64,000 nt of DNA, taken from assembly GCA_051362555.1 (NCBI GenBank), contig CM120649.1, forward strand, positions 15,886,567 through 15,950,566, read 5' to 3'. The stretch is from Lingula anatina (taxonomy: Eukaryota; Animalia; Brachiopoda). The translations under genes and the position numbers were made by a program. Below are positions 1-64,000 of the stretch, one piece after another (the first letter of the stretch is position 1; every line of letters begins with the position of its first letter). The notes under the pieces were generated by a model. The model worked only from the letters and a program-made list of their open reading frames with translations. It was not told where the DNA came from and searched no databases.

Positions 1-464
1 TTGTAAAAAAAAGCATGTTTTAGTCAGTTTGATTGTCCAAACTTATGCAGGTATCATCATGGGATGGTATTGTTGAAAAATGTTCTTTATTTACGATACA
101 ATGTTTTGAGCATGAGAAACCATTAAAAGTTGCGTGATGTTTTGTATTACGTGTTTTACCTTTATGTCAAGGCCTGTCTAGGAATGGTGTATACATCAGT
201 GCACAAGCATGTATACAGACCTTGCAGGAGCATGAGAGAATTGTATGCAGAGCACTACTTTCCCAACTCTACACAGAATCAAAAACCTGGCTGACCATAG
301 CCAAGTTTTGCTTTTATTGCAATACCAAAAAGATAAGAGAGTCAGAATTCTGAGTTGTAGCTATTCATTAATGAATCTGATATAGCAAAATTTTTAGAAA
401 TTCCCTTTTTACCTAAAAAATGCTACATTTATTGAGCACTGCATATTAATTCACCTGACATTGT

Positions 465-495
<31 letters not shown>

Positions 496-528
496 TTGCT
501 TGAATGCTCTGGATGTGCCTTTGTTTAG

Positions 529-678
529 GACAAACAAAAAATAATGGGCACAATTATAGTCAGCAAGGTGCATTAGATATACACAGATCATGTCATGGAA
601 TGAAAAGTGTGAAGAAAGAACAATTAACATGTACGCATACACGTGAATTTTCAGCTGAATGTGTTGTCCAAAGATCTG
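529..678 (+). CDS. Candidate coding exon of the N-terminal ectodomain of the membrane-protein gene (3' boundary and frame ambiguous)
   Basis: Acceptor ttgtttag|GA. Either a 150-nt phase 1-1 exon (GQTKNNGHNYSQQG...ECVVQRS, donor TCTG|gtaata) or a 39-nt phase 0-0 exon 529-567 (DKQKIMGTIIVSK, donor AAG|gtgcat). Both can be joined in frame to exon 2862. Confidence 0.4.
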
Positions 679-1762
679 GTAATATTCTACATGTTGACAT
701 TTCCCCTTTGCCAGCTACAGATATAGATGTTCAATGCCAAACCCAAAGTATATAAAAATTGCCTCAGGATATGATATCCATCTTTTGATGACATGGGTCC
801 CAATTAAGACATTTTATGAGGTATCGGAATACCCCTCCACAAAGGTATCACATACACACAGTGACATAACAGTCACAGCTACTGTTACATAACAGTAACA
901 GTAACCCTCTAAGGATCAGTATGTGTTTATCATACCTGTATGCAATCAATTACCACAAGTACCCTGATTAACCTATTGTGTTATTGAATTATTGCAATCA
1001 GCATTGTGAACATATGGTGTTTATAATTACAGGGTATTCTAAAGCACCTTGTTTTGATGTAACATATGGGCTTGAGGAGGTAAAGGGGGCTTTGTTTGAG
1101 GGGGAGGGGCAGGGGGGTGAGGGGGGGGGGTGGCTGGGTGAAAGGTGTATCGAGTGATGTTTGTACCTGCAAGGTGGTCTCTTAATTTGGCTCTTGGTTT
1201 GGACCACCTGTGATGTTAATGTTTATGTTCAGTAAGGTAGGAAGAAATAAGAGAGAGAAGGGGTGGAAGGGGAGCACTCTTGTTATACAGCTCAAGGGCT
1301 ATTATATTCAATTTGTCATTGATTATTATGTATAGATTTTTAAATCTGCATATATGTAAATATTTTAAAATAAGGATTATACAACAAGTTGTTTTGAATG
1401 AAATTGTTCTATGTGTTGAAGAATATGAATATTTGAATTATCATCATACTTATTTTTAAAATAATCTCATTGAAGGAAAGATATACCTTTAAGCATTAAG
1501 GCAAAAATCATTCCTATTAAAAAAAAACAAATAAATGAAAAGAAAGAAAAAACAGAAGAAGAAAACGCGAAAAAAACCTAAACTTTGTAAAATAACATGT
1601 TTAAACATCTATATATTTAAGGCAAAGCATTTTGAAACTTGTAATTTGTTAGAATAGTATTACAGGTTGTTTTTAAAATAAAGTCAAATTAGAATGCTGT
1701 AGTTTCCACACTTATTTGATTTCAAATTCCAATCACTGTCTTAATTTCCTAGTGTTTTTCAG

Positions 1763-1809
1763 ACAACATATACAGTTTTGCCCTGTTTACACTAGATTTA
1801 AATGGACCG
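1763..1809 (+). CDS. Candidate small exon (D)NIYSFALFTLDLNGP
   Basis: Acceptor tgtttttcag| and donor CCG|gttatg. Phase 1-0 bridges the 150-nt version of exon 529 to exon 2862. The donor is weak. Confidence 0.3.
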
Positions 1810-1936
1810 GTTATGAAGCACTCTTTTTAAGATGTCTGTTGTCAAATTGTCAAATTGTTGTGAAAAATATAGACTACTGTTTGGTTTCCGTCAGTTAAGA
1901 TAGCTTTCTCTTTTATGAAAGAACCATTCATGCTTA

Positions 1937-2196
1937 GGGACCATTCCCAGAACCTATCGTACTAACTGGGGATCAATATATCTCTAAGGGGAATCTCGCC
2001 AATTGCAGTCAACTTAAGCAGCTTAAATGTCTGTCAAGCCTACTGAAGTTGCTGGGGGTAATAAATTATTATTTAGCAGCTTCAATAGGCGTGCCAGACA
2101 TCTTAGCCACTTAAGCTGAAAGCAATTCAGCTAGAGACCCCTCGGAGATGGATCGATCTTTTTAGTCTAGATCAATCTAGGTATGGGAATCTAGTC
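1937..2196. mobile_element. Hairpin (fold-back) MITE, family A, copy 1
   Basis: Imperfect whole-element inverted repeat (attcccagaaccta...taggtatgggaat; tgtctgtcaagcctactgaagttgct / agcagcttcaataggcgtgccagaca). A second copy lies at 18551-18795. Confidence 0.8.
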
Positions 2197-2861
2197 TTTA
2201 GTCCTGATAGTTCTAGTGTAAACAGTACTGTACTTTCGTGTGATTTCAGGAAAAGAATAATCTGTGCAACTGGGACTCCTTTTAAAGGTCACACAATTAC
2301 AATAATGTAAATACAGGAGCCGCGAAAAACGATTATCAAATGTCAACCTTTGCTGGTTGTGCAATTTGAGCCAAAATAACTCGGTTAGGTTTTTTATGCA
2401 AAGCATGTGGGAGTAGATTATGAAATGGTTTGCGTCAACCTTTATCTTGTTAATTCTCAGCATTTTTTTTTTAATCCAGATGTTAAAGCTATAAACTTCT
2501 GTAGTCAATTGTCAAAATCAGAATTTTTAAATGATTTCACTTTCAGGAGCTTTGCTGAACAATGAAAAATTACGGCATTTAAGGTCGATGTGCACTTTTA
2601 GTTAATGTGCAGAATATAAAAATCCACTTTTACTCAAGATGTCTGACATAAGATTTATCTGAAATCTTCATTTGGAAACTGCATAGTAATTTTCGTCATA
2701 AAAACCTGTTCTGTAATATAAACTGTTGAGGACAAAATTTCATGTGTACAAGCACTTCTGAATAACTGAAAGATCAAGAAAACTAGTTTGATTTGATTTG
2801 GGAAGATATACCGTTTTCACCAAGATGAGCTAATTTTCCAAATTCTTATCTCTCTTTTCAG

Positions 2862-3017
2862 GGTAATATTGAGTTTAAGACATCAGAGGATCCACAGAGC
2901 ACCAATCTTTTGATGCAGGCCGATTGGAAAGTCCCTGATCGAGAGAACTTGGATGGGATTTTCATGAACTCCACAGAAGTTATCACACCTATGGGAAAAG
3001 TGATTGTGGTGCAGTTG
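2862..3017 (+). CDS. Coding exon, ectodomain (GNIEFKTSEDPQSTNLLMQADWKVPDRENLDGIFMNSTEVITPMGKVIVVQL)
   Basis: Strong acceptor tctcttttcag|, donor TTG|gtgagt, 156 nt. Only one frame is open. N-glycosylation sequon NST. Confidence 0.7.
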
Positions 3018-6000
3018 GTGAGTTGGTGGCCCTCGGCCTTTGAGACACATTCACACATGGGCGGTCTTTGAGACCTGATACATATATGAGCCTTACTTGT
3101 ATTAGCAGATGAGGAATCATAGAGGAAAGAGCATCTGTTGTTTAAGGCAGTAATGAGATTTTTCCAAATATATTGGTGGATTTCAGACTTTTGAGGGGCA
3201 AAAGTATAATTTTTGTTTTCAATGCAGGTGGCACTCTGGACCCCACCCAATATTTTCAGACTTTTTCACTAAATGGCAGTCTTATCATTGTTCAGGGTGT
3301 ATTAGGACCTGCCTCTTGCAGAATTCTTTGTCTTATAAATGTTTCAACTGATGTATTTATTGTGAGATCAATGTCCCTGTGTCTGAATTTTCTACTGTAG
3401 TAATCTGGTTGTAGGAGAGAGCCACTGAGACCATTATCTAGTCTTAACTAGTTTTAAAACCTATCTTGGGCTGATTTGTCAAGAACTCAGTTAAATTGGG
3501 CTATTTTTGGCAATTGCTAATTTGTTTAAGACTAAGTGTATCCGTACCTTTTTATTCCTCATTGTTTGAAACAGTAAGCTGATCAGATTGAGTTGAAGGA
3601 TGTAAATAGATAATTAGATTTAATTGTTTTTGGTACTATAAATATACTTGCACATGGTTTTTAATACCTGCCTAATTTGGTTCACATTCAAAGGATTTCA
3701 TACCATTTCTCTACCCATGTCCAGTGCCCTGTTTGCATAGAGTTGTTATGTCTGAAGTCGCCCATTTATAAAGTATTGAACAAATTTGTTATATTGTGAT
3801 TGACCAGTAATTTGTCCAGATGAAGTTCATGGCCTTAATGTCACTCAAGACTAGCAGTTCCCCCAGAGATTTATGACACCGTAGAGTGAACCCAGCAGCT
3901 TCCATATGCTGCAATTCTTACGCCCGAGGTCACAGCGTATTTGGACATCACTGAACCGTGGTTTATGCAAATGATTTTTGTCGATTGAGCGGAGGACTTG
4001 GAAGAGCACGGTTGAGTTGAGCACTACAGGCGTTCTTTGTTCATGGAAACTTGAGCTTGTCGGTGCATTATAGCAGGTGTCATGAAGGGCAATGGACTGG
4101 AATGTTTCTTCGTAATCTGTTTGATTTATTGATGTCCTATCGAGTGTGCCTGTTGTTAAGGTACTCCACTCCAGGAAACCAGTTTGATAAATAGTTTCAA
4201 TTTGTTGCATAATTTGCATAGTTTTTCTTTAACAATTACCATAGCTTTTCTTTTATTTGTATAATACCTACAAGATTACCAGTCAGAATTTTATGTAAAC
4301 TAACCAAGTGTGAAGGAAGTGTATTGGCCCTGAGGCTGTTTGGTTTGGTTGTGGGAATCATTCGCCCTCTGGCACAGACTTATAGCAAAGGTGTGCACCA
4401 TTGATACCCTTGTGGTCAAATGGCTATTTATAAAATCTGGTGGTCAAAAATGTTGTGATAGTGACACGCCTTGAGTGGTATTCTGCCGATTTTAGAAAAT
4501 TGTATTCATAGTTAGTTTAGGTGGTTACATTGCAATAAATCAATAACTGTTATATGAAAAAAAAACTGCTGTAATTAGAATTTTAAGCCCAAATCACCCA
4601 AATAAGCTTAGATAATTCATGTTTTGAAACCCTGTTATTGTGCTTTTGATACAATTTTTCTTCATAGAAAAGTTGATAACTACAATATGATACAAGTCAT
4701 TGAATTCTGTCTTCTTTCGCACCAACTCAAGTATTAAAAGAGAACTTGTACAAGTGTGGGAAATATATAATTAATTGCCAGAAATAAACGGATTGCAATT
4801 ATAGCACAGGCTGCCTTGTAGCTTAACTAACTCAATTAATTAGGGACAATTGGTGCTATACATGCAATCATTGACAAGTGGATTTAAAAGATGCCTGTCA
4901 TATGATTGCCTTAAAGTGTGCAATATGACATTGAACACATGTGCATAATTAAAACAGAAAATGTATCTTTAATGTGTGTGTGTGTGCACGTGCATGTGCA
5001 TGTATGTGTGTGTGCCACAATATTGGTTATTTAAAAACACATTTATAAGCAGAATTATACATATACGAGATTTTATTGGGTGAATATTGTCTATTTGATA
5101 AAATAATTTGATGCAGTGATATAAATCAGATATGAATTTTAACTTTTTATTGTAAAAACTAAATTACTTCTTCAAGAAAATTGGCAAAAAGTGACAGACA
5201 ACAGTAGTGGTGTGTATAAGTACGCTGTGCAGCGAACAGTTGGCAACTAGTTTAATTAACCTATGGGGACATGTGGGAATTGCTTAGAAAAAAGGAAGGG
5301 GAGTAAATGTACTTTATCTGATCAGATTTCATCACAGTTTTCCCCCATAAAATTGAGTTTTTCCGAAGCAATTACCACTTATCAAAAGTAATTATACTTT
5401 TTTATCCCTCCCTAGTGTAATTGCTTGTGCTTGCAGTTAGAATTGCTGCTAAAGAGACACGAGTGTAATGCAAACTATTCCTCATATGACTTCATAGTAC
5501 GGTAGTTACTCAGTATATCTAGACTGCATGAATTTCTGATCCCCCCCCCCCCCCCCCCCCCACAATCAGCCTAACAAACTTTAAATAAACATTGACTTTT
5601 TTCATTTGCATACCAGTGTTTATAATCTTTTTTAGGAAAAAAATAATTACATTTGATAACTATTTTTCATTTTTTCATTGAATTTGATAAATAACACTTT
5701 GGCAGGGGGTAAAGTGAGGCAATAAAGCAAAAGGCATCCTCCCCTTGTTGCTAGACTGATAGAATGTGTACCCACATTTGATTCAGTTTGATTGCTATTT
5801 TATCAACATTACAGTGATGTTGTACTTCAGCATGTACTTTTGATTGCCTACCCAGATTTTTATTCATTATTCAACATATGCATATATTTGCCAATCTATA
5901 CTACAGCTGTAACACTGAGATGTAACTGTAGCGTTCGTTTGCTTAAAGGAGTTTGAAAATGTGCATCAAGATTGTGTGTATTTTTATCTGTCCCTGTCTG

Positions 6001-8218
6001 GGTTTGCTGGATGAAACGTGCCGATTTTGTTCCAATGTTCACAAAAGGGCCCAGTCAATGGCAAGATAACATAAACTTGCTTCTGAAATACTGTAATATG
6101 CTAGAACTGGTTTTGCACCAAATGCAAACAATATCACATTTTATTCACTGTTATCATTCATTTTTACTAGAGTAAACTGGAAAAATAATGCAGAAAAATT
6201 GTCCATGTGAAATCTGTGATGTGTCCATCAGTATGGACAATACAAGCACCTTGGAATCACACTTCAGTAACAAAACCAGATGCAATATGATACGAAAACA
6301 GTGCATATATAATCTTTCAATTAGCCAGCTGTTAGGTGTAATAGTGTGAAGTGTGGCAGAGATTGTTACACAACCTAGAAAAACAGAGTTGTAAAAAGGG
6401 TGGAGGTTGGATCAATATATGGCCCTTACGAGGCTGAATCTGAAAATGACAACCTGTCATATGTACCATAAGTTTTAAGCCATAAGATGGAATTATTTTT
6501 CTTTTATTATTTTGTTCCCATCTCCAACAAATATTAAAAAGGACGTCTAAAGAAAAAACACTCAAGCCATATTGAGTAATCCTTGAAGAGACTGATTTTT
6601 TAAACGTTTGTTCTGCAGATTGTAAAATAGATTGTAACCTGATAAATTATCTTTCACCAGCCATATTAAACTAGTCTCTCCACTTCAAATAATTAATGCT
6701 TATCAAATATTCATTAATATTTAATTATCCCAGTTGTGAAATTTAGCAGTGCACTCTGAAGGTGATTTTTTTTATCATGTTAAAGCAACAGACGGAAACA
6801 TTTAATTATTAACGCAACTCTGTTGCATAATGGGGAAAGTGCCATCATTGTTACAACCAACAAAATTAGCGTTCTTATATTTTAACTGCTTGTTTGTCCC
6901 ACAGATGCATATCCAATGCAGTCTGGGAGATAAATTAAGCCCCGTTTACACATATCAGTAGAAGCGATCCTGGTGCAATCAAGGAACAAATGTGATGTAC
7001 AAAAAATGAAAATTTCAAAAAAATGTTGTGGTGTAGAATAAAAAAGCATCACATCAAGGAAACCATTTTGAACACTAGTGGTATTTGTATGGTGGAAAAC
7101 CATAAAAACATTATGATCATTACAGTATTCATATCATGCTTCATGTAAGTTAATTAGGGAGTCATTAAGTGAGGGGAGATATCTTATGAACATATTAAAT
7201 ATGAAAAGTCAATTTTATGGGCAGTTTTAACAATGGGAACAGTTAATGAAGTGGCACAGGGAGAACTCATTTTTATTATGCTGTATCTCTCCCATGAACC
7301 AAAAGTAATTGAATTTTAAAATATTACTTTTGAATTTTTTATATGAAACCTTAAATTAATGTTACATTTGTTAAATTTGTATTTAGCTCAAAGTAATGCA
7401 GACAATTTATTTGGTTAAATGCTAAAATTGAAACAGATGTCTTCCTGTAATTAAACATTGCATATTTGGTTTACTATTTTGGGTATAGAAAATAGAGAAA
7501 AAAAGTATTATCTCAGATTCCAGTCAATCTTTCTGTCTTGAAAAGATTCAGTATATACACACACATGAAGCCACCCTCACCTAGATCAATAAAGTGGAAT
7601 CTGCCATGCAATTTGGTCTCAGTACTGTCTTCATGGGTTTGTTGAAGATAGTACAAGGATCAGGTCTTAACTTAGGGGTTGTATAGGCCTGGTGCTGGTT
7701 CTCTGCAATGTTTGCAGTAGTAGTAGTAGTGATCTTCTTTATGGTTTTGATGAAGAGAGTACATTAGGATCAGGTCTTTTAAGTTAAAACTTAGCGGTTG
7801 TACACATAGGCACTAGGCATGGTGGTGCTTGTTCTCTACAATATCTTTAGTACTTTCCGTAGTGACAGGTGTCCCTTTGGCTTGAAAAATGCCTCTTAAT
7901 CACTTCAGCATTAGGCTTATTGTGTGCCTTTAATGAGCTACAAGTATTGCCATGTTTTTGATTTGGCTGTAGTACTAATTGTAATGAAAATATTGATAGC
8001 ATTAATGACTAGGATCTGACCTGGTTTCTTGTGCACATTGGTGTGTGTGTGTGCGTGCGTGCCTGCGTGTGCCCACATGCACATGTTGTTACATATCACT
8101 ACATATCAGATTGCAAAGAGAACAATACACCTGTATAATTTTCCGTATTATGAGTGTGTATGCGTGTTCCTATCATGTGCAATATTTCAGCAGCCGTGTA
8201 AGTTTTTTTCCTCAACAG

Positions 8219-8277
8219 AAATTACTGGTCATTATCTTGATCTAGTTAACACCACAGACTCAGATGTTTCACAGGCT
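8219..8277 (+). CDS. Candidate juxtamembrane exon (E)ITGHYLDLVNTTDSDVSQA
   Basis: Acceptor tttttttcctcaacag|, donor GCT|gtaagc. Only the phase-1 frame is open, and it ends in phase 0, matching the TM exon. A linking phase 0-1 exon between 3017 and 8219 was not found. Confidence 0.5.
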
Positions 8278-10833
8278 GTAAGCCCTAAAGTGACAAGTAG
8301 GTGTCAGAAAGAAAGACAAATTGATGTAAAAAATGTTCAGTCCTTGGGCACCGTAGAATGTTTTGACAAAATAAGTGCAATTAATGAAGGATTGAAGATT
8401 CCAATTTTCATTATTCACCATTAAATTTTTCAGACATGGCTAAGACCTAAGATAAGCCCTTTGCCCAGTTGATTATTTTTAACAACAGAGGATTTGGTAG
8501 GGGGAAAAAACAGAAATTAGATTAAAATGGAACTCTCATACAGTTCCCAGTGAAAGGTGCACAGGTATGTCGAAGTTTAGGGTCAAATTTAATTACAGTC
8601 ACTTGAAATTAAGTGCTGGACTGCATACTATCCAAGCACGGTGTAGTTTTGATGTGAGAATTATATTGAAAACACAATTTTTTATGTGTAAGCATTCACT
8701 CTGATATCAAATTCATGAAGAAGATTGCAATCTATAGAAGTTGAATGCATGACTAATTTTACAGCCTAATTCCATTCATTTGCATATTGTAATCACTTAA
8801 AAAATTGTTGTGGAATTAGACTAGAATCAAAGCCTCTTTTTGGATAGGCATATCTCATGTATTCTCTATTTATAATGTCAACTATGTATGCATCTGCCGT
8901 GCATGATCAGAAAACCTATTATTCAATAAGTGCTGATTCTGGAATTGTTATTGTTTTAAGAAACCCATCCATTGCAGCTGACATTATCAGAATCATGATC
9001 AGCTGATAAAATAAGTTGATTATAAAGCAAGCTTTTTTTGTTTTGTAGAGACGTAAGAAACCAGTGAGTAAGCAGTGCACCCCCCTCCCCCCCCCCCCCC
9101 CCCGTACATTTCCACATGAATAAAAGGTGACTCTCGCTGAATACAATCAGCTAAACACACATCCTGTTGTTTCCAAGGTACAGGTATTATTGCCAGCTTA
9201 ATTTTCTATATTCTGCTCAAGACCAGGAGGAGTGTTAATCCGTTAATCTGACTGCATTCAGCAAGAGTCCCCACTGAGTTGGATTGATTTGCATAGAATA
9301 GTAGTTTCATTGGAAATAAGCGCGTAGACATGAAATAGAATAACCAACCAATAAATGGTGGCCTAAGACAGCAATATATATATGAAATTGTCATTTGATT
9401 GTATCATATAAAGGTATGCAAACTGTACCTTTTTCCGGTAACCCTTATCATGCTTTCTAAATAAGTTTTTATAATATAGATATTGTGAGTTCAGTTCTAT
9501 CTGTACTTGTCACCCGGCAGTTAGAGTATATATACATTTTTCCCAGTTGGTTTTATTTATTTATGCTGGTGCTATATGATCACAGTTTAGCAGAATTGCT
9601 CTGCTGGTTTTATCTTTTATGTATAAAGTTTGATGATGCAGTTAAAAAACACAGCTGACTGGAACAGTATAGAGTGTCAACATTGATGTCCCAACTTGAC
9701 ATTGAACAAAGTTATTGTAGTCTGTGAAAAAATAATATGTTACATAGCTTTATTTTGATTATTAGTATGATATCAAGTTTCTTTTCTTTTTTTCCTGTCT
9801 AATCAAAATTGATGTGAATTGCAGTGATAGCTTCTAGGCTTATAGCTTTAACATTATAGACATTTGCAAACATAAAATATATTTTGTGGTTTCAGTCTCC
9901 AAAAAAAGTTTAACCCAAATAAACATATTTTAAGAATTAGAAAAAGTCATTAAAAGAAATGAAGATTTTATTTTGCTCAAATGCACCTGCTTTTTCAACC
10001 AAGATAGTAATTTGGCAGAATGAATTGTATGGACATTTCAGTTTCCATTGTGACCATTTGTGGACAGCAGTGGACATTATCTTTTAAAGGCCACTAGTAG
10101 ACCCATTAGTAGCCACACACACAGCTCATTGGGACTATTTTCTTTAAACATTTGAGGAAATTAAAAGTATACATTATCTGTAAATTACTTTTGGGGTCCA
10201 TTCACAAAATCATTACTTTGGCCAGTCTTGTTTTATCTATTTTCCCACATTTGTTCTTCTTTGGTGTTAGCAGAATGTGGTCGCATTTTCACTAGAGTTG
10301 TTACAGCCTAACGTAAACCATTTGAAAAAAAATGATTTTCATTATCATCTGAATCTATGTCAGTTTCATTTTTCCTCCCTTCCCCACCCTATTTCTTGCC
10401 ACAAACTATAACCTGTAAACAGCAGCACAAACCAATTTTGTACAATTCACTCCTGAACAATCACGTTAGAAACAATCACATCAGGTTCTTCTGTAACGCC
10501 TTGTGACTTTTATCGTGAGAAACATAAGGAAAATGGCTGCATTTCATGCACAGGTGCAGTTTAAACTGCTGAAGCTCGTAATTCAATTTTTTTCCATTTT
10601 CTTTAGGTTATTTTAATCCATCCAACAAAAGAAGGGTGCAAAAGGCTGTTTTAAGCTTCTGAAAGGCGTATGTAGTTCGTTTCAGATGATTTTGTATCAG
10701 CTAGGTGTAATTTTAAGCTGAGTAGTACAAGCATACGACAAGTTGATTGTACATTTGTAGTCTTAAATTCTGGCTAACCGCAAATTCACACATGCACGCA
10801 CGTACACACATTCATACATCAATTAGATCAAAA

Positions 10834-10836
<3 letters not shown>

Positions 10837-10865
<29 letters not shown>
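10837..10865. repeat. (CA)n microsatellite
   Basis: Perfect AC dinucleotide run. Confidence 0.9.
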
Positions 10866-13800
10866 GCTCAGATTCATCTACGTACTTGCAAACATATTCA
10901 CTGCTTTTACAGCACACCGATGTGTTGATACAAAGATTGATAACATGATAATGTATTTGGTACATCCCCTGGTGCTGCTTTGGAAAATGGGATTGAAGAA
11001 CCAATTGGTAATACGACACATTATTAAATGTTCAGGATATCTCCATAGACTGAATGAAAGTTCGCAATATAAGACAATTTGCATTCATGTGCTTGGTAGA
11101 TAACATTTTCCGGTGTGTCTTTTAACTGGAAGTTCTCTCTAAATTCGTACAAACCTGATTGATTTTATGGCTGAAGTTTTGAATTTGTCAGGTGGGTATT
11201 TTGCTGAAAAGTGTTTGTGAGAAACTTAAAGCGATGATCTTTTAAGAGACATGGCTGAAATAAGAGAACATGGTAATGACACTATGTTTTCAATGGGTGG
11301 AAATCATGAATTTTATAGATGCTGCATATTTTATAGTCAAAGAAATCTTTCATTTGATACAACACATTAAAGAAGTAATGCCCAGATAGCATACCAGCCA
11401 TTATTCAAAGGGTCTCTTCCTAAGGTCATCTTCATATTGTACATTTTTTGGGTCATTTTGTAAAACTTGTCCCATAGCTTTCCCTAACGTATCCTTATAG
11501 GCCACCATACTTATCTGCAATTAACATGTAATCCTCTAGGATTTTACCCACAAACTGCAAAGGGCATGTTGCCCAGACCTTTTGAATCAAATTAACTCAT
11601 TGGCACATCTTTTAAACAATGTACACACAGGTGTTTCTCAAACAGCAACTTGATAACAAAAAATGGAGTTTGCTAATATATAATCAATAGTAGCAGTGCA
11701 CTTAAGGATCTGTGAAAAGACCTTTTTTGCTGATCCTTTACAAAAATGCCAATTCCGGTTGCGTTGAAAGAAAAAAAAAACGCAGTTTGTGTTACACATT
11801 AGATCAATACTAAAAAGACATTTCAGAACATGTGAAAGGACCTTTCGGCCAAACCTTAATGAAAATGCCAGTTTCATTGGTGTAGACGGATTGAATAAAA
11901 CCTTTATCTCTGGGGAGAAAAGAGGCTGGTGTGTGGAGATTGACCTGCAGCAGGTTCAAGGATGATCCACCATTTTCTCGGGCAGAATAAGACTTAAGTC
12001 TTAAACAATATAACTCTGCGCTGGGTCAATATTTCTTACCGTTATCTATTTTGTGTCATTTTATTCTTCATTTTCTTATTGTGTTATAACAGTTTTTAAT
12101 GATTTCATGAATGGATACCTTGATTTCTGACAGATTCTCACCTAGAATTCTGTTATTAGCATATAGCGCTAATGAGTTTTTTTTTTTTTTTGGTATTTTT
12201 TCCTATGTGATAATGTTAAGGAAAATCTATCAGCTAGTAACAAGATTACTGCCTTACTAGTAAATGTAAGCATTTGTAATGGGAAATAGATTACAATGGT
12301 TATTTTTGTAAACTTCTTTTTTCTGTTGCATCTTGATTATGTTGCTGTCCCAGTAATTCAATTTAAAGTGGTCAAATTAAAGCCACAGGATATTATTTCT
12401 TCAAGTTATCATTAGGATGTTTTTTTTATATATTTTGTCTTAAACCTTAGGCTTTGTCTAGGCTGACTAGAAATTTTGCTAAAGGATGATATATAATGTC
12501 CTTAAAGTTGGAGGAAAGTAAGCCCCTTTTATTAATTTAAAAGGAATCAGAAGCTGAGGCTATTGCCCTGAAATCTGTACTATAAGCAGGTGGGTGAAGG
12601 GAAGGAGAGACGGCCTAATCAAAATGGAAATTCAGAATTTCATGAAACCTCTCATGATTGAATGTGCAGCATGCCTCAAAATATTAGTTTTTTGGAACAA
12701 AGTTATGTAGGTGAAGAGACAGTACCAGAAACTGTGAACTTTGGATTGAGCAATTTGCTAAGTTTACAGAAATGAGTTCTTAGCATTCGTTTTTTTTCTT
12801 TTGGAGCTGAACTCCTTTGAATTAGTTGTTTTTATTATTTATTTATATGCATCATGCTTTAATGTTTCTAGCATATCTTGCATAAAATCCATGTAAGAAT
12901 TTATTAGCAGAAGAAAAAAGACTAGGAAAACATGTTAAGCAAGCATGCAATAATTTGTGTGAAAGAATGACTCCTTCTCACAATTAGCCTGAAATATAAT
13001 TTGAAAACCACTAATGAACATAGATTTGGGTAGGTTTTGACTAATTTGGTGGCTTTTAAGGGATACGGAAGATTAGTGGCTCCAAGTTAATGATACAGAT
13101 CAGCTAAGCAAATTGCTATTTAATTGGTTAATAATTAGCCTATCAATATCTTGTTTGCAGACTTCAGAATTTAACATCAGGAGGATCTAAAGACATCATA
13201 GTCTCTCTCTCTCTCTCTCTCTCTCCAAGATAATTTTTGTTATCTGCAGTTTATATGTACTTTATACTGCATCGCATCATGTTAAATTTGAGCAGTTTGA
13301 GTTGAAAATGATTGTAACTTGCTGTCTTAGTGTACTAGCCATCAATGCTTATATATACCAAACTACATGTATTAAAGCCAAATCCATGCTTTGCCTCTAC
13401 TGATTTCTTCACATTTCAGCTTACTGATAGACTTGGAAAGAAATTCTTTTAGAAGGAGGGATTAGATTAAGTCGAAATTGAATTGCCCTCTTTCAGGATG
13501 TACAAATATCAGATGTTGACCTTGTTACGACAGCTCAAATCCAACTATCCTCCTTGACCAATGATTTCATTTTCATATTTAATGGTAGGAGTGCATTTGC
13601 TGGTAGAAGTCAATTTAATTTGATATTAAATTGTAATTTACAAATGTTTGTAGTATCTATTTGTGTTGCAGCGTCTTTGGCAATTTTGAATTAAGATGAA
13701 TTAGAGGTGATATGAAATAGGAAGGCAAGAATTCTCAGGTAAACTCTGGGATGAAAGGGTTTTAATCATTCGTATTAATTCAGTAATGGTAGCTCAAATG

Positions 13801-16800
13801 TACACTGAATTGTCAATAAACCATACGGAATTTTGGTGTAAGCCTACATGGACATTGTTAGGTTTATTTAAACTACGTATTTATGGACTTCAACTGCTAT
13901 TTAGTTGTAGCCAAAATGTACTCAGCCAGGTATTAGATCAACATTTGATGTTTTATTGACTTTAATTCCCCAATATTTTGAGAATTTATCGAGGCAAATA
14001 TGGGAGCAAATTGATCCCTCTTTCTTTTTTCTCTCCTCTCTCTCTGCCTCTTTCTCTCTGTCTTTCTGTTCATGAAACAGAAATATTGAAAACATTCAAC
14101 AAAGATTAAATGCAAATTTATAGGGATGCCAAACCTTGGTAATTGTCAGTAAATATGTTATGTGCCCATGTTTTTTTGGAATGCATGCTACTTCAGTTTA
14201 GGTATCACACGTATGTGAATATTTTCACAGCGCCTACACTGTAGCACATACAGGGGCCTCACTTGTCCATTTAACCATTAAACAAACAAGATCATTGTGT
14301 GTGACACAGTAGCATCTCGCTTTGTCCCCCTGCCTCTTCCAATGGCACAATTAACCACGATGAAAAGACCGCATTTCTCCAAACAGGTTCTCTTTTCTAG
14401 TCCCATCCACATCGAATTTGATCTGGAGTAACAGTCGCTCAATGGCATGCCTAAACATTACCCGAATGGATAGCAAAACAGTGAAACCGTCGAGGGAAAA
14501 CACGACACCATTCACCCTACTAATCATTTCATGTTCGGGATTGAATCGGTTAGAATGAGAGGTTAATACGCTCCATTAAGTCACAGCTTATTATGCATTG
14601 TGGCCATATTGCTATATCCCTCCTTAAATCTTGATCAAATGAGGTAGATTTCAAGGCCGCAATTGACCTGTGGTGTTATGAATAGTTATAACGGCTTCCT
14701 ATTTCAGGGAGGGTATGTTACACGCCCATGGTTTGTTTTGAGTCGAGGGAAACGTTCTGCTTGTGAAAGAACCTGCGTGATGTATAAATATATGTAAACA
14801 GTGCAATATTGGAACGTGAGAAAAGGAGGCTTAAGTTGGTCTTTTTCTGTTATTATATTATTATTGTGCTCTATGGTACATACCCCCCTCCTTTTATAGA
14901 TTATTAAATGGACTAAATGCTAGCACTGTCATTGACCCGTAGTAATAAGAATGATGTCATCCAACTAAATACAGTTTGTTGCTTGCTAAAGGATATGGCA
15001 TGATAACAATTACATGCTTAAAAAACTCTTGTAATATTATACTGATATGTTAAGTTTGGACCTTAGAAGCTTTTTTTGTTAGTCATGATGGAATCAGTAA
15101 AAATAAAATACTTCAATGCTGTTTCAATCTCTTTCCAACTTACTGCTGTTTCACAATATAGATCGAGTTGGAAGGTATATGGTGATACATGTACCATTTT
15201 GTTTGAGGCAACTTGATTGACCAGCACAAGTTTAATCTGAAAATGTTCAACTTCAGAGATGCAGGTGCGCAGTGAAGCATGCTAATAAGTACAATATCAT
15301 ATCAAATGGGGCATCACTGTAGAATAAATAGGTTAAAGCAATTTGTTACTAAATGGACTGAAATGTGTTTGTGTGCATGTGTGTATGTGACAGAAAGGGA
15401 CAGAGAGAGAGGTTAACAAATCTTTGCTCTCAACTCTACTTATTAATACTTTTTAATCAGTTATGCATGTGACAATTCAAACCCATAATATCCATGCATT
15501 TATTCCAGAAAAAAAAACCTGCAGTACTTGGAAGTCCATGATGTATAAATAAAGTTGATGTATAAATAAAGTTATAGCTTTTTTTTGTGATAAAATTTTA
15601 ATTACAAGTGTCCCAGTTTGCTCACAGCCGCGTCTGTTGTGTACTGGTATGTTCATTCGCCAAAACTAGAAGAAGCAAAAGGCAGAATAGTAGCCAAGGG
15701 GAATAAGCACGCTGGTTGATTATTGATAACAATATTTCTTGCATTATAAGAATCCTATTCATGTAGCTTAGAGGGTTTTTTTATTTTCTGAGAAATTTCA
15801 AAGGGACTCGTGGTTGAATATTGATGTTATTTGGCCTTATGCAGCTGGTCATATGCCTGAGTGGTTTTGGGGTTCGTTTTGAAGCTCTTAATTCTGTTAT
15901 TTGATTTTCTGTTAGAGTGTGTCATAAAAATAATGGTCTTCATCTTGAAGAGCTACTCTACTCTTCTTGTTTTTCCAACCAAGTCTTTGGTCTGTGTTCA
16001 AACTTTGAATTGATCCATTTCCTCTTGTTCAGCTGAAAATAAAGTGGAGAAATTTTACCTAAATATTTCCACAATCATTGAAATATTTTCAAATGGGTCA
16101 AGCCCCAGATTCTGTTACTAGATATATACAGTATGAAAATGATTTTCAAATAACCTTATGATTGAAGGAACATATTCTCAGCCCTGTGAAAGATACTGGA
16201 GTTCAGCTAATGCAGCGTGTGACCCCACACAAAGTAGAAGCTTCATACTGGTAGTGTTGCATGATACTACACCATAATGTGTAAAATTGCACAGCAATTG
16301 GCCTGCCATTGTTCCAATAACAGTGTCATCTGATAAACCTTTAAAAAAGCTGTCTTCCCCAAGGCAAAACTACTTTCAAATAGTGTTTACTCCATTTACA
16401 ACCATTTTGTGTGGTTGAGGCTCTATTGTGGTTAACACAGACATAAAAGAGGAAAATTGACTAGGGCATTTATTGGAACCACAGAGAAAGACTTAATTAC
16501 AAAATTATGTGTGATATGAAAGTGTAATTCTTGCATTTTGAGCTGCAGAATTTCTACTAATTTGTTTTTAGGCAAGAAACTGCTCGTGAATATGTTGTTA
16601 AGTCACAGGAAGTGATTTGTGGTACAAAAAAGTTATTTTTCATGTTGAATAAGAAAACTAAAATTGGAAGAAACCACATGAAGCCACTGTAAGAACATAA
16701 TGATATATTAAAGTGCATCTTTTTTAAAATTTGAGCAAAACAATTTTTTTACAGTTGAGACATATGAGGGAAAATAACAAAAGAGAGGTGAATATTTTTT

Positions 16801-18348
16801 TCGTTAATATTTAGAAAAATGATGGAGATATGATCTGAAAATTGTCCAAAATTGCCTTAGTTATCACACAGTGAAACGTTTCCAGCTGATGCACGCCAAT
16901 TTGTTGTCAGTTAAGTAGAAAGTGCTGTTAACACACTTGTTGTCATACAAGCTCAGTGGGGCAAGACAAGCTTGGTGTATGGGCTAACAGAGGTGTGGAG
17001 ACTCCCACCCAGGTACTGTCAGCTTTCTAGGTCCTGGAACACAATTTCTTCTTGTATCACACCAGATTATCACTAGCAAGTTTTTTTTTCGCTTAGCCAA
17101 ACCCCACCTTTTTATTCATTTTCCCTCCCAGATGGTTAAAATTTGATTAAAACAAGACAAATCAATCCTATTTTGTTTAGCCAATTAATTTCAGTTTTAA
17201 CATTTGGCAAAATTGACTAGTGTTACCTCACTCACTAATGTTAGTGCCATTCGTCTCAGTTCTGTCAGTTTTACTGGTAACTTTTTCCAAATTTCATGAT
17301 CTATGTTGTTTTCTCAGGGCTCCTACACATGATTATGAGCATGTTTCCACATTACTTTTACAGGTTTATTGTAATTTTATACCAATATATTTTGTGTTTT
17401 CCAACATACTTACAGGTTTCCCTACTCCACTACCGATGAACCACAATGTTTTTTCATTGGTAGCTAAATGTGTGTAAATACATGTAGCCTATTTTGCAAA
17501 ATGAAGCACTATATTAGCCCTGTCTTAATTAAGAAGCTGCTCGATTGCAATTCCCCCTCTTCATCCCATGTCCTGACATTTCAAGTCCAGTATTATACAG
17601 AGATCAACATGGCTATGGGGATTGTTACAATCTTAGTGTTTAGTTAAGGGTGTCAGGATTTTAACTTTTATAATTTTTGTTTAATCAGTGTTTTTTTTTA
17701 ATTTAATTTTTTTTTGTCACAACTAACCAGAAATGGATGGTGTAATTAACAATGTATGCTAAATGAAACCAGACCTTGTTTCCACAGACTGTTACCATTT
17801 GGTATACATCATTGATGTGGTACGATATTACTCTGTCCTCAACCGAGGTTTAACTCATGAATTATAGATTTCTACAAGTAGAGTTATGTTGATTTAATAT
17901 GAAAGTAATTACAAGCCATCTATTGGCAGAATGTCTCAAAACTTTGAGTGTTTCATTTATAATCAGTTTTGTATGTTTTGCCCTTTACTTTGATGCACTT
18001 TAAATTATAGATTTGACTTAGAGTATTAAAATGTGTGGTTTCAAGTTTGTGAAATATAACAATACGGGAACTTCATAATTAAATTTCTTGGAAAATCTAT
18101 GAATGTTTTATTGCATCATTAGTTGATACTTTGAAAACAACATTCCTCTGTGTGTTTTAAAGTGAAAATGTATGCTATTTTTGCAACTTGAACCAGTCAA
18201 AATTTGTCCCCTGTTAATTATAATATTGTGTGATCATTAATAAATCCAAGCATTCTGAACCAATTATGAATCACTAAATTATCTTGCAAATATTATTGTT
18301 TAAACAGGATAAAAGTTGTAAACAGTACTTATTCAAATTTCATTCTAG

Positions 18349-18514
18349 GACATCATACCAAAAGTTATCCAGCCGCAAGTGTCGGGCATGGTATATGGCA
18401 TCGTTGGAGCATGCATCGTTGTTGTCATTTTGATAGCTCTCGCCATCTGGTGCATACGTCGCAAGACCCAGCAGGGGGAGCTTAAGGTAGAGGAAGTGGA
18501 AGAGGAAGACGAAG
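18349..18514 (+). CDS. Transmembrane-domain exon (DIIPKVIQPQVSG-MVYGIVGACIVVVILIALAIWCI-RRKTQQGELKVEEVEEEDE)
   Basis: Acceptor tttcattctag|, donor GAAG|gtaaag, phase 0-1. A 23-aa hydrophobic helix is followed by RRK (positive-inside rule, type-I topology). Confidence 0.9.
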
Positions 18515-18550
18515 GTAAAGATAGTAGTGAGTTAGCTTTGCGTTGACAAT

Positions 18551-18795
18551 GGGACCATTCCCAGACCCTATCGTACTAACTGTGGATCGATCTATCTCCA
18601 AGGGGATTCCTGCTAAATTGCAATCAACTTAAGCATCTTAGGTGTCTGTCATGCCTAATGAAGCTGCTAGGGGGTAATTAATTAGTTAGTAGGCATGCTA
18701 GACAACTAGGCCGTTTAAGCTAAAAGCAATTTAGCGAGAAACCTCTTGGAGATGAGTCGATACTATTAGACCGATCTAGGTATGGGAACCCAGTC
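18551..18795. mobile_element. Hairpin MITE, family A, copy 2
   Basis: Aligns end-to-end with 1937-2196 (gggaccattcccag...ctaggtatgggaa). Confidence 0.8.
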
Positions 18796-18810
18796 AAACA
18801 ATTCAGTATA

Positions 18811-19005
18811 GGCTCTATTTACAAGCAGTTGATCTCTGGACTAACTAGTCTGTGGATCAAATATGGCCTGCACTGGACAATGAATTCCCACCTCCCACGT
18901 GTGACATTCTAGCAGGGGCAGAGCAATGAAATCTTTCAAGTTGGCCACGCTACGTTTGATCCGCGGGATAGTTAATTGGCGTATAAGCTGGTTGTGAACA
19001 CAGCC
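18811..19005. mobile_element. Hairpin MITE, family B
   Basis: TIRs ggctctatttacaagcagtt / agctggttgtgaacacagcc (15/20 complementary), an inner inverted repeat ggatcaaa/tttgatcc, and TA-containing flanks. Confidence 0.65.
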
Positions 19006-19025
19006 ATAGTCACAGTCGTCACTAT

Positions 19026-19276
19026 GAGCGCATTCAGAATGTTCAGCAGACTAACAGATCCGCAGATCAAACATGGCCGACCCACTTGTATGCTTTTTGC
19101 ATAATCCCTGCGGGGAATCCATTCAGTGTCTAATCGGGAATTAAGCAGCAAGTTTTATAGTGGGTCGCCATATTTGATCTGCAAATCTATTAGTCCACTA
19201 TTCTGAATGTGCTCTATAGTGGGTCACCATATTTGATCTGCAAATCTATTAGTCCACTATTCTGAATGTGCTCTAT
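19026..19276. mobile_element. Hairpin MITE (B-related) with a 59-bp tandem duplication of its right end
   Basis: TIRs gagcgcattcagaat / attctgaatgtgctc (14/15). 19156-19214 is repeated almost exactly at 19215-19273. Confidence 0.75.
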
Positions 19277-20699
19277 CATTGTCATCATTTTGGTAATATT
19301 TATTTGTTTGATTTTGTATAAATACCATCATTAATAATGACTTTTTTTTTTTTTTTTGTCAATTTTTGTCAGAAAAAGAATGCATGTCTATGTATATGAA
19401 AATTCATGATGGCATGGAAAATTGACAGCACTAGTTCAATAACCTTCTCGACTGGAAAGCATCCGACGTAATTCTGCAAGATATTGTTTGCGGGTTTATC
19501 CCTTTTACTCAGGTGAACACTTGATGCTGTAATGACATGAGACAGACTGAAACATCATTTCCTGTTTTTCATCTACTACAAGTATAGATGCAGTTATTAG
19601 TGGCTAGAAGAATACAGGCAATTTGCAGCAGGGTTTCAGAACATAACCAGTATCCTGTTTTTCAAACGCTGATAAGATATTGGGTACAAAAAGCACAAGA
19701 ATGAAATTAAATGAGAAAAAGAGAAAAAAGACGAAGTTGAGAAAAAATACATTTCCTTTGAATGGCCCCATTTGACATGATGGCCACTGAAAAGTTTCCA
19801 GCTCAGCAATAAGACCACCTGATCCACCTAGCCCACCCAAATTTATCCCTCTTCAGAGGCTCACTCATACTGTGACTATGTAACAAGAGTTGATGACTGA
19901 ACAATTTGACCATATATGGTCAAATTGTTCAGAATAAAAATTAATAATTTGTCTTGTCTGAAAATTTATCATGTTCAAATTGTAGCATTCAAAGATAGGA
20001 AGAAGAGTCTGACAGTTTCACAAAGCATCTCGAGTCAAAAGGCTGGTCTAAACTTTAACCCCCCCCCCCCAAAAAAAAAAAAAAGGTCTTTCTTATTCAG
20101 TATAATGAGCTAAATTCATAGTAATCTAACTCAATAAAGCAACTGATAGTCTGAAACAATCATGTATTTTTTGTTATAAAACATGTGCAGTGTTTCATTT
20201 ATTGGACTAGTCTACAACTGATTTATCTTGGGACAAAGTAGAATAGACATATTTTGGTCTGATCTGTTAAGTCTAATTTCCAGGCTAAAACTAGTTTGGG
20301 AAACTGGCCCCATTAGTGCCATTCTTCAACTAAACAAATCTTTCAAAAAGCCACCTTAAGAGCACACATGCAATTATGACTTTTATCATGAAATTGTTGC
20401 ACAAAACTAAATAGGTTTTGAGTGCGAGTGTGTGAGCTTTCTGATCAGAGGGCTGAATCCCACGTTGACGATCACGACAGTGTAATAAATCACACATTGA
20501 TTGATTAGCTTCACTGTGTGTGAGAGGGGAATGTGAATTGCTTCATTTTTAGCGCCATAATGCTGGTAATTAATGGTAATGAACTGCCTGTCTGTTCCAG
20601 CAAGAAGCGAGCTGGCTGATGATTAGTTTTGGTGATTTGGAGGCATGTTATAATGTAAACTACCTGTTATGATTGAATTTAAGGTGGCATAGCTGTACA

Positions 20700-20826
20700 T
20701 GCACAAACACAGGCATACACACGCACACGCACTCGTGCTCACACATGCTCATACACAAACATGCACACACATGCACTCACACACACAAAAATGCTCATAC
20801 AAATGCATACACACAAATCACACATT

Positions 20827-20859
<33 letters not shown>
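20700..20859. repeat. Degenerate (CA)n microsatellite
   Basis: CA-rich tract ending in a perfect (CA)n run. Confidence 0.85.
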
Positions 20860-20861
<2 letters not shown>

Positions 20862-23652
20862 AGTAATGAATGAGCTAACGAAAACACACACTTGCACATT
20901 GGTCGATCTAGCTCCTAAGCACACATATTTCCACATGTACAAATGTTGGCTTTTATAGAATTTGCAGAGACAGTCCAACACAGTCCAGTCCCAGTAGAAT
21001 TGATCCCCAAAGAAAGAGAAAGACCACTGGTCATTCAGTGTGGACACAAAGCTTTTTTGATTGAGTGGACATTAATCTTAAAATTGCTTGCAGCCAGATA
21101 AAAATTAGATGAGCTGTCGTGGATCCAGTATTAAAGATGCCTTAATTGTAAGCGGCATCCCCAAGAGATGGTTTTTAAGATTGACTTCTGCTGTAGTGAT
21201 CCATATTAAAGTGAACAGTTCAGGGAGAAGTCTGGTTTAGAAATAAATGATATAAAATTGAAGATAAGTGCATGAGAAAGTAAGATTTAACCAAGCTAGC
21301 CTACACATAGGCCTACACAAATTCAGTTTATTATAAGTGAAGTTAAAAGTACAAATTCTCAACTGGTGAAATATTTCCATCAAAGAAAACCAGGGGCTCG
21401 TTTCACAAAAGAATTGAGACAAAAATTGGTCTCAACTTTAAGATATATTAATCCTATGTAATTTTACCTGTCAGTAGCTGCCTGTTGAAGTTACAACAAT
21501 TGTCTGTCCTTAATGTTAGCCTTTTTTTTGCCCTGTTTGATATGCAACTAGCTCCTTAAAGATTTTCAGTTTAGTAGACTACCATGGATTGATCCAGAGT
21601 CAAAAGTAGACTAAAATTTTTTGTCATAATGTCAGGTTGTTAAACTAACCCCTAGCCTGGACCTTGGCGATAAGAGAGAGATAAAGATTTATTTTATTGA
21701 AGTCTAAAAAAGATGAATGAAATCTTACAAAATTATTAACATTTTACAGATTTTCACAGATAAGCATGTGGTAGGGATGCAGACAATTCCTAGTAGATCC
21801 GAAACATTTGTGTGTAAAAAGCCGTCGAACTTGTTTAGTCATACTTAAATCACTTACAACAACCGCAATTTCGTATCTCAGACTCTAATTATCAGCTCTA
21901 AATAAAATTTTAAATATCATTGATTTGTAGGCAGAGTGCAGAGGCTTGGAGAGCACTTAAATCATTGAGAGACTGAGATTTTAGATTGAGCTTCATGAAT
22001 TTTATATGTAGTGTGTTTGTGTGTTGATTTAATAGCATATACCACCTGAAGTGGGTATATGTGTGATGTCCTGCAGTTACACTAAAGGTAAAATGTTGGA
22101 GAATCGAAATAAACCAGATTTATTGAGATTGAATTAATTCTGAACATTTTTTTTTATCCATCATGTATTATATGCAAAAGATAAAACGCTACAGATGATG
22201 ATGAAGCTTTAGGCATCTGAAGTAGTAAACCACTTGCTGGCGTGTGATAAAGATGTTCAAGTTGTATTGAGCAGCAGATCTCTTGTTGATTTTTAACTAT
22301 AAGTTAAACTGAATTGAATTTAGAGTTAACTCTACTTTGCACCCTCCCGTTCCCATTTCAGCTTCTCTCAACTTCTATCTCTGTCTCTCTCTCTCTCTCT
22401 CTGTCTCTCTCTTGGCTTCCTGATTTCCAATAACTTCCCTATGCCTCGTCTCATCTACAAATGATTTAACAAACAAAACTGTATTCTGCATTTGAAACCT
22501 GATTAGAAAGAAGATGGGTGAAGAGATCGAATGAGACAAGAAAGTTTGAGTTTTCCACAAAGGGACAAAAAGTTAAAAAAAAAAATTCTACCACTAACTT
22601 TAATTATGCCATATACTATTTCACAAGGAATTGTGGTTGAAGCAGAATTCAGACAGATCCAAATTATTTGTGAGAGAAAATAGAAGTTTTTGAGTTTTTT
22701 TTCGATGGGGAGGGGACGTTGTCTCTGGACTGACACTTGAAAGAACATGCATTCACACGTGACGGATCAGGTCATGAACATAAACCACAACCCCTCACCC
22801 GCAAATTAAAGAAATCACAACCTGTAGGTTTAATGAATAAAAGAAGGTGATCAGAAGCGGTAGTTTGGAAATTTTATAGCCTCAAAACGTCTGGTGAAAA
22901 GACTGTAATGTGAGTCGCGTGGTTCTTGTGGAATTTTAGGAAGTAATGGCTTGGCCGTGAGATAGTTGTTATAACTGTTAACATATAAAAAACAAGTCAA
23001 GGGGATGCGGACTTGAAAGGTGCTTCAGATTTCAAGCATTCTTAATGAAATAGGGCATAGAGAAGGGTTATAGTGTACATCATTGGGGCAAAGGTTTAAA
23101 TTTGTACTTACAAAATATGCCTTAAGCTATTGGTCTCTTAACAACTTTGCAATGCCTATTGCAATACATCTGAATTTCATATCTAGACTTTATTAATATG
23201 ATATTACTCCTGTAACAAAAATTCAGAGCTATATATAATTATTGCGATTGTTTATACATTATTCTCCTCTTCCCTGTCATACCCTATTGCCTTTTAAGTT
23301 ATCATTAATTTTGGATGAAAGCTGTGCACAGTTAAAATATAGAAGCCCAGTTTCACACACACACACACACTTAAAAAAATTAAGTTGGAACATTTCAGTA
23401 TAATAGTCATTCACAAAAAAGATTCAAAGTGGCTTACTGATCAGTGGTAACATTACAAGGGATTAAAAGTTTTATCCCTTTAATTCTGGGCTAAACCGAC
23501 AAAAAAAATGTTCCAGTTGTAAAGATATGTAAAGACCAATGTTTGACTGGTGTTCTTTTGTGGAAGGAGGGCCATTAGGATTAATTTTACCCTCTCGTAT
23601 TGCATTCATAATATGATACCACCAGCTGCGTGGAACTGCGGGTGGCACTATA

Positions 23653-23826
23653 GGGCCTTTTCAGAACCAACTTGATCTGGGGACCAACTGGGCAACCCAC
23701 TTTAAACATTTCTGCATAACCCCCTTATGGATTTCCGACAGGGATTATGCGGCATGCTTTCAAGTGGGTCGCCATCTTTATTCCTAGATTAGTTAGTTCG
23801 CAGATCTACATGTTGTGAACATGACC
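23653..23826. mobile_element. Hairpin MITE (B-related)
   Basis: ctatag/catag flanks, inner inverted repeat acccactt...gcataacccc / gggattatgc...aagtgggt. Shares agtgggtcgccat with 19026-19214. Confidence 0.6.
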
Positions 23827-25467
23827 ATAGAGTCCTATATAGTGGTACTTGTGAACAACTCTTTGATGCTCTGATGAGACTCTGTCAGGTTGCTTTGATG
23901 GTAGGACATCTACAAAGACCCCCCTTGATAACCTGTAAGAAATGCTCTTCGAGAGGTCATCCAGCTCTAAAGTACTTAGAAGAAAAGGTCTTGTGAATCT
24001 TTTGCAGTATTTTTGTTCCTGTTATCTTTTTGTGTTCCTATAACATGGTGTTCTTGTTGTAACAGTAAGTGATAGGCTCTTAACTCGGGTAAAGTGATAG
24101 GGGTTTTTAACTTAAGAAGCAGAGGGGCACATGTTCCCAGTTGCTTATGTATTATTATTTCTTTGTAAGGGCATTGCACTTAAATATGGAGTCCAGGTTG
24201 TCAATTTTTTTTTCCTATCTATCTTTTTATGATTTTTAGGGGCCTGTTTCTTATCTTTTGTTTGCTCCTAGTGTTTCAGTGTTTTGATGGTTAAAGACTA
24301 GAAGCAAAGTTGGCAATTTTACCTTTTTTTTTTTTTTTTTTTTTTTTCAAGTTACAATTTATTTTATATCTCTGTGACAGGATATGGTTTACCCAAGGTG
24401 CACACACTTGAAGCACAGTAGACATCTATAATCATTTTAAGAAACAATTCTTGGGACAAATTTAGTGTGACTGTCCCTATACAGCACTGAAAATTAAATA
24501 AAAGCACGTTACTTTTCACTTCCTAAAGCCAAGTGGAGAGAAAACGGCCTTACAACTTGTAATTATGGGTTGCTTTTTTAGTTTGAAACTTCGTTAAGCA
24601 GTTGTTATGTAAGATTAGACAACTCACAGTTCTAGGAAAATTCATTGCGTTTTTTTTTTCCAAGCTTAAGTCAATAAAACGGTATTCCATATAGAATTCT
24701 CTTACTGCTTCAGTCCAGTGCTTCTTGGGTGTTAGGCCAAATTAACCCAAGTGGGCATTGTGTGCGTTTTTGGTACAGTATGGGAAACTGCTATATTTGT
24801 TATTGCATCTTGGACTACAACCAGAATTTCTCTTCTGTCCTTTAGTACTAAATTACGGTACAAAAAAGTGTGTGTGTAAATGTACGTGTAACCAAGTCCA
24901 ATAGCCGTGCTTATTATGGAGATGTTGATGAGGTTATGCTCCCCCTGAGATTTTTCGTTAGGAATGATTGTATCTGTAATTCAACAAGAGTTCAATTGTG
25001 TATTTTTTTATGTACAGACACTGTTTTGTCAGACAGTGGTGATAACAGTATTTTTTTCTAACATAAAGTCAACACAAGTTGAAGTTTCAATCCAGTTTGA
25101 GTTTAATTTCCAACACTCAATATTGAAGGAGATAATGGTTGCCTTGTATGAATTTTGTGGATTTTATGCTCATTTTTTACATTTTAGTACTATTTTTTAA
25201 ATCTGTGTTATTATATTTCATGTTATTTCATTACTAACTATCAATTCAAAATGGCGGCTCTTAAAGACTGTTGCTGTTTCCACAGACCAACTGCTCACAG
25301 TTTTTCAACTGTTGCTTGAAAATTATTTTACGAGACGTGACAGGTGGGATCCACAGTTGCACCATGTCTGGCTTATGTGACTTCTAAATATTGATTCTGT
25401 GAGCTAAAATTACGTGTCCATTATCGATATACGAGTTATGACATGCTATACATATTTCTCCTTGCAG

Positions 25468-25526
25468 GTTACAGGGAAGATGACACTCCGGGGAGCCAAG
25501 TCTACCCACCACATACACCTGTGCAG
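25468..25526 (+). CDS. Cytoplasmic exon (G)YREDDTPGSQVYPPHTPVQ
   Basis: Acceptor tttctccttgcag|, donor CAG|gtgagg. Phase 1-0 matches both neighbours. Confidence 0.85.
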
Positions 25527-25870
25527 GTGAGGAGGCAGAACTGCCTTATTGATATTTTATGGAACATAGTCAGCCACAGAGACCAACCCAGACTTGTTAA
25601 GTCTAGACCTAGTCCTCCAGAGGCACCGTTTGATTATTGTTTAGTAATTTAGATAGATTAATCCATACAAACTTGAATACTTGCATGTATGTACTTTTGT
25701 GCACATACACACGGTTGCACTTAAACTTAATAATTTTACATTTATTTTATACATTTTGGTGAGAGGGGGTCTTAAACATTATATACATTATGTATGATAT
25801 GCAAACTGTAATTGTTTGTCTTGTTTCAGACCACCCCTTATAGCCTCATGGCTTTTATGGCCCTGTCATA

Positions 25871-26090
25871 ACCCCATACAAGGTCACACATGCCTCAAAA
25901 ATGACCCAAAAATGACCTTGACTTGACCCCATACAAGGTCACACATTCCTTGTACATGACCCAAATCTGACCTTGGCATGACCCTGTACAAGGTCACATA
26001 TGCCTCAAACATTTACATTTACATCAGACATAGATCAAACTTAGTCACACATACCTCTTACCGTATGTGACCTTAAGCTGACCTAAACAT
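25871..26090. repeat. ~55-bp degenerate tandem repeat (AAGGTCA/TGACCTT-rich), probable Helentron/HINE remnant
   Basis: accccatacaaggtcacaca-like unit at 25871, 25926 and 25981. Confidence 0.7.
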
Positions 26091-27492
26091 GTCGCAAATC
26101 ATTAATGACCAGTGCAATTGCACACTGGAACTTAACCATGGTTGATTGCTTTACATCATAGAGCATGCTTATTGCATGTGGTAAGATGCAATCCGTCATA
26201 TTCATTATTTCTATTTGAATGCATGTGTTGGGACTGTTATGTATTATATATGTGCTATTTTTTTGCTTTGAGAAATCGTAACCAGAAACAAATTATTTGC
26301 AATACCTAATTATACCAAATTATTTACAATGTCATTAGTCAGTATTTGAATTGCCCCCTTTGAAAATGTTGCCAATAAGGAAAACAATTTGTGAAGTCTT
26401 TTCTCCAACATGTGAATCAAACTCAAATTCTGCTGTATTGAAAAGACCTTTTCCCATGACTTTTTTGGTGAGAGTGTTTTGTAATTAGCTTCATTACAAG
26501 CATTCTCACAACATGTAGTTTTTTTTTTTTTTTTTTTGTACATTCAGTTTAGCAAAGGACAGAATGAAGTTAACAGTGGTTTCTATTTTTTTTTTTTTTT
26601 TGTTAGATTGGCTATGTGATTACATCATCATCCCCAAGACCCTTTGCCATGTTAATATCCCTTTACATCATTGCAATCACAGATTCTGACAATGAGTAGG
26701 CGAATTCAAATGTCTGTCATAAAGAGATAATGGTCAATGAAAAAACAACATAATTGGGCATGAAGTCGGGAAATGGAAATCATTTACCAGCAAATGCCAT
26801 GAAGCCAGTAGGTGGGATAAGAGTTGCACTAATCTCTCAGTCTGTACAGATCCACTTTGCTGTCATCAGTTCAGTAGACACTCCATACTGTCACTGTAGC
26901 ATACGGTAATGACTCGGCAAATTTGAACAACATGAATTGATGAATGTCTCTCAACAATGTTTTGTTACTAATGCCAAAATAATAAAAAAGAAATAGATAT
27001 TTGAAAGTTTTGCAAAGGCTTGTTGTTTTTTTGTCAGAAAGTAATTTTTGTGGCTTTCCAAAATTGATAGATTTCAAAAAGTAGAAGATTCATTCATTCC
27101 AAAAAATGGAGATACTTGGAAACGCCAGGCACCTTTTCAGAGAATGATTCTGCACGTGTTGTATTGTAGTCTCTACCTGAAGAAACTATTACTGTATCTT
27201 TGAGTGCATGACACAGCACACAGCATATAGAATTCTTTGCTGGATGACAATAAAAACTTTTTTATATAAGACCAATTTGTTCTCATTGGCTGAATGAACA
27301 AACATGAGATTGCACTGTTGTCTGTATTGTGAGAGAGCAGCAGGGCAGAACATGGACTGGGTGATGATGGTAATTTTCTTGAAAGCCACTTTTATAATGG
27401 ATAATGTGTGATTAGATGTTTTAAAATTGACTTTTTTTCAAGCCAGCATGGATGGTAGATTGTCACCATGAGTGGCTGGGTCCTCCCTCCCT

Positions 27493-27498
<6 letters not shown>

Positions 27499-27567
<69 letters not shown>
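27499..27567. repeat. (CT)n microsatellite flanked by C runs
   Basis: Perfect CT run. It produces the spurious ERERER/SLSLSL ORFs. Confidence 0.95.
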
Positions 27568-27569
<2 letters not shown>

Positions 27570-30500
27570 CCCCCCCCCAAGAATTGCACTAATGTATAAT
27601 AATGCTGTATTTATTTTGATGATTATATGGCTAGATTTTTGGCTAAAGATATAAGCCACATAACTGAAGAATCTAATAAAACAGATTGGCAAACCTGTAT
27701 TCTTAATTCAGTTTAAGGAAGAGGTTAACATTATATATATACTTGAATGGCATATATAACCAGCATTAAATAAACTGAATAGGAAAAAAACTACAGACTT
27801 GGCATACTGTTTATATATAGTTTTCACATCCATTTTTTATATTGTTACTGTGGTTACAGTAGTGTCCTATGTCATTATCAACATCATGTCCGATATCATC
27901 ATGATAAAGTTTGGTTCTTTGCAATGCTTTGTACCATAATTTGAGCCCATTTCACAACGATTGGTACAGTTTTATGTATCACACCAGTCTCATTTGTTTG
28001 TAGGGGGGGTTACTCCCATTCACAAGCTCCAATGTGCCAATCAAATAAATCCAGTTAATTGGCCATGTTGAGTAAAGAAACTCGGGTGACTCTAACATAT
28101 CTCATACTAGTATGATACAGAAAAGTGTACTGCTTGCTTTGAAAAGGGACCATTTTTTTTTTCAAGATAACTAAAGAACTATTTTTGAAGTTGTCATAAG
28201 CTCTCTATATGCTAGTGTAACAAACAGCAATTTATTTTGAACTAAATTTAACAAACATTTTGCAACATTTCTAAAACGGATCCCTAACCATTTTCTCAGC
28301 GTCTTCCTTCCCTTACAAGTAAATACAATCCATATGGAACCAGACAGTATGTTCCCAGTAGTATCATGGTGAATTGTTACCTGTGGTATCCTGCTGACAC
28401 CAGTTGACAGATGACTTGTCACCCAACATGACATCTCTATTATTCAGCACCTTGACAGGTACCATGGATCTGTTCCAGTCTTTTTATATTTAATTTTTTT
28501 TCATAAATGATGACGCTGGATGTTTACAGAGGTAAATCCAGGGGTACATGCAGAAATCATGCTTACTCACATTTTAGCTTCTCATATTTTGCTGGGACCT
28601 CACTTCATGAAACGCCACCCCCACCCAGCCCTATAATAAGGGAAGAATCAGGCATTTAGGTACCAATGGTGCAACATTATGTTAAGATGTATTTTGCCTA
28701 TTGCAAAAATTTTGAACTTTTCTGATTAAAATGCAGATTTGCCACTTACAACTTACTATAGTAGGAAAGGACTATTTTGATGTGATTTAATTGGTAATGA
28801 TGCTTTTCAGAGAACAAAATCTATTTGAAAACTATTTGCACATAAGCCTAAGTAAGTTGATCTAAATATAATAGATCATAGAAAAAACATTCTGTATCTA
28901 TAATACAGTACTACAACAAAATCACACATTGAAAAGTGAGTGAAAAAACTATCCTTTAGAATGTTCCCCAATCATTTGTACAAAAAAAGATATGACAACA
29001 TAGGGGCTTATTTCGCAGTAGAAATATCCTGTTGCAGTATTCTAAATGCAGATCATGTCGATGTCAGCTCAATCATGGGTGAGATTCAAGTAGAAAGATC
29101 ACTCCCTGGGGCCTCTTCATTCCTACTTTCAAACGTTTAACGATTCTCAAATTGGAACCAGTGGGTCTTTAGATACGCCAAATATTCTAATGCATTCTGA
29201 TGTTCTTATAATAAGGCAGGCTAGACTGGGTTCTTTTCCCTTGGTACACTGAACACTTAGGCAGCAGAAAGAGTCTTATCATGGTCAATTTCTAGACATG
29301 TTATAAAAGTGAGGAGGTTTCGGGGAAATATTTAGATACTTGGGGGTTTCATGTTCCTTCTATTAGGTGCAAAGTTCATTGTTGGGTTCCCCAGTGATTA
29401 AAAGCATTGGCGATAAGCTGGAAAAGTTGCCATTTTAAATTTCCAAAGACTGGTTGGAGTATGTGAGTGAAAAGGTATGCATATATGTATAAGGAAAGTG
29501 CCTTTGTTTAAGTTAAGTACTGACATAGTGGGATGTTATACTTTTTAGCAGTCTCCCATCTTACTCTATTTTGGGAGCACAATAAATTATTTCCACCCCA
29601 TTATTCCTCCCCTACCCCCCCCCCCCCCCCCAAAAAAAAAAAAAAAAAAAAAAGAGAGAGAAATAAATGAATTGTGATTTACAGATTTAATCCAGCCTCC
29701 TCAGTTTTTTTGCCTTGATTGGCAACCATTTTCAGTATCATAAATAATATTATATTTCGTTGACTTAAAATTCACAAGAAACAAAAAAGAACAGCCACCC
29801 TGTTATTATGTTCTCACATCCCACAACGCCATTTGATTAGCATTTCAAAGTGGAATACATAGGAAATAAACACCGCTGCCTAAAACCCAACCTGATTAGG
29901 TCCTTCTCCTGTGGGCAGTTACCATTGATTCACACCTTAGAGCCTAGTTAGATCTGCTAATGTGTGTGTAATACCCCACAGAGCTTAAACAGGGATACAT
30001 CATTTATAACGCTGTGCAGTAATAGCGTAGCAGAGGCGGCGAGAGTTTAACTAATGAGCGTAGTGCATCTCTAAAGAGAGCACTGCGGCTTCTGAGTTAG
30101 AGGTGGTGATTATATTAGGAAAAAATCTATGTGGTGAGCCTCTTTTTTTCCCTTCATTTGTGTTGTTTGTGGCTCTGTTTATTCTATTAGGTAGGGAAGA
30201 AAGTACATACAATCCAGTTTGACTAGTATTTGTGATGGACTGTATTGAAGTTAATAGCTACTGAAGTTCAGATGCAAGAAGCAAGTGTGTATGGAAATTT
30301 GAAAAATAAAGAATCTAGTCAGAATGGGCTTTGATCTTTGGGATATCTAGTGTCAAATCTCCATGGAAAATGAAACTTGACTGCTTAAAGGCATACTAAA
30401 TGCATTTAAAAATGTCCTAAAATCCTATTTTTTGTCTACATATCAAGCTGCTTACTTTTCCCAATTCAGACTTTAACATGATAAAACCCTTTAAATGTGA

Positions 30501-31934
30501 AACTTGACTGCGTACATAATTCTGAAGAAACTAGAGATATGTCCATGCCTATATATCTATTTTTTCTAGATGGATGAGTGAATATCCATTTTTCATTCAG
30601 GACATGTGCTGTTAGTACTTTAAATAATTTCCCAAGATATAAGTGCAGGAATGCCAGATTGGTCCCAGGAGTTCCCAGACAAACTTTGATGTCCCTATAT
30701 AACAAGGTCACATCTTGTGGATAATGAACCAGATGAAAAGTACTGTTTTTATTTTCATGACATGACCACAGGCCATTTGTAGTTCACCTTGTAACCTAGA
30801 AGCAGTAAGATTGCAGGTTGTCATGTTCTTCGAGGCTTGTAGCCAGCAACTTGAAAAGGGAGGTTCCTTTTCTGAAATAGTGGTCCTTTTTACCAAGGAA
30901 CCTACATTTGTGAGAGAAAACCTTTTTTTGATAAGTCATTGGCCACCACTAAAATTTGTTATCAAATAACCTCTAATAATAATAATTATAGTAATTAGAC
31001 GTACATGCCTCTCAGCAGTGAGAACACTTTGGTAATGGAAGCTATATATTTTTATGCCCTAGGTAGGGAATAACTATCATAATATTGACTGACAAAAAGC
31101 ATTCTTCAGTCTTCAAAAAGGAGATTCTGTTCAAAGTGTCACTCACCGTCTGGTGTGCTAAAGATGGAATTCTCTCCCCCCCCCCACCCCCTGCCCTTCT
31201 TTACCAATTTTACCAATATTTTCTTAATTCAGCCATCAAATTTATCTCCCATGACAGCCAGCGAACGAGGTTATATTCGTGACAGTATCTGGTCCATGGA
31301 AATAGGGGTGGATCGCCAATAGTTATGTCAATTGATTTTGAATTTTTATCCATTAGTTTCCTCCCATGTGGATTACCTATCACAAGAGATAAAGTTGTTT
31401 CTTTCTTTGGGGTTTGAAGTTTTTTTTATTTTATTGCTGTAACTGTAGTCTTTTTAAATTGTCTTGTCTGATGAGATGGCTCCCATGTGTGGATTCCATT
31501 TGCTTATCTGGTATTTGAAACGATTGCAAGAGAGAAGCATATTGATATGTCTTTGGCAAACATAATGTTTAATGAAATAACTGTCTTATGCTATTCAGGA
31601 GGAATGAAACAGACCTGTCAGTAGATTCTTTCTTGCCTGTGGAAGAATAATTTCATCTTCAGTCAACAAAACTCTGATGACCTAGCTCCTACAGGAATTG
31701 CTTCTCTCTGAAGTTACCTGCAATCTGCTTTGTCTGGGACCATGAAAATACCCTATATGTCTGGGCCTTTTCGAGTCTTTCTCGAAAATACTTTTCCTTC
31801 AATATCATCAAGGTGATATAATTCTTTTAGTAGTGAATTCCAATACTGACACATTTTTCAGCATGGTTATATACAGAAGAGATGTGAAGCGTGGCAGGAT
31901 GGCCCTCTCTCACCTTGTCAACCCCCTACCAAGG

Positions 31935-32125
31935 CAATCCCATGGATTCTTTTAACATTCCCCACAAAGACAAATCCATGGATTATTCTGAAAAAAAAAA
32001 CCTAAAAGCAATTCCATAGGGAATTCCTTGGATTCTTTAAATACCCCCCCCCCCCCCCCCCACACACACACAATTGCAATTTCCTGGATTCTTTAAACAC
32101 CCCCACAAGCATTACCTTGAATTCT
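31935..32125. repeat. Degenerate short tandem repeat (ccatggattct...aaacacccc)
   Basis: Four to five recurrences of (c/t)(a/t)tggattctt followed by C runs. Confidence 0.55.
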
Positions 32126-32208
32126 CTGTAATTCATGAACTGTTTATGGATATTTAGTTGCTTTATAAATGATTATACATTTAAAATTTTTTTGTTCTGA
32201 TGTTTCAG

Positions 32209-32259
32209 CATTCACCACGGGAGGGACGTGTGTTGGGTAGAAGAGCAGTGCAACATCAG
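32209..32259 (+). CDS. Candidate frame-preserving cassette exon HSPREGRVLGRRAVQHQ
   Basis: Long T-tract acceptor tttttttgttctgatgtttcag|, donor CAG|gtaggg, 51 nt. Open in phase 0, as required between 25526 and 38951. Confidence 0.5.
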
Positions 32260-32337
32260 GTAGGGTATCAGATCCAACTGAACCAATTTTCCTGTATATA
32301 TACCTGAAGTTACAGATCAGATGTGTGTCTTCTTCAT

Positions 32338-32508
32338 TCCCGTAGCCAGGGGGTTTCAGGGGGTTCAAACAAGTCACCCTTTTTGCCGGGGAAAAAGGTC
32401 TGCTCTGGGTAAAATATGATCTAGGTACCAGAGGGTTTCTTGTAAGAATTCCACTTTTTCAGAAAAGGACCCCCCCCCCCCCCTTTGAAATTGTTGGTTA
32501 TTGGTCTG
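32338..32508 (-). mobile_element. Short TIR element (hAT-like MITE), copy 1, damaged left TIR
   Basis: Reverse-complement homology to 34530-34698 (cgtagccagggggtt...tttgaaattgttggttattggtctg). tcttcttcatt occurs on both sides. Confidence 0.6.
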
Positions 32509-32963
32509 CATCTTCTTCATTTTAAATCCATCATGTGTGCAGGCTTGTCAGTCTCAGACATTTAGGGGCAATATTTTGGAAAGTTTACTATGCCAAGCAG
32601 AGATGTGTAAAATTATATCCAGTTTTCTTGATTTTTTGATTCCGTGGAAGGTCAAGTGAAGTAGATAAAACACCCATCTAGCATTTGTAATTGGTGTGGT
32701 AAACCTCATTCAAATGTCAGTGAAGTTCAGACATGATAACCAAGTATGCACAGAGATTTGAAAATGACAAAGCTGACCCGCCTCGTTTCCTGAATTTGTG
32801 CTGTCTCTTGTATTAATTTAATCTCTGCAGAAACTACTAGATAAGAAATGACTCATTATTTTATTATCTTCTGACCAACTTCTAACTAAAATTTTATTCA
32901 AAAGTTACTGTTCTAAAATTTTGGTAATATGTGGAAGGGTGAAGGCAGTTAGGTCCTTACATG

Positions 32964-33000
<37 letters not shown>

Positions 33001-34529
33001 CTTCAAACAAACAAACACGCACACCTCAGTACTTTTTAAAATCTGACTGATTTAGAGAGAATACAACAGACATAATTGGTGCCATCAGAAAACCCATTGT
33101 TTCCAATGGTATTTCTAACTCCTCTTGATGTCACAGTGGTTTCTATGTAATATGTCCATCTGGTCATGTCAGTTTGAACGTTTTCACTCTGAGTCCCACA
33201 TATTGATGAAGGCAACCGTGCTGTCTAAATTTGAAACAAAACAGTTGCTGGAAATCCTATCAGAGTAATGAGTTTCACAAGAAAATTGTTTCCAGCATAT
33301 TTTCAATTTTTACGAGAAAACAACTAAAATGTTCTAATTTGATCCACATGCAATGAGCCACTTCCCTATGAGAGAAGTGGATATAGAGATCAAGCTTGTC
33401 TGACAGGTTCTTCGCTGATATATCGGGAATTTTCTTTTTTTGATTGAATAATATTATATCAAGGAACATATTGCATCTTCATTGCAGCTTTATCTGGGCT
33501 CCTTTGACTACTTCCTTTAATTTAAAATGAAATTAACAATTTTCTTCATTATATTTGAAAATGTCCCTATTAGTTGGTCTTCCCCGTCAGGTTATATATG
33601 ATAAAGAAGATTTTTTATTGACAAATTGTCATTTTCTGATATCAGTCTGGTAAGATTGCTTTTATTGAACTGACAAGAGCGGATATTGCTACGTCTAGAA
33701 GGGTCTGCTTTCAAGATGTTCAAGGATAATTTGGGCAGTGGTGACCTTGGTATGTGGTTTATGTTGTTCATATCCTCTATGAGTATAATTGCCTAGTAAA
33801 AGACTGGACAGTTCTTTGTATTGGGTAGTATACTATAAACTCCAAGTATACCCAATAATTGGATTTAGCATTCACATTGTTTGAAACTTGTGGTACAATT
33901 TTTTTTTACTGATGGTACAGTAAAGCAGCTCTATAAGGCATATATATGTTATCTTCTTCATCATTTTTTTTTCAAATAAGCATTTTGTAGTAGGTTCTAT
34001 TAGATTTGGTCCTTATGCTTGTTTCTTTGCCATAAGTTAAAATATATGAACATTGCCTAACTTGTCATGACCATTTTATCAACTTTGCCCAAACAGTAGG
34101 ACTCTAACTTGTGAAAGAAAGGGAAAACCCCCTGTAGCACAATCACACGTAGGGACCCCTCAAATTGTACCAAGAAAGTATGCTACTGGATTCAAAGAGG
34201 GCCTCGGTCTACTTTTGAGTTACATATGAAATAAAGAATTTGAAAAAGAAAACGGAATGAGACACTGGTGCTTGGTGGCGTGAGTAATTACCATGACAAT
34301 AAAATTAGTGATTATTATCTGTCCCAGAGTGACAGATGTCCTGTGAGAAGAATGCATCTTCACAAATTTAGATTTCTCGTTGGTGACAATAGAGACTATT
34401 GCGATAGCCATTTTCGCAGAGGAATGAATCTGAATTAGTTCATTAACTATGATTGATTTCTTAATCAATCCCGTTCTCTACCAGATGACTGAAAACCCTA
34501 TGTTTCAAAGAATGTTGAATGTGTGTCTA

Positions 34530-34698
34530 CAGGCCCATAGCCAACAATTTCAAATGGCGGGTTCTTTTTCCCAAAAAGTGGACCTTTTACAATGAATCCT
34601 TAGTGCACATAGATCAAAATTTACCCAAATTAGACCTTTTCCTGACAAAAAGGGCAGTTCTTTTGAACCCTCCCAAACCCCCCCTGGCTACAGGCCTG
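34530..34698 (+). mobile_element. Short TIR element (hAT-like MITE), copy 2
   Basis: TIRs caggcccatagcca / tggctacaggcctg with CAGG...CCTG termini. No clear 8-bp TSD. Confidence 0.65.
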
Positions 34699-35289
34699 AT
34701 CTGTGTTGGTACATGTTTCTTGTGTCTGTGCGAGGGGGAGAAATCTTCTAAGTCCCTTCTGTATTACTACTTTACATTGTAACTTCTCGTACTCCCCATA
34801 GCAAACTTGTTACATTTTCTACATTAGTACGCCCCTGCATAACTCTCCTACACTTTTCTAAGACTGCATGATGGTTTAAGATTCATCATAATACAACTGA
34901 CTTCTTGCATGTGCTACATTATGTCATTAGGTGCCTCTTCTGTTTCTATGTGATGGATGTTAATTGTCAGGAAACTGGGTGTTTTTTTTAGTGACAGTCT
35001 GGGAATTGAATTGCTTGCTTGAGTGAATTGAATCTGTGAACGGCCATGTGAACGGAAGAAAGAGTTGTCAGTCAAAAGGCTCAAACAATGATGGAAAGAT
35101 AGTGCTGCTTTTGTAAGGGCGGCACAATGTGGAGAAATTGGACCTATTAAATGGATTTTTCTGCTTTTGACAATGGGGTTTAATGATTTTTTTCCTTTTC
35201 TTAATGTTTTTTATATTTTTGATTGTTCATTCAATTTGCATTTCTTCATTCATTAAATCAGATTCATCTGTTTGTTTTTCTTATAATCT

Positions 35290-35290
35290 T

Positions 35291-35347
<57 letters not shown>
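35290..35347. repeat. (CT)n microsatellite
   Basis: Near-perfect CT run. Confidence 0.9.
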
Positions 35348-35352
<5 letters not shown>

Positions 35353-38300
35353 GATATAAACAGAACTTGATAAACCCAATTTGTGGACACTTTAACAACT
35401 GAAATCTGAGAGATATAATTTTAGAATTAATTGATCTTAGAGCTGATAGGAATTAAAATTCAATGCAAATAATTATTTGATACAGTAAAAGATACTTAGT
35501 TTGTACTTATGCACCTTCAGCATTACCGAAGTTCGCCATTGTTATTCGACTTGACATTGGGCGATTGTCATCTTTGTTCAGTGGATACAGTTTCAATCCA
35601 GCGTGATTTGTATCTTTGTGTTGTAGTACTACAGTTACAAATCGAAGTAGATATTGCTTATCCAATGAGCAAGAGGTATTATTTCATGAGGCCAGTTCAC
35701 ACAGGCACCATTTTAACCATACACACTGCATATGTATATTTAAATTTGTATTTGTGTATTTACTGTATTTATATTTGTGTTTTAGGCCAACCTCAGGCCT
35801 GTAAGTGTCCCATCTATTGGCCATCCATGCAGACAGCCCAACCAGTTAAGACTCTAGAAATTGAACCATTTACTTCATTAGATTGCTAAGAAAGTTTTGG
35901 ATTGTTTGAGGAAAGTTTCTTTGAAGCATTTTCAAAAAAGAAAAAAAAAAAAAAAACGGCCCTGATAAACTTTTACCATTATAGCCTGGGGTATCATCAA
36001 TATTAATCAACACCAAATGTTTGATAGGAATCAAAGGTTAAAAACCTTGGGAAAACCATGTGTATTTGAACATAAAAACTGTCGCAGTACTTTTTTAAAC
36101 CAGGTGAATACAGCCGTAAGTTTCTAATTGGTCTTGGAAAGTTAATACGACTTCAAACAGATAAGAGTGGCTGTCAGGAAGGCCAGACAAAATTGATCAG
36201 TTGGTTAACAAGTATTGATTTTCTCGAAAAAAGAATTCATAGGTTAAATATATATATATATATATTTTTTTTATGGCTCAGTTATAATTTTCTCTTACTT
36301 ATCCTGTACCAAAACAGTATACCCCATGTATTTTTGTTTTGAAAAAAATTGGTTCAAAAAATTTTACTCCATCAAAAGTCAAGCTGGTTAACCAATTTAT
36401 CAGTTTTGCCTGGCCTAAGAATAACATTACTCTTAGTTGTTTTGACTGCGGGTGGGATCAAAACTTACTCCATCGTGTGACGGCTTTTTTGATGTCACCA
36501 AGAAGTGACAACAATTGTGCTGTATTTGGTGACAGAGTAAAGAAAGGTGTCTTCTGTTACGTCCTGGGGACACCATTATGAATGTGTACCAGTTATGTTA
36601 TGATCATTGGACCGTAATGACATTCTAGGTACACTTTTTTTTGTAAATGGGGTGTAAATTTTCATCTTCTTTAGCTCAGTTATATAGCAATGCACAATAT
36701 AATGGAGCTTAAGTTCATTCATATTTTTTTGTCCTTGTGTTGATTGGTGCTTGAGGATATTAGTTTCTTCAGCTATTACACTTGTACACGCATAAGCACA
36801 TGGATCTAAAGGTATAAAAACAAGTACATACATTCCTGCTTTTTCAATGAATTTGTCCATTTTTTCTCAAAATTAATCCAATTATTCAGGATGGTTATAG
36901 GGGTTTTGAATTTGTCCAAGTGGGTTAAATATGCCATGGTGGATATTCCCACCTACTCCCACGGAATATTGATGAGTCAAGTGCAATCTTACTGGAATTT
37001 ATCATCATGGTATCAACTAATGCATGCCAGTGATAACCAATTTTAACCACCCACTATTTTGCTCAAAAGAACACAATTTTCTCCTACTCACAAATCTTTG
37101 CTTCTCCTGCTGTCCCTGCACTTGGATTGTATGTTTGATACCATTTGTAATTGAATAATTTATTTCTAAATGCCTAGCCAAACACTTAGACCATCACATC
37201 TCAGGTGCGGATTGAGGCCATCTTCTGGGTCTTCCGGAAGACGGTCAGATTTTCAAGTTTACATTGATCGGTATCTAATTTTTTCTTTCGGAAGAGGGTT
37301 GAAAATGGAAGATGGATCAACAAAGATAGTTTGGAAGACTGTATCTTACTTACTTTTTAGATATTTTATCATTTTTAAATACAGAATTGGGAAATAGTAG
37401 CTTTGTGGGATATTAAGACATAAACTTATGACTTTGGGACATTTCCTAATACATGGCATCTTATAGTATACCTTTAACAAGGCTTTGTAAATTAATAATA
37501 CAAGTTGGCTTATGGATGCTAAAAAGACTCAAGTGTTCTTTATTTTCTATGGTATACATACAATTGCACCATATCAACACTGTCATCAGCTCAATCATCT
37601 GCCATCATCAGCATCTGTACTATGATATCCCACACAATGCAAGGTAAAAGACAAATTAGTCTTATTTAGTAGACATTTACTGCTTATTTCCCAGAGGCAG
37701 TTGTCATGTTAGTTGCTATATATATTGCAGTGGGTGTTTGTGGCTTTTATGTGCAGATTAGCATGGTTTAAGGTGCAATTAACATTGTTTCAGTTTTTAT
37801 GTTCCTAAAATATATTCATATGGTAGGAAAATGCCACGTGCTTTGACATCATTATAGTATTTTTGCCTAGGGGTGAATGTTTTATTGTTTTGTTTGCTGT
37901 ACTGGAATATGACGGATATGAAGGCATGGGGATATATATAGTTCACTGCTGAGCTGATATGAATAAAAATGATTGTCAAGAGTGTATGTTTAAAAGTGTT
38001 ATTGTACTAATTGCTGTTTTTATGCAGAAATGCTGTTACTGTAGCTTATTAAGCCAATGAAGGAATCTGCATATTTGAGCAAGATATATGGTTGGATAGA
38101 TGATTGGAATTCATAATTTGGAAAACGCATACCTTGGAAGGTCTCAAAATACCTTTCATTAATGTGAACTTGTTTGTTTTTTAATGGAATATAATAAAAA
38201 TTTGGATATAAACAGGCAGATAAAAAGGTCTGGGGTGTGAAACAGTATATAACATACGACAACAAACTGAAGAAGTGAAGTAGTTTCAAACACAAAATGT

Positions 38301-38950
38301 ATTCAGAAGCTTAAGCAGCTTAAAACATTGACATTTGCTTAACTGTGAAACATTTTCTGCTTGGCTTTCTACCTGGCAAATCGAATGCACTTTTTAAAAT
38401 CATGCAGTCTTTCTTTTTATCAGTTGATCCCATTGATGTTTGGAATTATGTAGTATGATGGCGATACATAACTCCACATCTAGTATTACTTTGGCACATT
38501 CGTTCAGATTTTCATTCCCCAAAATGTTCATGAAAGAATGATGAATGGCCCATTTTGCAGTTATAATTTGCCAGAAGATTAATAAATCTTTCATAATTTG
38601 TCAACATTATTTTTATGGGAAAGATGGTAAGATGAATGTGGTAGTAATAATTGATCTTTTTGGGAAGATTGGTTGTGGGTATCAAGAAACACAATATTTG
38701 CTTCATTTTAGCCTTTTTTTTTGCCATATTGTGCTTTGTGTATATAAAAAAAAAGAAAAACAAAAAATCTTAACACTATGTAAGTTCACATTTTTATTTC
38801 ATGAATATAAATTTTACAATCATTTTTATGTGTCTATTTATGCAATTCACTACTCTGTTGAGAAATCAAAAGTTATGACGCCTTTAATTTGCAATTGTTT
38901 AGTTATTTTGATTTCTCAGTAGTAATGTACCAATTTGTTATTATTTACAG

Positions 38951-39025
38951 TATCAAGTTGTCAGGTCACAGAGTGAAGAAATCTCTGTAGACAGCCCTGA
39001 TCTTGGAGAGCCAAACATTGAGAGG
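38951..39025 (+). CDS. Cytoplasmic exon YQVVRSQSEEISVDSPDLGEPNIER
   Basis: Acceptor ttatttacag|, donor AGG|gtaagc, 75 nt, phase 0-0. Confidence 0.85.
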
Positions 39026-39390
39026 GTAAGCTTAATTGTTTGATTTTGAATAAACAAGCTTCTGGAATATGTTATGTAGTATTGTGTGTTTTTTCTTTCT
39101 ATGCAGTTGTTTCACAAAAATGGCTGATTTTCATCTTATACATTTTTTTCACAAAATAAGTGTTGTGTATTTTGTTGGCCCTCATTATATCTTTGCATGT
39201 TGATGATGTTTTTCTTTAAAGATTAATTTGCTGGTCTAGATGTTGAAAATGTGCTTTTATGTTATAAAAATCAATGTTTAAGTTTTTGATTTTTAAACAG
39301 TTGTTTGGCTATTGCGTCCACTGTTTATTTTCTGCTCATATATCATGAAAATGTATTGGTTGATGAAGTTAGTTTTTCTTATTTATTTTT

Positions 39391-42300
39391 TTATGTACAG
39401 ACACAGAAGTGTCTGTACATATTGCCATCACCTGCGTCTGTCGTCGCCGATGCCGATGCCGATGCCGGCGCCGTGCACTTTCCTTGTTAACACGATAAGT
39501 GGAGGGCAGTTTTACTTTTTGGCTTTATATTTACAGAGCTGATGAATATTCATAAAACACAGGTCAAGTTCGAAAATCAGCATGATCGGGCCATTATTGT
39601 AGAAGTTATGCTGTTTTTTTCACTTTTCAGCATATATGCAGCCCTGTTAACACATTTTAAGGAAAACCGATAGGCCTGTTGTCATTAAACTCACAGGAGT
39701 AATCAATCTTACTAAAACGCAGGTCAAGTTCGAAAATCGGCATGATCGGGCCACTATTTTAGTAGTAATGCTGTTTTTTCACTTTTTAGCATATATGCAA
39801 CATTGTTAACACATATCAAGGAAAACCGATAGGCCTGTTGTCATGAAACTCACATTAGTAATCAATCTTACTAAAACGCAGGTCAAGTTCAAAAATCAGC
39901 ATAATGGGGCCATTATTTTATAAGTTATGCTGTTTTTTCACATTTCCTCAGATTCAATTCTTAGGCATGTTAACAGTCTCATTATTTAACTAATAAGATA
40001 CGTAAATGTGTTTGTTTGACATTTCCTGCAACTTTACAACATTGTTAGTTGATTATGTAAAAATGATGGTAAACTTGTTATCATGTATTGTATAATAGAG
40101 TTTCAAAAATGGAAAAAAACTCATATCATTGCAGTTTGTCAGATTAATTCATTCACTATGTTCAGAAACTCGGAATGGAGGAAATTGGACATTAAACACT
40201 GTTCTATTGATATTTTTCCCATGTCATCAATTTTCTAAGTTGATCATATAAAAATGGCAGTAAACTGTTAATTTTGTTATATGTTAAACAATTGTTAAAA
40301 ATGGAAAAAAACACATTTCAGGACAGTGCTGTCTTGTTTACATTTTGGCATTTTCAAGGTGTGACTTTGAAGTTCCATGGGCCTGAAGACCTTTGCTTGT
40401 CACATTTTCTGAATATCCATGATACTAATATTTTATTATTAAAAATTGATGGTCATTATGCTGTTAAACATTATGTAATATTGCATCAAAATTTGAAGAA
40501 ACCCCTATTTTGGACACTGCTCCCATGATGACCATTTAAGGAAAACCATGTCACTTACTGTTCTCAAACTTACATGAAAGAAACATGGGACTAAGATACA
40601 GTTTAATTAGGCAATGCAGTCTGTTTGGTAATTCTTTCTGGCAGTTAATCGGTTTTTTGTGAAAATTTAATTTTTCACATATTGGCATTTTCAAGGTGTG
40701 ACTTAGAACCTCCAAGGGCTTGAAGACCCATGGTAGTCACATTTTCTGAAAATCCACGATACATATATTTTATTATGTACATATTTGCCATCACCTGCAT
40801 CTGTCGTCGCCGTCCATGTTGCCGTCGCCGTGCACTTTTATCGTTAACACCATAAGTGGAAGACAGTTTTACTTTTTGGCTTTAATATTTACAGAGCTGA
40901 TGAATATTCATAATACGCAGGTCAAGTTCGAAAATCAACATGATCGAGGCATTATTGTAGAAGTTATGCTGTTTTTTTTTTCACTTTTCAGCATATATGC
41001 AACACTGTTAACACAATATAAGAAAAACATATAGGCCAGTTGTCATGAAACTCACAGGAGTGGTTAATCTTACTAAAATGTTCGAAAATCGGCATGATCG
41101 GGCCACTATTTTAGTAGTTATGCTGTTTTTTTCACTTTTCAGCATATATACAACACTGTTAACACAATATAAGAAAAACAGATAGGCCAATTGTCATGAA
41201 ACTCACAGGAGTGGTTAATCTTACTAAAACTCAGGTTGAGTTTGAAAATCAGCATAATCGGGCCATTATCTTAGAAGTTATGCTGTTTTTTCACATTTCC
41301 TCAGATTCAATTCTTAGGCATGTTAACAGTTTCATTATTTAATAAATAAGATACGTAAAAGTGTTTGTTTGACATTTCCTGCATCTTTACAACATTGTTG
41401 GTTGATTTTGTAAAAATGATGGTAAACTTGTTATCGTGTATTGTGTAATAAAGTTTCAAAAATGGAAAAAAAACTCATATCATTGCAGTTTGTCAGATTC
41501 AATCATTCACTATGTTCAGAATCTCAGAATGGAAGAAATTGGACATTTAACACTGCTCTATTGATTTTTTTCCATCTCATCAATTTTTTTAGTTGATCAT
41601 ATATAAATGGCAGTAAACTGTTAATTTTGTTTTATGTTAAAAATTGTTAAAAATGTGGAAAAAAACATTTCAGAACAGTGCTGTCTTGTTTACATTTTGG
41701 CAATTTCGAGTTGTGACTTTGAAGTTCCATGGGCCAGAAGACCTTTGCTAGTCACATTTTCTGAATATCCATGATACTAATATTTTATTATTAGAAATTG
41801 ATGGTCATTATGCTGTTAAACATTATGTAATATTGCATCAAAATTTGAAAAAAAACTATTTTTGGGCACTGCTACTATGATGACCATTTAAGAAAAACCA
41901 TGTCACTTACTGTTCTCAAACTTACAGGAAAGAAACATGGGACTAAAATATAGCTTCAGTAGGCAATGCAATCTGCCAGTTAAACATTTTTTTGTGAAAA
42001 TTTAATTTTTCACATATTGGCATTTTCAATGTGTGACTTTGAAGTTCCACAGGCTTGAAGACCCATGATAGTCACATTTTCTGAAAATCCATGATAGGTA
42101 TATTTTCTTATTAAAAATTGATTGTCATTATGCTGTAAACCATTATGTAATATTGCATCAGAATAGAAGAAAACACAATTTTGGGTGCTGCTGCCATGAT
42201 GACCATTATGAGAAAACCATGTAACTTATGATTGAAAAACTTTCAAAAAAGAAATACAGGACTAAAATGCAGCCTGACGTTGGAAAAGCAGTCTAATTGA

Positions 42301-42534
42301 CTTCTTTTTCTGGAAGTTTTACATTTTCAAAGTGTGAACTTGAACTTCCATGGGCCTGAAGCCTTATGCTTGGTACACATTTTACTTTCATTGGTATTAC
42401 CTGTTGAGCATAATTAAAATTTGATGTTGAATTTGCAGTTTAACATAATGTACTTTTGTATCAGAATTGACAGTAGCCTATTTTGTTATTTCCTGCTTTT
42501 TGTCTGTACATTTGACAGCTTTGCTGCCTTATCT
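39391..42534 (+). mobile_element. Non-autonomous Helentron-associated (HINE/DINE-1-like) element, family H1, head-to-tail dimer (junction ~40772)
   Basis: 5' subTIR+IR hairpin tatgtacagacac-agaa-gtgtctgtacata (39392-39421), (gccgat)n microsatellite, internal ~160-bp and ~320-340-bp subrepeats, 3' subTIR tgtctgtacat (42501) and a short stem-loop cagc-ttt-gctg. T-rich flanks, no TSD. Confidence 0.8.
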
Positions 42535-42603
42535 TAAGCACCTCTTTATTGTTTTGCTGTTTATTTTACCCTTGAGTTTGTTGTTGTTTCCTTTGGTTTC
42601 TAG

Positions 42604-43863
42604 GAGTTCGTAAGGCCACCAGGAGAATCATATCCAAGGTCAGCAAGTAGGCAAAGGTCATTAGGTCAGAGGTCAAGTTCACTTCCAGAAAGAGATCCTG
42701 GAACTCCGGGAGACTGGCTGGAAAATAACTCTGGACCTAATATTACCATGATTCCTGGGGTTGAACCTGTCCTCTGGGAACCTCTCAGCAATGATGACAG
42801 AATCGAAGAAGAATGGTGTGACCTTGACCTTTGTGATGGCATCCACACAGATGACAGCATTTCCACAAGAAGTTCCCAAAGGGAGATTGAGGTTGAGGCT
42901 GAAGAAATTCCTGTTGAACCACCAGGCTATGATGAGTCCCAGCTCAAACGAACAGTCCCAAATCGTCCAGCACAAGTGCCGATTGAAAAAGTGGTGCCTG
43001 TGCAGCAGCCAGAAGGCGGCGTTATCACAGTATTTCATGTGCAGTCCGAATACAATGGACAGTTTCAAGAATCCAGCCAGGGCAAGGAGGCTGACTCAGA
43101 CATTCAGGCTATTGATGGAGAGAAAAACAAAGGAAAGAAAGTATTATCAGTTAAACCATACAACATGCACAAAGGAAATCAGGATGGAATCGGAGAAATT
43201 GGTCCAAAGTCGAGAAGAAAAAGTAGTCCCAACGACCCATGGTTGACCACTGATGGTGAAAGGGCTCCACATGGAGAGCATTCTAATGCAAATGGCTATC
43301 ACCCAGATGAAGAAGAAGAAGAAGAAGATCTTTGTACAAGAGATTTATGTGATGGTATTCACTCCAGCAATGAGTCTGTGTGTAGCAGTGAAAAACATCA
43401 GCCTCTCCATAGCACCCCTAAGCCAAAGATTCCTCCCACCCTCCTATCCCATAAAGATGATGCTCACACTTACTATTTAGACCAACGAGACCCTCCGCTG
43501 ATATCTCCCGAGCCTATAGTCCCTGAGTACGAGGAAAAGCTTCGGAGCACTGTAGGTCCAGGTTTCTCATGGTCAGCAAACTTAAAAGATTCCGTTTTCA
43601 AGTCCCAGAATTCTGACCGAGTTGGCCTGTCATCGAAGTTCCCAAATCCTGTCCATGTTGAGAAAGTGACCGTTCTGGATGCAAAGCCGTCAGGTGACCG
43701 TGTGAGCTTGACCGGCACACCCAAAGCTGCCAGAGTTCCCAAAGTTGACCAGGGTCAAGGGACTTGGACACCAGTCAGTCAACACAGAATGAGACCCATG
43801 GTGGTGGAATGTACTGATGGTTTATGTGATGGGATTCATACAAGTGATGAGGATCTGTCGGAG
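42604..43863 (+). CDS. Large cytoplasmic exon (420 aa, disordered; three C-x3-LCDGIH motifs, PPGY, poly-E)
   Basis: Acceptor ctttggtttctag|GAG, in frame with the 411-aa ORF 42748-43983. Donor GAG|gtggtg (alternative GTG|gtgttt at 43866). GC content rises; phase 0-0. Confidence 0.9.
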
Positions 43864-44272
43864 GTGGTGTTTCTGTATATGATATTTTCTTTTTTTTTTC
43901 ATGGTGATTTGCATGGATATTGTGTAGCTATTAAGTGTTGTGCTTTTGTAATTGGCTCTGAACCATTTTTGTTGTCATTCTAAGTTTCATTGTGATAAAT
44001 ACATATTATTGCATCAGGTTATGTTAAATGCTCAAAATATTATGTCACCATTTAATAAACTCTTTTTGTACTTCATTTTATGTATATAACAATTGCTCTG
44101 ATTATCTTAAAAGAAAAATTTTTAATAAAGTAAACAACATGTTAGAAGAAATGTCTTCATTGTATTAAAACAAAAGTTGAATTTAACTTAAAAATTTCAG
44201 CAATACTATTCAGCATTGCTGTATAAATTATCTTGATTATATATATATAGTATGACATTTTTCACATTTTAG

Positions 44273-45119
44273 TCCTCAAGCTCAGTCCATCAAGGCTCAA
44301 GACAGAGAGCTGCATCCAAGTCATCTCATCAAAGTTCAAATCAAAGGTCAGGGTCAAGGTCAGATGAGTCATGGCCAGATCCCCCAGACAGTGTCCAATC
44401 AGAGGCCAAAATTGAGAAGGAGCTTGATTCTGGTGCTTTGGACTTACCGCCCCCTCCTCCCACCCCCAAACTTCACAGGAGGGATGTAGGGGGTAAACAA
44501 CTGGAAGTGGTTGGAGACATTTCTCCTTCATCTCCCGGCTCTTCACCACGCTCCAAGAGACACATCACTCCTATTCCTGTCAAAACTCCAACCGTCCCCA
44601 TCACAGCAAAAGTGTCATCAACGTCATCACCATCTTCATCGTCTCAACAGCAATCCTCTTCCCCTAAATCCCCAGCTGGGCTCACCGCCAGGCCAACACG
44701 CCCAGAGAGACCAAACACCCTGATTCCCAAGGGGGAGGCCCCCCACATGTCCCCTAGGGTGCGGAAAGCTGCAGTGCCAAATCTCCAGAGAGATAGGGAG
44801 TGGAAGCCTCTAAAACCCAGGGGACAACCAGCCCATGACAAATTTTGCACATTAGAGCTTTGCGATGGAACACATTCCGAGTCTGATCATGATTTAGATC
44901 AGGGTCATGGAAGCAAGCAAGGTCATTCAGGTCAAGGTCACACAAGTCAAGGTCGTGCAGCTCAACAGCCTCGTCACCCTAACGGTGCTCCCCCAGGAAT
45001 TCCAAAGACAGCCATGTTGACTTTCAGTGTGCTCACCGTGCTGTCACTGGTGTATGGGTCTTGCAGGCTGAACCCTGAAGTTGCCGTCACTGTTTACATA
45101 CCTGGTCATATTGTACTGG
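44273..45119 (+). CDS. Large exon: S/P-rich cytoplasmic region, fourth C-x3-LCDGTH motif, then hydrophobic signal-peptide-like MLTFSVLTVLSLVYG
   Basis: Acceptor ttcacattttag|TCC, in frame with ORF 44438-45142. Donor CTGG|gtaagt, phase 0-1. Confidence 0.88.
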
Positions 45120-46159
45120 GTAAGTGGTTTGAAATTTTATAAAATCATGTGTATATATGATTCCAGTTTTTTCCTGCTTTGGTATGATTTTTGTTTGATT
45201 TAGAAGAATTGATTCAGTTGCCAGAGATATTTTATGACAGTCTTCTCCATCCTCTATTTTTGACCATCTTCCAACAGAAAAAATAAGATGAATCGTCAGT
45301 ATAAACATTAAAATTCTGAGCGTCTTCCAGGAGGTGATTTATCATTTCATAAAAAGTTCACCCTGCAATCTACAACTGTAATGTCATGATAACTATACTT
45401 GGTTTTTATCATCTAATCCTCAGTGGTGAACAATTGAACTCTTTATGGTCATCTGAAACACAATGTGCGTTGCTTTTTTCATTCGTTTTCATAAAACTAG
45501 TCATGCTAAGCTACATTTTGCTATAGGTTGCAAGACGTATGTAAACGTTAATGTACTTTGGTCTCTAGGGAGACATTTAAGGTCTTGGACATTATGAATC
45601 ATTTAATAGATGATGAAAGATGGAATGTGTAAATGGGGGAGTTGTGTTATCAAAAAGATAACTCAGTTTTTTTACTTATTGTTTGAGTTAGATCGACCAT
45701 TTTTCTATAATTGGTTGTGAGAGATAGAGAACTTGAGGCATTATCTGCAAACTTTGTTGTATTTTTTAATCATAAACCCATCACTTTCTAACGGAGCTAT
45801 ATAAAGCATTTGAGGTAGTGGAGTTACTTAGATATGGTATTACATGCCTTGCATGCACTCTATATACAGTTTTAAAAATGAGCATTGTAGTAATTAAGAC
45901 TGTAAATTTTCTAAAGAAAGGATTGCTTTAAGAAAACATGTTCATTTAAGCATTAAATTTTTTTAAAGTTAGATTTATTAATATATTGACTATTTCTGAT
46001 ATCGCACATACTTTTTAACTATTTTGCTGGAACATCCAGATGAATTATAAAAGATTATCAAAAGTGACCTTGGTAAATTAATTAAAATATAATTAACATA
46101 AAAAATTGCTTCATATAAAACAGTTTTAAACTAGGACAGTTTACTGATCTTTCTTATCC

Positions 46160-46535
46160 ACAAGTTTATTAGACTAACATTACATGCCTGATGTGGAATC
46201 ATATTATAGATAAATGTGCTAAATTTTCAATTGATCATGGTAAAACTTTCCTTTTAATGTTACTTGTCTTTGATTGCCCTTAATTGGCACTTTTTCACCA
46301 TAATTACCTAAAATATATATTTTTAACCCACAAGACTCCTAGACTAACATCACTGTTATCAATTTGATTATATTTCTCATGTGGAATCATGTTGTAGATA
46401 AATGTGCCAAAATTCCATTTGATTATGGCAAAATTGTACATTGACTTTGGGTATTTGTAAATGTCATTTCCCTTTTAACATAACTTGCAAGTGATTGCCC
46501 TTGGCACGTTTCTCCCATCATAACCTAGATATCCT
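46160..46535. repeat. Degenerate ~200-bp tandem duplication; its 3' part recurs at 57643-57709 (interspersed repeat fragment)
   Basis: tagactaacat and atgtggaatcat..tagataaatgtgc each occur twice. gtaaatgtca.ttcccttttaacata.cttgcaa...catcataacctagatatcct is shared with 57643. Confidence 0.55.
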
Positions 46536-47236
46536 TTAATTTTAGATTAATAACAAAACTGCACAGATATAGAAGTGATTGCACACTGAGTAAATGAATT
46601 ATGATGGAAAACTAAATGGCCCCAAAGGTATCATAAAAGGAACAACAGACTTGCCTACTCCTTAATGGGGAAGCAAATGAAATAATGAAAGTGACAGAGC
46701 ATCTTCTCGTTTAATGACCCTGAAGATATCTGTTTTGTGTATTTGCTTGTATCAAAAATTTTTTAAGAGAATCAATATGAGGGGGCTGTTGTTACTGTCT
46801 ATAGTCAGTAGAACTTGGCCAACAGGGTATGTTGTTAGCTGAGTTGTGACTTGATGATGACAAGGTGAAAGTGCCTAAAGTCGTCCCTAGTTAATGGACC
46901 TGAAGCTGTCTTTTTTACATCATAAGCCATAAGTTTATCAAGATGACAGGTTATTTTAGAGAAGATTGGTTATTGCTGCTTTTAGAACCCAACTGTGCCA
47001 TTTCAGGCATGCTGGTATGTTGTGTGTTGTATCAAAAATGGCAGTTGGCGTCCATCATTGCTTGCAAGAGAGACGCAGGTCCCCATGGTAACAAGCTCAA
47101 TACTGTTATGATAAAAAAAAGAATGAAAGAAAGAAAGAATGTGGCAGCCAAGTTTTCAGATTGAAGAGGAATCTTTCCCCTACAGGCGAAAATTATTTGA
47201 GATAATGGGATCCAATAGACAATTTGTTATTTCTGA

Positions 47237-50200
47237 TTATTGTACCACCAGCGTTAGCGCTGGCGGTACACATGGTTTCGGTCCCGTCCGGATCGTTCCG
47301 CCGGCTCCGCCGGCTCTGCCGGCTCCGTTGGCTCCGCCGGCTCCGCCGGACGGCTACCGTTACCGCTTCTCCTCCTAGACGGTAAGGGCCCCCGTACCCA
47401 TCTCATGGATTTAGGTCACCTATAATCTCAACTCGTTCCACGTAAAATTTGGGCTTTGTCGGTATTGGGGTCTGGGTGTGGCACTCATTGCAATGCACCC
47501 TTGTCTAAAAATGGCAAAATTAAATGCTAATTATCTACCCTACGGAAGGAGTTATGGGAAAAATTTCTATGGACGGCTTTCCAAAAGTCATATGTGTAGA
47601 TTTCAAATATACCCTTGGATTTGACCTTTGACCTCTACTTCAAGGTCAAATGGGCCAAAATTTTCAAAAAAATGAAATTTTTTACGAAAAAAATTTTTTT
47701 TGCCCTGTTATTCAGACACCACACAGACTTAACCAATAATATTATTGGAAAGTGTTACCCTTCAGGTCATCTTTCATTTCCATGAATTTGGGGTCAATCG
47801 GTGCATTTTCACGGGAGTAGCGGCCATAAGATACCGAAACTGAAAACTGTCTCTAATTCGGGAACCGTTAATGCTAGAGACCCATTCTTTTTTGCATTTT
47901 GTAGAGCATGTAAAGCCCAACACTGGAGGTGGTCTCGGTTTTTTTGTATTCCATACGGTTTTCGAGTTACGCTGTATCAAAAAGTACATATTGGTGGTAA
48001 AAGCAAAATGTGCAGTACGGTAATGGATAATAAATTTTGAACTCTGGAAAAATAAAACATAAGGCTTGGCAAAGCAGACAACTTGTTTTCAAAAATGACA
48101 TTATTTCATCAAATTTGAACTTCTGAAACTTCAGAGCACCTCCTATTTCAAGAATTTTGACCAAAATGACATTTTCTTTATTTTAATTAATTTTTTCTGT
48201 ACGAAATTTAAGGCACATTATGGTAACTCCAAAATTATAACATCTAGTCCCTTATATCTCCAAAACTGGCAGAGATAGGTCCATAGTTACTATTGAAGTT
48301 GAATAGGAAGTCATATACTGGCAATCTTACTATGACCTTGAAATTGACCTTTGACCTACTTTTCACCATGAACTGAACTTTGCAAATTTTTCTTCCCTTT
48401 TATCTCCAAAACTGGCAGAGATAGGTCCATAGTTACTATTGAACTTGAATAGGAAGTCATATACTGGCAATCTTAATGTGACCTTTAAATTGACCTTTGA
48501 CCTACTTTACACCATGAACTGAATTTTGCAAATTTTGCTTTCCTTTTATCTCCAAAACTGGCAGAGATAGGTCCGTAGTTACTATTGAACTTGAATAGGA
48601 AGTCATATACTGGCAATCTATATGTGACATTAAAATTGACCTTTGACCTACTTTTCACCATGAACTGAATTTTGCAAATTTTGCTTTCCTTTTATCTCCA
48701 AAACTGGCTGAGATAGGTCCGTAGTTACTATTGAACTTGAATAGGAAGTCATATACTGGCAATCTAAATGTGACCTTGAAATTGACCTTTGACCTACTTT
48801 TCACCATGAACTGAACTTTGCAAACTTTTCTTCCCTTTTATCTCCAAAACTGGCAGAGATAGGTCCGTAGTTACTATTGAACTTGAATAGGAAGTCATAT
48901 ACTGGCAATCTATATGTGACATTAAAATTGACCTTTGACCTACTTTTCACCATGAACTGAATTTTGCAAATTTTGCTTTCCTTTTATCTCCAAAACTGGC
49001 TGAGATAGGTCCGTAGTTACTATTGAACTTGAATAGGAAGTCATATACTGGCAATCTAAATGTGACCTTAAAATTGACCTTTGACCTACTTTTCACCATA
49101 AACTGAACTTTGCAAATTTTGGTTCCCTTTTATCTCCAAAACTGGCTGAGATAGGTCCGTAGTTACTATTGAACTTGAATAGGAAGTCATATACTGGCAA
49201 TCTAAATGTGACCTTAAAATTGACCTTTGACCTACTTTACACCATGAACTGAATTTTGTAAATTTTGCTTTCCTTTTATCTCCAAAACTGGCAGAGATAG
49301 GTCCATAGTTACTATTGAACTTGAATAGGAAGTCATATACTGGCAATCTAAATGTGACCTTGAAATTGACCTTTGACCTACTTTTCACCATGAACTGAAC
49401 TTTGCAAACTTTTCTTCCCTTTTATCTCCAAAACTGGCTGAGATAGGTCCGTAGTTACTATTGAACTTGAAAAGGAAGTCATATACTGGCAATCTAAATG
49501 TGACCTTAAAATTGACCTTTGACCTACTTTACACCATGAACTGAATTTTGCAAATTTTGCTTCCCTTTTATCTCCAAAACTGGCAGAGATAGGTCCATAG
49601 TTGCTATTGAACTTGAATAGGAAGTCATATACTGGCAATCTAAATGTGACCTTTAAATTGACCTTTGACCTACTTTTCACCATGAACTGAACTTTGCAAA
49701 CTTTTCTTCCCTTTTATCTCCAAAACTGGCTGAGATAGGTCCGTAGTTACTATTGAACTTGAATAGGAAGTCATATACTGGCATTATAAATGTGACATTA
49801 AAATTGACCTTTGACCTACTTTTCACCATAAACTGAACTTTGCAAATTTTGCTTCCCTTTTATCTCCAAAAGTGGCAGAGATAGGTCCATAGTTACTATT
49901 GAACTTGAATAGAAAGTCATATACTGGCAATCTAAATGTGACCTTGAAATTGACCTTTGACCTACTTTTCACCATGAACTGAATTTTGCAAATTTTATCT
50001 CCAAAACTGGCTGAGATAGGTCCATAGTTACTATTGAAGTTGAATAGGAAGTCCTATACTGGCAATCTAAGTGTGACCTTGAAATTGACCTTTGACCTAC
50101 TTTTTATCATGAACTGAACTCTGCTAATTTCTTTCTCTTTTAACTTCAAACTTGACAGAGATAGGTCCATAGTTACTCTTGAACTTGAATAGGAAGTCAT

Positions 50201-50450
50201 ATACTGGCAATTTACTGTGACCTTGAAATTGACCCTTGACCTACCTTACGAAGAACTTAAATTTGATTGTACCATATATATTTTTTGCAATAGTTTAAAA
50301 ATTCTTGTTGATTGTATTTTTACAGCTTGTCAAGCACAAAACTGGCGGCTGTGTCCCTTATTTTGTGTATGTGGGGGTCTATACGAATGCGTTTGCTCCA
50401 GCTGGTGGTACAATATTTGGAGGCGGTATCGCCTCTCTGATCCTCTAGTT
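47237..50450 (+). mobile_element. Non-autonomous Helentron-associated (HINE-like) element, family H2, apparently complete
   Basis: 5' subTIR tattgtaccaccagc plus IR gctggcggtaca, (ccggctccg)n microsatellite, internal 146-bp array, 3' subTIR gctggtggtacaata (50401; 15/15 complementary), stem-loop gaggcg-gtat-cgcctc (50420-50435), end ctagtt. Confidence 0.88.
48253..50245. repeat. 146-bp satellite array, ~13.7 copies, inside the H2 element
   Basis: tatctccaaaa(c/g)tgg at 48255, 48401, 48547 ... 49861 with exact 146-bp spacing, then a shortened unit (49996) and a degenerate last unit. Confidence 0.97.
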
Positions 50451-51397
50451 CTTAAATTGACAATACAGTTACCTGCTCAGCGTAATATACAGTATTGGAA
50501 GGAAAAGATTCAAAGAACTGACAACCTGTTTCTTTTTAGATGATTAAATATTTTCATATTGCTGACATAACAGTTGATTTGTTTTGAAAGGTATTTCATC
50601 ATCTATTGCCACCCTGTCATTGGTTTTGTTAAAAAAAAGGTTGCCATAGTAACTCCTGATGCAAAGGACAAATGATTAGATAATCCAATGTCTCATGTTC
50701 TTGGTTAGAGATTCATTACATAATCAAAGTGGATGGGTGTATTAAATTAGCCATGATATGCTTACCAATTACCTTATTTCATCCCTCCAGAGTATTGATC
50801 ATAATTATATAATGCCAATTTGATGATTTATGCCTCTTGCTAACAAAGTTGGAAGTAAATGCTCTTTATGTACATGTAAATATTTTATGTTTTTGCACAC
50901 ATTGCAAAAAGATGTTTTCTCTCCTCAAACTTTTTATACTCTGTGCTGGTATATATTTTTTTTACTTTTTCATATTATATTGGGGTTTGATGTTGTTTCG
51001 GAGTTGGGTTGATTTAGTGCATTTTATTATTTTTTTTAGTATATTTTATTTTTGTTTTGAGCCCACATATGTTTTGCATTTACAAAAAGTTGCCCTTGTG
51101 GTGGATGTATTGGCCATTGGACTTTTGTGAACACTTTATTGTCATGATTGAGACTCTGCCCTGAGTTCCAGGACAAATTGTTTTTGGTTTTCAATGATGC
51201 TGACTGATTGAGAAGTAAGTGACTTTACTGGATCATTCAGAATAAGGAATGAGAAAGTCCTCAAACACGGGGTAGAATCACCCAGCTCAATATTCAGTGT
51301 TTCTTTATTGTATTCAAATAATCTTGCTGTTAATTTTAGGTTAATTGGATGATTTATTATAGATAATCTCAATTTTTGTTATTATTATTTTCATCAG

Positions 51398-51490
51398 GTG
51401 ATGTTCAAGTCTTCTTTGACACCAGCAATGGAGGTAGAGTAATAGCAGATTATTGGCGTGGCAGAAACAGAAGCTCAATACACGTTTTTG
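51398..51490 (+). CDS. Extracellular exon (G)DVQVFFDTSNGGRVIADYWRGRNRSSIHVF
   Basis: Acceptor ttttcatcag|, donor TTG|gtgagt, 93 nt, phase 1-1. Confidence 0.85.
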
Positions 51491-51602
51491 GTGAGTGCTA
51501 CAAATGTTGCAAATCCTGTGTTGTCATACACAAAAGATGAAAGGATTGCTATCAACAACTGATTAAGATTACTGACTTTTCGGGCCTTTCAACAGTAAAA
51601 CG

Positions 51603-52069
51603 GGCACCTTAGCACAATGACAGCCCAACATGTAAAACTGGCACCTTAACACAATGACAGCCCAACATGTAAAACTGGCACCTTAACACAATGATAGCCC
51701 AACATGTAAAACTGGCACCTTAACACAATGACAGCCCAACATGTAAAACTGGCACCTTAGCACAATGATAGTAGCCCAACATGTAAAACTGGCACCTTAA
51801 CACAATGACAGCCCAACATGTAAAACTGGCACCTTAGCACAATGACAGCCCAACATGTAAAACTGGCACCTTAACACAATGACAGCCCAACATGTAAAAC
51901 TGGCACCTTAGCACAATGACAGCCCAACATGTAAAACTGGCACCTTAGCACAATGACAGCCCAACATGTAAAACTGGCACCTAAGCACATTGATAGCCCA
52001 ACATTTAAAACTGGCACCTTAGCACAATGATAGCCCAACGTGTAAAACTGGCACCTTAGCACAATGATA
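51603..52069. repeat. 37-bp minisatellite (~12.5 copies), continuing at 56806-56850 after the transposon
   Basis: Unit ggcaccttagcacaatgacagcccaacatgtaaaact. Confidence 0.95.
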
Positions 52070-52801
52070 TCCCAAACAAAAATACTTCCTTGCAACAAGC
52101 TAGTCACAAGCTTGTGGCAAGCTAGTTTTACCCTTCGCAAGCTTGTTACAAGCAAGTTGGAAGCTTGCGCATGCTTGCATGAGGCTAAAAAGGATTTCTG
52201 CAAGCTTGCAAGATACTTTTGCAAGTTTGCAGAATTGATCTGCAAGCTTGCGAAATACTCTGCAAGCTTGCAGCGGGCAATGAAGGCTTTCTGCAAGCTT
52301 GCATGATATTTTTGCAGGCTTGCAGAACACTCTGCAAGCTTGCAGTTGGTCAGGGAGGTTTTCTGCAAGCATGCAAGATATTTTTGCAAGCTTACAGAAC
52401 ACTATTCAAGCTTGTAATTAATAATTAAGCTTGTGATGACACTTTCTGCAAGCTTGCATGAATTTTTGCAAGCTAGGAAATCTGAACAAGCATCTGGGAA
52501 TTTTAATTTCTGCAAACTTGGAGGTAAAATGTTAATATGATGAGCCTCTAGAAAGAGGTGAAAGTACTAGAGGATCATATATTCTTTGATTTTCTTATAT
52601 ATAAACAGGAAATTACTGGGCTTTCCTAAAATCTGAACAAATGGCCGGACGAAAAATCCGAAATTTTCAGGGGTTTAATGAAACAGAAACAAAAAGATTG
52701 TTACAAAGTTTTACGATGCTTAAAATGTCATTTGAAACGTTATGATTTGTGTATAAGGTTTTATCTTAATCTTTTCATAGACCAGATAATTTACATATTG
52801 C

Positions 52802-54021
52802 CAGGGATCGTCCTGGGTCAAAATCTGGTTGGGCCATTTTGGCCCACTTGGTCAAAAAAAGTGGGCCATTTTTAAAAAATGTGTGCCGTGAATTATTTGG
52901 CGAAAATTCATTATATTTCAATATTTTTATATGATTAAAAACACTTAAAAAAGGCTTGATGCTATTACTCTAGAGTTCTAGATAATTGTAGTGTGTGGAA
53001 AAATTTTCCAAATTAACAATTGTACTGTCCAAAAAATCAATCATTGTACTGTGCTGAGTAATAGCACTGCATGGAAAGGTTGACAATTCCCATTTTATTG
53101 TGAAAAAGAATCCATTGCTCTGAAAATAATTTTTATTTTTCAAAATATATTTGCATTCTTTTTTAACCTGAAAACAATTAAAGCAATGATCTAAGCTGAG
53201 AGAAACCAGTCTTACATATATCTATATTTACATTAAAATCTAGCAAGCAACTACATAACATTACTAAAATTAGTTGGCATATCGATTAATGTACTTATAC
53301 ATTAAGTATGTGATTATTACACTGCTGCAGGGCTTAACGCTTTTTCAGGACACCTGTCCGCTCAGGCTTACTGCTGACAAGTCTCACCTGTCCCCCAGCT
53401 AATTTTCACTTGCACAGTCCCTCCAACCCCACCTAAAAAAAGTGCATTTTTTTTCAATATCTAAGCTGGTTCCTTTAGGTGGATATAATATGATGGGCAG
53501 TTTTAAATCATGACTGTGCATCCATTGCGCAATTCCCGCATTGAAAACGATGTTGTCCCTCATTTAGAGACATGCAGTGCCACTAAGGGTGAAAAATTAC
53601 AAAAAAAGTCTGTTGAAATTTAGTCTGTAAAAAACAGACGAATATTTCTCCTTTCCACTTATCGATTACTCAACATGCGGCCCGACTGAACTGAGAAGCC
53701 ATACTTGTTTACCTACCTCGTGTAGTTAGGTGTTCTCAGAGGTCCGTGCGCGGCTTGTTTTCAGTGTTTTGAGCATTGCGCGTTTTTCATTGCGTACTTG
53801 TTTCAGTTTCGATAAATTTTTGTGAAACGGGTCACATGTCAGCCCTCGCAACATCGCTACGCGCACTTCGAACGACATCATTATGTAGGGAGATCTTTAT
53901 TATGAAAAAAAGTTTCTGCTATATTTGTACGCGCCAATATGGCGCAGGTTAGAATTTTACTTGCGCCTTTGAGAAAAGGCTCGCGCATTTGGCGCAATCG
54001 CGCGGCCCAGGATTATCCCTG
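52802..54021. mobile_element. Nested hAT-like TIR element
   Basis: cagggatcgtcctggg / cccaggattatccctg (14/16 complementary) with CAGGG...CCCTG ends. No matching 8-bp TSD. A further CAGGG start at 53328 may be another nested piece. Confidence 0.5.
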
Positions 54022-54049
54022 CTCTTTATTACATTACATGTACAGTTCA

Positions 54050-54173
54050 CGGAAGAAATGACCGCAGCGCCACCTATGGCGCGTAGACAAAGCGCTCGTA
54101 CGCATGCGCGGAAATGTCGTCTGCTCTAATCCGCTGCATCAAATTCAAACTGCGAGCTCGAGAATACGAAAAA
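54050..54173 (+). promoter_or_regulatory. CpG-rich putative promoter of the transposon-borne gene
   Basis: Highest CpG density in the window. CTCF-like cagcgccacctatggc (54065), NRF1-like tacgcatgcgcg (54099) and ETS-like cggaaa lie directly upstream of the ATG at 54174. Confidence 0.45.
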
Positions 54174-54357
54174 ATGGAAGAAAACACCGCGAATCTCTTT
54201 TGTTGGTTCGACTGGGATGACAATGCAACTAGCGTCAACAGTATAAAAATTATCAAAGAACCGAGAAAAGGCTTTCTTGAATACAAAAAAGGTGACGAAG
54301 TTGTAGCAAAGCTACCGAAATTTGGACTGTGGAAAGGTGTCATCGTAGAAATTGGCG
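54174..54357 (+). pseudogene. First exon of a truncated transposon-borne accessory gene (Tudor/PWWP-like; resembles N-termini of BEN-domain proteins)
   Basis: aaaATGG start; MEENTANLFCWFDWDDNATSVNSIKIIKEPRKGFLEYKKGDEVVAKLPKFGLWKGVIVEIG; donor GGCG|gtaagt. The next acceptor (caacacag| 54608) reaches TGA at 54643, just before an H1 fragment. Confidence 0.6.
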
Positions 54358-54654
54358 GTAAGTTTTCCTTTGTTAAACAACATACATTTTTCTAATTTAA
54401 TCGTCAGTTGAGAATACACCGATATTTTTAGAAGTATTTTATGAATGAAGTTCAAAGAATTTTTTTTTCATGCTGAAACTAGTATTGTCTGTGAGCTTAA
54501 AATCGTCATTGAGGTAGAATGTAGGTCTCCTGCAGTCCGTGCCGTCTTGAGAAACTGATAATGTAATTTTGTTACTTATTGTTACTTATTGTTGCTTTCC
54601 AACACAGGTCCCAGATGGTCCTCTTCGTTGGACTCAATAACTTGACTTCCGGTT

Positions 54655-55852
54655 GTTTTCAAGGTGTGACTTTGAAGTTCAATGGGCCTGAAGACCTTAG
54701 CCAGTCACATTTTCTGAATACCTATGATACATATATTTTATCATTAAAAATTGGTAGTCATTATGCTGTCAAGCATTATGAAATATTGCGTCAAAATTGA
54801 AGAAAAGCCTATTTTAGGCACTGCCGCCATAGTGACCCTTAGAGGAAAACCATGCCACTTACTGTTCTCAAACTCTCAAACAAGAAAGAAACATGTGATT
54901 AAAATACAACTTCAGTTGTAAATGCTGTCTGTTTTGGTATATTTTTCTGTAAGCTACACATTTTTAGTGCAAATTTAATTTCTCACATGTTGGCATTTTC
55001 AAGGTGTGATTTTGAATCTCCATGGGCTTGAAGGCCTTTGCTAGTCACATTTTCTGAATATCCATGCTGCTAATATTTTATTAACAATTGATGGTCATTT
55101 TGCTGTTAAGCATTATGTAATATTGCATCAAAATAGAATAAAATGCAATTTTGGGTGCTGCTGCCATGATGACCATTATGGGAAAACCATGTTACTTATG
55201 ATTGTCAAACTTATAAAAAAGAAACACAGGACTAAAATGCAGTCTGAGTTGGTAAAGCAGTCTAATTGGCTTCTTTTCCTGGAAGTTATACATTTTGATG
55301 AAATATTCATTTTTATTGTATTGGCATATTCATTGTGGGTCTCAGAGCTCCCAAGGGCATGAAGCGGATTGGTAATCAAATTTTGTACATGTCCATGCTA
55401 TTTATAGTCAATAATCAAAAATTGGTGATAATTATTTTGTAATTTATTATGTAATGTTACATCTTCTTTTTGCACTGCTACCACAAACATTATGAAGAGA
55501 AAACTGTGTTACTTATTATTATTTTTAACTTACAAGAATGATTTTTAGGATTAGCATGCAGCTCAAATTAGAAAGCCAACTCAATTGGGTAATATCATTT
55601 ATTATTGAATTTATGCAATTTTGTGTGAAATTTTCATTTTCCTCATTCTGGCATTTTCAAAGTGTGAACGAGAACTCTCGTTGGCCCTGAAGCCTTCTGC
55701 TTGTTACATATTTTACTTACATCGGTATTACCTGCTCAGCATAATTAGAATTTGATGTTGAATTTGCAGTGAAGCATATGTACTTTTGCATCAGAATTTA
55801 CAGTTACTGAAGCCTATTTTGTGCATTGTTATTTTTTGCTTTTCTGTACATT
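54655..55852 (+). mobile_element. 5'-truncated H1-family HINE fragment nested in the TIR transposon
   Basis: Colinear with 41700-42511 (ttttcaaggtgtgactttgaagttc...gcatcagaatt...gaagcctattttg...tctgtacatt). Confidence 0.85.
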
Positions 55853-56260
55853 ACACTACTTAATAGATTTACATGCTTGTATATATTATATTACATTTTT
55901 TTTTTTAATTTTCCTCATTGTTGGTAGATAAAGGGACACTTGCTTGTAATGTTATCCAGAAATTAATCATTACACTACTTAATAGATTTATATGCTTGTA
56001 TATATATTACATTTTTAAAAAATTTTCCTCATTGTTGGTAGATAAAGGGACACTTGCTTGTTATGTTATCCAGAAATTATTACACTACTTAATAGATGCT
56101 TGTATATATATTACATTTTTTTTCAATTTTTGTCATTGATGGTAAATAAAAGGAACACTTGCTTGTAATATTTTCCAGAAATTAATCACTACACTACTTA
56201 ATAGATTTGTATGCTTGTATATATCAACTTTTTTTTTCAATTTTCCTTGTTGTTAGTAAT
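55852..56260. repeat. ~110-119-bp tandem repeat, ~3.6 copies
   Basis: tacactacttaatagat at 55852, 55971, 56081 and 56190. Confidence 0.9.
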
Positions 56261-57070
56261 TCAAATTACTATTCATTTTCTGTACAATAATCTAGATAAT
56301 AGATGAGTGAAACCTCCTACTCAGTAGTTATTTGTGTCAATTTTGTATGCAGTTAACCTTTAGAAAATAGTTTCAGTGTGCTTGCAGTTAAGCTTTGTGC
56401 AAGCTTGCAGTTTTGCTTTCTGCAAGCTTGCAGTTTAGTTTGCCACAAGCTTGCAGTTTGGCTTGCTGCAAGCTTGCGGTTTGACCTGTCGCAAGCTTGC
56501 ACTTTGGTCTGCTGCAAGCTTGTGGTTTTAGCTTGCCGCGAGGTTTCAATTACTAGCTCGTCGCGAGGTTCCAATTCCGAGCTTGCAAATTAAGCTTGCC
56601 GCAAGCTTGCAGTTTGGCTTGCCGCAAGCTTGCGGTTTGGCCTGTCGCAAGCTTGCAGTTTGGCCTGCTGCAAGCTTGCGGTTTTAGCTTGCCGCGAGGT
56701 TTCAATTACTAGCTCGTCGCGAGGTTCCAATTCCGAGCTTGCGAATCAAGCTTGCCGCAAGCTTGCAATAGCAATGAATTGCAAGCTTGCCATTTTTGTT
56801 TGGGATAGCCCAACATGTAAAACTGGCACCTTAGCACATTGATAGCCCTACCTGTCATTGACATGTTAACGAGCATAGCTCCTTATGTTTACTAGTATGT
56901 GCCAGATGGGTAAGATCTATATGTAAAGAAAAAAAATGAAAGAAAAAAGAAAAATTAGGTTATAAAGTGATATGTTACAGGATATATTGCCTTAACAAGA
57001 TTACTCTCTCCATTAATCTTCACTTAAATGAAAAAACCTATTAAGGCATCATACCTATTTTCTATTTAAG

Positions 57071-57223
57071 ATCTGGATTCTGCTGCAGCCACCAATAGAT
57101 CCACGTGTCTCCCTGCTCAGGTGTGTCCAGAGTTTGGCCCTGTCCACCTTATTGGTTGTAATGCAGCCACACAGAAATGCGTGTGTCAGCGAGGTTACTC
57201 GCTCCTTCAAGGAACCTGCCAAG
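57071..57223 (+). CDS. EGF-like exon (D)LDSAAATNRSTCLPAQVCPEFGPVHLIGCNAATQKCVCQRGYSLLQGTCQ
   Basis: Acceptor tctatttaag|, donor AAG|gtatgt, phase 1-1. Six Cys with the C-x-C-x2-G-Y-x6-C EGF pattern. Confidence 0.9.
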
Positions 57224-59868
57224 GTATGTTAAAATGAATGGCAAGTCAGCGTGGAGTTGTTACTTGGTCTTGAAAGGGTGAATATCTGATTCATTTTTGG
57301 ACCAATAGTGAAAAAAAGTTAAGTCATGGTGTTAGAAAATATGCTTTAAAAGTCTTTGTTTATTTTACAAAGTTGCTTGTTGAAAATCCCAGAAGTCTTG
57401 GGCAATTGACTGTCAGTAAATATACTTCCTTGTCAAAAGATACTGCAGGACATTGATTACTGTTAGTATATATCTTCATTTACTGTGTACAAACATATAA
57501 CAAGCATATAAGAATACATTTTGTCCCAGTGCTTAGTACTCTTTACAAGTAAATAATGATTTTTAAATCTACAATCATGAAAAAATCAGAACATGTTGTT
57601 TTTTTCATGATAAGCAATAACAGTGCTGTTAAGTCTTCTGTTTGTAAATGTCACTTCCCTTTTAACATATCTTGCAACTGATTCCCCCCATCATAACCTA
57701 GATATCCTTGGAAATAACACGAATTGATGTTTCATAATTAGATTTGTCTGGTCTCTTTAGTTTGCAAAAGTTAAGACTCTAACCATTGGTGTCTGGCTCT
57801 CTCCCAAACCTTGCGGCCTTTACAGATTTCAGGGAATTTTTTAAAAGGTGATGGGTAAAGACTGAACAGATGTCTTTGACATTTAAGCCTAGGTGAACTG
57901 CACTGTAATATTTTGAAAAAAGTCTTTTATTTGGTGAAATAGGTTTCCATTGTCCCTTAAGCAAAGATGGTAAAAAATATAATTTCTTAAGAGACCAAAG
58001 GTGATGATCGATATGATTAAGACCTTTAGAAGAAGGGCCAAAATTTAATACCATAATGTAAAAACCTCCTGTACTCTTTTTATAAATGGTTGACTTATTA
58101 AACTATTATTTCATTGTTTACACAAATGGCACTATTATATATGTATAGTATATGTGTATAAAGGAAAGTAAATGTTTTTTTATCCATTGCAATTGCCAGC
58201 CAGGTTCCCAGATGGTATGTATGGCATTGTTATACTTATTTCTTTTTATTTCTAGGTTCCTGATATAAAACATTTTATAGAAATTACTCACAGTTTTCCA
58301 GCACCTGACTTATTCTAAATATGTTATTTTTTTTTCAGATTTATTATATTTAGTAACTTACTAAAAAGTGAATTTGACCTGGCTCAGAATTAAGAAATTT
58401 TTAAAAGCTGATGTTGTGAGGTTCATTAGAATAAAGGAATTAGTTTGGGAGGTGTTCTCAAGAAATTTTGTTCGAAATTTAAGGATGGAGGTATAATTGT
58501 TTTTAAAAAACATATTATTGTACCTTAAGTGTTGTATAATTGTGCTTTCTTCATTCATCATGTTTAACTTCAGAGTACTAATACCTTTAGCCCAATAAAT
58601 GATTTCGTGACGTAATGTACTATGGAACAATATATAGCCCTTACTCTCATGTAACTGTCACTTCTCTCTTCTCTTTTCTGCCGTCACTGAGAAAAAATCT
58701 GTCATGTTGTTACAGTAGCCTGAGATAAAACAGTAATTAGGATGTTTTAGTTGTGCAGGAGATCCCATTTTGCTTGTTGTTCTAGAGGAAAACCAATGTT
58801 ACTTTTCATGTCTGACTAAATTTTACAAACCCTTGATCTTTACTTGGAAGACAAACTCATAAATGCTTTAAATTCGTACCTTATTGAAAGACGCTGTAGC
58901 TTAGAATGAGTTCTATTGTCTCCTGATTTTCACCAGTCCCATTACATCAAATGTTTTCATGTTAAACACATTGTAATTTTTTTTGCTGCACTTTATCAAA
59001 TAATACACATGTAGTTTGAATATTTTTTGTTTCAATCTCCACAAATAAAGCAGGTTTAGCTGGAATGTTTTGTCATAAAAGATACTTATTTTTATCTTTT
59101 CAGTTTAACTTTAAAGCAGATTTGTTTAGAGATACGCACAGCATATTGATATAATTGCCATTTTTATTTTTAGTCGTATGTTGCCTTTCATAATTTACTA
59201 ATAACTATAGCTATTAATATTCAAACAAATACATAAACATACATTGTATAACCTATACATATAAAGAAGAATTTTCTATATAAGTGCAGCTAATAAAGAT
59301 GAAAATCATGTATTGCACATATTTTGTATTAGATTTTAGTATCACAGCTATGTAGTATAATACGATAAACCATCATGGTACCCGTATATATGTGGACAAG
59401 CATTTCCTCACATCTGCTAAGATAGGTTTCATCTAATTTGCCTTCTGTTATTTACACCAACACTAATAGAAATTGTAATTTCATTAATTCCTATTAATTT
59501 GTATTTCTTCACACCCTGAAGTTCTTTGACCTTGAAAAAGTTGACCTTGACTGTTATATACCATGGTGAAAATCATCCTCTGTAGGGCTCAAGACAATTA
59601 GTTATGAGCCAGTAATGCCTGTCGTATACAACAGTTCAAAGTGATAGAATACCCAGAACTTGTGATCTATCTATGAACCGTATGTTTGGTACTTTTGCTT
59701 TAGATTTCTTATACAAGCTACCTTTACATATTCATGTGTATATCTATGCTGAGAACCATTTACTAGTAAGTTTCTTTCTTACCAAAGCTTCTTTCCAGCA
59801 CTTAAAAGGGGCCACATTTTTGCCCACATATTTTTTCATAATTTGATATTAATTCCAACCAATAGTAA

Positions 59869-60084
<216 letters not shown>

Positions 60085-60491
60085 TGAGTTTTTTTTTTCT
60101 TTTTTTTTTTTTAATGTGAATTGGAGGTCATAAATCCTGAAGTGGCATTTTTTAGTTGTGAAAAATATTCACTAATTGACAAAAGCAAGATTCAGTCTTT
60201 TTTGTTAAAGTAGAATGCCAAAGTTGTAAAATATTTGATACTGCCAAGAAAAACTGAATAAGAAATCCAGTGGACAAATTGTATATTTTTCTCAAATTTA
60301 TTTCTTAAAGTTGTTCATTAATTCGTAAATCTTCCATGTATGAATAGTTTTTATCCATCAGCAGTACGTATTTTTAATGAACAAAATGTATTTTAATAAT
60401 TCCACTGTATCACATTTTATCGACAGATCATACCAATTTTCATTTTATATTTGTATAGATATGACAATAAATCATTATTATTATTTTGTAG

Positions 60492-60566
60492 CTTGCAGTG
60501 GGTCATGTCCGCCTGGCTTCTATCAGAGTTCTCCGTGCTCTGACACACAAGATAGGAAGTGTGCAG
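60492..60566 (+). CDS. TNFR-like Cys-rich exon (A)CSGSCPPGFYQSSPCSDTQDRKCA
   Basis: Acceptor ttattttgtag|, donor CAG|gtaaac, phase 1-1. C-x3-CPPG-x6-C-x4-D-x2-C pattern. Confidence 0.9.
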
Positions 60567-60914
60567 GTAAACTGGGTCATCCAAGGTCAAGATGGATATT
60601 TTTATTCATCTTTTTTTAAGTACAATGTAACCAAATTAAAGAAGATTTCATACAGTTTGGCAGTTTGTAATTTTGCGACTTGTAATTTTGCATATTAGTG
60701 AAATCATGAAGTTTGTTGTTGAATTATGAATCTAATTCTGCCTAGTTTATGTCGTAAGTTTATTTTGGCTTCCATTTAATACACACTGAAAAGCCTCAAA
60801 AAGAGAAAAAAAATCAATTTGTAATTTATTGCTTGAAAAATATAAATATATGATTAATAAATGATTACAGACAGTTTATAACTGTACATATGAAATATCT
60901 GGATCCATTTTCAG

Positions 60915-60986
60915 TTTGCGTACATTGTACAAAGACTGGGTACGAAGTGAGACCTTGTGGAAGGGGAATGAACAGAAAGTGTGTCT
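60915..60986 (+). CDS. Second TNFR-like Cys-rich exon (V)CVHCTKTGYEVRPCGRGMNRKCV
   Basis: Acceptor cattttcag|, donor CT|gtgagt, phase 1-1. Nearly the same four-Cys spacing as the previous exon. Confidence 0.88.
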
Positions 60987-62131
60987 GTGAGTACCATTTG
61001 CATGTTCAGACATTTAATTATAGTATCCCTGGCTGACAATAGATTGCGCTAGTGATGAAGAGCATGTGGAATGGAGTGTTGTAGACAACCAGCAGGTGTC
61101 ACTGGTGTTGCATGTTGTTTATGTGTAGTGTCGGTGTTTGTCAGTAGATGGAGCAGTGGTGAATTGTGGAAGAATGTCTTGTTTTGTTTCATCAACAGAG
61201 GTCTCTGCATTTCACCAATGATGAAATATTAAACAGAAAAAAGATGGAAAATATTTTAAAAAAATTCAAAAGTTTATTATTTATTATCTTTTAACATATT
61301 GGAAAGATATCCTAGCTTTGGGTTTTCAAAAATATTCTGAATTGGGTCAAAAGATGTGGCATTCCATCATGCAGAAACCTCTTGTGAAGTCCTTTTGCTG
61401 TCAGTTTTTGTCATAGATTTTTATCCCCAGTGAAATCCAAGTTCTTTTATTACATGTATATCTTCTGTCTTCATTTAAGTTTTCTCATTTTTATTTGACT
61501 GAGTTTTCTAATATTAAAAGCCATGATTTTATTAATTTACAAACTGTATTAGGAGATTATTATTTTGTATCTATTTATATATTTATTTTTGTTTATAACA
61601 AATACCTTTCTATCTGAAAATGTATATCTTTTATGATTGATTATTGATTTTTACCCTGTGACAATTTCAACATTTTGTTGTTCTTACTTGTTGTTTTCAG
61701 TTGAATTGTGATTTCATTTTATTTGTGAATTCCTTTTCTAGCTTTTTTGATCTGTTGCTAATACTACAACTTATCCACTGGCATTATTTTTAACCCATTG
61801 ATGTACATAGCATTTTGTCATTTGTTGCTCTAACATTTTCATGACTAAAGTCATATTTCTGGCCCATATCTTTTATTCTTTGTTCATTTGATTCTTATAA
61901 GCTCTGTTCTGAAAACTTCAACTTTTGTACTAGCTGTCATATCACTATATTATTATTTGCCACAATATCAATCTCAATAACTCTCCTGTTCAATTCAACT
62001 CATCGGCGATCACAATGGTTTGATCACGTTTTATTTGTCCTGAAAATAATTGCATTCATTCAACTGTTTGTTGTTAACTTATTGCACTCTTAAGATGCTT
62101 CACTATCAGTGTTGTGTGTAACATTGCTGCA

Positions 62132-62156
62132 TTGTTGTTGTTGTTGTTGTTGTTGT
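62132..62156. repeat. (TTG)n microsatellite
   Basis: Perfect trinucleotide run. Confidence 0.85.
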
Positions 62157-63169
62157 GGCTTTTTGATGTGGTGTTTAAGGTTGTCATGTTAGTACTGCTT
62201 GATGCATGCCATGTACGTGAATGCTGTGTTGAAAATAACCGTATTAGAGCTTGTAATTGTTCCCTTCACTAACATGCAGATATGAATATTAACTTATTAA
62301 GCTAAGCTTATAGCCCACTGCTTAGAAAAATATTTACAGCACTGGAAAGCTCTTGCTACAAGTAGTTGTGCACCAAATTATAGCCTCTGTCAAATATATA
62401 CGCTTTTTGTACTTTGTCATCCTTTTAACATACTGTATAATGTTGCTTCTGTCACTGCTGAATCAATGCAAGTTGTAGTAATTTAGTCATATGTTAATTG
62501 TAAATGTCTGCTTAGAAATGCTGTATTGTCCGACTGACCCTCAGATAAGCTCAGTTTCAGCAGGGAAGACTTTATCTTCCATGTTTCACTTTTAATGGAG
62601 GTCACTTTCTAGCTGTCACTTTAAGGTTGCCATCATGGGCTTAAGATTTTGGAGCTATGTTTTCTCATTATTTATTTTTATTTGTTAATATATTTAGGAG
62701 AGGGGGCAGTTTGCACTGTCCATAACAGATTTTTTACAAAATTGTAACTTTATCAGGCAAATGATTTTATTTATCAACTTTTACAAAAATTTTTTACATC
62801 TTTTTAAAATCTTTTTTAGATTACTTTTTTGTTTTCAAATTTGTTTTTTCACTCAGATAAATATAGAATCATTTTTTCCCATAGAATGTAGAATATTTTG
62901 ACTGGGTCCATGATGGCTGCTGTCTGTATGTGTTGGTAGTAAATAGAGTGTAAAATTGAGAAGGTGACCTTCAATTAATGCATTTCATTTTCATGGCCCA
63001 TATGTATTCCTTAATACCCAGCACTGAGTGCCAAAGGAAATAATGGGCATACCATGGATTTAAATTGTATCTTAGAAGTTGTGTTTATTTAAATTTTTCA
63101 TACGATAAAGGGGACTTTGTTTGGAAACTAGAAAATTAAAAATTGATCTTAGAGTTAAACCAATTTCAT

Positions 63170-63170
63170 T

Positions 63171-63229
<59 letters not shown>
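63170..63229. repeat. (ATTT)n microsatellite (another at 466-496)
   Basis: Perfect tetranucleotide run. Confidence 0.9.
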
Positions 63230-63596
63230 TATTTGAGGGGGGTGCTCTCTGAAGCACATTTTGGCAATAATGCAGTTTGTAATTCGTAGGTAATTTGCAA
63301 AATTGATTCACATCACCACTTTTTTTTAAATATAACTTATTAACAAACATTAATTCAGTTTGAAAAGAAAATTTGACCAAAGCATCCCTTTTAATCCCTG
63401 GTATGCATCTCAAATTTTAAAAAAGTCATGAACACCATTTTGCAAAAAAAGATTCGGAGATTTTCTTTCCGAGAGGTATTTCCTAGAAATATTACCAGGG
63501 GATATATGTGGGCCATTCTTGCAATACGACTCTTCATTCTCTGGACAGTACAGTTGATAAAAGTGACACATGGTGTGTTTGTGTTGTGAATTGCAG

Positions 63597-63656
63597 CCGT
63601 CTCCAACCCCTTAGGTACGCCGCCATCTGATGGCCGAGTATTTGTGGAGGCGAACA
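63597..63656 (+). CDS. Exon (S)VSNPLGTPPSDGRVFVEAN; the gene continues beyond the window
   Basis: Acceptor ttgcag|, donor ACA|gtaagt, 60 nt, phase 1-1. Confidence 0.8.
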
Positions 63657-64000
63657 GTAAGTGATGGTTTGCAAAATCATATTAATATTATTAATACACA
63701 TTTAATAGTTTTTTTTTTTTTAGTATTATCGTTTTTTTTTTAAACGATGCTGATTGTAATAATCTCAATTTTGCTACGTACCTGCAGTGGAAAGGATGCC
63801 CAGTTAAATGGGATGGGATAATTTTGGTCACTATTCGTTAAATGAAGAACCAGACAATTAATTTGGCAATTATCACAAAATGACTTTGTTGAAGCTAATA
63901 ATATGTGATTTAGAAATAATTTTTACAGATTATTGTGACATAATGATATTATTAGTACTGGGGACAATGAAAAATTTTAAAAAATAAAAAGGTTCTTATT

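Follow-up and report, generated by a model that had tools for sequence, protein, structure and literature searches.

What might a peptide of ten residues, carrying two cysteines and a histidine, be doing four times over in a long loop of an animal protein? The question is raised by a stretch of intron-rich animal DNA from Lingula anatina, 30-42% GC, which we call the window (64,000 nucleotides, taken at its full length). A sequence-only reading had pointed to four dispersed decapeptides and likened them to the CDGSH motif of iron-sulfur proteins. A pattern scan recovers them, on the + strand, as exactly four occurrences of C-x3-L-C-D-G-[IT]-H-[ST], while the looser C-x4-C-D-x2-H matches these four and no others in the six frames of the 64 kb, and a profile built from the four finds no fifth copy in the window (best other match E 2.9). 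Copy 1 (42775..42849) consists of W-x-P-L at 42775-42786, an acidic linker, the core at 42817-42846 and a Thr; copy 2 (43297..43365) of Y-H-P-D at 43297-43308, a run of Glu, the core at 43333-43362 and a Ser; copy 3 (43765..43842) of W-x-P-V at 43765-43776, the core at 43810-43839 and a Thr; copy 4 (44801..44878) of W-x-P-L at 44801-44812, the core at 44846-44875 and a Ser. Cys, Leu, Cys, Asp, Gly and His never vary among the copies, and all four have a Ser or Thr right after the histidine. The tryptophan element noticed at the outset, W-x-P-[LV], is indeed found in copies 1, 3 and 4, at 10, 11 and 11 residues upstream of the first Cys; Y-H-P-D takes its place in copy 2, nearer to that Cys.

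The repeat is beyond chance. When the 702-residue stretch that holds it was shuffled 200 times and scored for 70 shapes, each with six fixed positions in ten residues, no shuffle went beyond two copies of one pattern, and the real stretch reaches four. Eight of the nine cysteines of the 735-residue loop sit inside the motifs. After splicing, the copies start 172, 159 and 209 residues apart, and the spacers between them are mutually unrelated (best blastp E 4.1). Any two copies show 9-15 nucleotide differences over their 33 positions, and the codons of the six invariant residues differ synonymously in 20 of 36 pairwise comparisons. It is this synonymous divergence, together with the unrelated spacers, which tells us that the peptide is conserved and not the DNA; the view that the repeat is maintained at the protein level thus stands.

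The RNA evidence consists of four runs of raw reads that carry the same species label, the fourth of which contributed only 4 reads over the motif exons. Both of these exons are covered, the second continuously (44273..45119). Between them lies an intron of 409 nt (43864..44272, + strand, GT..AG, phase 0), seen in 12 spliced reads from three of the four runs. Copy 4 is in a genomic frame different from that of the others, and the splicing of this intron in the reads places it in frame. Most of the reads match the window at 90-95% identity, and hence would come from a diverged population or a sister lineage. Among the 40 differences listed of 130, 28 are synonymous and 12 nonsynonymous (pN/pS about 0.13): the reading frame of the motif exons is under purifying selection. 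None of these 40 falls within a motif core. The reads disagree on the length of the acidic linker that runs from the aromatic-x-Pro element to the first Cys: copy 1 can have one codon more and copy 2 can lack one or three, so the aromatic element is flexibly linked to the cysteine core.

The gene to which the motif exons belong can be modelled as twelve exons of the + strand, encoding 1,044 residues, with GT..AG at all ends and no stop; the reads link the central four of them. The model begins with a predicted exon for an extracellular part (2862..3017; strong splice scores and phase fit), with no match in Pfam or the PDB. It is followed by a predicted exon (18349..18526, placed by phase fit only) with a transmembrane helix at about 18388-18453 (hydropathy 3.18 over 19 residues, weak matches to the transmembrane families of receptors), then three basic residues. 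A predicted short exon of the loop comes next (25468..25526, from splice scores and phase fit). A further loop exon, 38951..39025, is joined to the first motif exon by the loose ends of 19 reads from three runs, which map to 38995-39024 with one mismatch. The large exon, 42604..43863, has 420 codons and RNA coverage, and bears motif copies 1-3. Exon 44273..45119, with RNA coverage and an open frame, comprises a disordered stretch rich in Ser and Pro, copy 4 and a second hydrophobic segment at 45011..45058 (hydropathy 1.61 over 19 residues). The exon that opens the second extracellular part, 51398..51490, is likewise placed by loose read ends (3 reads of one run, mapping exactly to 51400-51429). 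Downstream are predicted exons for a six-cysteine EGF-like module (57071..57223; phase fit, a weak cEGF match at E 0.56, low RNA depth in its bin), for a calcium-binding EGF domain (59903..60025; Pfam EGF_CA at E 4.5e-11, above cut-off), for a TNFR cysteine-rich module (60492..60566; Pfam TNFR_c6 at E 4.7e-6, its 27.3 bits lying below the cut-off of 29.4) and for a second TNFR-like module (60915..60986; TNFR_c6 at E 0.023). A possible further short exon, 63615..63656, rests on phase fit only. The gene probably extends past both ends of the window. Two of the ectodomain exons gave only chance matches in the PDB, and a BRICHOS or cadherin-like identity of the ectodomain exons was considered but dropped, with no match in Pfam or the PDB.

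The introns have a content of their own. A repeat element at 47236-50450 includes an array of 13.8 copies of a 146-bp unit (48248-50244), and is represented in poly(A) RNA at a depth of over 1,000 in one run; its reads probably stem from a multitude of copies in the genome. Other tandem or dispersed repeats, with periods of 37 to 159 bp, some of them transcribed elsewhere, occupy 39553-42530, 51590-52414 and 55849-56767. An open frame of 102 codons at 54087-54392, with no Pfam match, is possibly a transposon-borne gene fragment, the end of which looks like a strand pattern of the Tudor/KOW type, and a short frame at 23793-23993 has a weak match to DUF7558 (E 0.0028).

On which side of the membrane would the motifs reside? 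The predicted layout is an extracellular piece, a helix, the 735-residue loop, a weaker hydrophobic segment, then an EGF-like, a calcium-binding EGF and two TNFR-like modules. The motifs had been assigned to the cytoplasmic region of a membrane protein, pictured as a receptor tail. The cytoplasmic location is very likely correct; the tail is not, as the second hydrophobic segment makes the region a loop. The link between the first helix and the loop is a phase fit only, and yet the disulfide-rich modules beyond the second segment would make the loop very likely cytoplasmic even if this helix belonged elsewhere. The disordered character of the loop, the basic residues after the first helix and the EGF and TNFR modules past the hydrophobic segment suggest that the motif cysteines face a reducing compartment. 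That the motif region is disordered, as first proposed, agrees with AlphaFold2: run with no alignment, it gives neither the large exon (mean pLDDT 40.4, with 381 of 420 residues below 50) nor the motif any predicted structure. Short sites of other kinds lie in the loop as well, namely a single PPxY (42919-42930), a single LPPPP and three occurrences of [ST]-x-I-P, with exon 44273-45119 contributing to this set; they are possible docking sites for WW, EVH1 and EB1 domains respectively.

With a Met close to its start and small residues at -3/-1 at its end, the second hydrophobic segment looks like a cleavable signal peptide within a long frame; it may be a weak transmembrane helix or an internal signal peptide, with cleavage as a putative outcome. 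The product of the transcript may be a precursor that is split in two, one part anchored in the membrane and another that is extracellular, or the transcript may go back to two tandem genes that fused long ago. Astrotactins offer a comparison: their description lists an extracellular part, a helix, a long cytoplasmic loop, a second helix followed by a signal peptidase cut, and a C-terminal part that is large and extracellular, and calls such internal cleavage uncommon among cellular proteins (bioRxiv 10.1101/493858). The likeness (extracellular part, helix, long loop, second hydrophobic segment, extracellular C-terminal part) is an analogy of topology only; after the segment the Lingula gene has EGF-like, calcium-binding EGF and TNFR-like modules. 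No sequence match to astrotactins came up, nor is there a Pfam match to them in the exons scanned, and the C-terminus of the gene lies outside the window. In astrotactins the C-terminal part contains a MACPF domain.

Relatives were sought widely, and no orthologue emerged. The 419-residue exon gave no match at E 0.001 with phmmer against 1.84 billion representatives, which was the one search to cover proteins shorter than 561 aa; the exon of copy 4 entered the searches only in part. Word-indexed searches, which require three shared words of five residues, yielded no homologue of the exon among 2673 candidates (proteins of 735-2095 aa) and no candidate for motif 1 alone (805-2295 aa), and a motif-weighted alignment search of 4892 candidates (561-2000 aa) had nothing at E 10. 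These blanks do not show absence, because a simulation indicates that the phmmer search would miss relatives that share the motifs only: five of five random proteins furnished with four minimal motifs scored E 0.03-16, missing its threshold, and a motif-only profile scored such four-motif proteins at E <1e-7. The ESM Atlas returned two unnamed or low-complexity leads at 0.76, and none for motif 4 with the hydrophobic segment. A metagenome scan, with a pattern that demands Thr after the first Cys and so fits three of the four copies, found 41 loci, all of them single-copy: six CDGSH-type, three long Cys-rich repeats of bacterial type, the others mostly short or off-frame. The acidic tail context is found in none of the 41. 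Several CDGSH-type loci (L002, L012, L029, L001, L007, L028, L034) have an extra Cys five residues before C-D-G-T-H, so that some genuine CDGSH motifs do include C-x4-C-D-G-x-H. Viral contigs had no motif match, prokaryote genomes two pattern matches and no locus; the motif region has no match by sequence in the PDB, nor has a low-confidence 40-residue model of the motif in fold searches. The claim that the motif belongs to no described family is therefore upheld for Pfam, the PDB and the literature searched (supplements and subscription papers being outside its scope). Strings reading CDGIH turned up there as a protocadherin label and as the core of a plant defensin, and were set aside; a mollusc protein with two helices and EGF and TNFR modules was not found in it. 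The repeats, then, are real, expressed, under selection and undescribed as far as searched, on the evidence of one lineage.

The explanation that we favour, though tentatively and at somewhat less than even chances, is that the motif, read as C-x4-C-x3-H, supplies only some of the ligands of a zinc site, and that the rest would come from another copy or from a partner. Of the ideas in the sequence-only reading, that of a half-site or a docking motif is thus the one to retain. Cys, Cys and His are invariant in all four copies, and a conserved fourth ligand is absent within any of them. This is the composition of segments that form intermolecular zinc sites, with two or three Cys or His each, too few for a full site. 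The same spacing makes up the last three ligands of some CCCH zinc fingers, which have three Cys and one His within about 20 residues, a possibility which we discarded: there is no third upstream Cys in any copy, and the CCCH models of Pfam stay silent at E up to 10. Two systems give an idea of how a shared site might operate. In nitric oxide synthases, all isoforms, two CXXXXC motifs hold one zinc, as a tetrathiolate, at the dimer interface, where the site is S-nitrosylated (PMC10602574); the C-x4-C spacing, overlooked in the sequence-only reading, is that of Lingula, with no ancestry link implied. The tails of CD4 and CD8 and Lck, unstructured alone, fold around a shared zinc (PMC12198760), and they likewise present cysteine half-sites in unstructured cytoplasmic parts of membrane proteins. 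The Lingula motif differs from both by its four dispersed copies per chain, its extra invariant His, its acidic Ser/Thr tail and the want of a surrounding fold, and no sequence match to the proteins of either system was obtained in the PDB.

By analogy, the repeats would bind zinc only when joined by another copy or by a partner protein, through the motif Cys, Cys and His as candidate ligands, and would act as a multivalent clasp, sensitive to metal and redox state, in the predicted disordered and likely cytoplasmic loop. Completion in trans might bring two C-x4-C pairs around one zinc, or add one partner ligand to Cys-Cys-His; four copies would then suffice for two clasps within the chain, or could tie several receptor molecules together. 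The aromatic-x-Pro element would be a separate, flexibly linked contact, and the Ser or Thr after the His, if phosphorylated by an acid-directed kinase such as CK2, could be the switch: the consensus S/T-x-x-D/E follows the motif in three of the four copies. A complex prediction with two copies of motif 1 and zinc speaks for neither side (score 0.00). The invariant Leu, Asp and Gly, and the Ser/Thr after the His, are explained equally well by a degron.

Such a degron, which the sequence-only reading did not raise although the second half of the motif is as close to it as to CDGSH, is the strongest rival to the zinc half-site, unlikely as we deem it to be. The repeats would be variant phosphodegrons for beta-TrCP, or decoys, with SCF(beta-TrCP) binding the loop and controlling turnover or trafficking of the receptor, with Asp in place of the first phosphoserine and the Ser/Thr after the His phosphorylated by an acid-directed kinase. 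With REST DEGIHS and beta-catenin DSGIHS (listed in PMC10317156 Table 1 and PMC13297208) copies 1-3 do agree over the final four or five positions, sharing acid-Gly-Ile-His-Ser/Thr in a disordered acidic context; in copy 4 the hydrophobic position is taken by Thr. There are precedents for an acid ahead of the Gly, instead of the first phosphoserine (DDG in CDC25B, DEG in REST, TDG in MCL1; PMC10487276, PMC9606124, PMC11734646, PMC10317156), and further non-canonical cases are on record (PMC5514133). D-G-x-x-[ST], within the general degron form of phospho-Ser or acid, Gly, two residues and S/T/D/E, occurs four times in the loop, always within the motifs; from loop composition a Ser/Thr after the His in all four copies has a probability of ~0.001, calculated post hoc; the CK2 consensus just mentioned suits this kinase scheme too, and the PPxY in the same exon (42604..43863) as copies 1-3 points to ubiquitin control. 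The difficulty is at the first degron position. The table lists degrons that start with DSG, DDG, EEG, SSG and TSG, and a Cys is at the first position in none of its 47 rows, counted by eye, against four of four copies here (PMC10317156); Cys stands precisely where beta-catenin has D32, which is described as required for binding (PMC6354055). Compared with the degrons of REST, beta-catenin and CDC25B (DDGFVD), as listed there, the Lingula motif thus has Cys for the first Asp, four copies and an invariant upstream C-x3-L that belongs to no listed degron, and copy 1 is without a Lys within 30 residues on either side. Equal in our estimate to the degron, and so also unlikely, is a docking motif independent of metal, in which aromatic-x-Pro-hydrophobic and C-x3-L-C-D-G-I-H would jointly bind a cytoplasmic partner, with four copies for avidity. 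Arrays of linear motifs typically look like this, with copies scattered among unrelated disordered spacers and linkers whose length changes between reads, and the W-x-x-[LV] elements fit the core of LC3-interacting motifs. The extended LC3 pattern fits one of the three W elements, in copy 3, and copy 2 has no W element; besides, two invariant Cys and a His in a ten-residue motif would be unusual without metal or redox chemistry.

Iron-sulfur chemistry, which was among the original suggestions, fares less well than zinc. The CDGSH consensus requires C2, C4, S/T7, P11, C13, D14, G15, S/T/A16 and H17 together with a beta-sandwich, C13-D-G-x-H17 belonging to the iron-binding loop (PMC3174974). Measured against mitoNEET/CISD and zf-CDGSH, the Lingula motif keeps C13-D14-G15 and H17 only, and has two Cys, not three: C-x-C-x2-[ST]-x3-P before C-D-G is absent in all four copies, and the ending C-D-G-[STA]-H is present, with Thr, in copy 4, copies 1-3 having Ile. 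Kinship with CDGSH/NEET proteins, or a 2Fe-2S site of their kind, is consequently not borne out, likeness being confined to the last five residues, with four of nine conserved positions missing and the beta-sandwich apparently so; the suggested comparison with Pfam detects no zf-CDGSH at E up to 10 in either exon or any of the four copies, and low-confidence AlphaFold2 models from one and four sequences have no strands, with low-complexity spacers. One might still conceive of each repeat as half of a site at which a 2Fe-2S cluster forms a bridge, in effect a pared-down CDGSH module that another copy, a partner or glutathione would complete. The resemblance of C-D-G-[IT]-H to positions 13-17 would speak for it, as would the statement that CDGSH modules are always paired (PMC3174974), the motif having four copies. 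The absence of C2, C4, S/T7 and P11, an Ile in place of the small residue 16 in three copies, the beta-sandwich that is stated to be required, and the blanks in Pfam and the PDB make this a weaker metal reading than zinc, and quite improbable. The least probable explanation is that the cysteines are lipidation or redox sites, or the repeats decaying, functionless remains of old duplications. It would account for the lack of a relative in any collection and for spacers that keep no likeness; but six residues have stayed invariant while their codons changed synonymously and the spacers lost similarity, which needs selection on the peptide, and for lipidation the His, Asp and Gly would be needless. 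Finally, there is a slender chance that zinc and degron are combined, zinc on Cys-Cys-His masking D-G-I-H-pS/pT until its loss, or oxidation of the Cys, enables beta-TrCP binding; a Cys oxidised to an acid might even mimic the missing Asp.

That short motifs should form arrays in the disordered loop of a receptor is nothing new as a kind; the Cys-Cys-His chemistry and the architecture of the host are the new part. That host is unusual, with its predicted helix, its 735-residue loop, its internal signal-like segment and its EGF and TNFR modules, in one lineage. Very few cases are known of zinc sites formed between molecules in the disordered regions of receptors, and such sites are hard to spot in sequence; a naturally repeated, four-copy Cys-Cys-His module would provide a searchable signature for them; alternatively, it would provide one for degrons with a cysteine where an acid was thought necessary. 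If the gated degron were true, Lingula would possess a stress sensor with four sites, borne by the loop of a novel EGF/TNFR receptor that is astrotactin-like and internally cleaved.
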